DNA of 64,000 bases from a virus. The position numbers and the translations under genes are program-made. The stretch is from positions 1 through 64,000 of the IMG/VR virus record IMGVR_UViG_3300050821_007016; one strand, given 5' to 3'. This document shows positions 1 through 64,000 of the stretch, in pieces (positions within the stretch are counted from its first letter, which is position 1; the number at the start of each line of letters is the position of its first letter). The notes under the pieces are model-generated. The model was not told the DNA's origin. It searched no databases and saw only the letters and a list, made by a program, of their open reading frames with translations.

Positions 1-802
1 CGGCGGCCCACTTCGAGACGCCGTCGGTGAAGAGGTAGTAGGCGCCGTTGGTCGACGCGATCGTCACCACGGTGCCGCCGTTGACGGTGTCGGAGCCGGT
101 GCGGGTGATCGTCAGCGTGTTGGTGTTCGTGACCGCGCCCGCGATGTCGGTGACGATGAGACGCTGCCCGGGGTTCATCGAGTTAGCGGGCGGCAGCGTC
201 CACGTGCGGGGGGCGGTGAACGCCGCGGTGGTGCCGACGGATCGGTCCGTGTTCAGGATGGTGTAGTTGGCGTTTCCCACCGTGGTCATCGCGTCGATGT
301 TCAGCCCGGAGGCGGCGCGGGCGGTCGGCGCCGAGGTCCCCCCGGTGCCTCCCTTGGCGAGCGAGAGCGCCGAAGCCAGCGGCCCGATCGCCGTGGCGCC
401 GGTGTATATGGCGAGCTGGTTGGCCGCGCCGGGCGCGATCGAGGCGTTGCCGGTCGCGAGCTGGACGGTCGAGCCGCCGATCTGGGCGAAGATTCCGACC
501 GCCGTCACCCACAGGTCGCCGTTGACCGGCGCGCCGGGGTTGCCGCCGGGCGTAAGGTTGAACCCGGCCAGACCGGTCGGGGCCGGCAGGACCAGGCGCC
601 CGCTCATCACGTCGCCGTTCTTGTTGACCGGGACATAGCCGAGCGCGTCGTTCTTGTTCTGGAAGCACAGGTTCCACTGGCCCGCGGTCAGCACCGCGCC
701 CTGCACGATGGAGGGGCAGGCCGATTGCGCGTGGGCTGCGCCGATGGACAGCGGCGCCAGGGCGGCGGCGACGAAGGCGGCCTTCAGCATCTTCATGTTC
801 AT
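1..802 (-). CDS. Tail-fibre-like protein with N-terminal Sec signal peptide (partial, runs off window start)
   Basis: Not in the ORF track because it has no stop in the window. My translation from ATG 802: MNMKMLKAAFVAAALAPLSIGAAHA|QSACPSIVQG...LAKGGTGGTSAPTARAASGL...TWTLPAAN...ITDIAG...NTLTITRTGSDTVNGG. The GGTG-x-ARxxLG and TLP...D..G...N.LTI...GSDT.NG motifs are typical of fibre proteins. GAGGGG RBS; follows the fibre gene. Confidence 0.7.
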   Translation of the reverse strand, partial: MNMKMLKAAFVAAALAPLSIGAAHAQSACPSIVQGAVLTAGQWNLCFQNKNDALGYVPVNKNGDVMSGRLVLPAPTGLAGFNLTPGGNPGAPVNGDLWVTAVGIFAQIGGSTVQLATGNASIAPGAANQLAIYTGATAIGPLASALSLAKGGTGGTSAPTARAASGLNIDAMTTVGNANYTILNTDRSVGTTAAFTAPRTWTLPPANSMNPGQRLIVTDIAGAVTNTNTLTITRTGSDTVNGGTVVTIASTNGAYYLFTDGVSKWAA

Positions 803-806
803 CCCC

Positions 807-2033
807 TCAGGTGTACTGCCCGCCGGTCGGGTTCGATCCGCCCACGGTCCCGGGGTAGTAGGTCGCGCCGCCGCCGTTGGTGTTGATGACGCCGTTGCGC
901 TCCGCGAGGTACCTCGTGCCGGTGACGTTGCCGGGGTTGGCGATGGAGGAGAACAGCAAGTCGGTGCGCGCGGTGTCCGCGACGATGAAGATCGAGACCG
1001 TGACTGCATTTCGGATCGTCAGCGCCGGGGCGGTCGGCAGCGACCTCATGCTGGCGCCGCTGAGCGCCTGGAAGCCGGGGTTGCCGGTCGTGGAGCCGCT
1101 GATGTACAGGCTGCCGCCGTAGCCCACCGAGGGGCCGAACTCGGCCGTGACATAGCCGCCGAAGCAGGTGCCCCACTCGATGTTCTGTAGCGTGCACGCG
1201 GTGCCGGAGTTGAGCAGCAGAATCCCGCAGCCAGGATCGCCGGTGGCGCCGTTGGCGGCGGCCGCGGTGAACTTGAAGCCGTTGAAGTTGACGTTGTTGG
1301 ACGCGTTGATGATGACGGCCGAGCCGGCCGTGTTGTTGGCGATGACGCAGTTCTGCGGGTTGGTCGTGTCGCCGACGAAGTTGACCGAGCCAGAACCGGA
1401 CATTGGCGGGACGGTGAATGGCGTGGACGACGAGTAGGTGGCGTCGGCGCAGTTGACCGTGACCACGAAGCCGTTGAGGTTGAGACCGGAGATGACGCTG
1501 GCCGCGTGCTGCGGCGTCGCCCACGGCCCGTGCGAGCCGGACACCGTCGCGGAGGTGCCGTCATAGAGCGTGTCGCTGCCGGTCGAGCCATTGACGAAGA
1601 AAACCTGGTTGGCCAGCAGCGCGGCTGGAAACGGCTGCCACTGCGCGGAGTAGCCGGCATCCGGGTTGATCGTGTTGTTGTCGACCAGGCTGATCCAGAA
1701 GTGCCCCGGGTTGCTCAGCGCCGACAGGAACGCGCCGTTGGGGTAGCCGCCGATCGCGGCGGAGAACGTGCCGTCGAATGTTGGAGCGCCGCCGCCCGCG
1801 GACACCCACTGATTCCACGCCGTGATCTGGTTCAAGAGCCCATTGAAGTCCTGGCCGAACGGCGGCACGCCGCCGGCCGCCACGGGGTTGAAGTTCGCCG
1901 GAGGAAAGCCGGTCTGCAGCGACGCCTGCCCCACCGTGCCGGTCGGGTTCTGCGGCACCGTTCGGGTGAAGCCCGCGCCGGCGGAACTCGCGAACGCGAT
2001 GGGAAACTTCGCGGGTATGTTTGAGGCTTGCAC
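807..2033 (-). CDS. Tail fibre / tailspike protein
   Basis: Start re-called to GTG 2033 (GGGGG RBS). N-terminus QASNIPAKFPIAFA...ASLQTGFPP...GGVPPFGQDFNGLLNQIT...IGGYPNGA is the conserved fibre head of Bcep781-like phages. C-terminal half looks like a beta-helix (FFVNGSTGSD...PWATPQHA). Confidence 0.8.
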   Translation of the reverse strand: MQASNIPAKFPIAFASSAGAGFTRTVPQNPTGTVGQASLQTGFPPANFNPVAAGGVPPFGQDFNGLLNQITAWNQWVSAGGGAPTFDGTFSAAIGGYPNGAFLSALSNPGHFWISLVDNNTINPDAGYSAQWQPFPAALLANQVFFVNGSTGSDTLYDGTSATVSGSHGPWATPQHAASVISGLNLNGFVVTVNCADATYSSSTPFTVPPMSGSGSVNFVGDTTNPQNCVIANNTAGSAVIINASNNVNFNGFKFTAAAANGATGDPGCGILLLNSGTACTLQNIEWGTCFGGYVTAEFGPSVGYGGSLYISGSTTGNPGFQALSGASMRSLPTAPALTIRNAVTVSIFIVADTARTDLLFSSIANPGNVTGTRYLAERNGVINTNGGGATYYPGTVGGSNPTGGQYT

Positions 2034-2044
2034 GTGGACCCCCT

Positions 2045-2788
2045 TCAGGCGTTGACGACGACGTAGGCCTTCACCCCGGTCGGCTTCGGAAGTACGCCTG
2101 AAGCCTGCACGATGGCGAGTTCTACGGGAGATAGGGCGAAATTGAAAGTGTAAGTCATCACCATCCGCGGCGCGATCTGCCCGGAGTAGAACGGAGCCTG
2201 GTTGAAGCCGAGACCGTCGGTGGCCTCCTCGAAGCCGAACCACGGACCGAACTGGCCGCCCTCGGTCACGAAGCAGTTGCCCCGGTGCGGGAACAGCGTC
2301 AGCAGCATCTGGTTCAGCATCGGGATAGAGCACTGCGAGATGTTGGCGAACGCCTTCGTCAGGATCAGCCGGCGGTAGGTCAGGTCATCCAGCGTGAAGT
2401 TCACCGTGGTGAACCCGCCGCTCCAGAACGGCGCTTGGTTGAATCCCATCGCGTCGCCCGCCTCCTCGAAGCCGAAGTGCGGGAACGGCTGGAAGATCGT
2501 GATGGTGCGCGCGACGCCGACGATTCGGCCCCAGACGTCGAGGCCGTAGCCGATCGCGCTGTCGACGTTGAAGATCAGGTCGAAGAAGTTGTCGATGTTC
2601 GCCGTCGGGTCGACATAGCCCGCGAAGTTGGTGATCAGCGTCGTCAGGATGGGCGAGTTCGCGTACTGGCTGGCGACCGTGTCCCAGATGTTGAACGGGC
2701 TGATCGTCCCGATCGGGCTGGTGCCGATCGTGAACTCGCCGATGGCGTTGTTGTCCGGGTCTACCGGCGGGTACGGAGGTCCGCTCAC
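2045..2788 (-). CDS. DUF2612-family baseplate wedge protein
   Basis: Start re-called to GTG 2788 (GTGA overlap with the baseplate J stop). Motifs SQYANSP, AIGYGLDVWGRIVGV, LDDLTYRRLI, LPKPTGV. Confidence 0.85.
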   Translation of the reverse strand: MSGPPYPPVDPDNNAIGEFTIGTSPIGTISPFNIWDTVASQYANSPILTTLITNFAGYVDPTANIDNFFDLIFNVDSAIGYGLDVWGRIVGVARTITIFQPFPHFGFEEAGDAMGFNQAPFWSGGFTTVNFTLDDLTYRRLILTKAFANISQCSIPMLNQMLLTLFPHRGNCFVTEGGQFGPWFGFEEATDGLGFNQAPFYSGQIAPRMVMTYTFNFALSPVELAIVQASGVLPKPTGVKAYVVVNA

Positions 2789-4200
2789 AGCAGGACCAGC
2801 TGGGTGTTGCCGGCCGCGGTAACCGGGCTCTGGTCGATGTTGATCAGCACCTCGTCGGCCGACGTGGAGACGCCCTGCATCGTGCCGCTCGCGACGGTCT
2901 GGGTCATGTTCAGCGTCCAGCTGGTGCCGGAGCCGGCGGTGATGATCGTGCCTGGAACGACGCCGTTGCCGGTGATCTGCTGGCCGATGCCGATGATGCC
3001 GGAGGTCACGGAAGTGACAGTCAGCGTCGTGCCGGCGATCGAGCCGACGAACACCGAGGCCGGCAGGTTGGAGCATCCCAGCTTGATGTTGACGATCTGC
3101 GCCCACGACCCCAGCGCCTGCACCACGCCGTAGTAGCGCGACGCCAGCAGCGTGTTGCCGATCCGCGCCCGCGGGCCGCCGTCCTGGCCGGCGAACGCCG
3201 ACAGGATCGCGTTCTGCACCAGCGTCGTCGCGTTGGATGGCACCAGGGGGTTGTTGGAGATGGCCACGGTGAAGGTGACGGTCACGAACGATGGCCGCTC
3301 GAACTGCACGGGGTACGACGGCAGCGGCGGGTTGTAGAGGGAGTTGGTGTCCTGGACGATGACGATGGTGTTGCCGTTGTAACCCGCGCCCGGCGACTTC
3401 TTCGACCACATCGCCTGCGCCACCGCTGCGTCGGTACCGCCGACCGCCGCGACGTAGATCGAGTTGGGGTTCAGCGTGAAGTCACCGACCGCCTGCGCGA
3501 ACTGGTTGACGTTCTCAGTGACGAACGCATCGGTCACGCCGGGCACGCTGAGCACCGCGCCGACGATCGAAGGCAGCGAGCCCTGCGCGTTCTGCGCCAC
3601 CGACAGCGCGCGGCGCTGCTCGAACGCCTGCCGGGTCTCGACGTTGGAGCCGATGGTGCCGTCGGTCAGGTTGGTCGCGGTGTCCCAGCCGTTGATGGCC
3701 TGGAAGATGCCGGAGGTCGACCCGCCGATCGCGCCGGCCGGGCAAGAGATCGGCCCTAGCGTCGTGCAGGCGAACTGGATCACCACGGTGCCCTGCGGCC
3801 CGATCGTCGCCGCGCCTACCGATGTATAGGTGTTGTTGGCGTCGTCGATCACCAGCGCGTTCGCCGGGATCACCACGCCGGGCAGGCCCCCGCAGGTGAC
3901 GTTGACGACGGTCGCGAACGCCGGGATGCGCGATATGAAGTAGATGCGCGCGATCGCATCCTGGTAGCGGCCGGAGTTGAGCGCCGGGTCGATCTGCTGC
4001 GACAGGAACGCGAACGCGTCGTTGGCGTTGCCGATCGCAGCGGTCTGGCTGATCGCGAGCTGCCCCTGCGGCGTCGAGTCGGCCATGTCGAGGTCGCCGC
4101 CGAACGCGTTGTTGATGTCCGACTGCACGGCGGTGAGGATCGCCTGCTCCGTCGGGACGACGAAGCCGTTGGGGCCGAACGATGGCTGCGGAACGGTCAT
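2785..4200 (-). CDS. Baseplate J/gp47-like wedge protein with inserted beta-module
   Basis: STPQGQL, DPALNSGRYQDAIARIYFISR, ETRQAFEQRR, VLSVPGVTDA motifs; synteny. Confidence 0.9.
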   Translation of the reverse strand: MTVPQPSFGPNGFVVPTEQAILTAVQSDINNAFGGDLDMADSTPQGQLAISQTAAIGNANDAFAFLSQQIDPALNSGRYQDAIARIYFISRIPAFATVVNVTCGGLPGVVIPANALVIDDANNTYTSVGAATIGPQGTVVIQFACTTLGPISCPAGAIGGSTSGIFQAINGWDTATNLTDGTIGSNVETRQAFEQRRALSVAQNAQGSLPSIVGAVLSVPGVTDAFVTENVNQFAQAVGDFTLNPNSIYVAAVGGTDAAVAQAMWSKKSPGAGYNGNTIVIVQDTNSLYNPPLPSYPVQFERPSFVTVTFTVAISNNPLVPSNATTLVQNAILSAFAGQDGGPRARIGNTLLASRYYGVVQALGSWAQIVNIKLGCSNLPASVFVGSIAGTTLTVTSVTSGIIGIGQQITGNGVVPGTIITAGSGTSWTLNMTQTVASGTMQGVSTSADEVLINIDQSPVTAAGNTQLVLL

Positions 4201-4203
4201 CTC

Positions 4204-4557
4204 TCAGAACCCCACTGTGGATAGCGCGCCGTTCTCGTCGGTGATCTGAACCTGGCCCGAGACGACGCGGTCGGTGATGTCGTTGATGAAGCACTGCGCC
4301 TGCACCACGGTCGGGACGGTCAGCGCGGCGTTGACGAAGTAGTTCTTCATCAACCCCACCGGCGGCCAGTGGCCGAGGACCTTCTGCCAGTACGGGATTC
4401 CGGCGTTGACGTTGTAGTAGTCGTCGCCCTGGAAATACTTGATCGCGCTCGCCGCGTCCTGGGCGAGCGCGTAGGGCGGCGACGCAACCGCGATGTTGCG
4501 GTTGCCGTCGACCATCAGGTCCCAAGTGGATGGGTTGAGGAGCAGGGTGTTCGGCAT
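4204..4557 (-). CDS. Baseplate wedge / sheath initiator (gp25-like)
   Basis: TLLLNPSTWDL...GNRNIAVASPPYALAQDAASAIK..GD.YY...GIPYW; lies between spike and baseplate J. Confidence 0.75.
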   Translation of the reverse strand: MPNTLLLNPSTWDLMVDGNRNIAVASPPYALAQDAASAIKYFQGDDYYNVNAGIPYWQKVLGHWPPVGLMKNYFVNAALTVPTVVQAQCFINDITDRVVSGQVQITDENGALSTVGF

Positions 4558-5171
4558 CAGTCCTTCTGTCCCGATTCGCTGATCACGGCGAAGACCTTAG
4601 TCGAGGGGCCGTCCACCGTCACCACCGCGTGAGGGGCGTTCTTCATGCCGAGGTCGACCCGGTTCGGCTGTAGCCACACCGCCGTGGTGCCGCCGTCTGG
4701 CGACAGCTCGATGCTACCGTTGCTGTCCCAGCGGACGTAGCTGGTCGGCTTCTGCGACAGGCACATGCCGATGAAGATGCCGTCCGCGATGTTGTTGCTG
4801 CGGGCCGAGCCGGGCGGCGACTCCTTCATGGTCTGCTTGACCGTCGAGATGTCTCGATCGGCCGAGATCACGATGCCGATGTCGTTGACCTGCGGGTCGA
4901 GGATGACCGCGAACTTGCCGCCCATCATGCGGATGTAGGGCAGCCCATGCACCGTGTCGTGGCTGGTGCCGCGCTGCTGGCCGTCGACCATCTTGACCAG
5001 AGGCTGCACGTCGACGGTCCCGATTGCGGCGACCCCGCCGGTGGTCGAAACCTTCTTGACCATGCAGATCGTGCAGGTCATCCGGGCGTCGGACGCCGTC
5101 TGGATGACGTGGCGCAGCGCGTTGTAGTGCGAGGTGCCGCTCGACGGGTCGATGAGTGGGTATGCGTCCAT
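4557..5171 (-). CDS. Baseplate spike (Gp138 N-terminal-domain type)
   Basis: TVDVQPLV...LPYIRMMGGKFAVILDPQVNDIG...ADRDIS...R.NNIADGIFIG. Confidence 0.85.
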   Translation of the reverse strand: MDAYPLIDPSSGTSHYNALRHVIQTASDARMTCTICMVKKVSTTGGVAAIGTVDVQPLVKMVDGQQRGTSHDTVHGLPYIRMMGGKFAVILDPQVNDIGIVISADRDISTVKQTMKESPPGSARSNNIADGIFIGMCLSQKPTSYVRWDSNGSIELSPDGGTTAVWLQPNRVDLGMKNAPHAVVTVDGPSTKVFAVISESGQKD

Positions 5172-5183
5172 TGGATCACTCCG

Positions 5184-6107
5184 TCACAGCATGGTCACCG
5201 GGGCGCCGAGCTTCGAGCCGTCCAGGATCATGAACCAGCTCCCCTTCGGCGTGTTGGCCTGGAGGTCGTAGTCGATTCGGATGATCTGCCAGACCCCGTT
5301 CGCGGGCGCTATAGACGAGCCTTGGATCGTCATGTTGGAGCCGAACTGGACGGCGCGCTTGAACTCGACGCGCACCTGGACGCCGTACTCGGTGAAGGCC
5401 GGGTAGTCCCGCAGTCCGGTCTGCGGGGATATGACGAGCCCGCCGGAGCTGCCACGCGATCCGCCCTTCGGCCACACCGCGAGCACGCCGTTGTCGATCG
5501 CGCCGTAGACCCCGGCGTGCTTGATGATCTCGGAGATCTGCTTCCACGGGCTGCCCCAGTAGTAGGGATTGGTCAGCTTCGTGTTGACGCCGTTGTTCTC
5601 GAACTGGACCCCGCATTGCTGGCAGATTTGCTGCAGCATCTGCGTGACCTGGGTGGGGCCGGAGAAGCTCGTGGGATTGATGACCTTCGAGGACACGTTC
5701 CCCTGATCGCCGCTGCTGCCCATGTTCGCATAGGCCAGGACGCGGAAGGGCACGTCAGGCATCGCGCGCATGTCGCCCCATGCCTGCCGGATGCTGCCGG
5801 TGAACACCGTCGACATGCCATTTTCATCGTCGCCCGCGTCGACCTGAATCCTGTAGCTAGAATCCGGCTGGTAGTAGCGGCCGAAGGTCGAGAGCTGGTT
5901 GATGTGCTGCAGCGACAGCCCGCGAATCTCCAGGCTCATCTCGCCGAAGTTCAGCCCGCCGGCGTGGGTGATGCGCGCGGTCGTTCGCAGCGCGTACTTG
6001 CCCTGCGTGTCGAATGTCAGCGTGCCGCCGGTTCCGCCGCCGGAAAATGAGCCCACCTGGCCGCCGCCGGAGAACGTCACGTTGATCCTGCGCCTGACGT
6101 AGCTCAT
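5184..6107 (-). CDS. Baseplate hub protein
   Basis: LEIRGLS, IQVDAGD...VFTGSI..AW.D, FENNGV, ISPQTGLRDYP motifs; synteny. Confidence 0.8.
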   Translation of the reverse strand: MSYVRRRINVTFSGGGQVGSFSGGGTGGTLTFDTQGKYALRTTARITHAGGLNFGEMSLEIRGLSLQHINQLSTFGRYYQPDSSYRIQVDAGDDENGMSTVFTGSIRQAWGDMRAMPDVPFRVLAYANMGSSGDQGNVSSKVINPTSFSGPTQVTQMLQQICQQCGVQFENNGVNTKLTNPYYWGSPWKQISEIIKHAGVYGAIDNGVLAVWPKGGSRGSSGGLVISPQTGLRDYPAFTEYGVQVRVEFKRAVQFGSNMTIQGSSIAPANGVWQIIRIDYDLQANTPKGSWFMILDGSKLGAPVTML

Positions 6108-6466
6108 GTGTCCGGGATTCCCAGCGTCGCCATGTCGGCGTCGCTCAAGTAGATCAGCTGGTAGCGGGTCCCGAGCCCGGTGTAGTCCGGGTCCGACGTG
6201 CCCTGAGTGTCGTTGAACATGAAGTCGCCGTCAAACCCGGCCTGCACGTTGAGGTACTGGTTGCGGATGATGCGGTTCTGGTTCTCGCAGATCACGCCGC
6301 CGATCTCCAGCACGCCGGCGACGATGACGTCCATGAACAGGCCGTAGCGCAGCTGGTAGACGTTGAGCTGCACCGTCTGGCCGGCGAGGTTCGTCAGCAG
6401 TTGCTGCGACGGCACCGCCTGCAGCGGAATGATCGATGAGCTGGTCAGCGTGATCGCGTCGGCCAT
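6104..6466 (-). CDS. Small baseplate (plug) protein
   Basis: IPLQAVPSQQL...L.GQ...GLFMD...GFDGDFMFNDTQGTSDPDYTGLGTRYQLIY. Confidence 0.75.
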   Translation of the reverse strand: MADAITLTSSSIIPLQAVPSQQLLTNLAGQTVQLNVYQLRYGLFMDVIVAGVLEIGGVICENQNRIIRNQYLNVQAGFDGDFMFNDTQGTSDPDYTGLGTRYQLIYLSDADMATLGIPDT

Positions 6467-6467
6467 G

Positions 6468-7082
6468 TCAGTTGCCCGCCCCGAATCCCCCAGGTGGGGG
6501 TTGAACCGTTATCTGCGTCTGAGTCGACTGCACGTTGCCGGCCGGCGACGGCGAGAAGCCGCTCGGTGACGCCGTGTTCTGGAAATTGTTCGAGTTGTCC
6601 ACCCTGATCTCCAGCAGGCCGACCGTGACCACCATCAGCCCGAGCCCGTTGCTGGCCGTCCGCCGGTAGTTGTAGTGCTCGACGTTGACGCTGGAGTATA
6701 CCGCCTCCGGGGTGACCACGTCGTAGAGCGTCAACGGCTCGGCGATCGAGGCGATCGAGGCCAGCAGCGCCTCGCGGTTGGCTAGGCTTCCGCCGGACGT
6801 GAACTGCACCTCGACCCGGAACGGTATGTCGACCTTGTCGTAGCTCTCGAAGCCGCCGCCCTCGACCGGGTAGTCGGAGATGGCCCAGTCCTGCTGGTAG
6901 CTGAAGGTCGTGACCGTGTCGGCCGTCACCACCGGCGCGCCGTTCAGGAACACGCCCCACTGCGGCGGCGCGCCGAGGCCGTAGCCGATGAAGGTGTCGG
7001 CCGACAGCAGGTTGGTCGGGTCGAGGAACGACGCGCCCTGGCCGGGCAGAAGGTTCGGAACGCCGTCGGGAAGGTCCGCCAT
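6468..7082 (-). CDS. Tail tube initiator / Dit-like baseplate protein
   Basis: WGVF...ISDYPVEGGGFESYDKV..P, LYDVVTPE, YNYRRTA...L.EIR; immediately after the tape measure gene. Confidence 0.75.
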   Translation of the reverse strand: MADLPDGVPNLLPGQGASFLDPTNLLSADTFIGYGLGAPPQWGVFLNGAPVVTADTVTTFSYQQDWAISDYPVEGGGFESYDKVDIPFRVEVQFTSGGSLANREALLASIASIAEPLTLYDVVTPEAVYSSVNVEHYNYRRTASNGLGLMVVTVGLLEIRVDNSNNFQNTASPSGFSPSPAGNVQSTQTQITVQPPPGGFGAGN

Positions 7083-7083
7083 G

Positions 7084-8916
7084 TCAGTTCATCCCCGTCA
7101 GAGAGTGATAGACCGGCGCGACCCGCTCCAAGTGCTCGCGGATGCCGTCGGCGTAGTCGCCGGGGTTGGCCCCCTGCGGCACCGAGACGTTCATGGTGCC
7201 GATGCTCGTGGCGGACGAGCTGGTGTTGTGGGTCGTCGAGCTGTTCGCCGCGGGCGGCCGGCGCGACAGCAGGCCCTGGCTCTGCTTCCACTGGTTGAAG
7301 GTCCCGAGCGATGATCCGCCGGCGAGCGACGCCGACGGCACTCTACTCCCGCTCCGGTGCGTGATCGACGCCTCCGTCGCCGTGCCGTTCGGACCAATGT
7401 GCAGGTACATAGGACCGTTGTTGGCTATCTCGCTGAGCAGGTGCCGCTTGAAGGCCGGCCACTCGTTCTGCGGGACCGCGAAGCAGCCGAGCGTGTAGAG
7501 GTGGTCGAGGTCCCTGCTGCTGCTGGCGTGAAGCTCGATGCCCTCGCGCAGCCTCCCCGTCTTCGGGTCTCGTATCGCGTTGTTGTTGAGACCGATGGCG
7601 CCGTGCGCGGAGCCCCACGGGCCGACCGTTCCCGGCGTGATGGGGTAGTCACCGTAGGGGATCGAGCCGCTGCCTGCCCCGCCGCTGCCCCAGTGGAATT
7701 TGCCGAACCCCTCCATGTATCCCATCCCCCCCATGTAGTAGGGACGGTTGGCCTGGTTGGAGCTGGGTCCTCCGCCGGTCTGGCCGGGCGCGGTGGCCTT
7801 GGGAGACTCCGGCGAGGTGCCGGTAACGGCGCCTTTTATGCGCTTCCACGCATCGCCGAACGAGAAGGAGGACGAACCTCCAGATGATTGAGGTTGCTGA
7901 CCCTCCGGAGAGGTGCCGGTGCCAGAGGGCGAGGACGACGATGATGATGACCCGCTGGCGCCGCCGCCACCTAACGGCGTTCCACCGCCACCGCCACGCA
8001 GTCGTTTCCATGCCCTCCCGAACGGGGAATCGGTCCAGAAGCTGCCGGTCTCGTTTACCGGCGCGTCCGCCCCCGCCGGAGCCTGCATCGCGCCCGTGAT
8101 TTTGGTGATCCAGCCGAGGAATGTGATGAGCGCCGGGGCGAGGTCCGTCACGATGATGCGCGCGAGCTTTTCCGACTCAAGCGACAGCTTGCCGAACGAT
8201 TCCACGAGCTTCTTCGACGCCTCGACCTGCTTCTCCGTGGTCTCGAACTGCTCCGCCTCCTTCAGCGCTTGGCGAAGCTTTTCAGGCCCCTGCAGGGCCA
8301 TGTTGATCGCGCCTTGCGGGAGTCCGACCTGGCCCAGCGCGTACCGTGCTCGGTTCGGGTCCCTCTCCTCCTGGGTCGCGAACTTCGACAGCGCCAGCAG
8401 GACTTCGGAGGGCGGCGCGTTCGCACCATACTTTTGCTGAAGCGCATCGAGGCTGGCGTTCAGGCCGGGATAGGAGCCTGCGAGCCGGCGGAGCGAGCTG
8501 CCCTGCCCATAGCTGAACGAGGCGGCGTTGTTGCCGATGGCGGTGGCGGTGGCGGTGGCGTCTTCCTTCGATTGCCCCATCAGCACCGCGGCGGCCTGCA
8601 GCTTGGTTAGCTCCCTATTGGTCTGCCCGAGGGAGTTCGCCAGGTAGGCGGTCTGCGTGTTCGCCCTCGCGAGGTCGCCGACCAGGCGGTCGAGTCCGAC
8701 GCCTCCCGCGATCAGCGCGCTGATGCCGAGCAGCCGCGACTGGAATTCCTTGAAGGTACCTATGAGCTGGTTGAAGCCGGCCTCGACCGGCTTGATGTGC
8801 GCCTGCGTGGACGACTCGAGCTGGCGCAGCTTGGCGATCGCGTCGCGCTGGCCTTCATCGAGCTGCTTGGTGTCCAGCCCGATCGAAATGACGAGGGAGT
8901 CGATGAGCGTCGCCAC
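7084..8916 (-). CDS. Tape measure protein with C-terminal L,D-transpeptidase-like (Tlde1/DUF2778-like) domain
   Basis: MATLIDSLVISIGLD N-terminus, helical body, position after the chaperone. C-terminal IPYGDY...REGIELH...TLGCF. Confidence 0.8.
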   Translation of the reverse strand: MATLIDSLVISIGLDTKQLDEGQRDAIAKLRQLESSTQAHIKPVEAGFNQLIGTFKEFQSRLLGISALIAGGVGLDRLVGDLARANTQTAYLANSLGQTNRELTKLQAAAVLMGQSKEDATATATAIGNNAASFSYGQGSSLRRLAGSYPGLNASLDALQQKYGANAPPSEVLLALSKFATQEERDPNRARYALGQVGLPQGAINMALQGPEKLRQALKEAEQFETTEKQVEASKKLVESFGKLSLESEKLARIIVTDLAPALITFLGWITKITGAMQAPAGADAPVNETGSFWTDSPFGRAWKRLRGGGGGTPLGGGGASGSSSSSSSPSGTGTSPEGQQPQSSGGSSSFSFGDAWKRIKGAVTGTSPESPKATAPGQTGGGPSSNQANRPYYMGGMGYMEGFGKFHWGSGGAGSGSIPYGDYPITPGTVGPWGSAHGAIGLNNNAIRDPKTGRLREGIELHASSSRDLDHLYTLGCFAVPQNEWPAFKRHLLSEIANNGPMYLHIGPNGTATEASITHRSGSRVPSASLAGGSSLGTFNQWKQSQGLLSRRPPAANSSTTHNTSSSATSIGTMNVSVPQGANPGDYADGIREHLERVAPVYHSLTGMN

Positions 8917-8928
8917 GGCCGGCCCCCT

Positions 8929-9171
8929 TTAATGCCTCTCAGCTTTTCGTCGTGACCACTCGTCGGTCATGAACCTGTTGTGGGCGTCGACCGCGATCAC
9001 CTCCAGCATAAGGTAAACGTCCTCGACTGAGTAGATGGTCTCGCATTCGTGGAAGGTCGCCTTGCCGGCGGAAATCACGTGGCCGATCGGGCGCGGGATG
9101 TTGGCGTAGTCGACGAGGCCTGGGACTTCATCCTGGTGGTATCTGCTCGCCTGGAGGTCTTCCTCGATCAT
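8929..9171 (-). CDS. Tail assembly chaperone, downstream (gpT-like) frame
   Basis: VISAGKATFHECETIYSVEDVYLMLEVIAVDAHN. Reachable by -1 frameshift at a T9 run or by ATGA re-initiation at 9171. Confidence 0.75.
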   Translation of the reverse strand: MIEEDLQASRYHQDEVPGLVDYANIPRPIGHVISAGKATFHECETIYSVEDVYLMLEVIAVDAHNRFMTDEWSRRKAERH

Positions 9172-9587
9172 CTTTCGCGTAAAAAAAAAGCGGTGTGCAG
9201 CCGGAATATGCGCTCCCTGATCTGCCAGAGGGTCGTGATCTCTTCGATGTCGTCGCCCTCCATCTCGTTCATGACCGGCGGGCGCGTGATGTTCGGGCTC
9301 TTCGGGTCGGGGACGACCTCGATGCACGACAGCATCTCGTCTAGCAGCGGCTGCGCTTCCTCGTACTTCAGCGCCTTCAGGGACTGGAACCCGGCATGCG
9401 CGATGGCCGCCATCCCCGCTCCGGCGGCGTCGTCCGGTATCTCCGCCCCCGCGTGCGCCAACGCCAGCAGCGCGCGCAGCGCCCACCGCTCGGCCTTGAG
9501 CGCGGGCATCTCGTGCAGGATGTAGTGCTGGCCCTTCTCCTTGTCCCGGCCGTCGGTCGGGACGAACACTTCCTTCTTGCGCGCCAT
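9168..9587 (-). CDS. Tail assembly chaperone (gpG-like)
   Basis: GRDKEKG.Y.LHEMPA..AERWA.RALLAL...LLDEMLSC...DIEEITTL...LH; lies between tube and tape measure. Confidence 0.8.
   Translation of the reverse strand: MARKKEVFVPTDGRDKEKGQHYILHEMPALKAERWALRALLALAHAGAEIPDDAAGAGMAAIAHAGFQSLKALKYEEAQPLLDEMLSCIEVVPDPKSPNITRPPVMNEMEGDDIEEITTLWQIRERIFRLHTAFFLRER
9181..9189 (-). other. Slippery sequence (TTTTTTTTT) for programmed -1 frameshift
   Basis: A9 on the plus strand at the 3' end of the chaperone gene; the -1 frame is open into 8929. Confidence 0.75.
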
Positions 9588-9606
9588 GCGCTGTCTCCGG
9601 TTTTTA

Positions 9607-10050
9607 CTAGCCGACCGTCCCGGTCGGCGCCGGCGTGACGCTCTGGAAGATCATGCCGAAGGTCCGCGAGCGCAGCGTGCGCGCGGCGTCCGGCATCGTT
9701 CGGTAGGTGGTGAGCACGCCGTTGTTGAGGTTGTACTTGTTGCCGACGCCGGGCAGCCACACCGACCCGTTGCAGCGGAACACGTCCACCGCCTTGAAGT
9801 TCGCCTGGTACCACTGGTCGAAGAAGGCGTTCGACGGCGAGTCCGCCATCAGCGACACCGACCAGTGCACCGGGGCGAACACGAAGCCCGCCGCCAGGAA
9901 GCCGTCGACCCCCATCGCGGTCTCCGCCGCCGCGATCGGGTCGTTGGTGAAGATGTCGTCGGCCGCGAACTGCTGCAGCGCCTGCGGGGCGTTGAAGACG
10001 CCGGTGACCGCCAGCATGACGACCGAGTTAGCGGAGGTGATCGATGCCAT
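9607..10050 (-). CDS. Tail tube protein
   Basis: SITSANSV...LQQFAADD...MGVDG.L.AGFV...L.ADSPS; directly after the sheath. Confidence 0.85.
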   Translation of the reverse strand: MASITSANSVVMLAVTGVFNAPQALQQFAADDIFTNDPIAAAETAMGVDGFLAAGFVFAPVHWSVSLMADSPSNAFFDQWYQANFKAVDVFRCNGSVWLPGVGNKYNLNNGVLTTYRTMPDAARTLRSRTFGMIFQSVTPAPTGTVG

Positions 10051-10062
10051 TTATCGCTCCCG

Positions 10063-12060
10063 TTACTGGACCTCGATGGAGGCCAGCGTGATCGCCTGCA
10101 CAGACTGTCCATCGGTGTACCAAAGCGTGCATGGCGGCGAGGCTCGCGCGGCGCGGACCTGGGCCGACGCGTCGCTGATCTGCAGGTACCACCCGCGCTG
10201 CTGGATCGTGGTCGCCACGTCGACGCCGGCGGCCGTGTTGACCTCCTGAATCTGCGCCTGCGAGAGCGTGATGCCGGCGCGGATCGCGCCGAAGTTGATC
10301 GCCGCGTTGATCGGATCGAGGCACGCCGACTCGATCAGCGCGTAGCCCGTGGTGTTGTAAGGGATCGAGAACACGTTCCCGAGCAGCTCCATCAGCGCCA
10401 GCTGCAGCGCGTTGTTGAGCCAAATCTGGTTGACGTAGCTGTCCGCCCACAGGAACGGGCCGGACACCGTGCCGCGGTTCTCCCAGACGAACTGCTGGTT
10501 CGCCGTCGCGTAGGCGCCGTAGAAGTTGTATCCGTTGCCGAAGTTTCCGATCGACTGCGGCACGCCGCCGAGGTTGTGCGCGATCGTCTGGTTGGTCACG
10601 TCGGCGAACAGCCCGGTCTGCGACTTGAAGGCCAGCGTGATTCGGCCGTTGAGCTGGGTGAAGTCGATCGAAGCCACCATGCCGCAGACAAACGCCGCCT
10701 TGGTCGGTCCCTGGATCGTGTCCGGCGCCCATTGCGGATACGTGCCGGAGAAGTTGCCGTTCTGCAGCAGGTCGCCCATCGAGGATGACGCCGGCAGGTT
10801 CAGGGTCGGCGTCACGTCGTTGTCCCACGCCACGTACATGTACTCGTCATTGGTCGAGTTGACCCACGTCGCGAACTGCATCTTCTGCGCGTTGGCGCCG
10901 CTGTTGCTGTTGTCGGGGTCGAACAGCGTCATCAGCGTCGCCCAGTCCTGGGTGACGGCGACCAGCGAGGTCATGAACGCGACCGGCGTGGCGGCCGCGG
11001 CGCCGGGAGAGAGCACCGCGCCGTCCTGCTGGCGCAGGTTGAGCGGGTCGGCGGTGGTGCCGCTGGCGAAGCCCATCGTCGAGGTCAGCGGCGCCGCCGC
11101 GATCACTGTCGAGGTGATGATGAAGGCGCCGGAGATCGAGTCGAAGGTCACGGTCACGGGCGAGCCCGCCGCCGTGCAGGCACCGGAGCCGGACGTCGTG
11201 TTCGTACTGACGAAGTAGGTGCCGGTGAGGCCGGCGCCAGTTCCGAGCTGGGTGATCTGCGTGCCGGCCGCGATGGTGCCGCCCGCGATGGTCTGGTTGA
11301 CCGACAGCGTGCCGGACCCCACCGCCGTGACGGTGAGGGTGCCGTAGGTCCCGGAGATCGCCAGCGAGGCGACGTTCTGCGAGTTGTTGATCGAGTAGAC
11401 GCCGATGCCGCCCGGCGTGCCGCTGATCTGGCCGGTGATGATGGTGCTGGCCGCGATCGCGCCGCCGGTGATGGTGGTGCCAGCGACGATCGTGCCGGAA
11501 GTGATGGCGGTGACGGTGAGCTGGTTGCCCTGGATCGATCCGGTGAAGGAGTTGGTGCTAGCGGCGAGCGAGGCGGTGAACGTGGCGACGTTCGGGTTGG
11601 CCGCTCCGGCGTTGAGCGCGGTCTGGATCAGGGTCGCGGCGGCCGAGAAGCTCGACGCAGCCGACAGGTTGAGCGCGGAGGCGCTGCGGACGTAGCCATC
11701 GACCGTGATCGTGAGCGTGCCGTTGATCGCCTGCAGCTGCGGGATCGTCAGCCCGGTGACCGCGGCGCCGCGCAGATAAGCGTCGACCGCGGCGGGATTG
11801 TACTGCGCGATCAGCAGCGAGCCTGGCTTCTTGTGGCTGTTGTCGAAGCCGAGGAAGTAGATTTCGGCCATCTGGAACTCGAACGAGGCCGGGCCGAAGT
11901 AGGTCGAGATGTTGGCCGGGCTGGCGAAGGCGAGCACCTGGCCCGCAGGGGCGCGGGTGTTGGTGGTCAGCATCAGCCCGATCATGTCGAGGGCCGAGCC
12001 GCCAGCGGGGAGGACTCCGGGGTTTACCTGGACGATGTCACTGGCGGGAATCGTTGCCAC
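10063..12060 (-). CDS. Tail sheath protein (DUF3383) with inserted beta-modules
   Basis: IPASDIVQVNPGVL, YFLGFDNS, ASIDF...GRITLAFKSQTGL, NFYGAYATAN, WADSYVNQIWLN, IPYN..GY, LWYTDG.SVQ.I; GGAGG RBS. Confidence 0.92.
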   Translation of the reverse strand: MATIPASDIVQVNPGVLPAGGSALDMIGLMLTTNTRAPAGQVLAFASPANISTYFGPASFEFQMAEIYFLGFDNSHKKPGSLLIAQYNPAAVDAYLRGAAVTGLTIPQLQAINGTLTITVDGYVRSASALNLSAASSFSAAATLIQTALNAGAANPNVATFTASLAASTNSFTGSIQGNQLTVTAITSGTIVAGTTITGGAIAASTIITGQISGTPGGIGVYSINNSQNVASLAISGTYGTLTVTAVGSGTLSVNQTIAGGTIAAGTQITQLGTGAGLTGTYFVSTNTTSGSGACTAAGSPVTVTFDSISGAFIITSTVIAAAPLTSTMGFASGTTADPLNLRQQDGAVLSPGAAAATPVAFMTSLVAVTQDWATLMTLFDPDNSNSGANAQKMQFATWVNSTNDEYMYVAWDNDVTPTLNLPASSSMGDLLQNGNFSGTYPQWAPDTIQGPTKAAFVCGMVASIDFTQLNGRITLAFKSQTGLFADVTNQTIAHNLGGVPQSIGNFGNGYNFYGAYATANQQFVWENRGTVSGPFLWADSYVNQIWLNNALQLALMELLGNVFSIPYNTTGYALIESACLDPINAAINFGAIRAGITLSQAQIQEVNTAAGVDVATTIQQRGWYLQISDASAQVRAARASPPCTLWYTDGQSVQAITLASIEVQ

Positions 12061-12089
12061 GTCAAACCCTCCTGTCGCGATTCACGGTT

Positions 12090-12118
12090 CGCTTATACAC
12101 GAATCGCCCCGCTGTCAC
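12090..12118 (-). promoter_or_regulatory. Candidate internal late promoter (GTGACA-N17-TAAGCG) for the sheath
   Basis: Sigma70-like spacing in the only intergenic gap upstream of the sheath. Confidence 0.4.
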
Positions 12119-12125
12119 ACCTCGA

Positions 12126-12887
12126 CTACGGATCGTAGAAGATGTCGACCGGGATCAGGCCGACGTGGACCTTGTCGGCGTAGTCTTGCGGGACCAGGAC
12201 AGTCTGGTTGATCTGGATGTGCGCGTCGAGCACCCAGCGCCACTCGATCTGCTGCTGGTCGTTGGTGAACGGGCGCTGGGCCGGCTCATCCGCATAGAGC
12301 GGCCGCACGTTGTTCTGCGGCGATGGCAGGTCGGCGAAGAACCGCACGCCGTTGTCGGATCGCAGCACGATGCCGACCGTCTGCGCCCACGCGTAGGCCG
12401 TGTAGTCGTCGCTGTGGAAGTCGAGCTGCATCCGCATCCGGTACGCCGCGTGCATGATCCACGTGCCCACCGAGAACGCCTCCGGCCCCGGTATGGTCAT
12501 GGAGTTGTTCAATGTGTAGGTGCCGGCCCCTCCGGGAGGGCCCGAGGTCTGGGCCGCTATGTAGGTCCCCGGCGTTACGCCGGTGCCGTCGAGCGGGTTG
12601 CCGAGCGCGATCGAGCCGATGGTGACGGCGGTGACGGTGAAGGCCTGCCCCGAGATCGAGCCGACCGCGCGCACGTCGCCGTACTGCTCGAAGTTGGTTG
12701 AAAGTCTTTCCAGAGTTACCGGCGTCATCACGACGAAGCTGCCGGTCTGCGGCTCGGCCGCGCGGTTCGCCTGCGCCGCGATCACGTCGGCGCTAGGAAG
12801 CAAGCTCTGGATGAACGCCTGCATGGCGGCCTGAGCGTCAACCTGGACCGGGGTGATGACCGATCCGATGATCGGCGTGACGGCCAT
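12126..12887 (-). CDS. Neck / tail terminator protein with inserted beta-module
   Basis: Start re-called to ATG 12887 (TGATG overlap). AQANRAAEP...FVVMTP...RLSTN, QLDF, PLYADEP.Q.PF.N.QQQ.E.RW. Confidence 0.8.
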   Translation of the reverse strand: MAVTPIIGSVITPVQVDAQAAMQAFIQSLLPSADVIAAQANRAAEPQTGSFVVMTPVTLERLSTNFEQYGDVRAVGSISGQAFTVTAVTIGSIALGNPLDGTGVTPGTYIAAQTSGPPGGAGTYTLNNSMTIPGPEAFSVGTWIMHAAYRMRMQLDFHSDDYTAYAWAQTVGIVLRSDNGVRFFADLPSPQNNVRPLYADEPAQRPFTNDQQQIEWRWVLDAHIQINQTVLVPQDYADKVHVGLIPVDIFYDP

Positions 12888-13468
12888 CAGGGCGACGAGG
12901 ACTTGTAGAACGCGGCGTCGAGCGCGGCGCCGGCGGTGGCGCTGATCACCCGGATGTTGGCGACCGGGCCGCTGTACATCAGAGGCGCCGCGGTGGTCGT
13001 CATTAGCATCCCGACCGTGGTGGTCGGAGCGCCGCCATCGTCGCGCCAGCGCACGTTCTGCGTCTCGGCCTGGAAGAGCACCGCCGTGGCCCCGTTCGGC
13101 GGCCCGACGGTCGTCAGCGAGGCGCCCGATGACGTGCAGGTCTGCGAGGCGATATAGGTTCCCGCGCCGCCGGTGCCGGTGCCCAGCGAGGCGACGAATG
13201 TGCCCGCGGTGATCCCGGTGCCGGAGAGAGGCCATCCGGGATTGATGTCGCCGGTCACGGCCGAGGCGGTGATGACGTTGCCGGCGCACGTGGCGGTGAA
13301 GCTGGCGCCGACGCAGGCGGAGAAGTTCACCTGCGAGTTGAGGCCCGCCGTCGCGATCTGGCAGACGCCGAGCGCCTGCAGCGGCAGCCCGGTCTGGAAC
13401 TGCGCCCGCGCTGGAAGCGGCAGCCAGAGCATGAAAGCGACGAACGCCGCGACGATAAATTTCCTCAT
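12887..13468 (-). CDS. Signal-peptide-bearing virion-type protein (beta-module plus small jelly-roll-like domain)
   Basis: Start ATG 13468 with GAGGA RBS; MRKFIVAAFVAFMLWLPLPARA|QFQ; C-terminal AETQNVRWRDDGGAPT..VGM motif. Confidence 0.7.
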   Translation of the reverse strand: MRKFIVAAFVAFMLWLPLPARAQFQTGLPLQALGVCQIATAGLNSQVNFSACVGASFTATCAGNVITASAVTGDINPGWPLSGTGITAGTFVASLGTGTGGAGTYIASQTCTSSGASLTTVGPPNGATAVLFQAETQNVRWRDDGGAPTTTVGMLMTTTAAPLMYSGPVANIRVISATAGAALDAAFYKSSSP

Positions 13469-13476
13469 TTCAATCC

Positions 13477-13860
13477 TCACGATCCGTTCTGCAGCGTGAT
13501 CAACGCCTTGGTCCACCCGGCTGTGATGCTGAAGCCCTCAAGTATCTTGGTCACCAACCACACGGTGCCATCGGGCAGTGTTACCAGGTCGCCGCCGTTG
13601 TTCGAGACTCGAATCAGCCCGTCGATCTCGCCGTTAAGGTAGATCACTCGGTTTGTGCCCTGCAAGTTGACGCCGTCGACTTGACGAAGATCGGGCCACT
13701 CCATCGGCTGGACCTGCGCCTGCACGGTGACGGCCGGCGCGTAGGTAGGCGTGCGAACTCCGCCCGGGCCTGTGTCGTAGCCGGTCGAGACCTGGACCGA
13801 GACCAGCATGTTTGGGTTAACCGCGCCGATCGGCCCCCTGACGATGTTGTGCAGGTTCAT
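13477..13860 (-). CDS. Head closure / head-tail joining protein
   Basis: MNLHNIVRGPIGAVNP...STGY...AQVQP...IYLNG...R...GGDL...WLV...E...W. Confidence 0.8.
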   Translation of the reverse strand: MNLHNIVRGPIGAVNPNMLVSVQVSTGYDTGPGGVRTPTYAPAVTVQAQVQPMEWPDLRQVDGVNLQGTNRVIYLNGEIDGLIRVSNNGGDLVTLPDGTVWLVTKILEGFSITAGWTKALITLQNGS

Positions 13861-14072
13861 TTCGCCCCCATCGCCGCGACGCGGGCGTGCCCTGAGAGGT
13901 GAGCGCCGAGGCCCTTGTTGGCCGACTGCGGCGCGATCTCATCGCTCCAGCTTTTCGTTGGGTCCGCATAGTCTATCGTCGCCCAGCGCGCGCCGCAGGA
14001 ATGGCAGAAGAGGTAAAAATCCCCCGAGCCGAAGTTCAGGATCAGGTGCGCGCATTCCTCGCGAGGCTTCAT
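13857..14072 (-). CDS. Small zinc-ribbon hypothetical protein
   Basis: C.H...CHSC; coupled by TGATG/ATGA overlaps on both sides. Confidence 0.5.
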   Translation of the reverse strand: MKPREECAHLILNFGSGDFYLFCHSCGARWATIDYADPTKSWSDEIAPQSANKGLGAHLSGHARVAAMGAK

Positions 14073-14401
14073 CAGAACGTCACCAGGTTGGCCGGGTTGG
14101 CGCTGAGGCGGAACATGCCGTCCTCGGCGGTGACCGGGATCGGGTCCGATGCGCCGGTGTGGATCGACCAGTAGATGTCCTGCGGCGCGTGGTTGCGCGT
14201 GTCCCACAGCGCCGTCCACAACGTTCCGATGCCGCCGGGCGGGGTCATCGGCACCGCGATCGGCGCGCTCTCCTGCGCCGGCTGGATGTTGACCGTCGCG
14301 TTGTCCGGGACCACCACGTTGTTGTTTACGTCATAGAAGGTCGTCGCGAACTGCACGGTCGCGCCGCGGATGATTATCTGGGTGTTGCCTTGCAGCGCCA
14401 T
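14072..14401 (-). CDS. Small Ig-like virion protein (possible appendage base)
   Basis: IIRGATVQFATTFYD...ATVNI...WTALWDT...IYW; alternating beta pattern; follows the repeat protein. Confidence 0.6.
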   Translation of the reverse strand: MALQGNTQIIIRGATVQFATTFYDVNNNVVVPDNATVNIQPAQESAPIAVPMTPPGGIGTLWTALWDTRNHAPQDIYWSIHTGASDPIPVTAEDGMFRLSANPANLVTF

Positions 14402-14405
14402 CGAT

Positions 14406-17400
14406 TCACCTTCCCGACGGCTCCCCACTTACCACGGTTTTTGCCGAGGCGGCAGTCACCGCCGTCGAGGCCGACGCCTGGGTGACCGTCGTGATGCCGG
14501 ACGCCTGGGTGACGATGGTCGTGGCGTAGAACACCGAGACGGTTCGAGGCAGCGACCAGCCCTGCTCGAACGGCATCGCGCCGGCCGGGTTGCGGCCTCG
14601 CCGCGCGTACATGTCCGGCGCCCCGAAGACGGTAGGCGTCAGGGGCGGCGGCGGGATGAAGGCGCCGTCGACCGTCCAGACCGCCTGGATGGCCCCGTAG
14701 ACGCGCTGGCGCGGCCTCTGGGGCGCGTCCGTCAGCTCCCAGCCTCGGTACACCCAGGTCGGAATCGACGCGTCGGTGGCCTCCGTACCGCGCGCCAGGG
14801 CGCCGGCCCGGTTGAATGGCTTCCGGTAGTGGATCGGAACCGGCTCGAAGCCCCAGATCGGCAGGGGCTGGGTGGCCTCGATGCCGTCCGCGCCGCGCGC
14901 CAGGGCGCCCGATCGCTCGGGTCGAGGATGAGGCGGCTGGACCGGCTGAACCTCAAAGCTGAACGGGAGGAACTGGAGGAACGGCTGAACCGGGTCGTTC
15001 CAGTCCCGGAACGGGTCGATCGCGCGCCGGTAGCGCTGTAGCGGTGGCTGAAAATCGAACGAGAACGGCGGCGTCGCGATTCGCTGGAACGTGAACTCGA
15101 TCCCCTGATCGCCGGCCGCGATCGCGCCGGCCTTTTCCGGGCGAGGGTGGGGAGGCTGGATGCTCTGCTGCTCGAATCCGGCCGGGTAGAAGTTCACTAG
15201 CGGGAAGTCCGACGCGTCGACGCCGCGCGGCGCGATGGCGCCAGAACGCGCCGGCCTCGGATAAGGCGGCTGCATCGACTGGACCTCGAACCCCCATCCT
15301 ACCGGTGGCCCTGGCACCACGTAGACGCCCTCGGTGCCCTGGTCGCCCGCCATGATGGCGGCGGAGCGCTCCGGGCGAGGGTGGTTCGGCTGGTGCGGCA
15401 CGCTCGGCCACCCATAAGGGAGGAAGTTGATCAGCGGGTACTCGCTGCCGTCGTCGCCGCGGGCGATCGCCGCCGAGTGCTGCTCCGGCCGCGGATGCGG
15501 AGGCTGGACCGGCTGCGCGTCGAACCCGAACGGGAAGAAATTGATCGGTGGTTGCTCGTTGCCGTCGTCCCATCGCGCCAGGGCGCCGGCCTTGATGAAC
15601 CGGTGCGACAGCTGGACCTGCGGCTGATCGAAGCCCCACCCGCTGGTGGTCGGCGACGGCGGGATGAATGCAGCCTCGATCCCGGTGTCGCCGGGATCGA
15701 ACGTCTTGCGGCGAACGCGAAACCAGGTCTGCGCCACGTCGTCGGTCCAGGGCTGGGTGCTTAAGATCGCGAAGGTGCTCTCGCCGTAGGCGCCCTGACC
15801 CCTGGTCGAAACCCGCCGGGCCATCGATGGCAGGATCGTCGGCTGAAATGCCCACGCCGAGAGCGGAGGGGCGGGGAAGACCGGGTAGTCCTCCGCCTTG
15901 TCCTTGATGGCGGGGTAGCGCCCGGCGATCGTTCTCTTCAGCATCGGAAGGGTAGGGTCGAAGCCCCAGCCACTGGTCACCGGGACCGGCGCCATGAGCG
16001 GCGCCTGCGTGCCGGAGTCGCCGGGGTCGAACGGCTTCAGGCGGCGGCGGAAGAAGGTCTGCTGGGCGTCGTCGGCCCACGGCGAGGTGCTAAAGGCCAC
16101 GAACTGGCTGTCGCCGAACGCCGCCTGCGAGCGCGCCGAGATTCGCCCGGCCATCGAGGGCTGCACGGACTGGGTCTCGAAGCCCCAGCCGGTGGTGAGC
16201 GGCGCCGGAGGAGGAATGAACACCGCCTCGTTGCCCTGGTCGCCGGCGGCGAGCGCGCCGCTCCGCTCCGGGCGCGGGTGCGGTGGTTGCGGAGGCTGAA
16301 CGTCGATGAAGATCGGCAGCGTGAGCGCCAGGAACTCGCTGCGGCCCTTGATGCCGGGGTAGCGCTGCGCCGGGGGCACGCGTCGCAGCATCGGCAGCGA
16401 CGCCTCGAAGCCCCAGCCGACCGGTGGCCCGGGCAAGACGTAGACGGCCTCGATGCCGGGTTCCCCGGCCATGATCGCTCCCGACTTCTCGCTCCGGGGA
16501 TGCGGAGGCTGGAACGAGTACTCGAAGCCCCACGTGGTCAGGGCCGGCGGCGCGACGAGCACGCCCTCGATCCCAGAATCGCCGGCCATCACGGATCCGG
16601 ACTTCTCCGGGCGCGGGTGCGGCGGCTGGACGGACTGCACCTCGAATCCCCACGGGTAGAAGTTGATGAACGGGGCCTGGTTGCCATCGTCGCTTCGCGC
16701 GATCATCCCCGATCGCCGCGCCGCTATCGACGCTCGTGCCGGCGGCTGCGGCGGTTGCACGTCCCAGCCAGCGTTGATCCAGTTGATCAGTGGAAACTCG
16801 CTGCCGTCCTCGGAGGTCGTCATCAGCAGCATGCCGCGGCGAGCGACCTTCGGCTGGAGGTAATACTCGAAGCCCCACGTCGTGGGCGGCGGGATCGGCG
16901 GGATGAACGGGGCCTCGATGCCGGGTTCCCCGGCCATGACGGCGCCGCTCCGCTCCGGCTTGGGATGCGGAGGCTGCACCGACTGCACCTCGGTGAACGG
17001 CGCCAGGACGAAGGCCGCGAACTCGCTGCGCCCCTTCGTCGCGGCGACGCGCGCCTGCCTGACGCCGGGGTTGCGCGCGACGATCGGTAACGTGGGATCG
17101 AAGCCCCAGCCTGACGTGACCATCGCCTGCTGCGCCATCACGTTCTCGTTGCCCTGATCCCCGGCCATCAGCGCCCCCGCCTTCACGAAGGGCGACTGGC
17201 GGGTGCTGTACGGGGTCGGCGGCTGGAACGATTGAACCTCCCATCCCATCGGGAAGAAGTTGACCAGCGCGCACTCGATGCCGTCCTCGCGCGGCATGAT
17301 CCCGGCGCGCTTGGCGCGGAACGCCGGTGGCTGCACCGACTGCACCTCGAAGCCCACGTTCTGCCAGACGATCAGCGGCCACTCGATGCCGTCCTCCTTC

Positions 17401-18377
17401 GGTGCGATCGCGCCGATCGGTTTTCTCGCCGGCTTGGCAGGCGGCTGCGGAGGCTGGACCTCGAAGCCGACGTTCTGCCAGGGCGGGAAGATCGCGAACT
17501 CGGCCTTGCCCTTGATGCCCGGGTAGCGACGGGTGATGAGCGGCCTCTGCGACATCAGCGGCAGCGTCGGTTCGAAGCCCACGTTCTGCCAGTTGATCTT
17601 GACCTGCTCGATGCCGTCGTCGCCGCGCATGGTCGCCGCGCGCTGACGGGCCTTCGGCGCCCTGTTCACCAGCGGGTTGCTCATGCCCGCGCCCGAGGAC
17701 TCCCATCCCCAGATCGGCCCCTGCTGGATCAGCAAGGAGACGCCGAGCGACGTCTGGGTCGTGCCGAAAGTCCAGTTATTGGCTCCGGTGGCGCTGGCGC
17801 TCGACAGCGCGAGCGACGCCGCGCCGAATCCGAGCTGCGACGCCGTGCCCGCCACGGTCAGGATGCTCGTCATGCCCGTCGGTATCGTCACGGTGGTGGC
17901 GCCGAGCGCGCCCTCGAAGATGTAGCAGACGAGGGTGTCGTTGACGTTGCCCGCGCCCGGCGTGATGGTTGGCGACGGCGGGGTCGTGCTGGTCGCATTC
18001 AGCGACGTGGTGGGGCTGCCGTCGATCAGGGCCGCGCCCGCGCCCGCCCACTCCTCGAACGACCACTCGCCGCCGGCGGTCGAGGTCGTCGTCCAGGTGA
18101 AGGCGCCCGAGAACGATGCGTTCGGAGACGGCGCTACCTTGGTGAAGATGGCCGCCGACGCCAACCCGCCGGACGCGGTCGTCGTGGTGGCGAGCGTCGT
18201 CGTCCACCCGCCCGGCGGGGTGATCGCGGTGGGCGCCGTCGCGCCGCCCACCAGAATCGTGACGATCATCAGGTTGCCGGCGGTGACGCTGCCATTGCTG
18301 GTCACGGTGATCGTCGTGACGCCGGACCCGATCGTGGCGTTGTTCTTCGTCGCGGCTACTATCGTCGGGTTCGGCAT
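14406..18377 (-). CDS. 1323-aa protein: N-terminal Thr/Gly-rich beta domain plus ~27 Pro-rich repeats
   Basis: Long ORF with genome-like codon usage and AAGGCGGG upstream. Repeat consensus (W/F)GF(E/D)VQSVQPPHPRPERSGAIMAGDxGIEAxF. Confidence 0.85.
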   Translation of the reverse strand: MPNPTIVAATKNNATIGSGVTTITVTSNGSVTAGNLMIVTILVGGATAPTAITPPGGWTTTLATTTTASGGLASAAIFTKVAPSPNASFSGAFTWTTTSTAGGEWSFEEWAGAGAALIDGSPTTSLNATSTTPPSPTITPGAGNVNDTLVCYIFEGALGATTVTIPTGMTSILTVAGTASQLGFGAASLALSSASATGANNWTFGTTQTSLGVSLLIQQGPIWGWESSGAGMSNPLVNRAPKARQRAATMRGDDGIEQVKINWQNVGFEPTLPLMSQRPLITRRYPGIKGKAEFAIFPPWQNVGFEVQPPQPPAKPARKPIGAIAPKEDGIEWPLIVWQNVGFEVQSVQPPAFRAKRAGIMPREDGIECALVNFFPMGWEVQSFQPPTPYSTRQSPFVKAGALMAGDQGNENVMAQQAMVTSGWGFDPTLPIVARNPGVRQARVAATKGRSEFAAFVLAPFTEVQSVQPPHPKPERSGAVMAGEPGIEAPFIPPIPPPTTWGFEYYLQPKVARRGMLLMTTSEDGSEFPLINWINAGWDVQPPQPPARASIAARRSGMIARSDDGNQAPFINFYPWGFEVQSVQPPHPRPEKSGSVMAGDSGIEGVLVAPPALTTWGFEYSFQPPHPRSEKSGAIMAGEPGIEAVYVLPGPPVGWGFEASLPMLRRVPPAQRYPGIKGRSEFLALTLPIFIDVQPPQPPHPRPERSGALAAGDQGNEAVFIPPPAPLTTGWGFETQSVQPSMAGRISARSQAAFGDSQFVAFSTSPWADDAQQTFFRRRLKPFDPGDSGTQAPLMAPVPVTSGWGFDPTLPMLKRTIAGRYPAIKDKAEDYPVFPAPPLSAWAFQPTILPSMARRVSTRGQGAYGESTFAILSTQPWTDDVAQTWFRVRRKTFDPGDTGIEAAFIPPSPTTSGWGFDQPQVQLSHRFIKAGALARWDDGNEQPPINFFPFGFDAQPVQPPHPRPEQHSAAIARGDDGSEYPLINFLPYGWPSVPHQPNHPRPERSAAIMAGDQGTEGVYVVPGPPVGWGFEVQSMQPPYPRPARSGAIAPRGVDASDFPLVNFYPAGFEQQSIQPPHPRPEKAGAIAAGDQGIEFTFQRIATPPFSFDFQPPLQRYRRAIDPFRDWNDPVQPFLQFLPFSFEVQPVQPPHPRPERSGALARGADGIEATQPLPIWGFEPVPIHYRKPFNRAGALARGTEATDASIPTWVYRGWELTDAPQRPRQRVYGAIQAVWTVDGAFIPPPPLTPTVFGAPDMYARRGRNPAGAMPFEQGWSLPRTVSVFYATTIVTQASGITTVTQASASTAVTAASAKTVVSGEPSGR
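14560..17720 (-). repeat. Degenerate coding tandem repeats (~35-40 aa units)
   Basis: I count about 27-28 aromatic-Gly-aromatic-acid anchors (WGFE, VGFE, GWD, FGFD etc.). Recurrent DNA such as ctcgaagcccca and ggcggctg/ggaggctg is visible on the plus strand. Confidence 0.85.
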
Positions 18378-18397
18378 GCCCGCCTTTTAGCAGATTC

Positions 18398-19096
18398 CTA
18401 CCATTCACTAACGACGAAGATGCCGGGCGCGCTCGGCGGCGGCGGGCCAGCTGCCGGCGCCCACGCCACGCCGACGAGGATCGACGACGAGCCGGTCGAG
18501 GCCGTCGAGGCGGTGACCGTCACCGAACCGGTCGAGGTCGTATGGGCGGCGCTGCAGTCCGAGCTTCCGCCGGAGCCGGTGACCGACGTGTAGTAGTCCT
18601 GCGTGGCGTTGGTCCACGACATGCTGTCGACGATGCCGCCGCGATTCATGAACGCCTCGGCCGACCCGCCTCCCGCCGGCACCGAGATCGAGAACGACGG
18701 GTTGTCCGTCGTCGATGTAGCCGTCACCGCCGAGGACGGCGACGACTGGCTGCCGGTCAGGGCATAAAGCGCGCACTGCATGCGGTCGGAGGTGGCGGCT
18801 GTGGACAGCGTCACCACCACGTTGCCGGACGTCCCGGTCGGCACGGCGGCGTACCAGGCGTCGCCGATCAGTGCATTGTCGCCGGAGGTGATCTGCGCGT
18901 TGGTGACCTGCGTCGCGGTGACGCCGGCGATCGTGACGGATGAATAGGATGCACCGGTCTGGTTGACGCGGTCGGTGAGGATCGCCTGCAGGATTCGGTC
19001 GGACGACGGGGTGCCGAGGTTGAGCGCGGAGAACGTGACGACGTTGCTGGTCGAGCCGTCCGTGCCCTTGTCGACGTTGGTATAGCTGAAGGCCAT
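18398..19096 (-). CDS. Ser/Thr-rich beta-sandwich virion (adhesin-like) protein, C-terminus ...GIFVVSEW
   Basis: TFSALNLGTPSSDR...SSVTIAGVTATQ...AAVPTGTSGNVVVT; resembles fibre-tip domains. Confidence 0.7.
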   Translation of the reverse strand: MAFSYTNVDKGTDGSTSNVVTFSALNLGTPSSDRILQAILTDRVNQTGASYSSVTIAGVTATQVTNAQITSGDNALIGDAWYAAVPTGTSGNVVVTLSTAATSDRMQCALYALTGSQSSPSSAVTATSTTDNPSFSISVPAGGGSAEAFMNRGGIVDSMSWTNATQDYYTSVTGSGGSSDCSAAHTTSTGSVTVTASTASTGSSSILVGVAWAPAAGPPPPSAPGIFVVSEW

Positions 19097-19100
19097 TGTG

Positions 19101-19748
19101 TCACCACTCCGACGATGCGATGCCGAGGATGTTCGGCACGATGACGCCGCCGGAGGGCGGCAGCCAAGAGTAGGCTTGTATCATCGCGCCGGAGCCGGAG
19201 GACGCGTTGGTGAACCCCACCGTCTGCGCGCCCGCCGCGCCGACGTTGAGATTGTACTCCGCCTGGTCGAACTGGATGATGTCGTCCAGACCCATGCTCG
19301 TATAGCCGCCGGCCGCGGAGGCGCTGCCGCCGAGGTTGAGCAGCTGACCCACGACCAGGGCGTTCGCTCCGCCGGTCGTGATGCCGATGCTGATGTTGGC
19401 GCCGCTCGTGCTCGAATTGCCGACCGAGGTATCGTAGGTGGCCGGGCCACCGAGGACCTGGAAGGCCCAGAACTGGCTCGTCGGCGTCCCGCTGAGCCCA
19501 AGCGTGAACGTCTTGCTTCCCCCCGAGCTGAGCGTGCAGTCGGCCATCTGCATCTGCCAGAAGCCGGACAGCTGCGTCCCCCTGAGGTTGACCGTCTCTC
19601 CGGGGCAGGTGATGCCGGACACGGTGGTGGGCTCCGTCATGTAGCCGATGATCACGGTTTGGCCCGCCGTGCACCCGGTAAGGGTGAGCACGTTGGTGGC
19701 CGTGCTGGAGTCGTTGAAGACCGGAGAGACGCCGAGGGTGAAGGCCAA
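19101..19748 (-). CDS. Beta-sandwich virion (adhesin-like) protein, C-terminus ...LGIASSEW
   Basis: TTG start with AGGGG RBS; same size and pattern as its neighbour. Confidence 0.7.
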   Translation of the reverse strand: MAFTLGVSPVFNDSSTATNVLTLTGCTAGQTVIIGYMTEPTTVSGITCPGETVNLRGTQLSGFWQMQMADCTLSSGGSKTFTLGLSGTPTSQFWAFQVLGGPATYDTSVGNSSTSGANISIGITTGGANALVVGQLLNLGGSASAAGGYTSMGLDDIIQFDQAEYNLNVGAAGAQTVGFTNASSGSGAMIQAYSWLPPSGGVIVPNILGIASSEW

Positions 19749-19761
19749 ATGATTTCCCCTG

Positions 19762-21762
19762 TCAGAGCTGCGGGAAGTTGAAGCCGCCCCGGATGTAGTT
19801 GTTGGCCGCGTTGGCGGTGTAAGGGACCGACCAGACGCCGCGGCCGCGGTTGCGGGCGTTGTTGATGAAGTCGATGGTGGTGCCGGCGCCGCCGATGCTG
19901 GTGCTGTAGCTGCCGAGGGTGCGGCCGGGCGCCGGGAATGGTTCGCCGGGCTGGCCGCTATTGATTCCCTGCGGATCGAGGGAGTTGCCGGAGAGCGTGA
20001 GGCCCGTGGCCTGATTGTCTATGCCGCCGAAGGAGATCGCGTCGCCGTTGCCGACCGCCGCGAGCGAGTTGGCCGCCAGCGTGACCGTGGTCGACGTGGC
20101 GCTGCTGGTGACGCCGAGGAACGTGTTGGTCGTGGCGTCGATGACGGTGTAGTTGTTCCCGGCGTTGGTTTGGATGAACGACGGCACCGAGGCGAAGTGC
20201 AGCACGGCGCTCGCCGTCGAGGTGGTGCCGTTGGTGATGGCGCTGGCCCCGGCCGTCTGGTTATAGACGATGTTGTTGGTGACGGTGTCCGAGGTCAGCG
20301 TGTGGAAGAGGGTCGCGGTGCCGCTGGAGCTGGCGTTGACGCTGATGGTCAGCGTGCCGTTCGCCCCGGCCGTGGTGAATCCGGACGCGGCCGTGACCGT
20401 CGCCGTGCCGTTGCCCGGCAGCCTGGCCGGGCACGAGATGATCATCCCGTTCGGCCAGCCAAGATTGTTGTAATCGTTGTTGCTGTTGTCGACGTTGGTG
20501 ATGGTGTTCTGATTGAGGGTGAAGTTGCCGGTGACCTGGTAGCCGTTGCTGCTGTTGCCGTCCTGAACCTGGATGCCGAACCCCGAAAGGCTGGTGCTGA
20601 TGCCGTTGGAGATGATGTTGTGGTCAATGGTTGAAGGTGCGCCGCCGTTGTTGAGCAGGCCCTCACCGTCCGACTCCGCCAACGCCCCGGTGATGTCGGT
20701 CGATTCCTGCACCACGTTGTAGGAGATGACGCTGGGGCCGATGCCGATGTTGATGGCCCCCGCCGGTCGAATGAAGAGGTTGTCGTAGACGGTGCCGCCC
20801 GGGCGAATCTGCTCGCTGCTGGCAGGCTGCGAGCAGATGTTGTTTCGGAAATAACCCGGCCCGGTGCCGACCACCGCGATGTAGACGTTGTGGTTGAGGT
20901 TGCACATGATGGCGCCGGTGACGCTGGCGTTCCAGCCGTTGTGGTCGAACGTGCAGTCGTCGATCACCCAGTTGTTCTCGATGTTCGACAGGAAGATGCC
21001 CTGCGACTCGCCGGGCTGATCGTTGAGGTGCGAGTTGGCGTTGTAGTTGTCGACGAAGATGCACTTCCGGATCCATAGTCCGTTGAAGTCCAGCGGCTCC
21101 CAGATGATGCTGTCCCAGAAGAAGCGGAACAGGCAGTCCTCGAACAGGAATTTGCTTCCGACGCTGTTGTTGTTGTTGAAGAAGCCGTCGATCTCCAGCG
21201 TGGTATCGCCGGACACGAAGCCTCCGTTGTTGGGGTCGCGGCTATAGGCGTAGAAGTCCCAGCCGACGATCGCGACGTTGTTGCATTTCTGGAGGTTGTC
21301 CATGAAGATTATGGCGCCGCCCGCGCCGACGTGCGCGACGCTCGACTGGATGCTGGGTCGCGCTCCCGTGCCGTAGGTCGTGCAGACGATCATGCCGCTG
21401 GCGGTGTGGTCGCCGTAGACGGTGAACGCTGGCGAGATCACCGCGCCGGGGCCGGAGAAGCTGCCGAAGCTGCTTAAGTCGTCGTTCAGGAACGTGTCGC
21501 CCTGGTTGAGTAGCAGCCAGTCCGGCTTGCCGTCGCGGATTAACGATAGCCCTTTGCTGATGGTTTTGACCGGACTGGCTTGTGTGCCGGGATTAGTGTC
21601 CAGACCCGCGTTGGCGACGTAGATTTGATTTGTCCCCGTATTGGCGGGGTTGTTCCCCTGCAAGACCGGCGCGGTCGGCGTGAACGTGGTGAAGCCGTTG
21701 TTGCCGGGCGCCTGCTGGACCGGAAACTGGATTATCGGGGCGAGAGGTCCGGTCCTGTACAT
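19762..21762 (-). CDS. Right-handed parallel beta-helix protein (depolymerase/adhesin-like)
   Basis: Start re-called to ATG 21762. IYVANAGLDTNPGTQASPVKTISKG, DWLLLNQGDTF, YGTGARP, Asn-ladder repeats (IDDCTFDHNGW, HNVYI, FRNNI, IDHNII). Confidence 0.8.
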   Translation of the reverse strand: MYRTGPLAPIIQFPVQQAPGNNGFTTFTPTAPVLQGNNPANTGTNQIYVANAGLDTNPGTQASPVKTISKGLSLIRDGKPDWLLLNQGDTFLNDDLSSFGSFSGPGAVISPAFTVYGDHTASGMIVCTTYGTGARPSIQSSVAHVGAGGAIIFMDNLQKCNNVAIVGWDFYAYSRDPNNGGFVSGDTTLEIDGFFNNNNSVGSKFLFEDCLFRFFWDSIIWEPLDFNGLWIRKCIFVDNYNANSHLNDQPGESQGIFLSNIENNWVIDDCTFDHNGWNASVTGAIMCNLNHNVYIAVVGTGPGYFRNNICSQPASSEQIRPGGTVYDNLFIRPAGAINIGIGPSVISYNVVQESTDITGALAESDGEGLLNNGGAPSTIDHNIISNGISTSLSGFGIQVQDGNSSNGYQVTGNFTLNQNTITNVDNSNNDYNNLGWPNGMIISCPARLPGNGTATVTAASGFTTAGANGTLTISVNASSSGTATLFHTLTSDTVTNNIVYNQTAGASAITNGTTSTASAVLHFASVPSFIQTNAGNNYTVIDATTNTFLGVTSSATSTTVTLAANSLAAVGNGDAISFGGIDNQATGLTLSGNSLDPQGINSGQPGEPFPAPGRTLGSYSTSIGGAGTTIDFINNARNRGRGVWSVPYTANAANNYIRGGFNFPQL

Positions 21763-24092
21763 TCCCTGAGTGCCCTCGCCACGTCGTCGATCACGTCCTT
21801 CCAGTAGCCGGGCGTGTCGAACTCGCGCTGCCGAAACAGCCGAATCGAAGGGTACCACGGGCTGGCCTCGTTCCACGAGGCTCCCGGGTGCCAGCACATG
21901 AAGTGCCAGCTCGCGCCGTCGCGCTGCATCATCACCCACGTCGGCTTGCCCATCGCCCCGGCCAGGTGCGCCACCGCCGTGTCGACCGTGATCACCAGGT
22001 CGAGGTTGTCGATTAGCGCCGCCGTCTCCTCGAAGTTGGGCTCCTTCGACAGCAGGTCGCATATCTTGTGGCCATGCTCCTCGCGGCCATCGCCGACCAT
22101 CAGGCTGACCAGCGCGTCGTCATTTTCGATCGCGCCCAGCAGCGGGATGCAGTCCGAGAACCGCATCGACTTCATCCGGCCGTAGCGCTCCAGCCAGATG
22201 CTCTGCGTCTTGCGGATGCCCGATGACCAGCACAGGCCGATCTTGCGCCCCTTGACCTCGGCCAGCAGCTCGGCGAACCCCTGCGAGAGCTTGGGGTCCG
22301 CCTTGAGGTACGGTCCGTCCCACGGCACCGTGTCGATGTCGGTCCCGAACGCATAGGGGAGATCGCCGATCGGGACGTGGTAGTCGATCGTCGGCGGCAG
22401 GCCGACCACCCCGGGGTAGTCGCTCGCCATCGTCACGCACTCCACCTGCGGGAAGTTGCGCCGCGCCAGCGAGAGCATCTCGTCCCCGACCTCGTAGCGG
22501 ACGTGGAAGCCGCGCTCGACCATCAGCGGGAAGTACCGCCACATCGAGATGTTGTCGCCGTAGCCGGCCTCCTGGTGGACGTGGATGACGGCCTTGCGCC
22601 CGTCCAGCTGCGCAGGCTGGTCGACGCTGCCCTCCCAGCGCGGCGCCAGGAAGCGATGGTGCGGCACATAGAGCGCGTACTGCGTGACCTCGTGCGGACC
22701 CCACACCGAGTGCTCCGCGAAGCTCTCCTTGTAGCGGCCGAGGCACTGCAGCGGCAGCGACCGGTTCCAGTGCGCCATCGGCAGGTTACGGCAGTTCAGC
22801 TCGATCGCCTTGTCGAAGTACTCGATCGCCTTCTCGTGGCGCGCGAGCCGGTACTCGATCATCGCCAACAGGTGCCACGCGTCGCCCTTGCGCGCGCCGA
22901 CCTCCAGCATGGAGCGGCACATCTTCCGCACGGTGTCATAGTCGCGGGAGTCCAGCGCGATCACGCCGCGGTTCAGCAGCGCGTCGCAGAATTCATTCGG
23001 GTTGTCGCCTTTGAACGCAGCCTCGATCTGGCGGTCGTAGGCGCGGATCGTCGCCTCGGTGTCCATCAAGTCGCTCTCGACTCCCCCCAGCGTCTGCCAC
23101 GCCAGAGGGTTGTCCGGGGCAATCTCGGTGGCGATCTCCGCGTGGCGCCGCGCCGCCTTGATCGCGCCGGCCGCCACCATCGACTTCACCAGGTCGCAGC
23201 GGTGCTCGATGCATTGCGGGTCGGCGTCCAGCGCCATGAAGAACCAGTCGGCCGCGAAGCCGAACCGCTTCATCTCATGGGCGTTCGTCCCGAAGTTGGC
23301 GCAAGCTTCCGCGCGGGCGATCCGCCACTTGCCGCTCTTGAACGGCGGCTGCGTCAGGTACATCACCAGCCGGTACAGCCGGTCGGCCGCCAGCATGTTG
23401 CCTTCCTCGACGTGCCTCCTGGCGCGCAGGACCACCTGCTCCAGCGAGCTGACGTCCGAGGTCGGTCCCGTCATTCGAGTGAACCCGACCTGGTACTCGC
23501 AAAATTCGATCTCGGCCCCGACCGATAGCGCGTACTCCGCGACCAGCCCGCCTTTGCCGAGTATTTTTCTCTGTGGATAATCGTCGAGTAGGCTCATGCT
23601 GTCGTCCACCGCGACCATCGATTCCTCGCGCAGCGACGGCATGATCGCCATTAGCTCGTTGAAGTGGTGGACCTGCGAGACGGTCTCCGCAGACCAGTCG
23701 TGCGACGACGCGTCGAGGTAGAGCAGGTCGACCACGATCTCCGGTCCGGAGATGAGCTTGAGCCCTTGCACGCTGTCGATGTTCATGACCGTGACGTTCG
23801 GGCACAGCTTGCATGCCCGCGCTGCCTTCTCCGCGTCGATCTCGAACGACATCGCGGTCGATGGCGGGTGCGTCTCGATGTACTTATCGAACAGGATCGT
23901 GCTGCAGCCATTGCCGGCCCAGTTGTCCGGCTCCTCGATGCAGCCGGTCTCGACGATCCGCACCTGGCGGTCGAACTTGTCGAGGTGCTCGAACATCCGA
24001 CGGAACGACCCGTCCCTGCGGGTCGGCCGCCACTTGGCGAGCCTCGGCGCGGCGTACTCGTCGAACCACTTCCAGAACTCGGCTGACCTCAT
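21732..24092 (-). CDS. SAM methyltransferase - TPR - GT-B glycosyltransferase (GT9-like) fusion
   Basis: Start re-called to ATG 24092 (ATGA overlap). IVETG...DLLYLD...VAVDD...GKG (Methyltransf_24-like); TPRs (PDNPLAWQTLG, DAWHLLA, AHWNRS); EAGYGD, DYHVPIGDLP, IGLCWS, TAALIDNLDLVITVDTAVAHLAGAMGKP, SPWYPSIRLFRQ. Confidence 0.88.
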   Translation of the reverse strand: MRSAEFWKWFDEYAAPRLAKWRPTRRDGSFRRMFEHLDKFDRQVRIVETGCIEEPDNWAGNGCSTILFDKYIETHPPSTAMSFEIDAEKAARACKLCPNVTVMNIDSVQGLKLISGPEIVVDLLYLDASSHDWSAETVSQVHHFNELMAIMPSLREESMVAVDDSMSLLDDYPQRKILGKGGLVAEYALSVGAEIEFCEYQVGFTRMTGPTSDVSSLEQVVLRARRHVEEGNMLAADRLYRLVMYLTQPPFKSGKWRIARAEACANFGTNAHEMKRFGFAADWFFMALDADPQCIEHRCDLVKSMVAAGAIKAARRHAEIATEIAPDNPLAWQTLGGVESDLMDTEATIRAYDRQIEAAFKGDNPNEFCDALLNRGVIALDSRDYDTVRKMCRSMLEVGARKGDAWHLLAMIEYRLARHEKAIEYFDKAIELNCRNLPMAHWNRSLPLQCLGRYKESFAEHSVWGPHEVTQYALYVPHHRFLAPRWEGSVDQPAQLDGRKAVIHVHQEAGYGDNISMWRYFPLMVERGFHVRYEVGDEMLSLARRNFPQVECVTMASDYPGVVGLPPTIDYHVPIGDLPYAFGTDIDTVPWDGPYLKADPKLSQGFAELLAEVKGRKIGLCWSSGIRKTQSIWLERYGRMKSMRFSDCIPLLGAIENDDALVSLMVGDGREEHGHKICDLLSKEPNFEETAALIDNLDLVITVDTAVAHLAGAMGKPTWVMMQRDGASWHFMCWHPGASWNEASPWYPSIRLFRQREFDTPGYWKDVIDDVARALRECTGPDLSPR

Positions 24093-24607
24093 AGCACCCC
24101 GTCTCCCCCGGTGCTGAGCGCGCCAGTGCGGCCGACCCTGCGCTGGGTGTCGTCGTTGGCGAACCGCACCCCGCAGTGCGGGCACGCCTTCCACGACAGC
24201 TCGATCCGACCATCGCAGGAGAAGCAGACCGGGTCCGGCGCGCGGCCGCCCGGCAGTTTCGCGTCCTTCGGGTGGATATAGGTCTGGTTCTCGCCGACGA
24301 AGCCGTCGTCATAGTAGCGGACCTCGCCGGTCCCGGCGCAGCGCTTGCACTCCCAGCCGCGGCCCTTGCAGTCCGGGCACTCGCCCTTGACGTAGTGATG
24401 CCAGGGGCAGCCCAGCTTCTTGCCCATGACTATCACGTGGTCGGTGCCGGGCTCGTGCTTGGCGCAGCCGAAGTCGGCGTCGGTCTCGATCTTGAGCTGC
24501 TCGCACGCGCCCTTACCCTCGGCGCATTGCAGGTTGAAGATGCGGTCGCCGTTCTCGTAGTCGGTGACCCGCGCGGTGATCCAGTGCAGGCAGTCGGAGC
24601 AGCTCAT
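24089..24607 (-). CDS. Multi-zinc-finger protein (DnaJ-type CxxCxGxG pair plus zinc ribbons)
   Basis: CSDC, CPDCKGRG, CKRCAGTG, CFSC, CPHC. Confidence 0.7.
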   Translation of the reverse strand: MSCSDCLHWITARVTDYENGDRIFNLQCAEGKGACEQLKIETDADFGCAKHEPGTDHVIVMGKKLGCPWHHYVKGECPDCKGRGWECKRCAGTGEVRYYDDGFVGENQTYIHPKDAKLPGGRAPDPVCFSCDGRIELSWKACPHCGVRFANDDTQRRVGRTGALSTGGDGVL

Positions 24608-24849
24608 TTCACCACCGTCAGAACGGCCTCTTCGGGGTTGACGTGCTGGTTAACCAGGTCCCGCCCGATCGCATAGGTCAGGATGCGCTCGATCGAATCC
24701 CTCTCTTGCTGGTGCAGGCAATTGTGGCCGAGCAGAAGGACCGAGTAGAACTTCCGTCTGTCCCCGTCGTCGGCGAACTGATCCGCCACCGCGCCCAGCA
24801 GAAGGGAAATGTCGGTATTGATTGATGCTTTTCGTTTTGCGTTGGCCAT
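24604..24849 (-). CDS. Hypothetical protein
   Basis: AGGAG RBS before ATG 24849; GTGA/ATGA coupling downstream. Confidence 0.6.
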   Translation of the reverse strand: MANAKRKASINTDISLLLGAVADQFADDGDRRKFYSVLLLGHNCLHQQERDSIERILTYAIGRDLVNQHVNPEEAVLTVVK

Positions 24850-24872
24850 CGTTCTTCTCCTTTGTTTGGGTT

Positions 24873-25181
24873 TCAGTAGCAGCGCCAAGCCTGCATGTGG
24901 ATGCGCGAGTTAATGTAGTGCTCCGTCTCCGCCATCTCAGCCCGCCGCTCGTAGGGGACGCACGGCTTGCCGACGCACTTCAGGCAGATCAGCTTCATGC
25001 AGCCGCGGCAGATGTCGACGTGGTCCATCATGACGCGGCGGGACGGAAACGCCGTGAGGGCTTGGCAGTGGCTGCATGTCGAGGAGTGATCCTCGATCTC
25101 AGTCCCGGTCTCGCCGTCGAAGAAGACGTTGATGCCGCCGGGTCTGAACTTGAGCAGTGCAGGCAAGAGATCGACCCCCAT
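24873..25181 (-). CDS. Cys-rich zinc-binding hypothetical protein
   Basis: TCSHC...ICRGCMKLICLKC...CVPYE. Confidence 0.65.
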   Translation of the reverse strand: MGVDLLPALLKFRPGGINVFFDGETGTEIEDHSSTCSHCQALTAFPSRRVMMDHVDICRGCMKLICLKCVGKPCVPYERRAEMAETEHYINSRIHMQAWRCY

Positions 25182-25249
25182 AAAAAGCTGCGGCCCCGTG
25201 TTCTTTCACACAGGGCCGCTGAATTCGTCAAGGGACTTTTTGCTCTAAC

Positions 25250-25732
25250 TCAGCGCTCGATGAAGGAGATGGTGCCGACCGCCGAGGCCGCATAGCCCGA
25301 GGTGAGCGAGGCGCATCGGAGGCCAAGGGCGCTCGCCGACGCCGGGAGGATGATGTTGTCTCCGTCATCCAAGGCGCGCCAGCGGTAGCTTCCGCGCTGG
25401 TTGATGCCCCATTGCTTCAGGTTGAGGCCGAGGCCGCCGGTCGTGTAGTTGGTCGGCTCGGCGGTCGCCGCGTTCATGAACAGCGTGGCCGCGACGTAGT
25501 CGGCCGGGTCAAGCAGGTTGGCCGCGAGCGTGGTGCCGGTCATGCCCGCCGTCGAGGGGGCGCGGGAGAGGTCCCAGAGCATCGCCGCGTCCTGGGAGGC
25601 GTAGACGCCGAACTGTCCAAGCTCCACCTCATAGATTTGCGCCCGCTTCGTGCCGCCGCCCCAGAGGATGCCGCCGGTCTTCAGGACGGTGCCAACGCCG
25701 TTGTAGAGCACGTAAGCAGAGAAGTTTGCCAT
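25250..25732 (-). CDS. Putative virion appendage subunit (small all-beta protein)
   Basis: GAGGA RBS; RAQIYEV, LDPAD, EPT, GINQRGSYRWRA, IILP, terminal F.E. Confidence 0.7.
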   Translation of the reverse strand: MANFSAYVLYNGVGTVLKTGGILWGGGTKRAQIYEVELGQFGVYASQDAAMLWDLSRAPSTAGMTGTTLAANLLDPADYVAATLFMNAATAEPTNYTTGGLGLNLKQWGINQRGSYRWRALDDGDNIILPASASALGLRCASLTSGYAASAVGTISFIER

Positions 25733-25768
25733 GACCGTAGGTCCTCTTCGGAATCGCCTGGTTGATGA

Positions 25769-25797
25769 TGCTTACCGGAAAAACCGCTCCGGCACAA
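25769..25797 (-). promoter_or_regulatory. Candidate internal promoter (TTGTGC-N17-TAAGCA)
   Basis: Intergenic, upstream of the appendage block; spacer holds a CCGGA/TCCGG inverted repeat. Confidence 0.35.
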
Positions 25798-25802
25798 TTC
25801 GG

Positions 25803-26441
25803 TTAGTTCATCGCGAAGATTTGGCCGAAGTTGAACACCACGTCGCCGTTGGTGGTCGATGAGTTGCCGGTGATCGCCACGGTGATCGTCGCGTTCTCCG
25901 CGAAGGTCGTCTGCGACGGGGCGATCAGGGCGCCGATCGTGCCGCCGATCTGGGCCGATTCATGGATCGCGTTCTGGGTGTTCGATCCTGCCGCGCCGTA
26001 CTTGCAGAGGATGGCGCCGATCTGCCATCCGCCGGTCGCACTGGACGTGAAGCTCGCGATCGTGGTGCCGCCGCTGACCGTGGCGCCGAGGACCGGGGTC
26101 GTCGGGTTGACGATGATCTTGAGCGTCTTGGCGTTGGCGTTCGGGGCGTTGCCGCCGGCGAAAATCTGGACCTCGCGGTTGGCAATGTCGAACCCATTGG
26201 CCGGGATCGTCATAAGCGAGAGAATCTTGTCCGCCGCGGTCCCGCTGGGAGACCTGCCTGCTGACGGGTTGTCGACGGCGATATTGCCGTCATCGCCCAT
26301 CTGGTTCGGGTTCTGCGCATTGGTGCCGAAGGTAGCCGCGCCGTTGCCGAAGGAGGCGCCGATCGCCCCAGCCTGCGCGGACCCGAACAGCACGTCCCCG
26401 ATCGTCGAGGAGAAGAGGACCAGTTGGCTCTTGAGGGACAT
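25803..26441 (-). CDS. Putative head/neck decoration protein
   Basis: AAAGGAG RBS; Gly/Ala/Thr-rich beta protein among neck genes. Confidence 0.65.
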   Translation of the reverse strand: MSLKSQLVLFSSTIGDVLFGSAQAGAIGASFGNGAATFGTNAQNPNQMGDDGNIAVDNPSAGRSPSGTAADKILSLMTIPANGFDIANREVQIFAGGNAPNANAKTLKIIVNPTTPVLGATVSGGTTIASFTSSATGGWQIGAILCKYGAAGSNTQNAIHESAQIGGTIGALIAPSQTTFAENATITVAITGNSSTTNGDVVFNFGQIFAMN

Positions 26442-26456
26442 GGCCGGCAGTCTCCT

Positions 26457-26903
26457 TTAGGTTTTAACTTCGTAGTCGACGCTGTTGAGCATGTGCCCGG
26501 TGTCGACCAGCGGCTTGTCGCTTCCCTTGCGGCGAATCGTTGCCGGTTTCAGGGGTGGCTCGTTCGTGTCTACAATACTTTGCCGGAGTTGTCCTGCTAT
26601 CGCTTCGCCGGCCAGCGCCAGCGCCTGCGATGCGTCCATGTCGGTGCTCTTGAGCAGTCCGGCGATCGCCTTCGGCCACTCGCTCGACTTGGCGTCGATC
26701 ATGTGCCGGAAGAACGGGCGTGGCGGGATGCCTGCGGCCGGGGCGCCGAACTCCTGGATCGCGGCGATCATCGCCACCGGCTTGCCGTCCGGGTAGGTGG
26801 CGCCCTCCAGGAAACCGACCCGCAGCGTACCACCCCTCGACAGGCCGCGGGCTATCTTCTGCAGCGCGGCCTCCATCTTCTTGCCGCCGCTGATCGTCGC
26901 CAT
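26457..26903 (-). CDS. Neck / tail completion protein (HK97 gp10-like)
   Basis: Start ATG 26903; LRVGFLEGATYPDG...AAIQEFG...IPPRPFFR...KPLVDTGHMLNSVDYEV. Confidence 0.85.
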   Translation of the reverse strand: MATISGGKKMEAALQKIARGLSRGGTLRVGFLEGATYPDGKPVAMIAAIQEFGAPAAGIPPRPFFRHMIDAKSSEWPKAIAGLLKSTDMDASQALALAGEAIAGQLRQSIVDTNEPPLKPATIRRKGSDKPLVDTGHMLNSVDYEVKT

Positions 26904-26995
26904 CAGCAATAACCCCACTTCCAGAGTTGGAACGCCAGCATCAGACCGTTCAAGATGGTCAGCGCGGAAAGGAATATATACGCCCGGGCTTTCAC
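26903..26995 (-). CDS. 30-aa single-TM micropeptide
   Basis: MKARAYIFLSALTILNGLMLAFQLWKWGYC; fills the gap exactly with GTGA and TGATG overlaps. Confidence 0.5.
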   Translation of the reverse strand: MKARAYIFLSALTILNGLMLAFQLWKWGYC

Positions 26996-27354
26996 GTCGC
27001 CGCGGCCTCTGGTTCTGCGTGGGTGGGTTGATATTCCTCAAGCTCGCCATCGCCGGTGGGCGCGGGCGGCGTCTCTGGCGCAGGTGCAGGAGGCTCAGCT
27101 GCCGCCGGCGGGGGCGGCTCCTCGGCGACCGTAGGGGCAGGAATGAATCCGACGGCCACCTTGGCGACCATGCCGTCATCGTCGATCTCGCCGTGCGCGA
27201 CGACCGAGACGTGAGCGTCCTTGCCGTGCTTGTTGGTGACGCCAGCGATCCCGATGCGAACCAGGTGCTTGACCGGCTCCGGCGCGTCGAACTCCAGCAG
27301 CATCGCGTGGGCGATGCCCACGCTCTCGTTCTTGATCTCGAATGCGAATGACAC
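26992..27354 (-). CDS. Hypothetical protein with Pro/Glu-rich tail
   Basis: ORF track; AAGGAG RBS. Confidence 0.55.
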   Translation of the reverse strand: MSFAFEIKNESVGIAHAMLLEFDAPEPVKHLVRIGIAGVTNKHGKDAHVSVVAHGEIDDDGMVAKVAVGFIPAPTVAEEPPPPAAAEPPAPAPETPPAPTGDGELEEYQPTHAEPEAAAT

Positions 27355-27388
27355 CTTTAAATCTCCTTTAAAGTCGCTTTTTAGGTAC

Positions 27389-27901
27389 TTACCAGCCTCG
27401 TCCTATGCCGCGAAACCATCCCGGCCACAGCGTCACGCCCGGCGGGATCGCGCCGGCTCTGCCGACGGGGACCGCGGTGCGATAGGCCGCTGTGAAAGCC
27501 CAGAATTGCGCGCCGTAGCGCGTCTGCATGTACCACGCCTGCGACGGCGATCCGGCATTGAGATCGCCCATATCCGTCCCGACCGACACCGACCCCTCGC
27601 TGGCGCTCTTGATCATGCCGACCAGCGATGCCTCGGGCGATCCGGTCGCGGCGATGTTGCCGGACGAATCGCGCGGCGCCATCAGCCACGCGATGTGCGA
27701 GGTCAGAAGATAGAGCAGCGTCAGAAGCGTGTTGCCGGGCGGGGTCTCCGAAGCGGAATAAGCCGGGTTGCTCGTGTTGTTGGGGAAGAGGACGCTGGCC
27801 TGGTTGAAATAGTCGGTCGCCATCGCCTGAGTTACGTTCAGGAATTCTGGCTTGCTTTGCTGCCAGTAGCTGTAGTCGAACGTGACCGCTGGGGCGCTCA
27901 T
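27389..27901 (-). CDS. DUF4054 head-tail adaptor
   Basis: FDY..W....PEF, LLYLLTSHIA, LVG.IKSASEGSVSV, WYMQTRYGAQFW..TAAYR. Confidence 0.9.
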   Translation of the reverse strand: MSAPAVTFDYSYWQQSKPEFLNVTQAMATDYFNQASVLFPNNTSNPAYSASETPPGNTLLTLLYLLTSHIAWLMAPRDSSGNIAATGSPEASLVGMIKSASEGSVSVGTDMGDLNAGSPSQAWYMQTRYGAQFWAFTAAYRTAVPVGRAGAIPPGVTLWPGWFRGIGRGW

Positions 27902-28155
27902 GCCGCGTACCCTCCGCTCCTCAGCACCGCCTCGGTGATCTCCACCGACCCGGGGCTCCAGCCGTCTATAGGTGCGACGTCATCGCTCTGGCCTCGGTCG
28001 CGCAGGAACTGCTTGTAGCGGTCGATCAGGCTCGCCTGCCATGACTTGTCGGGGTTGCGGCGAATCTCCTCGGCCAGGGCGAGGTGGGAGCGCCTGAGTG
28101 CCTCGTATATCTCGTCATCTGTGCGCCTGAGCGCCTCATATGGATCGAGGGTCAC
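27898..28155 (-). CDS. Hypothetical protein
   Basis: Coupled ORF; internal YEALRR duplication. Confidence 0.5.
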   Translation of the reverse strand: MTLDPYEALRRTDDEIYEALRRSHLALAEEIRRNPDKSWQASLIDRYKQFLRDRGQSDDVAPIDGWSPGSVEITEAVLRSGGYAA

Positions 28156-28448
28156 TGCGCTGCCTCCGGCGGCTTGTCGGCATCTGCGGCGTTGATGACC
28201 TCGTTGCCAAGCAGGTCGGTGAACACCGCGTTGGTCTCCTGGCGCTCGGTCCTGACCTTCTTCACGGCCGCGGCGCCGTTGGCTCGGATGTCGGACTCCA
28301 TGCCGGCCAGCTCCGCCGCGATCAGCGCCTGCACGTCAGCCGCTGCCTTCTTGACGCCGGCCATCGCCTCCCGCAGCGATCCTGCCAGCGACCCGTCCAC
28401 CACCTTCGGCATCTCAACCACCTCGATCTCGTCGCCCTCGGGCGTCAC
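28152..28448 (-). CDS. Hypothetical coiled-coil protein
   Basis: Coupled ORF. Confidence 0.55.
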   Translation of the reverse strand: MTPEGDEIEVVEMPKVVDGSLAGSLREAMAGVKKAAADVQALIAAELAGMESDIRANGAAAVKKVRTERQETNAVFTDLLGNEVINAADADKPPEAAQ

Positions 28449-28741
28449 GTAGGGTTTGGCTCCGACAACTCCGGCAGCGCGTAGACCTGCCGCAGCGTCA
28501 CGATCGGGTTCTGCTCGTTCTGCTTCTCCCAGCGGTAGTACCAGTCGCCGTCGACCTCGGTGATGCCGGGCGGCGGGTGGCCGGGGTTGACGCCGCCCGC
28601 GCGACCGTCAGGGCCGTTGAGCCTGATCGCCGGGCCGTCGTGCGCGACCGTCTTGACGTTGTCGCCGGTGCCATCGTCGTAGCCCGGCTTGGTGAGGCCG
28701 ATCAGCAGCCCCCCGATCACGTGGCAAGCGACCTTGACCAT
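28445..28741 (-). CDS. Head-associated protein, short paralogue of the upstream gene
   Basis: AGGAGG RBS; VKVACH..GGL...IRLNG...GITEVDGDWY.RW.KQN..NP.V. Confidence 0.65.
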   Translation of the reverse strand: MVKVACHVIGGLLIGLTKPGYDDGTGDNVKTVAHDGPAIRLNGPDGRAGGVNPGHPPPGITEVDGDWYYRWEKQNEQNPIVTLRQVYALPELSEPNPT

Positions 28742-28742
28742 C

Positions 28743-29396
28743 TCACCCTCCTGCTGCCGGTCGGCGCATGGCCGAGGCGTCCTCGACGTTGCCGACCTCG
28801 GGGCGCGTCGAGCGCGGCACCCGCGGGTCCTTCCCCATGCTTTTCGGGTCGAGCGGCTCAAGGCCGCTGCGCTCCGCGGCGTGCTCCCTGGCGAACCCCG
28901 CGACGTGGTCGGCGCTCTCGTGCGCGAAGATCATGTTGTTCATCACCAGCGGGTTAAGCCTGTTCTGCTTCATCCACTCGTCGAAGAACTCTTTGTCGAC
29001 TCCGGCGTTCATCGCGGCGCCCGCGACGATCAACGGCCGATCGGGAAAGCCATCTGGCGCCGTGCCGCGCGGGTATGCAGTGCCCCTCAGGCGGACCACC
29101 TTGCCGACCCGGATCGCCTCCTTGACCGTGCGCGCGCCCTGCAGCGACTGCTCGGTCTTCTCGACGATCTGGCAGAGCTGGATGTCGAAGTAGGCCACCC
29201 CCAACTTGCAGCCCACCGTCACGGTGTTACCTGACCTGCTCGGCGTCGCCAGCTCGCCGTGCGCGTCAGCCACAGCGCCGGGATTCTTGATCTGCGCCTC
29301 AGCCAGCTTCTCGGTCTCGGTGGGCGCGCCCTCCGCCCTCTGCGCCGCGATCTTCGCCGCCCGCGCCTCGCGCTTCTCCTGTGCCGTCATCGCCAT
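28743..29396 (-). CDS. Conserved post-capsid head-associated protein
   Basis: TVTVGCKL...VRLRG...VDKEFFDEWMKQN...IFA...SGLEPLDP. Confidence 0.75.
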   Translation of the reverse strand: MAMTAQEKREARAAKIAAQRAEGAPTETEKLAEAQIKNPGAVADAHGELATPSRSGNTVTVGCKLGVAYFDIQLCQIVEKTEQSLQGARTVKEAIRVGKVVRLRGTAYPRGTAPDGFPDRPLIVAGAAMNAGVDKEFFDEWMKQNRLNPLVMNNMIFAHESADHVAGFAREHAAERSGLEPLDPKSMGKDPRVPRSTRPEVGNVEDASAMRRPAAGG

Positions 29397-29450
29397 CTCG
29401 TGGTCTCCCCTGCCGTTTCGGCGCGGAGCTTATGCACAATTTGCTACAGA

Positions 29451-29486
29451 ACACAAACGGGCCGGAGAGGGGACCCTCCGACCCGT
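29451..29486 (-). terminator. Probable intrinsic terminator after the major capsid gene
   Basis: ACGGGTCGGAG-loop-CTCCGGCCCGT followed by TTGTGTT. Confidence 0.6.
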
Positions 29487-29518
29487 CACGCGCTGGCCCT
29501 TCCTAGCAAGGACTTTTA

Positions 29519-30625
29519 TCAGACGCCGAGCATGCCGCTGACGGCGAAGGGCATCCGAAGGATCGTTCCCCACACGCCGCTGGTCATCTTCTGCTTCCAG
29601 CTGGAGGGCTCGGGGATGAGCTTGTGCGAGCGGAGCTTCTCGTTGAAGGCCGGGTAGGCGACCTTCTGGTTGTCGACCTTGTCCACGATGATCTGGAACA
29701 GGTTGCCGACGGCCGAGTAGCCCTGGTTGTTCGTGGTCGTCTTGGCGCCGTACTGCGGGGCCGGGACGATCTTCATGTTCGGGAAGCCCTCTTTCAAAAG
29801 TCCCGCCACCGTCACGCCGAAGGAGTTCGCGAACTTCATCGCCAGCTGCGACTGCGGCGACAGCGCCAGCGTCATCGGGTCGTCCATGCCGACGGCGCCG
29901 TTGGTCTGGTTGATGATCTGCTCCACCACGGCGAGGATGTCGTTGTAGACCTCGTTGGCGGTAGCTGCCGGCGAGCCGGAGTTGAACCAGGTGGTGCCGC
30001 CCCAAGCCTTCACCGCCGGCGACAGGTAGGCCGACAGGAACGGGTTGTTGAGCAGGCCGTAGTTCTGCAGGTTCACGATGCCGAACGCGTAGGCGAGGTT
30101 GCCGAAGCGGTTGAGCAGGCCTGAGGCCGTGCCCGTCAGCTCGCTGACGTAGTTGATCCGCATCAGTCCGGCCCGCTCCGTCTCCCGCTCGCCGTAGGCG
30201 ATGAAGGTCTGGAAGAGGTACGACTGGAACTGCGGGTAGTTGAAGTTGATGCCGGTGCGGCCGTTGTTCGAGAAGTCGTCGTAGCTGGTGACCTCGCCGT
30301 CCTCTTCGATGACCGGGAAGATGCGGGTCTCTTCGAGCCAGTCGCCGGCCTTCTTCTCGCCGCCGAGGATTTTCGCGATCTGCAGCGGCGCGAACACGAC
30401 GCGGATCACGTCGGGGTCGATCGCCGTCGTCAGCATCATCGGCAGCGCCGCGTTCGGGTCGGTCGAGAGGTTGCCCGCGGCGTCCATCGCCAGCCCGACT
30501 AGGGACCGGTCCGAGTTCTTCCACTCGTCGGGCACGAGCATCCTGACGCCGGGGAGAACCAGCCCGTTGGCCTCGTAGACCGGCCTAAGCTCATTCCACG
30601 CTGCGATCGCTGCATTCCGGTCCAT
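29519..30625 (-). CDS. Major capsid protein (DUF2184/HK97 fold)
   Basis: LAMDA, IDP.VIRVVFAP, KKAGDW, GEVTSYDDFSNNG, QSYLFQT...YGERE, NYGLLNNP, FNEKLRSH, SSWKQK..G.WG; ATG 30625 best fits the AGGAG RBS. Confidence 0.93.
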   Translation of the reverse strand: MDRNAAIAAWNELRPVYEANGLVLPGVRMLVPDEWKNSDRSLVGLAMDAAGNLSTDPNAALPMMLTTAIDPDVIRVVFAPLQIAKILGGEKKAGDWLEETRIFPVIEEDGEVTSYDDFSNNGRTGINFNYPQFQSYLFQTFIAYGERETERAGLMRINYVSELTGTASGLLNRFGNLAYAFGIVNLQNYGLLNNPFLSAYLSPAVKAWGGTTWFNSGSPAATANEVYNDILAVVEQIINQTNGAVGMDDPMTLALSPQSQLAMKFANSFGVTVAGLLKEGFPNMKIVPAPQYGAKTTTNNQGYSAVGNLFQIIVDKVDNQKVAYPAFNEKLRSHKLIPEPSSWKQKMTSGVWGTILRMPFAVSGMLGV

Positions 30626-30656
30626 CGAGGTCACTCCTGCCTTAGTTGTCCTGGCC

Positions 30657-31616
30657 TCAGTTGTTGCCAGCGTCGCTGGTCGAGCTGATCTTGACGAGTT
30701 CGCCGACCAGGCCGGTCGACCTGGCGAAGAACTTAGTTTCCACCGCGAGGCTCGCGGTGATCGTGGTCGAGCTGACCACCGTGTTGTTGTTGACGACCAT
30801 CGTGCCGCCGGTGCCGCCGGAGCCGGTGAGGTTCGCCGTGATGACGGTGCCGGCCACCACGTTCGTGCCGGTCAGCTGGTCGCCGACCGCGAAGGTGCCG
30901 GTCGCCGTACCGATCGTCAGCGTGCCGTAGGTGCCCGAGATGGTCTCGGAGACCGCAGTGATCTCGCCGACGTTGAGGGAGTAGGTGCCGACGCCGCCCG
31001 GGGTTCCGGTCAGCTGCGAGACGATCTGTGGTGCCGGAGCGGTCGGGATGCCGGTGCCCGAGATCGAGCCGCCGACCACGACCGTGCCGGAGCCGACGAC
31101 GGTGACCGTCATCACGTTGCCCGAGACCGAGCCGGTGACCGAGAAGGTCGAGGCCGCGATCGAGGAGGCGGTCGCCGAGGCCCCGCCGAAGATGGTGCCG
31201 GCAGTCGCGAACGCCACCTTGCCGGTGGCGACGAAGGCGAACGCCTTCTGGCCGACCTCAGCCTCGGTGGTGCCGTCGTTCTGGACGAGGAAGTCGCCCG
31301 CGATCTGCAGCGCGGTCTGCGCGCCGGGCTGGACCTGCATGCCGGCGTCCGAGAGGAACGTGGTGTTCAGCGCCTGCTGGTTCTTCATCAGGAAGCCGTT
31401 CGGCGCGCCGTTGCCGTTGCTGTTGGCCAGCGTCGGTCCGCCGTTGGGGTCGAGCGGCTGCGTCACCCAGGCGAAGCGCCCGACGAACAGCGAGGTGCCC
31501 GAGACCAGCCCGCCGGGGCCGGCTGGATACGAGAAGATCGGGTTCTGGCTCCAACGGTCGCCCGCCACGCCGATCGCCGGCTGAAGGAAAACCTGCGTCT
31601 GAAAGCCGCTGGCCAT
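30657..31616 (-). CDS. Head decoration/cement protein with inserted beta-modules
   Basis: FQTQV..QPAIGVAGD..S.NP, VGRFAW, P.GF, GDF.V, VETKF...S....GELVKISS; lies between protease and capsid. Confidence 0.85.
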   Translation of the reverse strand: MASGFQTQVFLQPAIGVAGDRWSQNPIFSYPAGPGGLVSGTSLFVGRFAWVTQPLDPNGGPTLANSNGNGAPNGFLMKNQQALNTTFLSDAGMQVQPGAQTALQIAGDFLVQNDGTTEAEVGQKAFAFVATGKVAFATAGTIFGGASATASSIAASTFSVTGSVSGNVMTVTVVGSGTVVVGGSISGTGIPTAPAPQIVSQLTGTPGGVGTYSLNVGEITAVSETISGTYGTLTIGTATGTFAVGDQLTGTNVVAGTVITANLTGSGGTGGTMVVNNNTVVSSTTITASLAVETKFFARSTGLVGELVKISSTSDAGNN

Positions 31617-31653
31617 GTTCTGTCTCTCCTACTTCGCGGTTCGAGGCTGCGCC

Positions 31654-33837
31654 TCACAGGGTCGAGATGTTCTCCAGGCCGGGGGCCAGCTTGAGCGCCT
31701 TGTCCACCGCGTCCATCGCGATCGTCTGCGAGGAGTGATGCTCGGGCGCCCGCGCGCCGGCCTTCGGCAGCGTCTTGAGGATCGGCAGCAGCGCGTCAGC
31801 GTGGAGCGTCTTGGCGCCGTCCACGCTACGCATGACCAAGGCGTGGCGGTAGACGTCGGCCGCGCTGTCGAACGCCATCTTGGAGTCGATCTCGCCGACC
31901 CACGGCGCGACCTCCGCGATCGCCACCCTGACGCCGCGCTCGTTGTCCTTGAGTGCCTTCAGCTGCTTCTGGAACTCAGCGGCCTGCACCTGCAGCGCCG
32001 CGTCCATCGCCGGCTTGCTCACCATGTCCTTGTCCTTCTCGTCTTTGTCCGGGAACTCGTCGCCGCCAGCCGGGCTGGCCGAGAGGTTGCTCGACGGTCC
32101 GCCCGCGGCGATGTTCTGCCATTCGGGGGGCATCATGTCGCAGACCTTCTGGATGTCGTCCTCGCCCATGCCCTTCTCGCGCAGGAAGGCTTTCATCGGC
32201 TCGGCGTCGAAACCCTTCTTCTCGCCGGACTCGGCGCCTGGCGGGAAATCCTTCTTCTGGGGCTCTGGCTTGTCGATCGGGCCGACCTTCGCGGCCTCCT
32301 CGACCTCCTCCGGCTTGCCGCCGAACGGCTCGTCAGAAGCTTCCATGCCGCTGAAGGCGTCGACGGCCTTAGCGAGGTCCTCCATCGAGGCGTCGAGCGC
32401 TATGCCCTTGCGGAGCTTGCCCTCGGCCGCCTTGCGGATGCCGGCCAGCAGGTCCTTCTTGCTGGCGTTGAAATTCTTGGTGGTGAGCGACTTGAACAGA
32501 TCGACCGGCAGCGTGATCTTCTGGTCCATCGCGATTTGCGGCGCGATCTTCGCGGCCACGTGGTTGAGGACAACCGCTGCAAACCTGGTCGGCTTAGCCA
32601 TCTCGCTCTCCTTGAGTGCCTCGTCGCCGACGACCACGTCGGGTCCGGCTCGTCCGTCTTCCACTAACGCTACGTGATTGAAAACGATGTCCCGCATCAC
32701 TCCGTCGTAGTCGGTACCACGGAAATTTCCCGGTGTCATGTCCGGCTTGTAGTGGTAGCCGGCCGACAGCTCCTGCTGCCTTCCGGTCTCTATCGCGTCG
32801 ATCGCCTCCTGCGAGTTAACGAACAGCGAGTTGTCGAGGTACTCGCCATCGAACTCCGCGTCGGTCCCGAGCGAGCCAACGGTCTCATACGGGTGATGGT
32901 CGTCCGCGCTTACGGGCACGTGTTTGATAAGCAATTGCACGCCATTCAGCGTCGGCGCGGCCTTCGCAAGCTCCTCCGGGTCCCGTAGCAAAAAGTAGAC
33001 GCGGTCGGGCTCCAGCCCGATCTCTTCCCAGCCCGGAATCTCCTCGCCGCGGTAGGGGCAAACGTTGGCCTTCGAGACGTGGGTTCGCTTGACGATCAGC
33101 CGGCCGTCGCGGGTCTTCTCGCGGACCGAGTCGCGGTCCATCGCGATCTCGAATCGCGAATCAGCGCGCGGGCCGAACGACCTGTCCATCGCCATCGCGG
33201 AGTCCTGCGCCTGACTGACTCGATCTGAGTCACTCTTCTTCGGCGTCTGCGAGTTGCAGCACGCCTTCGGCTCGATCGGCCGGTCCTCGTGGAAGTAATC
33301 GCCGAGCTTCTCGTTCAGCTCCTCGTACCAGCCGCACTTCTCGTTGCCGCCGTAGAAGCAGTTCTCGCAGCGCACCGCGCGCTCGACGTAGCCGACCTCC
33401 TCCTTGGACGCGGAACCCCCCGCGCCCTCGGCCAGCTTGCCGGCGTGCTCCTTGACGACGCCTGGGTCCGGCGTGGCGTCCGGCGTGGGCCAGGACGCGA
33501 ACTCGCCGCACGACCCGCAGTCTTCGCCGCCATCAACGGCCTCCTGCGATCCCAGCACCACGCAGAGGTCGCAGCCCTTCTTGTGCTTGCCCTCCGCCGG
33601 CATCGCGTCCTTCGGAACCAGCATCCGGCAGGCGTAGCACTGCGCGTGCTGGTCGCGCATCTCCGGCGCCGCGTTCTTCGGCGGCTCCATATACTCGAAG
33701 ATCGAGCGGTCGTTCTTGGGGGCCGATTCGTCGGCGGCGACGAACTCCTCGCCCACCTTCTTCGGAATGCCGAGCGTCGAGTGGCCGTGCGCTGCGGCCT
33801 CCATCGCGTTATGCTGCTTCTCGCTCACTGACGGCAT
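31654..33837 (-). CDS. Prohead protease/scaffold (DUF2213) with Cys-rich N-terminal extension
   Basis: SKANVCPYRGEEIPG, LLRDPEEL.KAA.T, QELSAGY, YDGVMRDI.FNHVALVEDGRAGPDVVVGD. Confidence 0.92.
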   Translation of the reverse strand: MPSVSEKQHNAMEAAAHGHSTLGIPKKVGEEFVAADESAPKNDRSIFEYMEPPKNAAPEMRDQHAQCYACRMLVPKDAMPAEGKHKKGCDLCVVLGSQEAVDGGEDCGSCGEFASWPTPDATPDPGVVKEHAGKLAEGAGGSASKEEVGYVERAVRCENCFYGGNEKCGWYEELNEKLGDYFHEDRPIEPKACCNSQTPKKSDSDRVSQAQDSAMAMDRSFGPRADSRFEIAMDRDSVREKTRDGRLIVKRTHVSKANVCPYRGEEIPGWEEIGLEPDRVYFLLRDPEELAKAAPTLNGVQLLIKHVPVSADDHHPYETVGSLGTDAEFDGEYLDNSLFVNSQEAIDAIETGRQQELSAGYHYKPDMTPGNFRGTDYDGVMRDIVFNHVALVEDGRAGPDVVVGDEALKESEMAKPTRFAAVVLNHVAAKIAPQIAMDQKITLPVDLFKSLTTKNFNASKKDLLAGIRKAAEGKLRKGIALDASMEDLAKAVDAFSGMEASDEPFGGKPEEVEEAAKVGPIDKPEPQKKDFPPGAESGEKKGFDAEPMKAFLREKGMGEDDIQKVCDMMPPEWQNIAAGGPSSNLSASPAGGDEFPDKDEKDKDMVSKPAMDAALQVQAAEFQKQLKALKDNERGVRVAIAEVAPWVGEIDSKMAFDSAADVYRHALVMRSVDGAKTLHADALLPILKTLPKAGARAPEHHSSQTIAMDAVDKALKLAPGLENISTL

Positions 33838-33850
33838 GGCGTCGCGTTTA

Positions 33851-34087
33851 TCACGCGACCCGATTCCGCACAAACCGGATGCGCTGCTCTCCGGGCAGCT
33901 TCGCCCTCGGGTTGCCCTCGTCGTCCAGGATCGACTGCACCAGCATGTCCTTGATGATGACCTTCATCAGCCTCTGGACCAGGCGCCGCCGGGAAATCTG
34001 ACGGATGCGGCAGCAGGCATCGATGTAGTTGGCCTGTTCCTCGCTCAGAGTCATTTTGACCCTGATGTCCACGTCATCTACCTCCAT
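33851..34087 (-). CDS. Ribbon-helix-helix-like DNA-binding protein
   Basis: IRVKMTLSEEQANYIDACC...ISRRRLVQRLM. Confidence 0.5.
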   Translation of the reverse strand: MEVDDVDIRVKMTLSEEQANYIDACCRIRQISRRRLVQRLMKVIIKDMLVQSILDDEGNPRAKLPGEQRIRFVRNRVA

Positions 34088-34268
34088 CGGATTTTGCGAT
34101 CCTAACGCATTCGTAACCTTCGAACTTGTGCAACCGATGGACCAACTGGACTCCATCGCCGGCGCACTCGCCTTGAAACTCATACGCTTGAGCCAGGGCG
34201 TGAGCCTCGCACTGAAGCTTGTGCGTGTATTCGGTGGATGAACAAGTCAGCAGGACCAGGAACCACAT
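34074..34268 (-). CDS. Small Cys-containing hypothetical protein
   Basis: MWFLVLLTC...C...C...C. Confidence 0.45.
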   Translation of the reverse strand: MWFLVLLTCSSTEYTHKLQCEAHALAQAYEFQGECAGDGVQLVHRLHKFEGYECVRIAKSDGGR

Positions 34269-34271
34269 GAT

Positions 34272-34796
34272 TCACCCCATCATCCCCGGCATGAAGCAGC
34301 GGATGTGATAGCTGCCCGTGTCGCCGTACCATTCGCGGCTTCCCCACACCATCGCCGGACCGTACTTGTTCGGATCGGTGACGACGGCCTCGTCGGGCAC
34401 GTTGATCCACTTCTGCTCGATCATCACCTTGTAGTGGTTGGCCCCGCGCTCGTCCCTGTAGGTGTCCCATTCGGCGTCCTTGACAAGCGCGCCGTCCTGG
34501 TTCGAGCAGCAACGCGCCTTTCGGCTGCCGTCCGGTGCGCCCTGCGAGTGGAGCTGATTGAACCAGTCATTCAGGTCGACGCGATGGTGGAGGGGGTCGT
34601 GCGCGGCGACTTCGCCAAAGCCAGCCAAAAAAAGATAGATGACCGCGGTGACGATCGCGAGGCTGAGCAGGCCCATGAACGCCTTAGTCGCCCGCTCCCG
34701 CCACACCTCCGACGACAGCTCGATCAGCATGATGAGCGAGCAGATCGCGACCAGCACGACGAACGTCATAAACGTCTTGAATACGATCTCATTCAT
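34272..34796 (-). CDS. Membrane-anchored periplasmic Cys-domain protein
   Basis: Two TM segments, then AHDP...DWF..L...CCSNQDG...WINVPDEAVV..PN..G.A.VW...IRCF.PG. Confidence 0.65.
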   Translation of the reverse strand: MNEIVFKTFMTFVVLVAICSLIMLIELSSEVWRERATKAFMGLLSLAIVTAVIYLFLAGFGEVAAHDPLHHRVDLNDWFNQLHSQGAPDGSRKARCCSNQDGALVKDAEWDTYRDERGANHYKVMIEQKWINVPDEAVVTDPNKYGPAMVWGSREWYGDTGSYHIRCFMPGMMG

Positions 34797-34906
34797 GGCC
34801 CCTTCCCCCGATTCGAATCCCTTAAGCTATTCAACCACGTTTGGGGAAGGTTGCCACACCATGGCCTCACAGCCGTCGGATTTTCGTCACGAGTGACGTT
34901 TTGGCA

Positions 34907-35695
34907 TCAGCTGAAGCCTTTGATGACCGACCGGCTCACGCAGCGGCAGTTGATCAGCGTCCCCGGCCAGATGTAGTCGTTCACCTTGGGATCGGGATCG
35001 AACCAGCCCTTCGCCGGATCGTACTCCTTGCCGGAGTTGGCGAGGTGGGTCGGGCGCGGCTCCTTGCCGCCGTGGGAGTGAAGCCAGACCGCCTTCAGGC
35101 CCAGTTCGACCTGGCGCACGCGGACGAACACTGAAGTCGCCTTGTTGTTTTGATCTCGGGCGATCAGCGCGGCGCGCGCCCGCGTCAGGTCATAGCGCGC
35201 CTCCAGCATCTTCGTCAGCGAGCCGAGGTCGCGGCCGGCGGTGACCGAGCGCATCACCAGGCCCTCGACGTCCGAATGATACTTCTGCGCGATCGAGCGG
35301 ATCAGCCCGACGTTCTCCGCGATCGTCGCCTCGTAGGCGTCGCGCATGGTGGGCGTCATGTTGAAGGCGATCGTCATCCCGGAATCGCCGAGGATGCGCT
35401 TGAGCGACGCCGCGGACCGACGCTCGGCCGACTTGGCGAACCAGCGCGCCAGCTTCGGCGCCGTCTCGTTGATCCGCTTCTCCCAGCGCTTGCCGAGGTA
35501 GGAAAGCTCGCGCTGCAGCTCCTTGGCCGGCGTCGCGTCCATCGCCAGCCGCGGCGGATTGTCCCGGTACTGCGCCTTGATCCAGTGCGCGTAGGACCGC
35601 GCCATAGCCTCGACCAGAGCCGCGATCCGGCGGCGGTAGTCGGCCTGGATGCCGGCGTTGGGGTGCACGGGCCGGAGCGGCTTACTCTTCTTCAA
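34907..35695 (-). CDS. Minor head morphogenesis protein (SPP1 gp7 / Mu gpF)
   Basis: PVHPNAGI, ENVGLIRSI, RAALIARDQNNKA, W.HS.....PRPTH, PGTLINCRC. Start uncertain (TTG 35695 or ATG 35740). Confidence 0.88.
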   Translation of the reverse strand: MKKSKPLRPVHPNAGIQADYRRRIAALVEAMARSYAHWIKAQYRDNPPRLAMDATPAKELQRELSYLGKRWEKRINETAPKLARWFAKSAERRSAASLKRILGDSGMTIAFNMTPTMRDAYEATIAENVGLIRSIAQKYHSDVEGLVMRSVTAGRDLGSLTKMLEARYDLTRARAALIARDQNNKATSVFVRVRQVELGLKAVWLHSHGGKEPRPTHLANSGKEYDPAKGWFDPDPKVNDYIWPGTLINCRCVSRSVIKGFS

Positions 35696-35888
35696 GGTCC
35701 TCGCCCTCGGCTGCGGCCTCGTAGTCGGCTCGCAGATCATCGTCCGAATCGCCGCCGAGCACCGATTCAAACGCCTCTTCCTCGGCGTCGCGATCGGCGA
35801 TCGACCGCGAGGCCTCCTCCGGCGTCATGATCGAGATCGAGCCATCAGCCATCTCACCCGGTGCCCACTTTGCCTTGTCAGAGTTCAT
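35682..35888 (-). CDS. Small, very acidic protein (candidate ART immunity/antitoxin)
   Basis: GGAGGA RBS inside the end of the ART coding region; about one third Asp/Glu. Confidence 0.55.
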   Translation of the reverse strand: MNSDKAKWAPGEMADGSISIMTPEEASRSIADRDAEEEAFESVLGGDSDDDLRADYEAAAEGEDLEEE

Positions 35889-38800
35889 GCCATTCCTCCA
35901 GGTGAATCACGGTGGTGGCGCCGGTCGACAGCGCCTGGGACAGCTTCTCTACCTTGCCAACCTTGAAATAGGTGCGTCCGGCGAAGACTACCTCATCCTC
36001 GCCGCCGTGGACCGACAGCTTCTTGATGTCGGCCGCTCGTGAACTTCCCTTGGTGGGCGTCACGACGAACCGCACGTTGCCGCTAAAGACGCCGTTCGGC
36101 TTCTTCTTGCTTGTGCTCATTAGAGCCTTTTCCTGAATGATATGGCCCTCGGCGTAGTAGGCGATCTGCTCCTGAGACAAGTTCGTGTTGCGGATGAGGG
36201 GTTCGCCCTGGTAGCTCGGCATCGACTTGAGTGCCTTGTTGACCATCGCGACGTAGACGTGCTGGGCCGGGGTCCATTTGTCGGAGCGCAGCGCGGCGTT
36301 GACCTGGCCGAAACCCCCGTCGCTATAGTTCTTTATCAGCGCGCATTCGAAGCCGGAGATCGGGTATCCGTATGCCTCGGCCTCCTTTGCATACTTCTGG
36401 AAGTCCTCGACCAGGTCCGCCTTGCCCATCATCTTCGCCAGAGCGTCGAAGCCCTCGGCCTGGGTCTCGGATATGCCGAGTTCCTTGATGTATTTCTTGT
36501 TCTTTTCGGCCTTTTCCTTGGCGAGCGCGACGGCCTTGTCCGCGAGTGCCTTTGCGTGGGCGGCTGCCTGGGCTTTCTCGGCCTCTAGCTTTGCTGCAGC
36601 TGCCTTTTGCTGTTCGCTCTGCAGCGGCTTCATTGCCTCGACGAGGTCTTTGAAGTCGTTGACCTTCTCTTGCAGCTTATCTGGCGTGGTTTTATTGAGC
36701 CACTTAGCGTTGAACTCGTTGACTAATCCTTGCGCCTTCAGGCTGTCCTGGGGCGCCCCCGGGACATATTGAATTTTCAGCGGCACATTCTTTTTCGCCT
36801 TTTCCAGCTCTCCCGCGGTCGCTGGACCGTGCTTCGTGGCAGGTGGCGGCGCTGGCGCCTTTGGTGGCTCCTGCTTGATCTCGACCTTCTGAGGCTCGGG
36901 TTTCGATTTGGCAGCCTCGGCTTTGGCCGCGGCCAGTTCCTCCGGCGTCATCTTCACGCCCTTGTATTTGGTGACGCCGCCCTCCTTGGTTTTCTCCAAC
37001 TTCATGCCGAGGGTTTTCGCCATCTGAGGCATCGAGATAGTCGGCCAGTTCAGCGCCGCCAGCATCTCCTGCGTCGTAGTCCCCTTCGTGAGCAGGTGCG
37101 CGGCGTGCTCCTTTTTCGATTTGAATGCGGGCGTCGATCCCCCGCCGCCGCCTCCAGAGGTGAACTTGCCATCTGGCGCCCGGGGATGCTTGGACTCCTC
37201 GAAGGAGGCCTCGTCAGTGGCGCCAAAAGGGCCGGCGGCATCGTTAGCCCCGCCTCCCTCTCCGCCTTGCCCGTCGGCCTCTTTCTCGAACTCGGTGGCG
37301 CTCCCTCCCGCGCCCGGCCCGAGCAGGCCCTCCTCGGCCGGCGGCTCCGGCACGTCGTCGGGGTCGAGCCCGGTATAGGGCAGGTCCGGGTCCTCGATGA
37401 TCGCCTTCCTGATCTCGCCCGGCGCCAGCGCGCCCATGTCGACGTACTTCTGGTTGCGGTCGGCGTCGTCCTTCTCCTTCTGGCCCTTCTCCGCCAGCGT
37501 CATCTCGCGCAGCGGCTTCCATGTGAAGGTGATCTCGGGGTCGATCTCGCCCCACAGCGACAGCTGCTCGAAGTTGATGATCCGCCGCAGGTTCGGGTCC
37601 AGCACCCGCTTCTGGTAGGCCGCGATCGTGTCGTCGTAGGTCTTGATCTCGCCCTCGCTCGACGCGTTCAGCCCCGAGGGCTGGATGCCGGTGAACTTCA
37701 CGAGCGGGATGCGGTGCACGCTCGCCATGTGCTCCTGCGCCTGCGCCTGCAGCTCGTGCAGCCCGCTCAGCGGCGCGGACACGTTGGCGAAGTCCTCGGT
37801 CGCTTCGTTGATCACGTAGGTGTTGGCGTTGTCGCGCATCATGTTGAACATCGCGACGCGGGACAGCATCTGCGCCGCGTTGTTGTTGTTCAACAGCGTC
37901 GACAGGTCGGTCTTGAGCACCATCACCGAGAACGAGTGGATCAGCTGCGCCACCGAGGAGCGGGTCTGCAGCCAGATGTCGACGTATGGCTTGGCCATCT
38001 CCGACAGCGATATGCCGCCGAAAGCGTAGGCCGGCTTGAGCATGTCCGGCACCGGGTGCGCGATGAACGTCTGCAGCCGCGAGCCGTGGAACTCCTTGCC
38101 CATCACGAACCAGACCTGCGGGTTGTACCAGTCCGCCCGCGTCGGGTCCCACGCGTTGTAGGCCAGCGGGTAGGTCCAGACCGGCTCGATCGTTTGCAGC
38201 CGCTTGAACGAGCCGGGCGTGACCTTGCTCCGGCTGACTGCGTCATCGGCGACGCCGGTGCCGATCGCCGTCTTCATCTCGTCCGCCGTCGGCTCGATGT
38301 TGTTGGTCCAGATGTCCAGCAGCAGGTGCGACCGGCCGAAGAAGCCGTTGTTGCGCGACTGCGCGTGGAAGCGGTGCGCGACCTCCAGCCGGAGCTGGTC
38401 GTCCTGCAGCGCCTTGACCTTGTCGGTCTTGCCGGCCTCCTTGACGCGCTTCCTCTTCTCGTCCGGATCGGCCATGCGCTCGGCGAAGCCCTCCGGGTCT
38501 TTCTCGGCCTCCTCCTGGTTGGCCTTCTCGTCGCCGACCACATCAAAATCAATCCATTCTCTCGTCGCATCGTCGGCGATCGTCTCGGCCATCACCCGAT
38601 ACTCGGGCCGCTGCGCCAGGGCGCTTAGGAAGCTGTAGCCAAGGAAGCCATTGCCGTCGCCGGGGAAGTTGTCGAAGCTGCCGCCGGCCGCCCACGCGTC
38701 GCTGCAGAAGCTGAGGTTGCCCATCAGGGCGCTGTCCATCGCCATCGACATCGTGGCCGGGACCGCAGCCTTCGGGAAATCCGGCAGCCGGAACGGCGAG

Positions 38801-39333
38801 TTGTCCCTGGTGCGCTCGACGCGCTGCGAGTAGCGCTCGAAGACCTCGGTGATCTGCGGCAGCATCTCCATCCAGCGGTTGGGATCGACCTTATCTTTTG
38901 GCTCGGCTGGTACGGTTTCCGACATGATAGACGTAGGAGCCGGAGATGCTGGCGTTATCGGTGCTTCTTCTGATTTATGGTGGCGAGCGCCGCCCCATTG
39001 GGGGCCATGATGAACCTTCTTGATCTTAAGATGCTCTCTGAACATCTTTGCTTCGATCGCTTCGATCACCTCTAGCGGCGTTTTGCTTACCCATTCCCCT
39101 ACCGTTTTGGCGTCCGTTTTCAGGTCGGAGATTATCTCCCATTCGAACCGAGTAGCCGTCTCCTGGTCGGGCATCTCATAGGCGGCGAAAATCTTCAGCT
39201 TATGGCCGTTGCCGGTCTGCAGCTGCCGAAGCCTCTTGTCGATGTCGCGGTAGGTGAGGCCGATTTTGGTAACGCGGTGACCGCGAGAACGCGCGATGAC
39301 GTAGAGCTTGGGAACCTCGACCGTTTCCGTCAT
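35878..39333 (-). CDS. Portal protein (DUF1073) fused to N-terminal GIY-YIG and C-terminal wHTH plus ADP-ribosyltransferase domains
   Basis: LYVI...TKIGLT...RLRQLQTGN...E...GEW (T5orf172-type GIY-YIG). FLGY..L..LAQRPEYR, IEPVWTYP, LKPAYAFGGISL, IPLVKFTGIQPSGLNASSEGEI (portal). Y...F..VNAALR, LIR, MSTS, EDEVVF (R-STS-ExE ART). Confidence 0.9.
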   Translation of the reverse strand: MTETVEVPKLYVIARSRGHRVTKIGLTYRDIDKRLRQLQTGNGHKLKIFAAYEMPDQETATRFEWEIISDLKTDAKTVGEWVSKTPLEVIEAIEAKMFREHLKIKKVHHGPQWGGARHHKSEEAPITPASPAPTSIMSETVPAEPKDKVDPNRWMEMLPQITEVFERYSQRVERTRDNSPFRLPDFPKAAVPATMSMAMDSALMGNLSFCSDAWAAGGSFDNFPGDGNGFLGYSFLSALAQRPEYRVMAETIADDATREWIDFDVVGDEKANQEEAEKDPEGFAERMADPDEKRKRVKEAGKTDKVKALQDDQLRLEVAHRFHAQSRNNGFFGRSHLLLDIWTNNIEPTADEMKTAIGTGVADDAVSRSKVTPGSFKRLQTIEPVWTYPLAYNAWDPTRADWYNPQVWFVMGKEFHGSRLQTFIAHPVPDMLKPAYAFGGISLSEMAKPYVDIWLQTRSSVAQLIHSFSVMVLKTDLSTLLNNNNAAQMLSRVAMFNMMRDNANTYVINEATEDFANVSAPLSGLHELQAQAQEHMASVHRIPLVKFTGIQPSGLNASSEGEIKTYDDTIAAYQKRVLDPNLRRIINFEQLSLWGEIDPEITFTWKPLREMTLAEKGQKEKDDADRNQKYVDMGALAPGEIRKAIIEDPDLPYTGLDPDDVPEPPAEEGLLGPGAGGSATEFEKEADGQGGEGGGANDAAGPFGATDEASFEESKHPRAPDGKFTSGGGGGGSTPAFKSKKEHAAHLLTKGTTTQEMLAALNWPTISMPQMAKTLGMKLEKTKEGGVTKYKGVKMTPEELAAAKAEAAKSKPEPQKVEIKQEPPKAPAPPPATKHGPATAGELEKAKKNVPLKIQYVPGAPQDSLKAQGLVNEFNAKWLNKTTPDKLQEKVNDFKDLVEAMKPLQSEQQKAAAAKLEAEKAQAAAHAKALADKAVALAKEKAEKNKKYIKELGISETQAEGFDALAKMMGKADLVEDFQKYAKEAEAYGYPISGFECALIKNYSDGGFGQVNAALRSDKWTPAQHVYVAMVNKALKSMPSYQGEPLIRNTNLSQEQIAYYAEGHIIQEKALMSTSKKKPNGVFSGNVRFVVTPTKGSSRAADIKKLSVHGGEDEVVFAGRTYFKVGKVEKLSQALSTGATTVIHLEEWHEL

Positions 39334-39390
39334 TCGAATCGTTCTCTTGGTTCAAGATGAAACGGCATCTTGCATCAAGATGAACGTCGG

Positions 39391-39870
39391 TCAATGCCGG
39401 CGATGATGCCGCGGGCACGCTACCTGGTACCCGAAGGGCCATCCGACGTAGCAGATTTCAGAGCCGCCTCCGCCCGATCCGCCACTGTAAGCGCCACCCG
39501 AACCGCCACCAGCGCCGCCAGCTCCACCGCCTCCACCACCAGCTCCAGCGCCAGCGCCGCCTCCCGCGCCTCCAGAGCCAGCTCCCGCGCCGCCTCCTCC
39601 ACCAGCACCGCCGCCACCTGAACCTCCACCGCCGCCAGCGCCCGCGCCTCCGCCTCCTGAACCCCCTCCAGAACCGCCACCGCCGCCTCCTGAGCCGCCT
39701 CCGCCTCCCCCGCCACCTGACCCGCCCCCTCCGCCGCCGGAGCCACCACCGGCCCCGCCACCGCCACCAGCGCCGCAACCAGCGCCGCCTCCCCCACCGC
39801 CGCCCCCGTGCGCGAGCGCGGGGCCGGCCAAAAGGATCAGCGTGAGGGTAGCGGCGAGGAGCTTCTTCAT
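39391..39870 (-). CDS. Secreted glycine-rich protein
   Basis: Start ATG 39870 with GGAGG RBS; MKKLLAATLTLILLAGPALA| then >100 aa of Gly/Ala/Ser, ending ICYVGWPFGYQVACPRHHRRH. Confidence 0.7.
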   Translation of the reverse strand: MKKLLAATLTLILLAGPALAHGGGGGGGGAGCGAGGGGGAGGGSGGGGGGSGGGGGGGGSGGGGGGSGGGSGGGGAGAGGGGGSGGGGAGGGGGAGAGSGGAGGGAGAGAGGGGGGAGGAGGGSGGAYSGGSGGGGSEICYVGWPFGYQVACPRHHRRH

Positions 39871-39974
39871 ATCCAGCCTCCAGTAAGCCAGTGCGCGATG
39901 ACCAGCACCGCGATGACCACGAGCACCCAGAAGCCGAAGGCGACCAGGGCGGCCTCGCGGTCGTTCAGGTCCAT
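39867..39974 (-). CDS. 35-aa single-TM protein
   Basis: MDLNDREAALVAFGFWVLVVIAVLVIAHWLTGGWI; overlaps both neighbours. Confidence 0.55.
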   Translation of the reverse strand: MDLNDREAALVAFGFWVLVVIAVLVIAHWLTGGWI

Positions 39975-40393
39975 CAGGACGCGGTTGCGACGATCTGGAC
40001 AGAACCGAGGACTTGCGGCGCGGCGTCGACCTCAACGTCGATCAAGGCCGAGAAGCTGGCACCGCCCACCGCTAGCGCGACGCTGACGACGTCGGTTCCG
40101 GCCGCGAGCGCGACGCCGGTGGCCGTCAGGCCGTCCGCGGACGCCGTGACCGTCTCCGTGGCAGGCGTGGTGTTCGTCCAGGCCGGGGCCGCGTCGGGCT
40201 TCGGCGTGACGATCATGGGATTGCCGTTCGTGTCGAAGAACGCCAGCGAATACGCGACCGAGTGACCGACCGTTACCTTGATGCCCATGATGTGTCTCCG
40301 ATTCGGGTGAGGATGATGGTGATGCCGAACGTGCGCGATGATTACCACACTTTTCAAGACCTGGCGGCGACGGTGGAGGAATTGACTCAGCAT
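39974..40393 (-). CDS. Ig-like (Big_2-type) domain protein with His-rich leader
   Basis: D.NGNP...W......TV..SADGLTA.....G...V.V. Two in-frame starts with RBS (40393 and 40288). Confidence 0.65.
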   Translation of the reverse strand: MLSQFLHRRRQVLKSVVIIAHVRHHHHPHPNRRHIMGIKVTVGHSVAYSLAFFDTNGNPMIVTPKPDAAPAWTNTTPATETVTASADGLTATGVALAAGTDVVSVALAVGGASFSALIDVEVDAAPQVLGSVQIVATAS

Positions 40394-40596
40394 TATTTTG
40401 TCTCCCCGATGGACGGCCTGGTCCTTGGCGCATGCTCGCTCTGGACCATGAGCCTGTCGCCGTAGCGCTTGCGAAGGGTCTGCTGCCGGGTTCGGTGGCA
40501 CTTCTTGCATTTCCCCATCTTACCGTCGCTATTGCCATCGGCGGCGTAGTAGTCGTCGAGGGGTTTGCGCTGGAGGCAGTGGCTGCATGTTTTCAT
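40393..40596 (-). CDS. Small zinc-finger protein (HNH/EndoVII-associated type)
   Basis: MKTCSHC...KPL..YY......DG....CKKC. Confidence 0.6.
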   Translation of the reverse strand: MKTCSHCLQRKPLDDYYAADGNSDGKMGKCKKCHRTRQQTLRKRYGDRLMVQSEHAPRTRPSIGETK

Positions 40597-40799
40597 GTCC
40601 AGCTCCCGTCGATGCCTGCCAGCAGCATCTTCCACGATAACTGCATGGCCTCGAACGATGCCTCGCAGAGCAGGGCGACTTCGTCCTTGCGCTTCGGTAG
40701 CGGGAGGATGGTGGCCTCGGCGTCGATCGAGCCGCGCCTCATAGCCTTCTCGATCGGGAATCGGATCAGGGTCGCGGTCATGAGCTTGTGTGTCCGCAC
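40593..40799 (-). CDS. Hypothetical protein
   Basis: Coupled ORF. Confidence 0.4.
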   Translation of the reverse strand: MRTHKLMTATLIRFPIEKAMRRGSIDAEATILPLPKRKDEVALLCEASFEAMQLSWKMLLAGIDGSWT

Positions 40800-41017
40800 C
40801 AGGGAGGGGAATAGCCGGCTCCGGGAGAGGCCTCGCGGGCCTCCTGCTCCTCCTTTTTCCGCCGCTTGATCTCGTCGTCCATCTTGACCTGGACGGCCGT
40901 GAGGCCCTGCAAGAATCCAATTTTGTAGGCGAGGGCATAATTACGGCCAACATGCTCTGTGCTGATCTCTAAGAGCCAGCCGTCGATCTGCTCGTTGGTG
41001 AATGTTTCGGTCGTCAT
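40778..41017 (-). CDS. Hypothetical protein
   Basis: ATGA-coupled start at 41017. Confidence 0.5.
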   Translation of the reverse strand: MTTETFTNEQIDGWLLEISTEHVGRNYALAYKIGFLQGLTAVQVKMDDEIKRRKKEEQEAREASPGAGYSPPWCGHTSS

Positions 41018-41271
41018 TGCATCGTTCCCTTCACCGTTTTTACCGCCTGGCGCTTTCCGTTTGTCGCTAGGGTCTCCTGGATGTAGTGGACGATCCAGTC
41101 GATCCTCCAGTCCTGTTGCTCCACATCGGCGTCGCACGCGTTAATGATGTTGTTCGCCAGGACAAGGCATAAAGCCGCGGAGTAGTGATTCCCCGGCAAT
41201 CCATCCGGCCACGGGAGAACCGAGGCCTGGATTTTCTTCGCCAACTCCTCGACGATCTTAGGGTCGAGCAT
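41014..41271 (-). CDS. Hypothetical protein
   Basis: ORF track; coupled. Confidence 0.5.
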   Translation of the reverse strand: MLDPKIVEELAKKIQASVLPWPDGLPGNHYSAALCLVLANNIINACDADVEQQDWRIDWIVHYIQETLATNGKRQAVKTVKGTMQ

Positions 41272-41272
41272 C

Positions 41273-41971
41273 TCAGGTCCCCGTGATGTAGCGCCGCACC
41301 TTGGTCAGGTAGCTCTCGTGGTACGGCTTGTCCTCGTCCTCGTCGCCGTCCCAATACTCTGTCTCGTCGTAGTCGTCCGACCACGCAGAGGCCGAGGATG
41401 CGATCGCTTCCTGCTTCTGGCGCTCGCGCTCCTGCCGTGCCTTGAGGCTGTTGTCCGGCTCAAAGAAACTAACGACCGGCGGATCGTAGACGCCGTCGAC
41501 GATTCGCCACGTCTCGATCAGCTGGATCGGCGGGCCATTGTCGACCTTGTCGAGGCACAACATATCGATGTGGACCGGAATCCTGGACAGCTCCGGCCGC
41601 GTGTAGTCGATCGCGATGTTGATGGGGCTGGTCGGCACCGACAGCAGCATATCCTCGTCCGCCAGCGCTCGCCATCGATAGCAACCGCGTATGTTAATGC
41701 CCATGTAGTGCAGGTCCGGCTCGGCTACGTTCAGGCGCCTCACGTGGATGAGCGCGGCGCCGTCGGAAGCCAGCAGCGCGCGGCCCTTCGGGTCGAGCGG
41801 CAGCTCGAAGCCGACCATCATGTCGTAAATCTTGCGGCGCAGGTACGGGTGCGGCGAGGGCAGCCGCACCAGCTCGTTCGCCGGCACCATCGGAACGGCG
41901 AACGTCGCCGCGGTCGCTGCGGCGGCCAGCAGGAAGAAGCGTCGGCTGATCTGGACGGGCTCGTTGCTCAT
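41273..41971 (-). CDS. Tat-signal protein paralogous to the 25250..25732 product
   Basis: SRRFFLLAAAATAA twin-arginine leader; GINIRGCYRWRAL motif; AAGGTG RBS. Confidence 0.7.
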   Translation of the reverse strand: MSNEPVQISRRFFLLAAAATAATFAVPMVPANELVRLPSPHPYLRRKIYDMMVGFELPLDPKGRALLASDGAALIHVRRLNVAEPDLHYMGINIRGCYRWRALADEDMLLSVPTSPINIAIDYTRPELSRIPVHIDMLCLDKVDNGPPIQLIETWRIVDGVYDPPVVSFFEPDNSLKARQERERQKQEAIASSASAWSDDYDETEYWDGDEDEDKPYHESYLTKVRRYITGT

Positions 41972-42084
41972 TGTTCACCTTCCTCCGAGCGTGTAGCCGA
42001 TCAGCGCCATGAAAAGCAGGAGGATGCCGCCGATCATGCCGACGTTGAACATTAGATTTGCCAGATGATGTGCCATCCCGCCAG

Positions 42085-42105
42085 CTTAGGAACTTTTTTC
42101 CCCAA
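42085..42105 (-). promoter_or_regulatory. Operator-like repeat TTGGGGAAAAAAGTTCCTAAG
   Basis: 20 bp identical to 57791-57810; intergenic, upstream of the head/tail genes. Confidence 0.7.
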
Positions 42106-42215
42106 AAGCTAGAGCTTCTTTGACCTCTATCCAGTGCGGCCATCGCTCGCCGAGGCAGGCGCCCTTCCCGCTTCGGGGGCTGGCGCGGCATTTTAAAATC
42201 CATTTAAAATCACTT

Positions 42216-43886
42216 TTAAATCCGGCCGGCCCGCGCGATCTGCTGCAGCATCGATCCGGTCACCTCGATCGGCTCCGGCGGCATCGGCGCGTAGCGGATC
42301 ACGACCGCGTCCGCCTGGTTCGGGCTCTTGGTGCCCTCCGGCTTCTTTTCGATCACGATCTTGCCGAGGTCGTTCTGCTTGTAGGTCGCCTGCGACAGCT
42401 CCGCCACCAGCTTCATCAGGTTCGGGTTGTTGCGGCTGAGCGAGACCATGTCGTCGACCTTGCACGGCGTGCCCTCGGCGCCGCCGGTCTCCATGTGCCG
42501 CACGGCGCGGTAGGTCTTCTGAAATCGCTTCCGCAGCGCCCACCACGATTGTGCCTTGTGGTTGGCGAAGTAATCCTCGTTAGTGCGGCCGGTGTCTCCC
42601 GAGAGGCCGATCGTGCCCTCGACGATGCCCTCCGGGTCCACCACACCCACCGAGCCTCGGTAGCCTATGGCCTTGACCATCCGAGCCTTGGCCCGCTGGC
42701 GCCGCTCGTTGATCACCCTGGAGTCGCCGCCCACGCCAGCCCCGAGGCCGTCGGCGTCGTAGCGGAACTCGGTCAGCTCGTGGTCATCGCAGAGGTCGAA
42801 CACGTACTCCGTCGACGAGAAGATGTCCGAGCCCTTGCCGCTCCACTCCTCGGTCTCCAGCACCTCGATGCCCTTGCAGATGCAGACCGCGTTCTTGTCA
42901 TCGCCCTCGTCGGCCACGTCGAACGCGATCGCCTTGCGCCCAGCCGGCGCGATGCCGAGCTTCTCGCAGGCGCCGATCGCCGCGCGCACCCAGATGCCGG
43001 GGATCACCACGCCCTTGACAGAGGCCGCGTAGTCGCGGTCGATCTCCTGCGCCACCACGACCGGGTCTAGCTCCGCGCACTGCTTGTCGTACCACGCCTG
43101 GTCCTTCCGAGGGTCGTCGCGCCAGTCGAAGATGAACACGTCGATCTTGCCGCCCCAGCGCTTCTGGGCGAACGGGTTCGCCATGCCGCGCACCGACGAC
43201 ATGTCGATCCGGCAGTTGGTGGTCTGCGACAGCGAGGCCTCGACCAGCTCGGGCCGCGGCAGATGGGCCGCCTCGTCCACGAAGTAGATGCTGGTGCGGT
43301 CGCCGCGGCCGATGTCGTCGCCGCCTTCTCCCGCGATCAGCGAGCCGGTGTTCGGGAACGTGATCCGCATGAACGGGGCGTCGCGCCACGCCACCCAGTC
43401 GCCCTTGAACTCAATGGGCAGGTTTTCCATGAAGGTCCGGCCCTTGGGGAAGATAGGCTTGAGCGTACCGATCTTGTCGACGTACTCGCCCTTGCGCGAA
43501 CCGAACCCGATCGACAGCCCCTCGTAGAGCAGGCAGAGCGTGCATGACAGCGCCATCGACAGCCAGGTCGCGCCCACGTCGCGGGACTTCTCGATCAGGC
43601 CGGGGCGGCGGTTGCGCCACTTGTCGATCACGTACTCGACGAACTCGCGCTGCTTCGGGAACATGATGAAAGGGATCGCCGCCGGCAGGCCGATCTCGAC
43701 GTTGCGCGGTTCGTGCATCATGCCCCAGTCGCAGATGAAGTCGGCCGGCGCGGTGCGGTAGTGGTCCATGTAGGCCGGCACGACCTCGGGGTGCTCGCGC
43801 AGCCGCTTCAGGTTTTCCATGCGGGTGTTCATCGCCAGCGCGTAGTCGGGGTTCTTCCAGTCCCACTTGATCGGCTTAAGCAACAT
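42216..43886 (-). CDS. terL: Terminase large subunit
   Basis: IEKSRDVGATW (Walker A-like), YFVDEAAH (Walker B), FDVADEGDD and YDADGLGAGV (RNase H fold), KSPNQADA. Confidence 0.95.
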   Translation of the reverse strand: MLLKPIKWDWKNPDYALAMNTRMENLKRLREHPEVVPAYMDHYRTAPADFICDWGMMHEPRNVEIGLPAAIPFIMFPKQREFVEYVIDKWRNRRPGLIEKSRDVGATWLSMALSCTLCLLYEGLSIGFGSRKGEYVDKIGTLKPIFPKGRTFMENLPIEFKGDWVAWRDAPFMRITFPNTGSLIAGEGGDDIGRGDRTSIYFVDEAAHLPRPELVEASLSQTTNCRIDMSSVRGMANPFAQKRWGGKIDVFIFDWRDDPRKDQAWYDKQCAELDPVVVAQEIDRDYAASVKGVVIPGIWVRAAIGACEKLGIAPAGRKAIAFDVADEGDDKNAVCICKGIEVLETEEWSGKGSDIFSSTEYVFDLCDDHELTEFRYDADGLGAGVGGDSRVINERRQRAKARMVKAIGYRGSVGVVDPEGIVEGTIGLSGDTGRTNEDYFANHKAQSWWALRKRFQKTYRAVRHMETGGAEGTPCKVDDMVSLSRNNPNLMKLVAELSQATYKQNDLGKIVIEKKPEGTKSPNQADAVVIRYAPMPPEPIEVTGSMLQQIARAGRI

Positions 43887-44058
43887 TCCAGGGACCAAAA
43901 TCGTTGGCGATTGGCCAGAACGCCCCGTCGGATACCGGCCACCGAAAGCAGGCGATGGTCACGGTCGAGCCCGCGGTTATGATCCAGCGCAGCCTGAACT
44001 CGGCGATCGCCTGGTTCGACGCGTCCTTCCATGCCGGGTAGAAGAACAGGTCGATCAT
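43876..44058 (-). CDS. Hypothetical protein
   Basis: ATGA-coupled; GGTGAGG RBS. Confidence 0.45.
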   Translation of the reverse strand: MIDLFFYPAWKDASNQAIAEFRLRWIITAGSTVTIACFRWPVSDGAFWPIANDFGPWNVA

Positions 44059-44297
44059 GACGGCCTCACCACCCCGAACTCCAGCATCAGCGCCATCCAC
44101 TCGTCGCGGTTCGTGATGGCGTACTGGCGCTCGATGCGGGCCGCCTTGATCTCCGGCTTGAGCAGCTGGACCGTTTCAGGCCCCCTTCGGACCGTTCTGA
44201 CGGCCCCGAGCGGCCAGAACATCCACCACATCAGATTCGGGATGCTGTAGCCGTTCCGCATGAACCTCTGGTGCCGCGCGATCATATTTCTGCTCAT
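44055..44297 (-). CDS. Hypothetical protein
   Basis: Coupled ORF. Confidence 0.45.
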   Translation of the reverse strand: MSRNMIARHQRFMRNGYSIPNLMWWMFWPLGAVRTVRRGPETVQLLKPEIKAARIERQYAITNRDEWMALMLEFGVVRPS

Positions 44298-44464
44298 CCC
44301 CGGGCCTCACCCTTGTAGGACATCAGAGGCCGCTTCAGGATTGATCCGTCTTCCTGCGGGGGCTCCTCGTACCACCAAAAGCCAAGGCCATCAGTTTTCG
44401 CCTCGCCGTAGAAGCGACATTCGGGCCAACCTGGCAGGTGAAGGGATGGCTGCTTTGGTTTCAT
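44294..44464 (-). CDS. Hypothetical protein (56 aa)
   Basis: MKPKQPSLHLPGWPECRFYG...; ATGA overlaps at both ends. Confidence 0.45.
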   Translation of the reverse strand: MKPKQPSLHLPGWPECRFYGEAKTDGLGFWWYEEPPQEDGSILKRPLMSYKGEARG

Positions 44465-45111
44465 GTCGTGCTCCAGGCGAACGTGGTGGTCGGGCCGGCA
44501 TTTATCATCATCACCTGCTCGAAGCTGTAGTTGTACTCCTTGAGCAGCGCCAGCGCGGCCTCGCGAATCTTGATGGCTTTGCGGTTGTTAGCGATCGATT
44601 CCTCGGCCCTGGCAGCGCTCGTCTGCAGCGCCCGCGCGAGCGGGTCCTCTCCGTCGCCCTTGTGCTTGCGCTTGAGGCGCTCGACCATGCCGTGGGCCGT
44701 CTTGACGCAGCGCTCCAGATCGGAGCAGGCCTTCCTCGACTTGCCCAGCTCGTCCTGGATGCCGGCGGCCACCACACGCAGCACGTCGATCTTCTCCGGG
44801 TCCTTGCTCGGGTGGAAGCCGCTCTGCTGGAACTGCTGCACCAGCTGGTTGAGCGCCTCGGCGATCAGGCCCAGCGCCGCCGGCCGCGTCTGGTCCGGCT
44901 CGGGCTCCTCGGCCACGCCCGTGTCGTCAAACTTCTTGCGCTTGCCGCTGTTCGTAAGGATCGCGTAGGCCAGCGCCACCTTGGCGAAGGCTTCCTCGCT
45001 GCCCCCAGTGTCGGGGTGGGTCTCCATGCATCGCTTGCGGTAGGCGGCGCGGATCGCCGGCTTGCGCGCGTTCGGCTCCAGGCCCAGCTCCTCGTAGGGG
45101 TTCCAGGTCAT
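44461..45111 (-). CDS. J-domain (DnaJ-type) co-chaperone protein
   Basis: NPYEELGL...IRAAYRK...THPDTGG..EAF..V..AY.IL....KRKKFD. Confidence 0.85.
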   Translation of the reverse strand: MTWNPYEELGLEPNARKPAIRAAYRKRCMETHPDTGGSEEAFAKVALAYAILTNSGKRKKFDDTGVAEEPEPDQTRPAALGLIAEALNQLVQQFQQSGFHPSKDPEKIDVLRVVAAGIQDELGKSRKACSDLERCVKTAHGMVERLKRKHKGDGEDPLARALQTSAARAEESIANNRKAIKIREAALALLKEYNYSFEQVMMINAGPTTTFAWSTT

Positions 45112-45205
45112 TTGCTTCCCAATTTCCCTAACGCCCAAAAGAAAACGCAGACAGCTGCGGCCACACAAAACGCCATCCCTACGTCATGAAATGCCTGAGG
45201 CCAGG

Positions 45206-45646
45206 TCACGCGATCCTCCTCACCATCTGCTGGTATACCCGCGTCGCCGCGGCCGCGTCGTCTATCACGAGCACCTTGCCCTTGGCCGCCGCATCCACGA
45301 CCGGCTCGGGCGCCGGCATCGTCACCTTGATCGTCGAGAACGTCGGGTCCTGGTACGGTGCCAGGTTCTTCGCGAACGTCCCCGCCAGCTCCATGCCCTC
45401 CACGAACCGCTCATAGTCCAGCGGGTCGAACGGCTGGTTCATGTTGGCGGACGCCATCAGCTTGTTGTGGTGCCGCGCCGCGTAGTTCATCGCCAGCATC
45501 ATCAGCTCGTTGAGCACCTCGGTCGCCTTCTTCTGGCCCGAGCGCTTGATCGCTCCGACCTGCTCTGACGCCTCGCGCAGTTGGGCTATTGTTCGCTTGT
45601 TGAGCGAGCCCTTCTGGCGTCCGCCGTATCTGGTTCCCTTGGGCAC
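45206..45646 (-). CDS. Probable terminase small subunit
   Basis: GTG start; PKG.R.GGRQKGSLNKRT and AK.LAPYQ.P motifs; upstream of terL. Confidence 0.65.
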   Translation of the reverse strand: MPKGTRYGGRQKGSLNKRTIAQLREASEQVGAIKRSGQKKATEVLNELMMLAMNYAARHHNKLMASANMNQPFDPLDYERFVEGMELAGTFAKNLAPYQDPTFSTIKVTMPAPEPVVDAAAKGKVLVIDDAAAATRVYQQMVRRIA

Positions 45647-46011
45647 TAAATTAGTCTCGAATAGCCGGGCGGCGGCGGGATGACGCGCAGCACCCCTGTT
45701 TGCTCGATCGCCTCCATGAACATGCCGGCGATGATTGATCCTGGCTCCAGGGCCTTCTTGAATATTGAGATGTCTGTGGGGCGGTCGCATACAGGTCTGA
45801 ACGCCCATGCTCCGAAGGCCATCTCAGCGTCGCAGTCCAGGTACTTGCGGGGCTGGTTCTTGATCTCGTAGAACCGCAGGTATGGCTTGCCGTCGACCTC
45901 ATGGATGGTGCGAATGGTGTAGACGACGCCGAAGCTCGGAGTGATCTCGCCGTTTATGGACACCCACCTGATGTCGCGGACTTGCGTCACCTTCTGACCG
46001 ATCCTCAGCAT
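45646..46011 (-). CDS. Hypothetical phage protein
   Basis: RIGQKV...G.VYTIR...FRPV..R.TDISIF. Confidence 0.6.
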   Translation of the reverse strand: MLRIGQKVTQVRDIRWVSINGEITPSFGVVYTIRTIHEVDGKPYLRFYEIKNQPRKYLDCDAEMAFGAWAFRPVCDRPTDISIFKKALEPGSIIAGMFMEAIEQTGVLRVIPPPPGYSRLI

Positions 46012-46241
46012 CTGGTAAGAGCCTCGTCTACGTGATGTTTGGTGATACCGCCATTGTCGGCAAACCACTCCCAAGAACCGGGCTTGAGAAGCCCCAAGCG
46101 CTCGCACCGCAAAACAAGCTGTTTCGGCGTGGTCCCGTCCATACGAGCCAAGGCAATGGCCATCCTACGGGTGAATTTGTCGCTACCCTCTATATGTTTT
46201 TTGAAGGCGGCGGCCAGTGAATCCATATCCATCATACTCAC
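46005..46241 (-). CDS. Hypothetical protein
   Basis: ORF track; coupled. Confidence 0.5.
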   Translation of the reverse strand: MSMMDMDSLAAAFKKHIEGSDKFTRRMAIALARMDGTTPKQLVLRCERLGLLKPGSWEWFADNGGITKHHVDEALTRC

Positions 46242-47290
46242 GCACCGCCTCCAGATTTATCAACGGATTGGCCATGTGCCGGAGCCACGGTGCGGGAATT
46301 CCACATTTCGACCGACTTCGCTTTACTATCAGTCGACGGAGGCGGCAGAAGCCGCTTCGCCAGCAGCTTATTGATAATCATGCAGGCTATGCTGTTAGAT
46401 GTCGCTTCGGCAGCCCGGCCAGCGTTGATCAGGTCCTTGAGATTGCAAAGCAGATCGTCCCATGCCGGCTCTTTGGCGGTCCTATCAGTCGATGCAACAG
46501 GTATGAGAGCCAAAACATCGCGGGCGGCATGGCGCACGTTGCTGTAAGTGGTGCCTCCCGCGAGGGCATTAGCGATCGCGTTATGGATAGCGTTCTCGGT
46601 CGGAGCGTGGCGTTGGGCAATAGCGCCCACCTCCTGAAAGATGCCTTCGATAGTTTCGTCATCGCTTAGGAAGTCATCTTTGAACAGGCGCAGGAGTTCT
46701 TTCAGCTTCGGGCGCGCATCCTCTTGTGCCGGTGTTTGGGCACGAAGTCTCTGTAACTCGTCGTCCATCTCTGCGATCTTGTCCGCTTGATGTATAAGTT
46801 GCTGCGTTAACTGAGCGACGGACGTTGATTGGGCAGGAGCAGCGAACCGCCCGAACTCTCGGAACATCGCTTTCAGTTCCTCAGTTGGCGCGGGAGGATT
46901 TTCGCAAGTCTCAATGAACTTATCGAATGCCTCCCGCGAGATGACCGTGTTGTGTTGTTGGGCAGGAAAGCCGAGGGCGGCGTTAATCGCGTCAAGCAGC
47001 CACTTCCGATCATCCTCAGTGGCCGGCCGGCGAAAATGCAGTTGGATTATTCTGTCGTCCTCAGTCGAGCCTGACATAGCTTTGAGGTCAGGAGGGCCGC
47101 CGACCAAATAGGTGTCCTGCACTGGCTGGGCGTGTCCTTGGGCAACACAGAGCCGATCATATTCGGCCAGTAGAACTTTGATGTCGTCGAACGGGCTATG
47201 ATCGCCGAATTCTAGCGTGGGATCGTCCCCAGTCACGGAGGCGCGCAGGCGGCGGATCGCTTCGTGTTCTGTTGCAGGGGAAGTCAGCAT
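46238..47290 (-). CDS. Mosaic hypothetical protein (lower GC)
   Basis: Start ATG 47290 with GGGAG RBS; segments joined by PAQ/STD-type linkers. Confidence 0.55.
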   Translation of the reverse strand: MLTSPATEHEAIRRLRASVTGDDPTLEFGDHSPFDDIKVLLAEYDRLCVAQGHAQPVQDTYLVGGPPDLKAMSGSTEDDRIIQLHFRRPATEDDRKWLLDAINAALGFPAQQHNTVISREAFDKFIETCENPPAPTEELKAMFREFGRFAAPAQSTSVAQLTQQLIHQADKIAEMDDELQRLRAQTPAQEDARPKLKELLRLFKDDFLSDDETIEGIFQEVGAIAQRHAPTENAIHNAIANALAGGTTYSNVRHAARDVLALIPVASTDRTAKEPAWDDLLCNLKDLINAGRAAEATSNSIACMIINKLLAKRLLPPPSTDSKAKSVEMWNSRTVAPAHGQSVDKSGGGA

Positions 47291-47754
47291 TCGATGCTCC
47301 CTTCGTCGGTCTTCTTCAGCAAACTCCGCAGCGGGTCCGCCATCGGCGTCGATGGCCGTTCTGGTTGGCGCAGGCCTCGCGCTCTCTTCTGGCGCTTGCG
47401 AGCCTCGGCCCTGCGCTGCTTGCGGGCTCCGTCGAGCCACCAGCCGGGGTTATCAGCCATGAACTCCTCCCACTCCGCCGCCGTGCGATCGGCCTTGACC
47501 ATGTTGCAGACCCGGCAGCAGACCAGCGTGCGCGTCCCGCCCTTCGAGCGCGGGACCGGGTGGTGGTCCCTGGTCGGGCAGATGTCGACGTGGTCGACGC
47601 TCATCGGGCGCTCGCAGTAGGGGCATGGCTTGCCGTCGTGCTGCCTGTGGCGCTTCAGGTAGGCCTTGCTGCCGATCATCATGGAATCCCCCGCTCGATC
47701 GCAGGATAAGCGAGCGGGCGCCGGCGGGCAAGCTTGTGAACAATTGTCGATCAT
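47284..47754 (-). CDS. HNH endonuclease
   Basis: CPYC...TRDHHPVPRSKGG...CCRVCN..K. Confidence 0.8.
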   Translation of the reverse strand: MIDNCSQACPPAPARLSCDRAGDSMMIGSKAYLKRHRQHDGKPCPYCERPMSVDHVDICPTRDHHPVPRSKGGTRTLVCCRVCNMVKADRTAAEWEEFMADNPGWWLDGARKQRRAEARKRQKRARGLRQPERPSTPMADPLRSLLKKTDEGSIEC

Positions 47755-47927
47755 GGCCGTTCCACTATGATGATCCGCTCATTCCTTAAAAACTCGGTTC
47801 GGCCATCCTCGAATTTTACTTCTGTTTTTCCCAATCGAAGAACATTCGGAATTGCAAAAACGACTTTCTGCCCATCGATCCTGTCGCCCGGAAGCACCCT
47901 GTCAGCTCTGGTCGTCATCTTTGTCAT
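47751..47927 (-). CDS. Hypothetical protein (58 aa)
   Basis: ATGA overlaps at both ends. Confidence 0.45.
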   Translation of the reverse strand: MTKMTTRADRVLPGDRIDGQKVVFAIPNVLRLGKTEVKFEDGRTEFLRNERIIIVERP

Positions 47928-48109
47928 AGCGCACCCACCAACCAGCTGAGCGCGAGGCAGGCGAGCGCGATCATGACCAGCTCGGCCCCGCCGCTATGAT
48001 CCGTCAGGTACGACAGGATGCCGAGCACGCCGCACATGATGCCAAGCGGGATAAGCAAGAGCCACGCGATCATGCGGGCGATGTCGACGGTTAGGATGAT
48101 GACGTCCAT
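47924..48109 (-). CDS. Small two-TM membrane protein
   Basis: GGAG RBS; hydrophobic; first gene of the leftward late unit. Confidence 0.5.
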   Translation of the reverse strand: MDVIILTVDIARMIAWLLLIPLGIMCGVLGILSYLTDHSGGAELVMIALACLALSWLVGAL

Positions 48110-48145
48110 GTACCACTCCGTAACATTCCGACTCGACCTTTTATA

Positions 48146-48195
48146 GAAAAAAGTTCCTAAGCGCCACTGGACAAACCTGGCCGTGGCGGTAAAGG
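48146..48195 (+). promoter_or_regulatory. Operator-like repeat (GAAAAAAGTTCCTAAG) plus TGGACA...TAAAGGT promoter-like element
   Basis: Lies in the divergent gap 48109/48225; matches the 57785-57819 element. Confidence 0.6.
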
Positions 48196-48224
48196 TGGCG
48201 CCCCCAGCGGGAGAGGCATCACAA

Positions 48225-48611
48225 ATGATTTCCAACCACAAGATTCTCCGCATGACCTTCGCGCAGCGTTCCCTTCTCATGCTGCACATCGACGGCGCGC
48301 TCGTGCCGATCATCGCCGGAGAGCACGTCAAGTCTCGCGCGGTGCTCACCGCGTACCATCTGATCGAACCGGCGACGCGCCACTCCCGCCCGACCCACTC
48401 GATCGCCACCTGCGCCGGGCGCCACGCGATCGCCGTCCTGCTCGCAGCCGCGGCCGAGGAGCTGGCCCGGGCCGGCTACCTGGAGCTGGCGCCGAACGAG
48501 CCGGTGCTGGAGACCCTGCGGCGCTGGAAGGCTGCCCGGGTGGGCAAAACCGGCCCGGTCGGAGCCGAAACCGTCCAGTTTGGCGTATTGAGCCCCGAAA
48601 AGGGCGGCTGA
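48225..48611 (+). CDS. Hypothetical protein (possible wHTH)
   Basis: GGAGAGG RBS; T.AQR.LL...T.AGR pattern. Confidence 0.55.
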   Translation: MISNHKILRMTFAQRSLLMLHIDGALVPIIAGEHVKSRAVLTAYHLIEPATRHSRPTHSIATCAGRHAIAVLLAAAAEELARAGYLELAPNEPVLETLRRWKAARVGKTGPVGAETVQFGVLSPEKGG

Positions 48612-48674
48612 CCCACCCCACAATTCAGTGGACATCTAGCCGAAACCACGCATTTATTGTCCTGCGATTTGGCG

Positions 48675-48687
48675 ACTTTTTTCCCCA
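48675..48687 (-). promoter_or_regulatory. Operator-like repeat TGGGGAAAAAAGT
   Basis: Between a TGGACA box (48629) and the DUF932 start. Confidence 0.6.
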
Positions 48688-48734
48688 GATCGGCCCGGCG
48701 GCAATTAAGCCTTCCGGCCCAGCAGGAGATACCC

Positions 48735-49946
48735 ATGCTAGACGTCACCAAGAGCAGCGAAACCAGCACGGCCTACCGAGTCGACCCGACCCGCGGCGGC
48801 CACAACGGCGAGGTCTCGATGCAATGGATGGCCCGCCCCGCGGACCAGCGATTCCTCTCCCTCGATGACCTCCACGACTACAAGCGCCAGTTCTGGATGG
48901 GCGCTTTCCAGACCAGAGCCAAGACCGACGCCTTCGAACTGATCGCCCCGGAGATCAAGGAGCAGGCGGACCTGCACCGCCTCACGGTCGGAGTCACCGT
49001 CGACCTCGGCGACACCAAGGACGCCCGCGAGATCGCGCCGACGCACTGGGCCTTCGGCCAGCTCGCCGGCCTCGCGAAGTCCCCGGCCTCCTTCCTCCGC
49101 GAATTGCCTAGCCCGCTCGTCAGCGACGTGCTGACCTGGAGGCTTCGCCATGCGCGCGAGATCGAGGAGGTGAAGTTATATGGCGGCTCCACCGAGCTAT
49201 ACGCGGCGACCGGCCCCGACTACGGCCGCATCCCCGACTTCGAGGTGGTGGAGGCGGTGCGGCAGGTCGCGGGCAGCGGCCGCGGCGAGATGCGCTGGAA
49301 GATTCCCGGCGTGCTCGACTGGAACACCAACATGTACAACCCCGACGCGCCGGTCACCAAGGACTCGACCAGCCTCTACGCTTCGGATCGGGACGTCTTC
49401 ATGTTCCTCGTCGACGATCGCAACCCGATCGAGGTCGGCAAGCTGGCGTCCGGCGAGCCCGATTTGATGTTCAGGGGTTTCTACATCCAGAACAGCGAGA
49501 TGGGATCGCGCAGCCTCAAATTGGCGTGCTTCTATCTCCGCGCGGTCTGCATGAACCGCAACCTCTGGGGCGTCGAGAACTTCGACGAGATCAAGATCAA
49601 CCACACGCGGCTCGCCCCGGATCGCTGGCTGCAGCAGGCGGTCCCCGCGCTCAACTCCTACGCCAGCGGGTCTTCGGACAAGCTGATCGAGGGCGTCAAG
49701 CTGGCGAAGGCGACGAAGGTCGCCGACGACCATGAGAAGGCCGTCGAGTTCCTCACTGCCCGCAAGTTCTCCCTATCGAAGGCCAAGTCGATCTTGGAGC
49801 AGGGCGAGAAGGAGGAAGGCCACCCGCCGCGCTCGGCTTGGGATTTTGCTCAAGCCATTACTGCCAATGCCCGCAACGCCCTGAACACCGACGACCGGCT
49901 GGAGCAGGAGAAGCAGGCCCAGGCGATCCTCGACAAGGTCGCCTAG
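48735..49946 (+). CDS. DUF932-family protein
   Basis: AGGAG RBS; QWMARPADQRFLSL, PTHWAFGQLA, TGPDYGRI, LYASDRDVF.FLVD, FRGF...NSE.G, VCMNRNLWG. Confidence 0.85.
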   Translation: MLDVTKSSETSTAYRVDPTRGGHNGEVSMQWMARPADQRFLSLDDLHDYKRQFWMGAFQTRAKTDAFELIAPEIKEQADLHRLTVGVTVDLGDTKDAREIAPTHWAFGQLAGLAKSPASFLRELPSPLVSDVLTWRLRHAREIEEVKLYGGSTELYAATGPDYGRIPDFEVVEAVRQVAGSGRGEMRWKIPGVLDWNTNMYNPDAPVTKDSTSLYASDRDVFMFLVDDRNPIEVGKLASGEPDLMFRGFYIQNSEMGSRSLKLACFYLRAVCMNRNLWGVENFDEIKINHTRLAPDRWLQQAVPALNSYASGSSDKLIEGVKLAKATKVADDHEKAVEFLTARKFSLSKAKSILEQGEKEEGHPPRSAWDFAQAITANARNALNTDDRLEQEKQAQAILDKVA

Positions 49947-49964
49947 TTTCAACCCCCAAACTCG

Positions 49965-49992
49965 GCGCCCGCTTCGGCGGGCGCTAATTTTT
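49965..49992 (+). terminator. Intrinsic terminator
   Basis: GCGCCCGC-TTCG-GCGGGCGC then TAATTTTT. Confidence 0.8.
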
Positions 49993-50009
49993 CAAAAGGA
50001 GGTTTAGCA

Positions 50010-50519
50010 GTGACGCTGAGGATCGAATGCGCGGCCGAGGGCTTCTTCTCAATCAAGCTGCGCGAGGTCGAGATCGAGACCGCCCCCCACACGGGGCGGA
50101 CCTACTACATCCACGGCGGCCGGATCATCGCCGTCGCAACCAGGGAAGAGAACGATGACGAACCAGAAACTAGATCAAGCGTTGGCCTTCCTGCAGGGCC
50201 GAAAGCTGGACGCGATGCTACTCGGGCCGGCCGATCGGATCACGGAGAACCAGAGCGTAAGCGATCAGGCGGTCGAATTGTTGGAGCAGATGCTTCCGGG
50301 CCAGAAACTCATGGTGGCGGACGGATTGCCGCCCACCGCGATCATCGCCCCGGAGGAGAGGAAGAACGCGTGGAAAGGCAAGCGGCCTCGACCCACGCAC
50401 TCGATGCACTTCGAACAATCTTCGAAGAAGGAGGAGGACCCGGCGACCAGAAAGCTCCGCAAGGAGCTGGCCGACGCGGAGGCGAAGAAGAAGGCCGAGC
50501 GCTTAGCGCGGCTGAATGA
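50010..50519 (+). CDS. Hypothetical protein (3' two-thirds overlaps the next gene)
   Basis: Strong AAAGGAGG RBS; only the first ~50 aa look protein-like. Confidence 0.35.
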   Translation: MTLRIECAAEGFFSIKLREVEIETAPHTGRTYYIHGGRIIAVATREENDDEPETRSSVGLPAGPKAGRDATRAGRSDHGEPERKRSGGRIVGADASGPETHGGGRIAAHRDHRPGGEEERVERQAASTHALDALRTIFEEGGGPGDQKAPQGAGRRGGEEEGRALSAAE

Positions 50520-50907
50520 ACTCAAACAGGCGGCCAAGGCTGCCGCAACCCCGAAGGAGAGTACCATGAGTGCTGCTACCCACCACACCACCACGAAGGC
50601 CGATCAGGTGAAGGCCTTGCGCGTCAAGCGGGCGACGACCAAGGCCGCACCCAAGAAGGCCGCACCGGCGAAGCCGGCTAAGGCCAAGCAGACCGCAAAG
50701 GCGATCCCAGGCATCCGTCCTGGTTCCAAGTTGGAAATTGTGGCCGGCCTGTTGACCCGCAAGGAGGGTTGCACCACGGCCGACGTCCTCAAGGCCACCG
50801 ACTGGCCGGCGGTCTCGATGCCGCAAATGGCGAAGTCGGCCGGGCTGAAGCTCCGCAAGGAGAAGGCCAAAGGGGAACCCACCCGGTATTATGGGACGGC
50901 GGCTTAG
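50155..50907 (+). CDS. Lys/Ala-rich protein with C-terminal DUF3489-like wHTH
   Basis: RPGSKLEIVAGLLTRKEGCTTADVLKATDW...GLKL...TRYY; internal AAGGAG-ATG start at 50566. Confidence 0.7.
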   Translation: MTNQKLDQALAFLQGRKLDAMLLGPADRITENQSVSDQAVELLEQMLPGQKLMVADGLPPTAIIAPEERKNAWKGKRPRPTHSMHFEQSSKKEEDPATRKLRKELADAEAKKKAERLARLNELKQAAKAAATPKESTMSAATHHTTTKADQVKALRVKRATTKAAPKKAAPAKPAKAKQTAKAIPGIRPGSKLEIVAGLLTRKEGCTTADVLKATDWPAVSMPQMAKSAGLKLRKEKAKGEPTRYYGTAA

Positions 50908-50932
50908 GAGGCTCGCTGGTGCGTTTAGAATG

Positions 50933-50960
50933 GCCGGGGCTAGGTGGCCCCGGCTTTTTC
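50933..50960 (+). terminator. Intrinsic terminator at a convergent junction
   Basis: GCCGGGGCT-AGGT-GGCCCCGGC then TTTTTCGTT. Confidence 0.8.
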
Positions 50961-51293
50961 GTTCGGGCGCACGTACAGCCAGCGCCGCTCGATAGGGCGG
51001 CCTTCCACGCTGGCCCGATTGATACCCTGGAGCATCCCCTGGCTGATCCCCCGGTCGCAATAAACCACCGTCGCCTCGGCGGCGATCCCCCAGGCCAGCC
51101 CAGCCTCAATCCCGAGCGCGCGCTCCTCGGGCCGGGCGTCGTCAAGAATCCCCGGCCACAAGAGGTGACTCGCGAGTGGGCTTTCGTTTCGCAGCAGGCT
51201 GTCGAGCATCGCCTCCCGCGCGTACTGCTTGTTTCGTTCCGTTTCCATTGGCGTGCTGCCGCGAAACGGCGACTCGAGGATTACGCGTCGCAT
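50940..51293 (-). CDS. Nucleoside deoxyribosyltransferase-like fold protein
   Basis: VILESPFRG...N..YAR....DSL.R.E.P.ASHLL....LDD..PEER..GI.AG..W.......VY.DRGIS.GM. Confidence 0.7.
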   Translation of the reverse strand: MRRVILESPFRGSTPMETERNKQYAREAMLDSLLRNESPLASHLLWPGILDDARPEERALGIEAGLAWGIAAEATVVYCDRGISQGMLQGINRASVEGRPIERRWLYVRPNEKAGAT

Positions 51294-52599
51294 CCTTGCC
51301 TCCCTTTCGTGCTTTGGTGATCTCGGCGAACGTGCGGCCATCGCCGGCCAGGACAGCTTCGGCCTTGGCGAAGGTCTGCCAGCGCTCGATGCAGACGTCG
51401 ACATAAGCCGGGTTGATCTCGATCGCGATCGCGTAGCGGTTCATCATCTCGGCTGCGATGATCGTGGTGCCGCTGCCGGCGAATGGCTCATAGACATAGT
51501 TGCCGGGCTTGCTGTTGTTCTGGATCGGGCGGCGCATGCACTCGATCGGCTTTTGGGTGCTGTGGCCTGTCTCCGAAGCCCGGTGTTCGATGTCCCACAT
51601 CGTAGTCTGCTTGCGATCTCCGGACCACGCGCCCGTGGCGCCTTTGCGAACCAGATACCAGCACGGCTCGTGAGCCCAATGGTAGTCGCCTCGGCCGATG
51701 ACCATCCGTCCTTTATTCCAGATAATCTGAGCGCGGACCTCGAAGCCCACAGATCGAAAAGAAAGATCGACGCTGCTGGCATGCCGACCGGCATGCCAGC
51801 AGTAAGCGACGTTGCCAGGAAACAGACTCCATGCCTCTCGCCAGTCCGATTGATCGTCGTTCTCGACTTTTCCGATCGCTCTCGCGCCGATTGGCTTGTC
51901 CGCTTTCCCGCTTCTTAGACGCTGAAAACCCCCATTGAGTGTTCGGCCGGCTTCGTTGCGCCAGTTTGCATCATACTCAACGCCATAGGGAGGATCGGTC
52001 ACCATCAGATGCGGCTTCTTGCCATCCAGCACGCGCTCGACGTCCTCGGTCTTGGTGCTGTCGCCGCATAAGATCCGATGCTTGCCCAGCTGCCACAGAT
52101 CGCCGACGCGGCTGATTGGTTTGACCGGCGGCTCCGGCGTGGCTTCGGGATCGGCGCCGTTCGGCACCGACAGAAACGATACCAGTTGCACATCATCGAA
52201 GCCGAGCAGCGGCATTTCGTAGCCGGCCAGCGACAGCTCGCTCAGTTCAATCCGCAGCAATTCTGGTGACCATGTCGACAGCAGCGCATAGCTGTTGTCC
52301 TTGATCCGATAGGCCCGCTTCTGCTCCTCGCTCCAGCCGCGCGCCACTACGACCGGGTATTTCGCGAAAGCATTTTTCTCCGCGGCCAGCCGGCGGCCGT
52401 GGCCGTAGATGATCACGCCTTCCTCATCGACCAGGATCGGCGAGGTAACGCCGTCGTCCTTCATCGAGCCCGCGATCAGATCGACCTGCTCTGGCGAATG
52501 CTGCCGCGGATTCCCGGGATACGGGATGATGCGCTCCAGCGCCCACAGCTCGGTCTTTGACGCAGGCCACGACTCTTCCATCGCCTTCGGTTTTTTCAC
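51142..52599 (-). CDS. ParB-N domain plus N6/N4 DNA methyltransferase
   Basis: PYPGNPRQH...PILVD...GHGR..AA; WQLGKHRILCGDS; TDPPY; HSTQKP; EPFAGSGTT. Start re-called to GTG 52599. Confidence 0.92.
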   Translation of the reverse strand: MKKPKAMEESWPASKTELWALERIIPYPGNPRQHSPEQVDLIAGSMKDDGVTSPILVDEEGVIIYGHGRRLAAEKNAFAKYPVVVARGWSEEQKRAYRIKDNSYALLSTWSPELLRIELSELSLAGYEMPLLGFDDVQLVSFLSVPNGADPEATPEPPVKPISRVGDLWQLGKHRILCGDSTKTEDVERVLDGKKPHLMVTDPPYGVEYDANWRNEAGRTLNGGFQRLRSGKADKPIGARAIGKVENDDQSDWREAWSLFPGNVAYCWHAGRHASSVDLSFRSVGFEVRAQIIWNKGRMVIGRGDYHWAHEPCWYLVRKGATGAWSGDRKQTTMWDIEHRASETGHSTQKPIECMRRPIQNNSKPGNYVYEPFAGSGTTIIAAEMMNRYAIAIEINPAYVDVCIERWQTFAKAEAVLAGDGRTFAEITKARKGGKDATRNPRVAVSRQHANGNGTKQAVRAGGDARQPAAKRKPTRESPLVAGDS

Positions 52600-52788
52600 A
52601 GCGGATACCTCTGCGCGGAGTAATAGACCCTCGGCTTGCGCCGCCTCGGTGGCTTGTAGCTCATCAGGATAGCGCCGCGTCGCGCCAAGAGTAGAAGTGC
52701 AGGTCATCACGAAAAACGACCAAACGACCATCCTCAACATCATATGCCGCGCGATAACCGCGAACAATTGCAATCAATTTCCACAACA

Positions 52789-53232
52789 TCAGAACCCCTC
52801 CTTGAGTGACTCGGCCGCGTGCTCCTCGCGGGTCTTGCGCGGAGACATTTGCCATTTGCGAGAGTCTACGTCGTAAACTAGCGACCGCTTGCCCTCGACC
52901 TCCTCGATCCGCCAGCCGAGCGACAGCATCAGCGAGAGCGAGACCGCCATTTCGGTCGCCGGCGGCTCCAGCCCAGCCCTCTTGTACTCGTCGATCAGCG
53001 CCATCTTGTTCGCCCGCATCGTGTGCTCCGTCGCCCTGGCGCGGGCTTCGGCCTCGCGCTTCGTCTCCTGCTCGTCCAGCTCGGCCATCCGCTCCTTGAA
53101 GCCGGCGTGCGCCACCTCGATCCGCGCGATCAGGTCAGCGCGGTCCTCCTCCTCGGGAAACTCCAGCGCGCGCTCGTAGCGCTTCCTGCGCTGGACCTTG
53201 TCGTACTCGGTCTCAAGGCCGTCGCGCTTCAT
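52789..53232 (-). CDS. Hypothetical coiled-coil protein
   Basis: ORF track; coupled. Confidence 0.55.
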   Translation of the reverse strand: MKRDGLETEYDKVQRRKRYERALEFPEEEDRADLIARIEVAHAGFKERMAELDEQETKREAEARARATEHTMRANKMALIDEYKRAGLEPPATEMAVSLSLMLSLGWRIEEVEGKRSLVYDVDSRKWQMSPRKTREEHAAESLKEGF

Positions 53233-53420
53233 CTTGCGAAACTCGACGACTCGTGGCCGCGCTTGCCGCGCCTGTGGCGATCGACCGCGGCCTTCTTGAT
53301 CGGCCTGATGTTTCCCTCGCTCGTGGCGATGGCTCGCTTCAATTGCCGAACCGAACGGTTGTCGCGCAGCGAACGGTCAATTATCTTTTTCATTTGATGC
53401 CTCCTCTTAGGTTCATCCAC
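53229..53420 (-). CDS. Small basic hypothetical protein
   Basis: GAGGAGG RBS before the internal ATG. Confidence 0.45.
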   Translation of the reverse strand: MDEPKRRHQMKKIIDRSLRDNRSVRQLKRAIATSEGNIRPIKKAAVDRHRRGKRGHESSSFAR

Positions 53421-53641
53421 CGCATACCCGACGAGCAGCTCGCGTCATAGACTAGAACCTGATCGCGGTAGCCGGGGTAGGCCAGCACGACGCGGCCCGA
53501 GAGCGGACCGTCCTCCTCGATCTTCTGCTGCACGACGCAGTTCTCCGGGATCGCCGGCGGAGGGAAAACCGCCAGCATCCCTACGACTATCACGCCAGAG
53601 ATCAGCGCCGCGCCGGCCATGATCCGGTGCCCGTCCATCAT
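53390..53641 (-). CDS. Membrane-anchored hypothetical protein
   Basis: N-terminal TM, Cys pair. Confidence 0.5.
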   Translation of the reverse strand: MMDGHRIMAGAALISGVIVVGMLAVFPPPAIPENCVVQQKIEEDGPLSGRVVLAYPGYRDQVLVYDASCSSGMRWMNLRGGIK

Positions 53642-53805
53642 GGCTTGATCCTCCGGGGTGGGTCGCTCCGCAGGAAAGCCGCGAACGCGATCGCCACCAC
53701 CGCGCTGACGGTGTGCGACGCGCCGGCCGCGTCGATGACCAGGTAGGCAATGCTGCCGTAGATGAACGCGGCGCTGCCCCAGTAAATCCCGTGACTGCTC
53801 AACAT
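53638..53805 (-). CDS. Small two-TM protein (55 aa)
   Basis: GGAGGT RBS; coupled. Confidence 0.5.
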   Translation of the reverse strand: MLSSHGIYWGSAAFIYGSIAYLVIDAAGASHTVSAVVAIAFAAFLRSDPPRRIKP

Positions 53806-54287
53806 TTTTCTACCTCCGCCGTGAGAAGTTTCTGGGCGCTGTCGTAGGTGTCGCGATAGAGCCTAGTTTGTGTGGCGACGGCGGCCACGATCTCTGGGTC
53901 AGACGGAGGCCAATGTCGCTCGATCTTCTCGCCACTGTCGTACCCCTTAGTGCGGATCGTCTCGCACGTTCGAACGATCGCCCATGCCGGGTATTGCGTG
54001 AGAAGCGATCGGACCGATTCCACCCTTGCTGCGGCCTCGTCGGCGCCCTGCCTCATGGATGGGAAAGATCCGAACATGTCAAGCAGTGCAAGCGCAACCT
54101 CATCAAGCTCCGCTTCGTGAAAACCCTGAATCCACGGTTCAATCTCGGTCTTGCGCGCCGTCAACTGCGATCGCTCGGTCGCCGTCAGCGCGCGGCGCAG
54201 CTCCCTATTTCCGAAATCCGGTTTCCAAGCGCTCCACGCTTGCCGCGGTATCTCGATGTCCGTCTGCCGGTTCAATATCGATGGCAT
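53799..54287 (-). CDS. Replication accessory protein (helicase-loader / P-like position)
   Basis: Follows the initiator; L..YPAWAI...C......WPPS.PEI. Start uncertain. Confidence 0.5.
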   Translation of the reverse strand: MPSILNRQTDIEIPRQAWSAWKPDFGNRELRRALTATERSQLTARKTEIEPWIQGFHEAELDEVALALLDMFGSFPSMRQGADEAAARVESVRSLLTQYPAWAIVRTCETIRTKGYDSGEKIERHWPPSDPEIVAAVATQTRLYRDTYDSAQKLLTAEVEKC

Positions 54288-55110
54288 CGATTCCGAACGA
54301 CGCCTGCTCAAAAGCATTTCTTTCCGCGATGCTTCGTCGGAGACGCGCTGCAAGTCCCGAGAAGCCAATTTTTGAATTACCATTCCCAACGGTTTCATGT
54401 CGTCTGATGTGCTCATCGTCCCAGCATCCTTTGTTGAGCCAGACCTCCGGCGCTTTGGTGAACTGAGGTTCGGGCTGGCTATCGACGTAGTGTTTCAATC
54501 CCAGCATCAATTTGGTGAACGTGACGTCGCCGCGCTTTCTGATGGTGTCGAACTTTCGCTGCGCGGCGCCTTTTCCGGTCTTGCGACCGGGCGGGTAATA
54601 CCTCCAAAAAATTTCGAACGCATTCGGCGGATAATCATCAGCGCGGGTCGGCTTGTCCGACCCCGCAGATTCTTTCTTAGGTATTGGCTCTGGTACTGGT
54701 TCTGGTATATGGGGGTTAGGCTCCGGTTGAACCTGATTTTTATTTCCTTTTGCTTTCAAAAGGTTCGGGTTTCCGCCAAGTCTGCCGTTGCTTCGACTCT
54801 TCTCGGCCCGAACCATCCTTCTACAGTAGATGATCCCCCTCCGGTCGCGGCTGAAAACGCCGTTTAGCTCCAGCTCCTGGAGGAGCGTGAAGACCTCGAC
54901 CTCGGTGCTGCAGTTCGTCATCCGGGCGATCTCCACCTCGGTCAGCTTGCGGCCGTTGAGGGAGACGAAGCCGTGGTCCTTCCCCTTGTTCGCGCCGGCA
55001 TAGCAGAGCAGGTCCATCCACAGTCCGCGCGCCGCCAGAGATGACGCCCGCAGGCCTGGGTCGCTGAGCCAGTCCGGGAAATAGAACCTCGTCGAAACCG
55101 TGCCACTCAT
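54205..55110 (-). CDS. Phage replication initiator (lambda O-like)
   Basis: FY..DWLSDPGLR..SLAARGLWMDLLC...GVFSR...IY.RRM; FE.FW..YP.....K..A...F; P..WLN...W.DE. Confidence 0.8.
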   Translation of the reverse strand: MSGTVSTRFYFPDWLSDPGLRASSLAARGLWMDLLCYAGANKGKDHGFVSLNGRKLTEVEIARMTNCSTEVEVFTLLQELELNGVFSRDRRGIIYCRRMVRAEKSRSNGRLGGNPNLLKAKGNKNQVQPEPNPHIPEPVPEPIPKKESAGSDKPTRADDYPPNAFEIFWRYYPPGRKTGKGAAQRKFDTIRKRGDVTFTKLMLGLKHYVDSQPEPQFTKAPEVWLNKGCWDDEHIRRHETVGNGNSKIGFSGLAARLRRSIAERNAFEQASFGIDAIDIEPADGHRDTAASVERLETGFRK

Positions 55111-55307
55111 GGGCGCCTCGCGGCCAGAAAGGCGTCGATCGCGTCCTGCGTGGCCTTGTCGATCACCTTGACCGCGTGCGAAGTCGGGCCGGCGGATGAC
55201 TCCCGCGGCGTCGAGGCCTCGCGCAGGTCTATCCGCGCAAGCGCGTGCATGCGCCGCGCCTTGGTGCGCTTCTCATTTTCGTACGGACGCAAATTCCGCG
55301 GCATCAT
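55107..55307 (-). CDS. Hypothetical protein
   Basis: GGGGGA RBS; coupled. Confidence 0.5.
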   Translation of the reverse strand: MMPRNLRPYENEKRTKARRMHALARIDLREASTPRESSAGPTSHAVKVIDKATQDAIDAFLAARRP

Positions 55308-55992
55308 CTTCCCCCATTAGGTCACAACCTATGAACTCGCGGCCCGCCAGCCGGCAGGCCTCCAGCACGACGTAGCCTCCGGCGCACGGATCAACGACGA
55401 GGTCGCCGCGCGCGGTGCAGCTGCGGATCAGCCGGTCGATCAGGACGTGCGGCTTGGCGTGGGCATGGCGAACGGCGTCCTTTCCCTCCGACCAGCAGTC
55501 GGGGATCGCCTTGTCGGACCAGGTCCCGCCGACCATCGTCGGAGGCTTCTGCGCCACGACCAGGTACTCGCTGGCGGCGCGCAGTCGCTTGCCCATGCCT
55601 ATCCGCATCTTGTTCCAGGTGAGGAGGTCAACGACCTGCAGGCCGGATCGGCGCAGCCATTTGAGGTGGGTCGCCGTGCCGATCGAAAACTTGTCGCACC
55701 ATAGCATGAGGTAGCGCGACGGCTTCAGCACGCGGGCCGATTCCTCCGCGAAGAACGCTATGGTGTCGTCGGTCATCTGCGGGAGCCTGTGCCGCGCGGA
55801 CTGCCGCGCCCCCTCGTTGCCTAGCTTCAGGTAGTCCAAGCCGGTGCGGTACTGCGGGTCACAGAAAACAAGCGATGCTATCCCGTCCGGCAATCGACCC
55901 AGCAGCTCGATCCCATTCATGCGCTGGCGCGCGTTGCGCCGTAGGCCTTTCAAATAAAGTAGGCGGCGGTCGCCACCTTTAAGGCTTGCCAT
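55273..55992 (-). CDS. DNA methyltransferase (N6/N4 family, DPQY variant)
   Basis: LVFCDPQY, RVLKPS.YL.LW, TWNK, EYL, HAHAKP, DLVVDPCAG. Confidence 0.85.
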   Translation of the reverse strand: MASLKGGDRRLLYLKGLRRNARQRMNGIELLGRLPDGIASLVFCDPQYRTGLDYLKLGNEGARQSARHRLPQMTDDTIAFFAEESARVLKPSRYLMLWCDKFSIGTATHLKWLRRSGLQVVDLLTWNKMRIGMGKRLRAASEYLVVAQKPPTMVGGTWSDKAIPDCWSEGKDAVRHAHAKPHVLIDRLIRSCTARGDLVVDPCAGGYVVLEACRLAGREFIGCDLMGEDDAAEFASVRK

Positions 55993-56109
55993 GTTCGGGA
56001 ATCGGTTTACGCCTGCCTTGATTCGAAAAGGTAGCCATAGACCGCCACCGAAGTCCAGCCTAGCGCGGGAACAAAAGTCGATAGCGTAGAATAGCGCGCA
56101 CAACTCGGC

Positions 56110-56628
56110 TCAGGCGGCTGGATTTCTCGGAATGAACTCCCGCACCTCGATTCGCAGCGCGGGGAAGCGCGAGTACTGCTTGATCACCCTGGCATCCACG
56201 ATCTGGGCGTCGTCGCGCCAGACGATCCCGTTCAGGGCATCCTGGGCCGCCTTCAGATAATTGTCACCATCTGGCCGCGGCGTCGGGCGGATCGCGCCGG
56301 CCAGCGCCTTCTCCCTGTCGCGCGCCGGCCAGCTCGCCGGTACCTCCCGGTAGGCGTGGACTAGCAGCGCCAGCGGCCCCTCCGTCGGCCGCTTGCCGCG
56401 CATGTAGAGCGAGGCGGCCTCCGCCAGCGTGCGCTCGTAGGCCTCGGTCTGTGGATCAGGGTAGGTCTGGACGAACGGCTTCTTGTCCTTATCCTTCGGC
56501 GTGATGAGGCGGTGGCGGTGGCGCCCCTTGTGGCCCGGCGGCCCGGTCAGCTCGAAGGCGAGAAAGATCGGGCCGGCCACCAGAGGCGCCGGCCCGAGAT
56601 CGGGTAGTTGAAGCTGGTCGGGCTTCAC
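56110..56628 (-). CDS. rusA: RusA-family Holliday junction resolvase
   Basis: G.P..KGRHR...YP...T..YE; P..RPDGDNYLKAAQDALNGIVWRDDAQIV. Confidence 0.9.
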   Translation of the reverse strand: MKPDQLQLPDLGPAPLVAGPIFLAFELTGPPGHKGRHRHRLITPKDKDKKPFVQTYPDPQTEAYERTLAEAASLYMRGKRPTEGPLALLVHAYREVPASWPARDREKALAGAIRPTPRPDGDNYLKAAQDALNGIVWRDDAQIVDARVIKQYSRFPALRIEVREFIPRNPAA

Positions 56629-56819
56629 CTGACCAACCCCAACAGATCGACCAAGCGATGCCGCCCTTCGGCACGCTTCGTGTGCTCCTGGGCGCGGGCG
56701 ACGGATGCGTCGGCCGTCACGGTGGCTCGTTCTACTGAAGCATGTGCCAGAAACCACAGGCTGGCAGTGATGGTGACCATCGCCGCCAGCCAAACCACCA
56801 TCGTTCTCCGGTCCATCAT
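56625..56819 (-). CDS. Small membrane protein
   Basis: TM segment; coupled at both ends. Confidence 0.5.
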   Translation of the reverse strand: MMDRRTMVVWLAAMVTITASLWFLAHASVERATVTADASVARAQEHTKRAEGRHRLVDLLGLVR

Positions 56820-57214
56820 CAGGCCCCGGCTTCCTCGACGACCTTCCTCGCAGCGTCGCCGATCTTGGTCACGTTGCCGACGTTGTCCTCGAACATTCGC
56901 TCCTGCGCTTCGGCGCGCTTCTTGACGCCGAGCCATTCGAGGTACTCCAGCAGGTGGTGGTAGGTGACGTGCAGCTTCTCGTCCGGCAGAGCGTCCAGCG
57001 CGCACGCGATCGACAGCGCCTTGCGGTCGAGGTGCTTGTTCTCGACCGCCTTGCCGATCGCCTCGCCCAGCTCTCCCGCGATCGACTGCGTCCGCTTCTT
57101 GGCGTTGCGCTTCTCCCGCGCCAGGTCCTCCACCGTTTTTCGTGGGGGCAGCAGCAGGGTGGTCGCGACTACCTCGGTGGGTCCGCTCTTGCCGTTCTTG
57201 GGTGCTCTGGCCAT
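56819..57214 (-). CDS. GapR/DUF2312-like DNA-binding protein
   Basis: AAAGGA RBS; GELGEAIGKAVENKHLDRKAL...L...LEYLEWLG pattern. Confidence 0.55.
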   Translation of the reverse strand: MARAPKNGKSGPTEVVATTLLLPPRKTVEDLAREKRNAKKRTQSIAGELGEAIGKAVENKHLDRKALSIACALDALPDEKLHVTYHHLLEYLEWLGVKKRAEAQERMFEDNVGNVTKIGDAARKVVEEAGA

Positions 57215-57225
57215 CGGCCGTCCTT

Positions 57226-57426
57226 TCAGTTGAGGGTTACTTCCCCGGCCGCCATCGCGGCCGGCAGGTTCGCCTCCTCGTCGTCGGCCAGCACGTCGCG
57301 CAGCAGAACGGCTGCAATCTTCTCCGGCGCCGCGTGGCACATATCGGCGAAGTTGCGCAGCCGCTCGGCGGATTCGCCGTCCAGAGGAATCTTGATCCAG
57401 GTCGTTTCGAGGAGGTTTTTCATCAT
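57226..57426 (-). CDS. Small regulator (CII position, RHH-like)
   Basis: AGAGGA RBS; IKIPLD.ESAERL...A..LLRDVL. Confidence 0.5.
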   Translation of the reverse strand: MMKNLLETTWIKIPLDGESAERLRNFADMCHAAPEKIAAVLLRDVLADDEEANLPAAMAAGEVTLN

Positions 57427-57459
57427 CGCGATCCTCTTACAGGATTCGCGAATCGGCCA

Positions 57460-57735
57460 CTAGCCTTCGTCGAATCCCTTATCCACTTTTTTCCCCAACT
57501 TCGGCACCGGGGCCGTCCTCGGCCAGGGGGTGCCGCGGGGCCACTTCGAGCGCATCCGGTTCACCATCAGGAAGTACGTCTTGATCGTCGTCGACATCGA
57601 CCCGGCCAGATACTTCTCAAGAAACTGGTGATTCCCATGGATTTCCTTGCTGACGGTTGCCAGAGCCCATCCCCGCGCGTTGGCGTAGGTCTGGGCCAGG
57701 ACCATCAAGTTTTGGCGCATTATCTCCTCGGACAT
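57460..57735 (-). CDS. Cro-like HTH regulator
   Basis: L..LA..YA.A.G..LATVS......FL....G...T.........WP....WP; first gene of the leftward replication operon. Confidence 0.65.
   Translation of the reverse strand: MSEEIMRQNLMVLAQTYANARGWALATVSKEIHGNHQFLEKYLAGSMSTTIKTYFLMVNRMRSKWPRGTPWPRTAPVPKLGKKVDKGFDEG
57485..57498 (-). promoter_or_regulatory. Operator-like repeat TTGGGGAAAAAAGT within the 3' end of cro
   Basis: Exact match to the core motif. Confidence 0.55.
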
Positions 57736-57784
57736 GGTCCGTTAACTACCACCCCAAAAAGGCGCGCACAAGCCCCCTTGAAGC

Positions 57785-57813
57785 TGGACATTGGGGAAAA
57801 AAGTTCCTAAAGT
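57785..57813 (+). promoter_or_regulatory. Early promoter TGGACA-N17-TAAAGT whose spacer is the operator-like repeat
   Basis: Sigma70-like geometry in the divergent gap. Confidence 0.7.
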
Positions 57814-57854
57814 GGCGCCACGAACGTTGCCACCTTAACCCGGAGCGATTCGAA

Positions 57855-57998
57855 ATGTTCCAGCCGAAACTTCGGCGCGCGCCCAAGCATCCACGCCTCG
57901 CCGCGCCCGACCACTTCCTCCTCATCTTCATTCCCCTCCTGCTGGCGCTGGTTGCCAGCGTCGGGATGCTCGTCATCTTCGCGCTGGGGGTGCTCTGA
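57855..57998 (+). CDS. Small single-TM protein
   Basis: GGAG RBS; first rightward early gene. Confidence 0.5.
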   Translation: MFQPKLRRAPKHPRLAAPDHFLLIFIPLLLALVASVGMLVIFALGVL

Positions 57999-58195
57999 TG
58001 CGCTGCACCCTCTCCAACCTCGACATCGCAGTCCTGATAGAGGCCCTCGAAATGGCGGCCTCAAGGCACGAGAGCATGGCCCGCGCACAGAAGTTCGGCC
58101 GGCACCATGACCTTAAGGCCGAGGCGATGCGCCGGCTGCGGCTCCGCCTCTACGAGCAGAAGCACCTCGGCGTGACCGTGGAGCACGCGTCATGA
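57998..58195 (+). CDS. Hypothetical protein
   Basis: TGATG coupling. Confidence 0.55.
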   Translation: MRCTLSNLDIAVLIEALEMAASRHESMARAQKFGRHHDLKAEAMRRLRLRLYEQKHLGVTVEHAS

Positions 58196-58401
58196 CCAAT
58201 CCCTACCGCGACAAAATGGTCCAACAATATCGCCAGCGCCTGCTGAAGGCGCTGAGCGCCGACGATCTGAGCGCCGTCTTCGCCAAATTGGAGAGGACCT
58301 ACCCGCGCGGCGAGGCGCATATCGCGCGCTACATTCTGCTCAGGCAGTGGGATGACGCAATCCGCGACGCGATCCTCGAACGGATCGGGGAATTCCTATG
58401 A
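58192..58401 (+). CDS. Hypothetical protein
   Basis: ATGA coupling. Confidence 0.55.
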   Translation: MTNPYRDKMVQQYRQRLLKALSADDLSAVFAKLERTYPRGEAHIARYILLRQWDDAIRDAILERIGEFL

Positions 58402-58496
58402 TCACCCGAGACGAGCGCGACTTCATCGTCGCCACCACTTTCCTCCTCTTCTGCGCCGTCGCCGGCTGGACCGGCCTGTTCGGAGTGCTGCCATGA
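58398..58496 (+). CDS. 32-aa TM micropeptide
   Basis: MITRDERDFIVATTFLLFCAVAGWTGLFGVLP; coupled. Confidence 0.45.
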   Translation: MITRDERDFIVATTFLLFCAVAGWTGLFGVLP

Positions 58497-58695
58497 GCAA
58501 GTTCGGGGTTGCCATGTGGGAAGTCATCGTTAGCACCGCCATCGGCCTCGCGATCGCCGCAGCGATGGTCGCGGCCATGCTCGTCGGCGAGTTCGTCGCC
58601 GCCGGCATCATCGATCTGGCGTTCGACTTGGGGGCGCTCCGATGACCAAGACTCGTCGTCGACATCGACCCGGCCTGTTCGGAGTGCTGCCATGA
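58471..58695 (+). repeat. 26-bp direct repeat CCGGCCTGTTCGGAGTGCTGCCATGA (58471-58496, 58670-58695)
   Basis: Exact duplicate containing RBS plus ATGA. Confidence 0.9.
58493..58645 (+). CDS. Small hydrophobic membrane protein
   Basis: RBS lies in the repeat; coupled. Confidence 0.5.
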   Translation: MSKFGVAMWEVIVSTAIGLAIAAAMVAAMLVGEFVAAGIIDLAFDLGALR

Positions 58696-58889
58696 CTCAA
58701 AAGCAAGCCGTCCTGCTGATCATCTTGGCCGTCATCGTCAGGCATCAGCTCGGCGATGACAGCGCGCTTAGCGCTCTGATCAAACACATGATCGGAGATG
58801 TTGCCCGCGAATTGAACCAGCTCGGCGTGTCTTCGCCGGACCTGGAAACGATCCTCGAACAGCTGGACCATCTGCGGAGCCTTCAATGA
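58692..58889 (+). CDS. Hypothetical protein
   Basis: RBS lies in the repeat; coupled. Confidence 0.5.
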   Translation: MTQKQAVLLIILAVIVRHQLGDDSALSALIKHMIGDVARELNQLGVSSPDLETILEQLDHLRSLQ

Positions 58890-59053
58890 GAATCGTCGAA
58901 TGCCCGAAGTGCGGGGCCGACATCAGCGAGACCTATCAGTCCGCTGAACCGGACGTCGGCATCATTGGCAGCGGCTGGTTCTGCGACGCCTGCGAGGAGT
59001 TCGTCGAGGATGACGGAGACGACTTCGACTTTTACCCCGAGGACCTCACATGA
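58886..59053 (+). CDS. Small acidic zinc-ribbon protein
   Basis: CPKC...CDAC, acidic tail. Confidence 0.55.
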   Translation: MRIVECPKCGADISETYQSAEPDVGIIGSGWFCDACEEFVEDDGDDFDFYPEDLT

Positions 59054-59208
59054 CCAAGACCGTCCACGAGTGGATCAAGCAGGGCTTCAAACCCCACGGT
59101 CCCTACCAGTGCCGCTGCCCGCGCTGCGGCAAGGTCATATCCACCAACGCGCTCGCGCGCCGCAACCACCAGTGCCAAACGGAGGAAAAACCACGATGTC
59201 AGGCATGA
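59050..59208 (+). CDS. Small zinc-finger protein
   Basis: CPRC...H.C; GAGGA RBS. Confidence 0.45.
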   Translation: MTKTVHEWIKQGFKPHGPYQCRCPRCGKVISTNALARRNHQCQTEEKPRCQA

Positions 59209-60059
59209 TCGGCGATAATACGCAAACCATCGACTACGCGCGGGAGGAGTCGGAACGACTCCAACGCGATTACGCGGAGCTGGCCCGCACGGCGCAGAGT
59301 CTTTTCGACGAGGCGGCGGAAGTCCCCGACGTTATCGAGGTCGAGCACAAGTCGGCCGTCGTCGAGCTGATCAAGCGAATACGCGATGTCACTAAACGCG
59401 TGACCGGCATCCACGAATTAGAAAAACTACCTCACCTCCGGCGCGGCCAGGGCGTGGACAACTTCTTCTTTGGACTTCATGACAGCCTGATGCGGCGGGA
59501 CAAGAAGAACCGGCCCGGCATCGGCGACACTCTCAACCAGCGGCTCACCGAGCTGGACGTGCGGCTTCTCGCGGAGGAGAACGAGCGGCGCCGGCTCGCG
59601 GCCGAGGAGGCGGCCCGGATCGCCCGGGCGAAGGCCGAGGCCGAAGCCAAGGCCGCCAGGGAGGCCGACGAGAAGCGTCTGGCCGCCGAGCGGGCTAGGC
59701 TGGCCGAGACCCGCGCGGCGAAGCAGGAGGCCGCCGCTGAGGCGGAGAGGGCCGCTTCAGCCGCGATCGTCGAGGCCAAGGTGGCGGAGGCCGCCGCCGA
59801 GGAGGCGCACGTCGCGACGCTGTCCCGGCCGGCGGACATCATGCGCCAGCGCACCGCCGCCGGCACGCTCTCGACCATGCAGCAGGAGACCTTCGCCGAG
59901 ATCGAGGACCCGGCGCTGCTCGATGCGATCCGGCTGTGGACGTTCGTGACCTTCGAAGCCAAGCAGAAGGCGCTCAACGGCTGGGCGCGCTCGACCGATT
60001 GGCGCGAGCAGATGCCCGGCGCCCGGGTCGGCAGGCGCCCGAAGTCACAGGTGCGGTGA
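59196..60059 (+). CDS. Coiled-coil early protein (Gam/gp157-like position)
   Basis: GGAGG RBS; IGDN start, EK.PHL..G..VD.FF, long Ala/Glu coil, terminal PG. Confidence 0.7.
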   Translation: MSGMIGDNTQTIDYAREESERLQRDYAELARTAQSLFDEAAEVPDVIEVEHKSAVVELIKRIRDVTKRVTGIHELEKLPHLRRGQGVDNFFFGLHDSLMRRDKKNRPGIGDTLNQRLTELDVRLLAEENERRRLAAEEAARIARAKAEAEAKAAREADEKRLAAERARLAETRAAKQEAAAEAERAASAAIVEAKVAEAAAEEAHVATLSRPADIMRQRTAAGTLSTMQQETFAEIEDPALLDAIRLWTFVTFEAKQKALNGWARSTDWREQMPGARVGRRPKSQVR

Positions 60060-60514
60060 TGGCGAGGAAACCTCATTTGCGCGAGCGCAAGATCACGGTC
60101 GACATGTCCGAGTGGGAACTCGGCGACTGGCCCGAGAAGATCGAGGAGGCAATCACCATCGATCGGATCGGAGGAAAGCTCATCATCAAGATCGGGGACA
60201 AGCAGTTCGAGGATGCGGCCCGCGAGATCGCCGAGGACGCAGTGAAGGCGTTCTTCGAGCAGGAATTGTTCTTTCACTGCATGGCAGCTGGCATCGTACA
60301 GTCCGACCTTGAAGGCACCACGACGCTCATGATCCCGTGGAACGACATCTGGCTGATGCATCATCATGAGCCCGGGCGGACGACCCTGCGCGCCGCCCTC
60401 CAATGGATGATCGATGGCCTGCGCGACGCCACCCTCGAAGGCGAGGAGGAGCTGCGAGACGAGGTCGCGGCCATCCTCGACGAGGCGCTAAAAAAATGCG
60501 GAGACAAGCCATGA
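60059..60514 (+). CDS. Hypothetical protein
   Basis: TGATG-coupled start at 60059. Confidence 0.55.
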   Translation: MARKPHLRERKITVDMSEWELGDWPEKIEEAITIDRIGGKLIIKIGDKQFEDAAREIAEDAVKAFFEQELFFHCMAAGIVQSDLEGTTTLMIPWNDIWLMHHHEPGRTTLRAALQWMIDGLRDATLEGEEELRDEVAAILDEALKKCGDKP

Positions 60515-60693
60515 TGGTCGCGTGGCCGATCGTAAAGGCGGAGATGCGGCGCAACCCGCCGCGCCCGCGCGCCAAGCGGCGGCGGTTCCTCCACTGGCAG
60601 TTCTGGTTCGGATTCTGGCTCGGCGGCCTCGCCGTCGCCGCGATGATACTAGCGTGGCGGCTGTATCTGCCGCTTTGGACGTTGGGAGTTTAA
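60511..60693 (+). CDS. Small membrane protein
   Basis: Basic N-terminus, Trp-rich TM. Confidence 0.45.
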   Translation: MMVAWPIVKAEMRRNPPRPRAKRRRFLHWQFWFGFWLGGLAVAAMILAWRLYLPLWTLGV

Positions 60694-60695
60694 AC

Positions 60696-61004
60696 ATGCC
60701 TAGATACTCAATCGTCGGGATGAGCCACCTAAAAACCGAAAACCTCGTCGCCGAGATGGACGAGGGTGAGCCGGTCGCGCTGGTGCGTGAGCCGGACAAC
60801 CCGTTCGACCCCAACGCCGTCGCGGTGTGGGCGCGCAATGTCAAAGTAGGCTACGTGCCGAAGGCCACCAACGCCGTGCTTGCCGGGTTCATTGACCGGA
60901 GCGGCGCCGGCCCGATTATGGGACTGGACTCCGCGCACACAAAATTCATTCACGCTAAGTTCGTCCGGTCGCCCAATAGCCGGTATCCACAAGTGGAGAC
61001 TTAG
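60696..61004 (+). CDS. HIRAN domain protein
   Basis: IVG......L...GE.V.LVREPDNPFDPNAVAV.....VGYVP. Confidence 0.85.
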   Translation: MPRYSIVGMSHLKTENLVAEMDEGEPVALVREPDNPFDPNAVAVWARNVKVGYVPKATNAVLAGFIDRSGAGPIMGLDSAHTKFIHAKFVRSPNSRYPQVET

Positions 61005-61018
61005 GAGATAATAGTCGA

Positions 61019-61112
61019 TAAGCGGACGCGTTATGTCGAAAGGCTGCTGAGCGTTTTGCGGGCTCCCGGGAAGCTCTGAATGGCAGGATAAAGCGCCCTG
61101 CACGTCCGTTTA
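61019..61112 (+). ncRNA. Candidate structured RNA leader (multi-stem with pseudoknot) upstream of erf
   Basis: Hand-folded helices (see finding); no family recognised. Confidence 0.4.
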
Positions 61113-61146
61113 ATATTTAAGGATCGTAACCATGAAGGAGAAAACA

Positions 61147-62031
61147 ATGCAGCCGGAACTGCCGATGAAGGACGTCACCCCGAAGAAGGCGCCTCCGCCC
61201 GCGAAGAAAAAGGCGCCAGCGAAGTCCAAGGCCGTCGCCGTCGCGGAGCCGCCGGCCCAGCGCGAGGCCAAGAGCCTGCTCGCCGTCATCGCCGATGCCG
61301 CCGCCAACCCGAACTGCAACCCGGAGAACATGCGGGCGCTGCTCGACATGCAGAAGGAGATCATGAACGAGCAGTCGCGGCGCGACTTCAACGACGCATT
61401 CGTCAAGCTGCAGGCCGAGCTGCCCGTGATCCGCGCCGACCGCAAGATCGAGATCAGGAAGGACGGCAGGCTGCTTCAATCGACGCCCTACGCCACGTTC
61501 GCCGGCATATCGAAGGTGATCGGACCGCTGTTGAAGAAGTACCACTTCTCACTGGCGTTCTCGACCGAGCCGATGCCACCGCCGGACACGCGAATCCTTA
61601 TCCGCGGCTACCTACGCGGCTACGGCCATGAGACGACGACCGCGTTTCCGCTGCCGATGGAGAAGTCCGGCTCCAAGAACGAGAACCAGGCGTGGGGTTC
61701 GTCACAGAGCTACGGTAAGCGCTATTGCACGATCGCACTTCTCAACATCGTCAGCGAGGCGATCGAGGATGCCGACACCGACGGCCACGAAGGTAACTTC
61801 CAGCGCGCCAAGGGCGGCAACCTCGCCGCGATCACCGAGGACCCGAAGATCACCACGGCGCAGCACGACCGGCTCACCGAGCTTTTGATCGACGCCGGCA
61901 TCGAGCGCGACAAGTTCCGCCAGCGCTACGGCCTCGCGAAGGTCGAGGACCTGCCGCAGCGGCTGTTCATGGCAGCGCAGAAGGCGATCGCCGACCACAA
62001 GGCCAGCACGGGCGGCGGGAAGGTCAAGTGA
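61147..62031 (+). CDS. erf: ERF-family single-strand annealing protein
   Basis: AAGGAG RBS; FN.AF..LQ.ELP.I, YAT...I...I.PLL, GH, QAWGSSQSYGKRY...ALLNI.....DTDG. Confidence 0.88.
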   Translation: MQPELPMKDVTPKKAPPPAKKKAPAKSKAVAVAEPPAQREAKSLLAVIADAAANPNCNPENMRALLDMQKEIMNEQSRRDFNDAFVKLQAELPVIRADRKIEIRKDGRLLQSTPYATFAGISKVIGPLLKKYHFSLAFSTEPMPPPDTRILIRGYLRGYGHETTTAFPLPMEKSGSKNENQAWGSSQSYGKRYCTIALLNIVSEAIEDADTDGHEGNFQRAKGGNLAAITEDPKITTAQHDRLTELLIDAGIERDKFRQRYGLAKVEDLPQRLFMAAQKAIADHKASTGGGKVK

Positions 62032-62708
62032 TGGCCAAGAGGGCAGCCGCAAAGAAGCAGGAGTCGGAGGCCGGGCTCGTCATCCACCACTTCGAGCAGG
62101 GCGGCGAGGAGTGGTTTCAGGCGCGGCTGGGCATCCCCTCGGCGTCGAACTTCGCGACCATCATGGCGACCGGCAAGGACGGCGGCGACTCGATCACGCG
62201 CGCCGAGTATCTGCGCCGCCTCGCTGGCGAGATCATCACCGGCATCCCGGCCGAGGAAACCTTCAAGAGCGCCGCCATGAACCGCGGCAAGGAAATGGAG
62301 CCGCAGGCGATCGCCGACTACGAGAGCAGAATGAAGTGCGAGGTCCAGCGCGTCGGCCTCGGCATCAACTTCTCCGGGCTCAAGCGCTGCTGCGCCAGCC
62401 CCGACGGGCTGGTCGGATTCGACGGCGGGCTCGAAACAAAAACAATGAGACCTGACAAGATGATCCCGCTGCTGGAGCGCGGCGCAACCATGCTGCCGGC
62501 CCACCGGGCTCAGGTGTTTGGCAACATGCTGGTGTTCGAAAGAGACTGGTGGGATATGAAAATTTTCTATCCGAAAATGCCGGATTACACCGTCCGGGTT
62601 CGTCGCGACGAGTCCTACATCCGCGAACTGCATAACCAGATTGAGGTATTCAACCACGATCTTCGGCAGCTGGTGGCGAAGCTGCGGGCGATGGGGGCGA
62701 CGGGATGA
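62028..62708 (+). CDS. YqaJ / lambda-exonuclease family nuclease
   Basis: EQG.EEW...RLG..SAS, AM.RG.E.EP.A...YE, ASPDGLV...GLE.K, QV...M.V.....WD. Confidence 0.92.
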   Translation: MMAKRAAAKKQESEAGLVIHHFEQGGEEWFQARLGIPSASNFATIMATGKDGGDSITRAEYLRRLAGEIITGIPAEETFKSAAMNRGKEMEPQAIADYESRMKCEVQRVGLGINFSGLKRCCASPDGLVGFDGGLETKTMRPDKMIPLLERGATMLPAHRAQVFGNMLVFERDWWDMKIFYPKMPDYTVRVRRDESYIRELHNQIEVFNHDLRQLVAKLRAMGATG

Positions 62709-63229
62709 GCAGGAGGCCGCGCCCGGTCAGGTACGTCTACATCGGCAACGGCACTATGGTCGCGCTGCCGCGTTTCCACAACCTTTGCGCCGCGCAGTTC
62801 GCCGTCGATGAGGAATACGATCTGGATCTCGTCCAAGGCCGGTCGCGCGCCTCTCACAACCACTACTTCGCCGCCGTCGCCGAGGGTTATCTCAACCTCG
62901 CCGAGGAGTACGCGCAGGAGTTCCACAGCGAGGACCATCTCCGCTACTGGTGCCTCTGCAAGACGGGATACTGCACCACGACGAAGTGGGTTCTCAACAC
63001 CGCTGAGGACGCCCGCAAGATGCTCCAGGCGCTGAAGCAGGAGAACGCCGATACCATCGTTGGCGTCTCCGGCAACATCTGCACCGTCTACCACCCGGCG
63101 TCGCAGTCGCGGCCGGCGATGAACAAGGAGCAGTTCGAGGAGAGCAAGCGAGCGGTGCTCGACCTGATCGCAAGCATGGCTAGGACCACCCGCAAGGAGT
63201 TGGAGAAAAATGCCGGAAGGAGCGCTTAA
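62705..63229 (+). CDS. NinB/DUF1367-like recombination accessory protein
   Basis: RS.ASH.HYFA...E.LR...L...GY...SQS...M....F......VLD. Confidence 0.65.
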   Translation: MSRRPRPVRYVYIGNGTMVALPRFHNLCAAQFAVDEEYDLDLVQGRSRASHNHYFAAVAEGYLNLAEEYAQEFHSEDHLRYWCLCKTGYCTTTKWVLNTAEDARKMLQALKQENADTIVGVSGNICTVYHPASQSRPAMNKEQFEESKRAVLDLIASMARTTRKELEKNAGRSA

Positions 63230-63230
63230 A

Positions 63231-63578
63231 GTGAACGACCTTTTCGACTGGAAACCACCGCCGCCGAGGCTCATGACCGAGCCGCGCTCCCACAAGGGCG
63301 TCGCGACCAGCGAGGCCGCGGCCAAGAGCATGCGGAAGTGCTCGGGGCCGATGCAGAAGGCGATCATGCGCTACATCGATCTGATGGGATCGGCGACCTA
63401 CGACGAGATATGCCGCGACCTAAAGATGGAAAAACCGACCGTCGCGGGCCGGCTGAACGACCTGACGAACGCCGGCTTCATAACGCCGATGGGGACACGC
63501 CGTACGCGGGCCGGACGCCCAGCTAATGTCCACCACCTCACGCCGGTGGGATTCAGGTTCATCAGGGAGAACGGATAA
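63231..63578 (+). CDS. Winged-helix DNA-binding protein
   Basis: TS.AAA......Q..I......G.AT.DEI...L......V..RL.DL...G.I.....R.T..GR.A.V; GTG start after AAGGAG. Confidence 0.7.
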   Translation: MNDLFDWKPPPPRLMTEPRSHKGVATSEAAAKSMRKCSGPMQKAIMRYIDLMGSATYDEICRDLKMEKPTVAGRLNDLTNAGFITPMGTRRTRAGRPANVHHLTPVGFRFIRENG

Positions 63579-63579
63579 A

Positions 63580-63816
63580 ATGGCAGAGACCGTGAACCAT
63601 CCGGCCCACTATGGCGGAGCCGACAACCCCTACGAGGCGATCAAGGTGATCGAGGCATGGCAGCTCGGCTTCTGCCTCGGCAATGCCGTGAAGTACATCT
63701 CGCGAGCCGGGAAGAAGGTCACCCATCCGACCCCGGAGGCCTCGCGACTAGAGGACCTCAAGAAGGCCCGCTGGTACATCGACCGCGAGATCGAATACCT
63801 GAAAGGGTTTCTGTGA
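63580..63816 (+). CDS. DUF3310 protein
   Basis: VNHPAHY....YEAI.VIE....GFCLGNAVKYI.RAGKK...EDLKKARWY. Confidence 0.9.
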   Translation: MAETVNHPAHYGGADNPYEAIKVIEAWQLGFCLGNAVKYISRAGKKVTHPTPEASRLEDLKKARWYIDREIEYLKGFL

Positions 63817-64000
63817 TGGCCCTGCGGATGATGAGCGTCGAGGACAAGCTGGCCGTGGTCGAGCGGGTGATCCGCAACCACCGCGACCAGCGCTCGCCCA
63901 CGGTGCAGACGCTGAAGGCGCTGGCGAAGGACCTGCGGGCGCGGGTCGAGGTGCCGCGCAGCAACGCGCTCGGCGCCCTGGAGCGCGCGCTGCAGAAGAT
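63816..64000 (+). CDS. Hypothetical protein (partial)
   Basis: TGATG-coupled; open to the window end. Confidence 0.5.
   Translation, partial: MALRMMSVEDKLAVVERVIRNHRDQRSPTVQTLKALAKDLRARVEVPRSNALGALERALQK

Follow-up and report, generated by a model that had tools for sequence, protein, structure and literature searches.

The portal protein of an uncultured phage (74.6 kb, direct terminal repeats) carries, in a single reading frame, a predicted winged helix-turn-helix (wHTH) module of the DUF3489 type and an ADP-ribosyltransferase (ART) domain. A homologous module forms the C-terminus of a small protein whose gene lies 13 kb from the portal gene. We consider it probable, though well short of certain, that this portal is a polyvalent head protein with wHTH-ART cargo that is cut free and ejected, and that both modules share a ligand, likely duplex DNA. 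The features discussed are located (Table 1) within the window, which is the whole stretch of 64,000 nucleotides of phage DNA that was analysed.

Table 1. Positions of the portal, stand-alone and neighbouring features in the window
Feature	Coordinates	Strand	Remarks
Head maturation protease gene (DUF2213)	31654..33873	(-)	phrog_2229, E 3e-109; PF09979
MuF-like head morphogenesis gene	34907..35770	(-)	immediately after portal gene
Portal ORF (P0001)	35878..39333	(-)	1151 aa, single stop-free frame
R-S-E ADP-ribosyltransferase (ART) domain	35881..36486	(-)	residues about 950-1151
Helical stalk	36487..36816	(-)	residues about 840-949, one helix of about 68 residues
Linker, Pro/Lys/Ala-rich, predicted disordered	36817..36906	(-)	residues about 810-839, pLDDT 40-51
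Embedded predicted wHTH module, DUF3489 type	36949..37131	(-)	residues 735-795
Junction tag SFEESKHPRAPDGKF, then Gly run	37138..37206	(-)	residues 710-732, immediately ahead of wHTH
Portal core, Phage_portal_3	37453..38631	(-)	residues 235-627
MUG113 / GIY-YIG-like N-terminal domain	39040..39306	(-)	residues 10-98, in-frame fusion
Large terminase subunit gene	42216-43898		
DUF932-family gene	48657..49946	(+)	directly upstream of stand-alone gene
Terminator-like hairpin	49964..49985	(+)	between DUF932 gene and stand-alone gene
Stand-alone gene (P0002)	50155..50907	(+)	250 aa
Stand-alone predicted wHTH module, DUF3489	50710..50904	(+)	residues 186-250
Terminator-like hairpin	50932..50955	(+)	3' of stand-alone gene
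ParB-like + N6/N4 DNA methyltransferase gene	51142..52773	(-)	convergent with stand-alone gene

A predicted winged helix of the DUF3489 type in the portal extension

Positions 36950-37125 (minus strand) translate to FKSKKEHAAHLLTKGTTTQEMLAALNWPTISMPQMAKTLGMKLEKTKEGGVTKYKGVK. The AF2 model of the portal module has a pLDDT of 80 when the module is modelled alone and above 90 within the context of the extension, and its elements follow the order helix-helix-helix-strand-strand (H10-20, H24-31, H38-45, E47-54 and E57-64). VIA-align was used for fold comparison because Foldseek searches with the 70-residue module model yielded only weak E-values. Essentially all of the top 50 VIA matches are wHTH proteins (Z 4.6-6.9), the best being DriD (Z 6.9), and the top matches from VIA and Foldseek are DNA-binding wHTH proteins. 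For a 60-residue domain, VIA Z-scores of this size (6.9 at best) are middling. The model indicates a wHTH fold in which three helices are followed by a beta-hairpin wing. In a remote-homology study, DUF3489 was assigned to the winged-helix class, SCOP a.4.5 (PMC4520260 supplement).

The sole Pfam match of the portal module is to PF11994 (DUF3489), at 12.1-12.6 bits (E 0.15-0.22) and below the cut-off of 29.5. The stand-alone module scores 29.3 bits by hmmscan of the protein and 30.4 bits in a six-frame genome search, relative to this gathering cut-off. PF11994 is the recurrent Pfam match in 18 of 20 modules. A profile representing both module classes retrieved 1690 cluster representatives, and PF11994 was detected in 104 of 106 new profile matches. 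By transitive homology, through these matches and an alignment to the stand-alone protein at E 9e-12, the portal module appears to belong to DUF3489. Both window modules fall in a divergent branch of the family that carries WP-x-V-S-M-P-Q-Q-A-K, at the place where other members (G029 and, loosely, G035) carry G-W-Q-x-H-[ST]-x-R-G-F, the usual DUF3489 form. A small stand-alone protein is the usual setting of a DUF3489-type domain, and a literature search on DUF3489 found a mention in one paper and no experimental work on any member. DUF3489 also recurs next to methylase and packaging genes in many phages.

The two window modules are probably old paralogues

The original prediction held that the portal extension contains a copy of the wHTH domain encoded at 50155-50907. 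The resemblance itself is borne out by pairwise statistics, since BLASTP aligns portal residues 739-793 with residues 191-248 of the stand-alone protein (30/58 identical, 52%, E 9e-12) as the sole significant alignment of the two proteins. When either module was compared by tblastn with all six frames of the window, only the other module was retrieved (E 2e-12), and matches beyond the two had E >1. Given these values, the similarity is real and far beyond chance. The WPxxSMPQMAK segment is indeed identical in both modules. As a signature, WPxxSMPQxAK characterises the sub-family as a whole and not the window pair in particular; in a set of 138 modules, non-redundant at 80%, W33 and A42 are conserved at 100%, P34, S37 and P39 at 95-96%, and K/R43 at 88%.

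The word 'copy' does not hold in its recent sense. A recent intragenomic duplication or gene conversion, by which one window module was made from the other, might be suspected from the identical SMPQMAK segment and from the lower GC3 of both segments compared with the head genes (0.78-0.85 vs 0.91-0.94). However, the two window modules share only 49% protein and 61% DNA identity, and mean identities are 62% among portal modules, 64% among solo modules and 43% between the classes. Among cross-class pairs, the window pair ranks just 4th of 93 and 9th of 40. The portal module shares 95% identity with its counterpart in the portal of a relative (P0005), and not with the solo module of its own genome. 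In a quick tree, a single branch (SH-aLRT 95) splits 40 embedded from 93 stand-alone modules and places the window modules on opposite sides, a two-clade split that may partly reflect sampling because the modules were collected by similarity to the two window proteins. On the identities, the cross-class ranks and this branch, recent duplication was rejected as extremely improbable. These comparisons indicate that the window modules are old paralogues, not a fresh copy.

The module resides in a conserved cassette that ends in an ART domain

The portal ORF matches PF06381 (Phage_portal_3; E 6e-68, 229.5 bits, profile positions 3-355 of 357) and the portal family phrog_146 (E 2e-88). Scores of 23.5 bits for PF13455 and 24.3 bits for PF03496, the latter above its cut-off of 23.4, were also obtained with this ORF. 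The portals of relatives lack the MUG113-like domain and begin to align only at residue 113-140; no start codon was found in the portal ORF where these relatives' portals begin. The MUG113-like, portal, wHTH and ART regions share one ORF, situated between the terminase gene and the MuF, protease and capsid genes, with the head protease gene two genes downstream of the portal. The protein has at least two unrelated effector-type domains in a virion-gene context, which is how Iyer et al. 2017 delimit phage polyvalent proteins by domain content.

The cassette runs in the order HPR..GKF tag, wHTH, disordered linker, helical stalk and R-S-E ART. As originally proposed, the module is attached to the ART, being encoded in the same frame about 250 residues upstream of a domain that retains the R, STS and ExE residues. 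A survey of wHTH-ART fusions recovered the cassette in about 40 homologues, either portals or other multidomain proteins, and the module is present in 40 of the 83 homologues of the portal extension. In four domain-mapped portal-ART homologues, the module precedes the ART by about 200-350 residues and follows the HPR..GKF tag wherever the tag is found. This tag has the pattern FxExxHPRxxxGKF plus a Gly run, and is present as a single copy within the window. Of the 83 homologous portal or multidomain proteins, 74 contain it in 1-3 copies, and every copy sits at a junction between modules. The tag was not found in a literature search.

The ART catalytic residues are R1048 (IRNT), S1073 (STS) and E1112-D-E1114; among 31 homologues R1048, S1073 and E1114 are invariant and E1112 is near-invariant. 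Foldseek matches the domain to Tre1 (6DRH, E 6e-10, TM 0.76-0.79) and also to XopAI, C3 and SpvB, with a probability of 1.00 for Tre1, C3, SpvB and iota toxin. The domain is an R-S-E ADP-ribosyltransferase of the C3 / VIP2 / Tre1 type with its catalytic residues intact.

The stand-alone gene and the distribution of both modules

The stand-alone protein is basic and consists of a short N-terminal motif, a charged coil, an Ala/Lys/Pro-rich linker and the C-terminal wHTH, which is the extreme C-terminus in all 96 homologues. No solved structure was matched in a PDB sequence search with this protein, and no related loci were found in viral contigs. Its gene neighbours (DUF932 and ParB-methylase) point to possible early expression, as had been assumed when the gene was described as early. 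The ParB-methylase neighbour is also present in G040 and G035.

Three of the four near-complete genomes with the portal module also have the stand-alone wHTH at the same locus. The stand-alone copy is of the WPxVSMP subtype in two of the three with both modules, and none of the seven solos from relatives without the portal module belongs to this subtype, a comparison that involves tiny numbers and related genomes. In G021 (90% complete) the portal module is present and a stand-alone copy absent, seven relatives have the stand-alone copy only, and G035 pairs a portal module with a canonical-type solo. The pairing is therefore frequent and not obligatory. A metagenome search yielded nine loci, with flanks too short to reach the stand-alone locus. 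A contig search with portal-type modules yielded no prophage host to name, its matches being limited to a stand-alone protein from a Sulfuritalea MAG and a second, weak match. Cultured phages yielded no relative of the module or of the stand-alone protein, and their ART matches were confined to weak ones in four Pseudomonas phage records.

A link of the modules to the TGGGGAAAAAAGT sites was also considered. This 13-mer occurs in four exact copies vs 0.46 expected, each pointing toward a downstream gene, and it is missing from three related module-carrying phages (G021, G009 and G020) and present once in G005. The link was abandoned, and the 13-mer rejected as a module target, on its absence from those three phages and on the promoter-like placement of its copies ahead of unrelated genes.

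A candidate mechanism and its alternatives

We propose that the portal wHTH serves as an N-terminal targeting or anchoring domain of the ART cargo. Within the capsid, twelve cargo copies would be bound to the DNA at the portal crown, the head protease would cut them free from the portal, and the freed cargo would leave with or on the DNA. A portal-fused domain can exit the capsid only after being cut off, and the head maturation protease is a candidate for this step. Delivery from the virion is suggested by analogy with predictions for portal- and MuF-fused effectors, as these are presented in the portions of PMC5512222 and PMC9503650 that treat such fusions.

In both classes, conservation peaks in the turn and third helix (WP-x-V-S-M-P-Q-x-A-K), the segment with the highest information content of the module, and on this basis the two module-bearing proteins would most likely share one kind of ligand. 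The most probable ligand would be duplex DNA, bound without strong sequence preference. DNA binding is suggested by the predicted fold, by the positive charge (net about +6 for the portal module and about +5 for the stand-alone module, as counted from sequence) and by the flanking Ala/Lys/Pro-rich linkers. The original description of both as the same DUF3489-like DNA-binding module stands insofar as these are homologous wHTH modules of DUF3489 type, while its DNA-binding part rests on fold and charge.

The third helix (M-P-Q-M/Q-A-K-T/A-L/A) contains few of the polar and basic side chains with which bases are usually read, and its near-invariance across many different phages would be explained equally well by a conserved protein partner or by non-specific DNA binding. 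The module might be a protein-binding adaptor by which the ART and, independently, the small protein are each docked on one conserved host protein, possibly of the cell-division machinery. The putative recognition helix hardly varies among hundreds of unrelated settings in phages and bacteria and is Met/Pro/Ala-rich, unlike operator-reading helices. Also, an N-terminal D-I-P-A-F-L-R-R, a pattern identical to the FtsZ C-terminal tail, is present in 43 of the 202 small family members, and the best structural and second-best sequence match of the ART is Tre1, which reportedly ADP-ribosylates FtsZ. However, the FtsZ-like peptide of the stand-alone protein itself is degenerate (DGLPPTAII), and likeness among R-S-E ARTs says little about substrate. 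Moreover, all fold neighbours bind DNA, and the modules are strongly basic with histone-H1-like linkers alongside. We regard the adaptor function as unlikely. A related proposal is that one winged helix acts on one target in two phases, being injected with the ART and then taken over or displaced by the newly made small protein, which we judge quite doubtful. A sharper form of it, in which the target is the cell-division apparatus and not DNA, is suggested by the FtsZ-tail-like peptides and the Tre1-like enzyme.

The extension could instead stay on the portal, where twelve winged helices and the long helices would grip or detect the DNA end packaged last, a role for which the P22 portal barrel offers a comparison, and where the ART would be secondary or act in the producing cell only. 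The C-termini in solved portal structures point into the capsid interior, and both the 68-residue helix and the position of a DNA-binding fold directly behind the portal core suit such an arrangement. Yet this wHTH-stalk-ART arrangement is also found in large proteins that lack a portal domain (P0068, P0072, P0078 and P0080), and in close relatives (L006) an unrelated helical segment takes the place of the wHTH while portal and ART are kept. The HPR..GKF tag at every module junction is likewise expected of separable cargo. We find permanent tethering rather improbable. The stand-alone protein might also compete with the delivered cargo, occupying the same sites and displacing or limiting the ART as a timer or antidote. 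A binding face common to both modules would allow this, and the co-occurrence and subtype matching described above point the same way. However, those tiny numbers come from related genomes, so common descent may account for the pattern. Solos of the WPxVSMP type (hundreds of clusters) far outnumber the portal modules (about 40-50), and G021 and G035 break the correspondence. We consider competition very unlikely.

Comparison with known systems

The cargo reading that we prefer bears on a general question, since capsid-carried effectors that act before phage gene expression have been widely predicted by genomics, rarely tested, and never for portal fusions. The cassette is a compact, conserved case of an enzyme with its own candidate targeting domain. 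The same genome offers a free small-protein version, which provides an experimental handle in the form of two natural versions of one binding module. Work on this pair would give a first functional foothold on DUF3489, which spans at least 1690 sequence clusters without a characterised member. If the module only binds DNA non-specifically, the result would extend the list of polyvalent head proteins only modestly.

DUF3489 (PF11994) domains in general are wHTH domains of roughly 60 residues and usually C-terminal in small proteins. By its Pfam score the stand-alone copy falls right at the threshold; the portal copy differs in scoring 12.6 bits, well under 29.5. The phage ART resembles Tre1 of Serratia proteamaculans (6DRH/6DRE; TM 0.76-0.79, rmsd 2.7-3.1, 24% identity), and its best sequence match is Vis of Vibrio splendidus (4XZJ; phmmer 5e-7, compared with 1e-5 for Tre1). 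The R, STS and ExE positions of both are conserved in the phage domain. Unlike the phage protein, Tre1 and Vis are secreted toxins without a wHTH or portal.

T4 Alt is made late, travels in the head and acts as soon as the next infection begins. It is a separate protein with a capsid-targeting sequence, and is not known to have a portal fusion or a wHTH. By the summary description in PMC5512222, Alt resembles the proposed cargo as a capsid-packaged ART injected with the DNA.

The closest likeness in organisation is to the phage polyvalent proteins (Iyer, Burroughs, Anand, de Souza, Aravind 2017, PMC5512222; Iyer et al. 2022, PMC9503650), which also place unrelated domains behind a head-structural domain in terminase-portal packaging. 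The portions of these two papers that deal with such fusions describe ART and Nudix domains fused to portals, predict that portal and MuF effectors are packaged and injected, and give as rare dsDNA-binding domains the FtsK wHTH, Rho-N/SAP, HTH and histone fold. DUF3489 is not among the domains given in those portions, and the wHTH described here differs further in forming a fixed cassette with the stalk and ART. Portal-ART fusions have already been predicted in the literature.

Relatedness of the portal and stand-alone winged helices

The original prediction held that the extension of the portal P0001 (residues 700-1151, after the core) contains a copy of the winged helix-turn-helix (wHTH) domain of P0002, a 250-residue product of another gene in the window. 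The observation stands, and its interpretation is supported in part. The portal segment translates exactly as had been given, and BLASTP aligns it with the wHTH of P0002 at 30/58 identities (E 9e-12). These are the only two copies of the module detected in the window by six-frame tblastn.

The term 'copy' did not hold up when 40 embedded modules, from large portal or other multidomain proteins, were compared with 93 from small stand-alone proteins. Mean identity is 62% among embedded modules, 64% among stand-alone modules and 43% between the classes. The window's own pair has 49% identity (61% in DNA), which puts it 4th of 93 and 9th of 40 in the list of cross-class pairs. The module in one relative's portal matches that of the window's portal at 95% identity. 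A single branch sets all embedded modules apart (SH-aLRT 95) in a quick IQ-TREE search on a sample seeded from both window proteins. Even with a tree and sample of this kind, the two classes stand as sister clades with an old split. Each clade holds one of the window's own modules, and neither module was freshly copied from the other.

Modelled with AlphaFold2 from an alignment of 35 relatives, the 70 residues of the portal segment form three helices followed by two strands (mean pLDDT 80); within a model of the whole extension (pLDDT 85), this segment exceeds pLDDT 90. In an all-against-all structural search the leading matches are all DNA-binding winged helices (DriD, Z 6.9, then NolR, SmtB, MecI, MarR and others), with which Foldseek weakly agrees. 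Against PF11994 (DUF3489), the stand-alone copy reaches 29.3 and 30.4 bits, right at the gathering threshold, and the portal copy just 12.6 bits. With a profile built from both classes, 1690 cluster representatives were retrieved; of 106 that were new, 104 are PF11994. Within the literature searched, only PMC4520260 mentions DUF3489; its supplement places the family in the SCOP winged-helix superfamily by remote homology, and no experimental study of a DUF3489 member was found.

Organization of the portal ORF and its extension

The portal ORF encodes 1151 residues without a stop, in a source IMG/VR record of 74,647 bases that has direct terminal repeats and is rated complete.

Features of the portal region, the stand-alone gene and the repeated motif in the window
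Feature	Position	Strand	Basis or remark
Portal ORF (P0001)	35878-39333	-	
MUG113 / GIY-YIG-like (T5orf172-type) domain	residues 10-98; 39040-39306	-	Pfam/PHROGs; in-frame fusion to portal N-terminus
Phage_portal_3 core, full	residues 235-627; 37453-38631	-	Pfam/PHROGs, 229 bits
Junction tag	37138-37206	-	single copy in window; directly 5' of winged helix
Embedded winged helix	36950-37125	-	translation; BLASTP against P0002
Extension (span used for GC3)	35881-37236	-	
ADP-ribosyltransferase (ART) domain	portal C-terminus	-	Pfam/PHROGs
Head protease gene	31654-33873	-	
214-residue ORF	39391-40035	-	immediately upstream of portal
P0002 gene	50155-50907	+	
TGGGGAAAAAAGT copy	42092-42104	-	directed at downstream gene
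TGGGGAAAAAAGT copy	48675-48687	-	directed at downstream gene
TGGGGAAAAAAGT copy	57485-57497	-	directed at downstream gene
TGGGGAAAAAAGT copy	57792-57804	+	directed at downstream gene

The ART assignment is convincing: R1048, S1073 and E1114 are invariant across 31 homologues, Foldseek gives probability 1.00 to Tre1, XopAI, C3, SpvB and iota toxin, and phmmer matches Vis and Tre1. A search with the extension alone recovered 83 homologues on contigs of up to ~77 kb. Almost all have a portal core and a length of 1000-1900 residues; an ART is present in most, a Nudix domain in many and the wHTH module in 40. The module lies ~200-350 residues upstream of the ART in the four portal-ART homologues with mapped domains. 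A tag, [FW]-x-E-x-x-H-P-R-x-x-x-G-K-F followed by a Gly-rich stretch, occurs in one to three copies in 74 of the 83, always at module junctions, and no description of it was found in the literature searched. The cassette of tag, wHTH, linker, stalk and ART is also seen in large proteins lacking a portal domain.

In a related genome, the 1603-residue portal at L006 (1110-5921, +; core 63% identical) keeps the Nudix domain, a kinase-like segment and the ART, and an unrelated helical segment replaces the winged helix. Because the winged helix is swapped in such close relatives while the portal, Nudix and ART stay, the extension is made of exchangeable modules. In the L006 phage, the orthologue of P0002 (L007 1480-2238, -) belongs to another wHTH subtype, GWKKCRVTLRR.

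GC3 is 0.94 in the portal core, 0.71 in the MUG113 part and 0.78 in the extension (wHTH 0.85, stalk 0.76, ART 0.79), and is likewise low in the ParB-methylase gene (0.71). The low value of the extension is consistent with mosaic gain of cargo modules. Portals of relatives start at the equivalent of residue ~113 (M-x-W-G-G-x-R-P-G), where the window ORF has no start codon; the MUG113 part may be a homing-endonuclease-like gene that was captured, or else the true portal start may be M137.

The 214-residue ORF begins with a signal-peptide-like stretch, MKKLLAATLTLILLAGPALA, followed by ~150 residues that are nearly pure Gly/Ala/Ser. The first 306 of the 1119 positions of phrog_30637 match the portal and positions 674-939 match the head protease, and therefore some phages have one polypeptide for both.

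The stand-alone gene and its pairing with the portal module

Of 96 homologues close to P0002 in length, 93 contain the module, and in these a short N-terminal motif, a charged coil and an Ala/Lys/Pro-rich linker precede a winged helix at the extreme C-terminus. The P0002 gene comes after a DUF932 gene, is convergent with a ParB-methyltransferase gene and is flanked on both sides by terminator-like hairpins; the stand-alone gene also lies beside the methylase in the related genomes G040 and G035. These neighbours suggest a putative early or accessory region.

Near the N-terminus, 43 of 202 small family members (P0107-P0286) carry D-[IL]-P-[AD]-F-L-[RK]-R (for example LEIPAFLRR), and P0002 has a degenerate version, DGLPPTAII, at the aligned place (50320-50346). 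In the literature searched, most papers with the string IPAFLR concern FtsZ and cell division; this string is the FtsZ C-terminal tail. Tre1, the closest solved relative of the portal ART, is reportedly an FtsZ-modifying toxin.

Pairing was compared among the near-complete IMG/VR genomes with a portal module, namely the window, G040, G035 and G021. In the window and in G040, the portal module is accompanied by a stand-alone protein of its own subtype, WPxVSMP. The portal module of G035 is likewise WPxVSMP-type, and at the same locus beside the ParB-methylase this genome encodes a small (~66 residues) H-S-x-R-type DUF3489 protein (L117, about 1459-1683, -). No stand-alone protein was found in G021 (90% complete). 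P0004/P0088 and P0082/P0092 may be two more pairs, as the contigs within each have the same length. Seven relatives lacking the portal module have stand-alone proteins, all of other subtypes, and WPxVSMP-type stand-alone proteins far outnumber portal modules. The subtype pattern hints at matched pairs in these few, mutually related genomes; pairing is common, not obligatory.

Candidate ligands and a proposed role

The original prediction also named the TGGGGAAAAAAGT sites as targets on which to test both domains. A link between the module and these sites finds no support. The four exact copies are real (0.46 expected), but each precedes an unrelated gene in the manner of a promoter element, and three related phages have the module and lack the motif. 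TGGGGAAAAAAGT looks like a phage-specific promoter element. The copies at 42092 and 57792 have ~20 more bases in common (TTCCTAAG.TGGCG).

Among 138 modules, non-redundant at 80%, WPxxSMPQMAK is a signature of the whole branch rather than of this pair: W33 and A42 are invariant, P34, S37, P39 and G46 are 95-96% conserved, and no element carries more information than the turn plus third helix. This helix varies unusually little and has few base-reading residues, a character that fits non-specific DNA binding and a conserved protein partner about equally.

Solved portal structures are dodecamers with C-termini pointing into the capsid, and therefore the crown should bear twelve copies of the extension, close to the DNA that is packaged last. 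The portal is followed, two genes further downstream, by the gene for the head maturation protease; together with the junction tags, this makes cargo release through that protease plausible. The winged helix most likely holds the cargo on DNA, and would do so inside the capsid as well as during entry or later, the predicted ligand being the weak point of this proposal. We judge that the free protein would use the same putative binding face for its own purpose.

Comparison with known systems

A polyvalent portal with an ART is a kind of system already predicted: passages of PMC5512222 and PMC9503650 predict, from genomic analyses, packaging and injection for ART and Nudix domains that are fused to portal or MuF proteins. 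New here are the assignment of the candidate targeting domain to a divergent DUF3489, the clean split between this domain and the stand-alone clade, and the recurrence of the stand-alone paralogue at a fixed locus.
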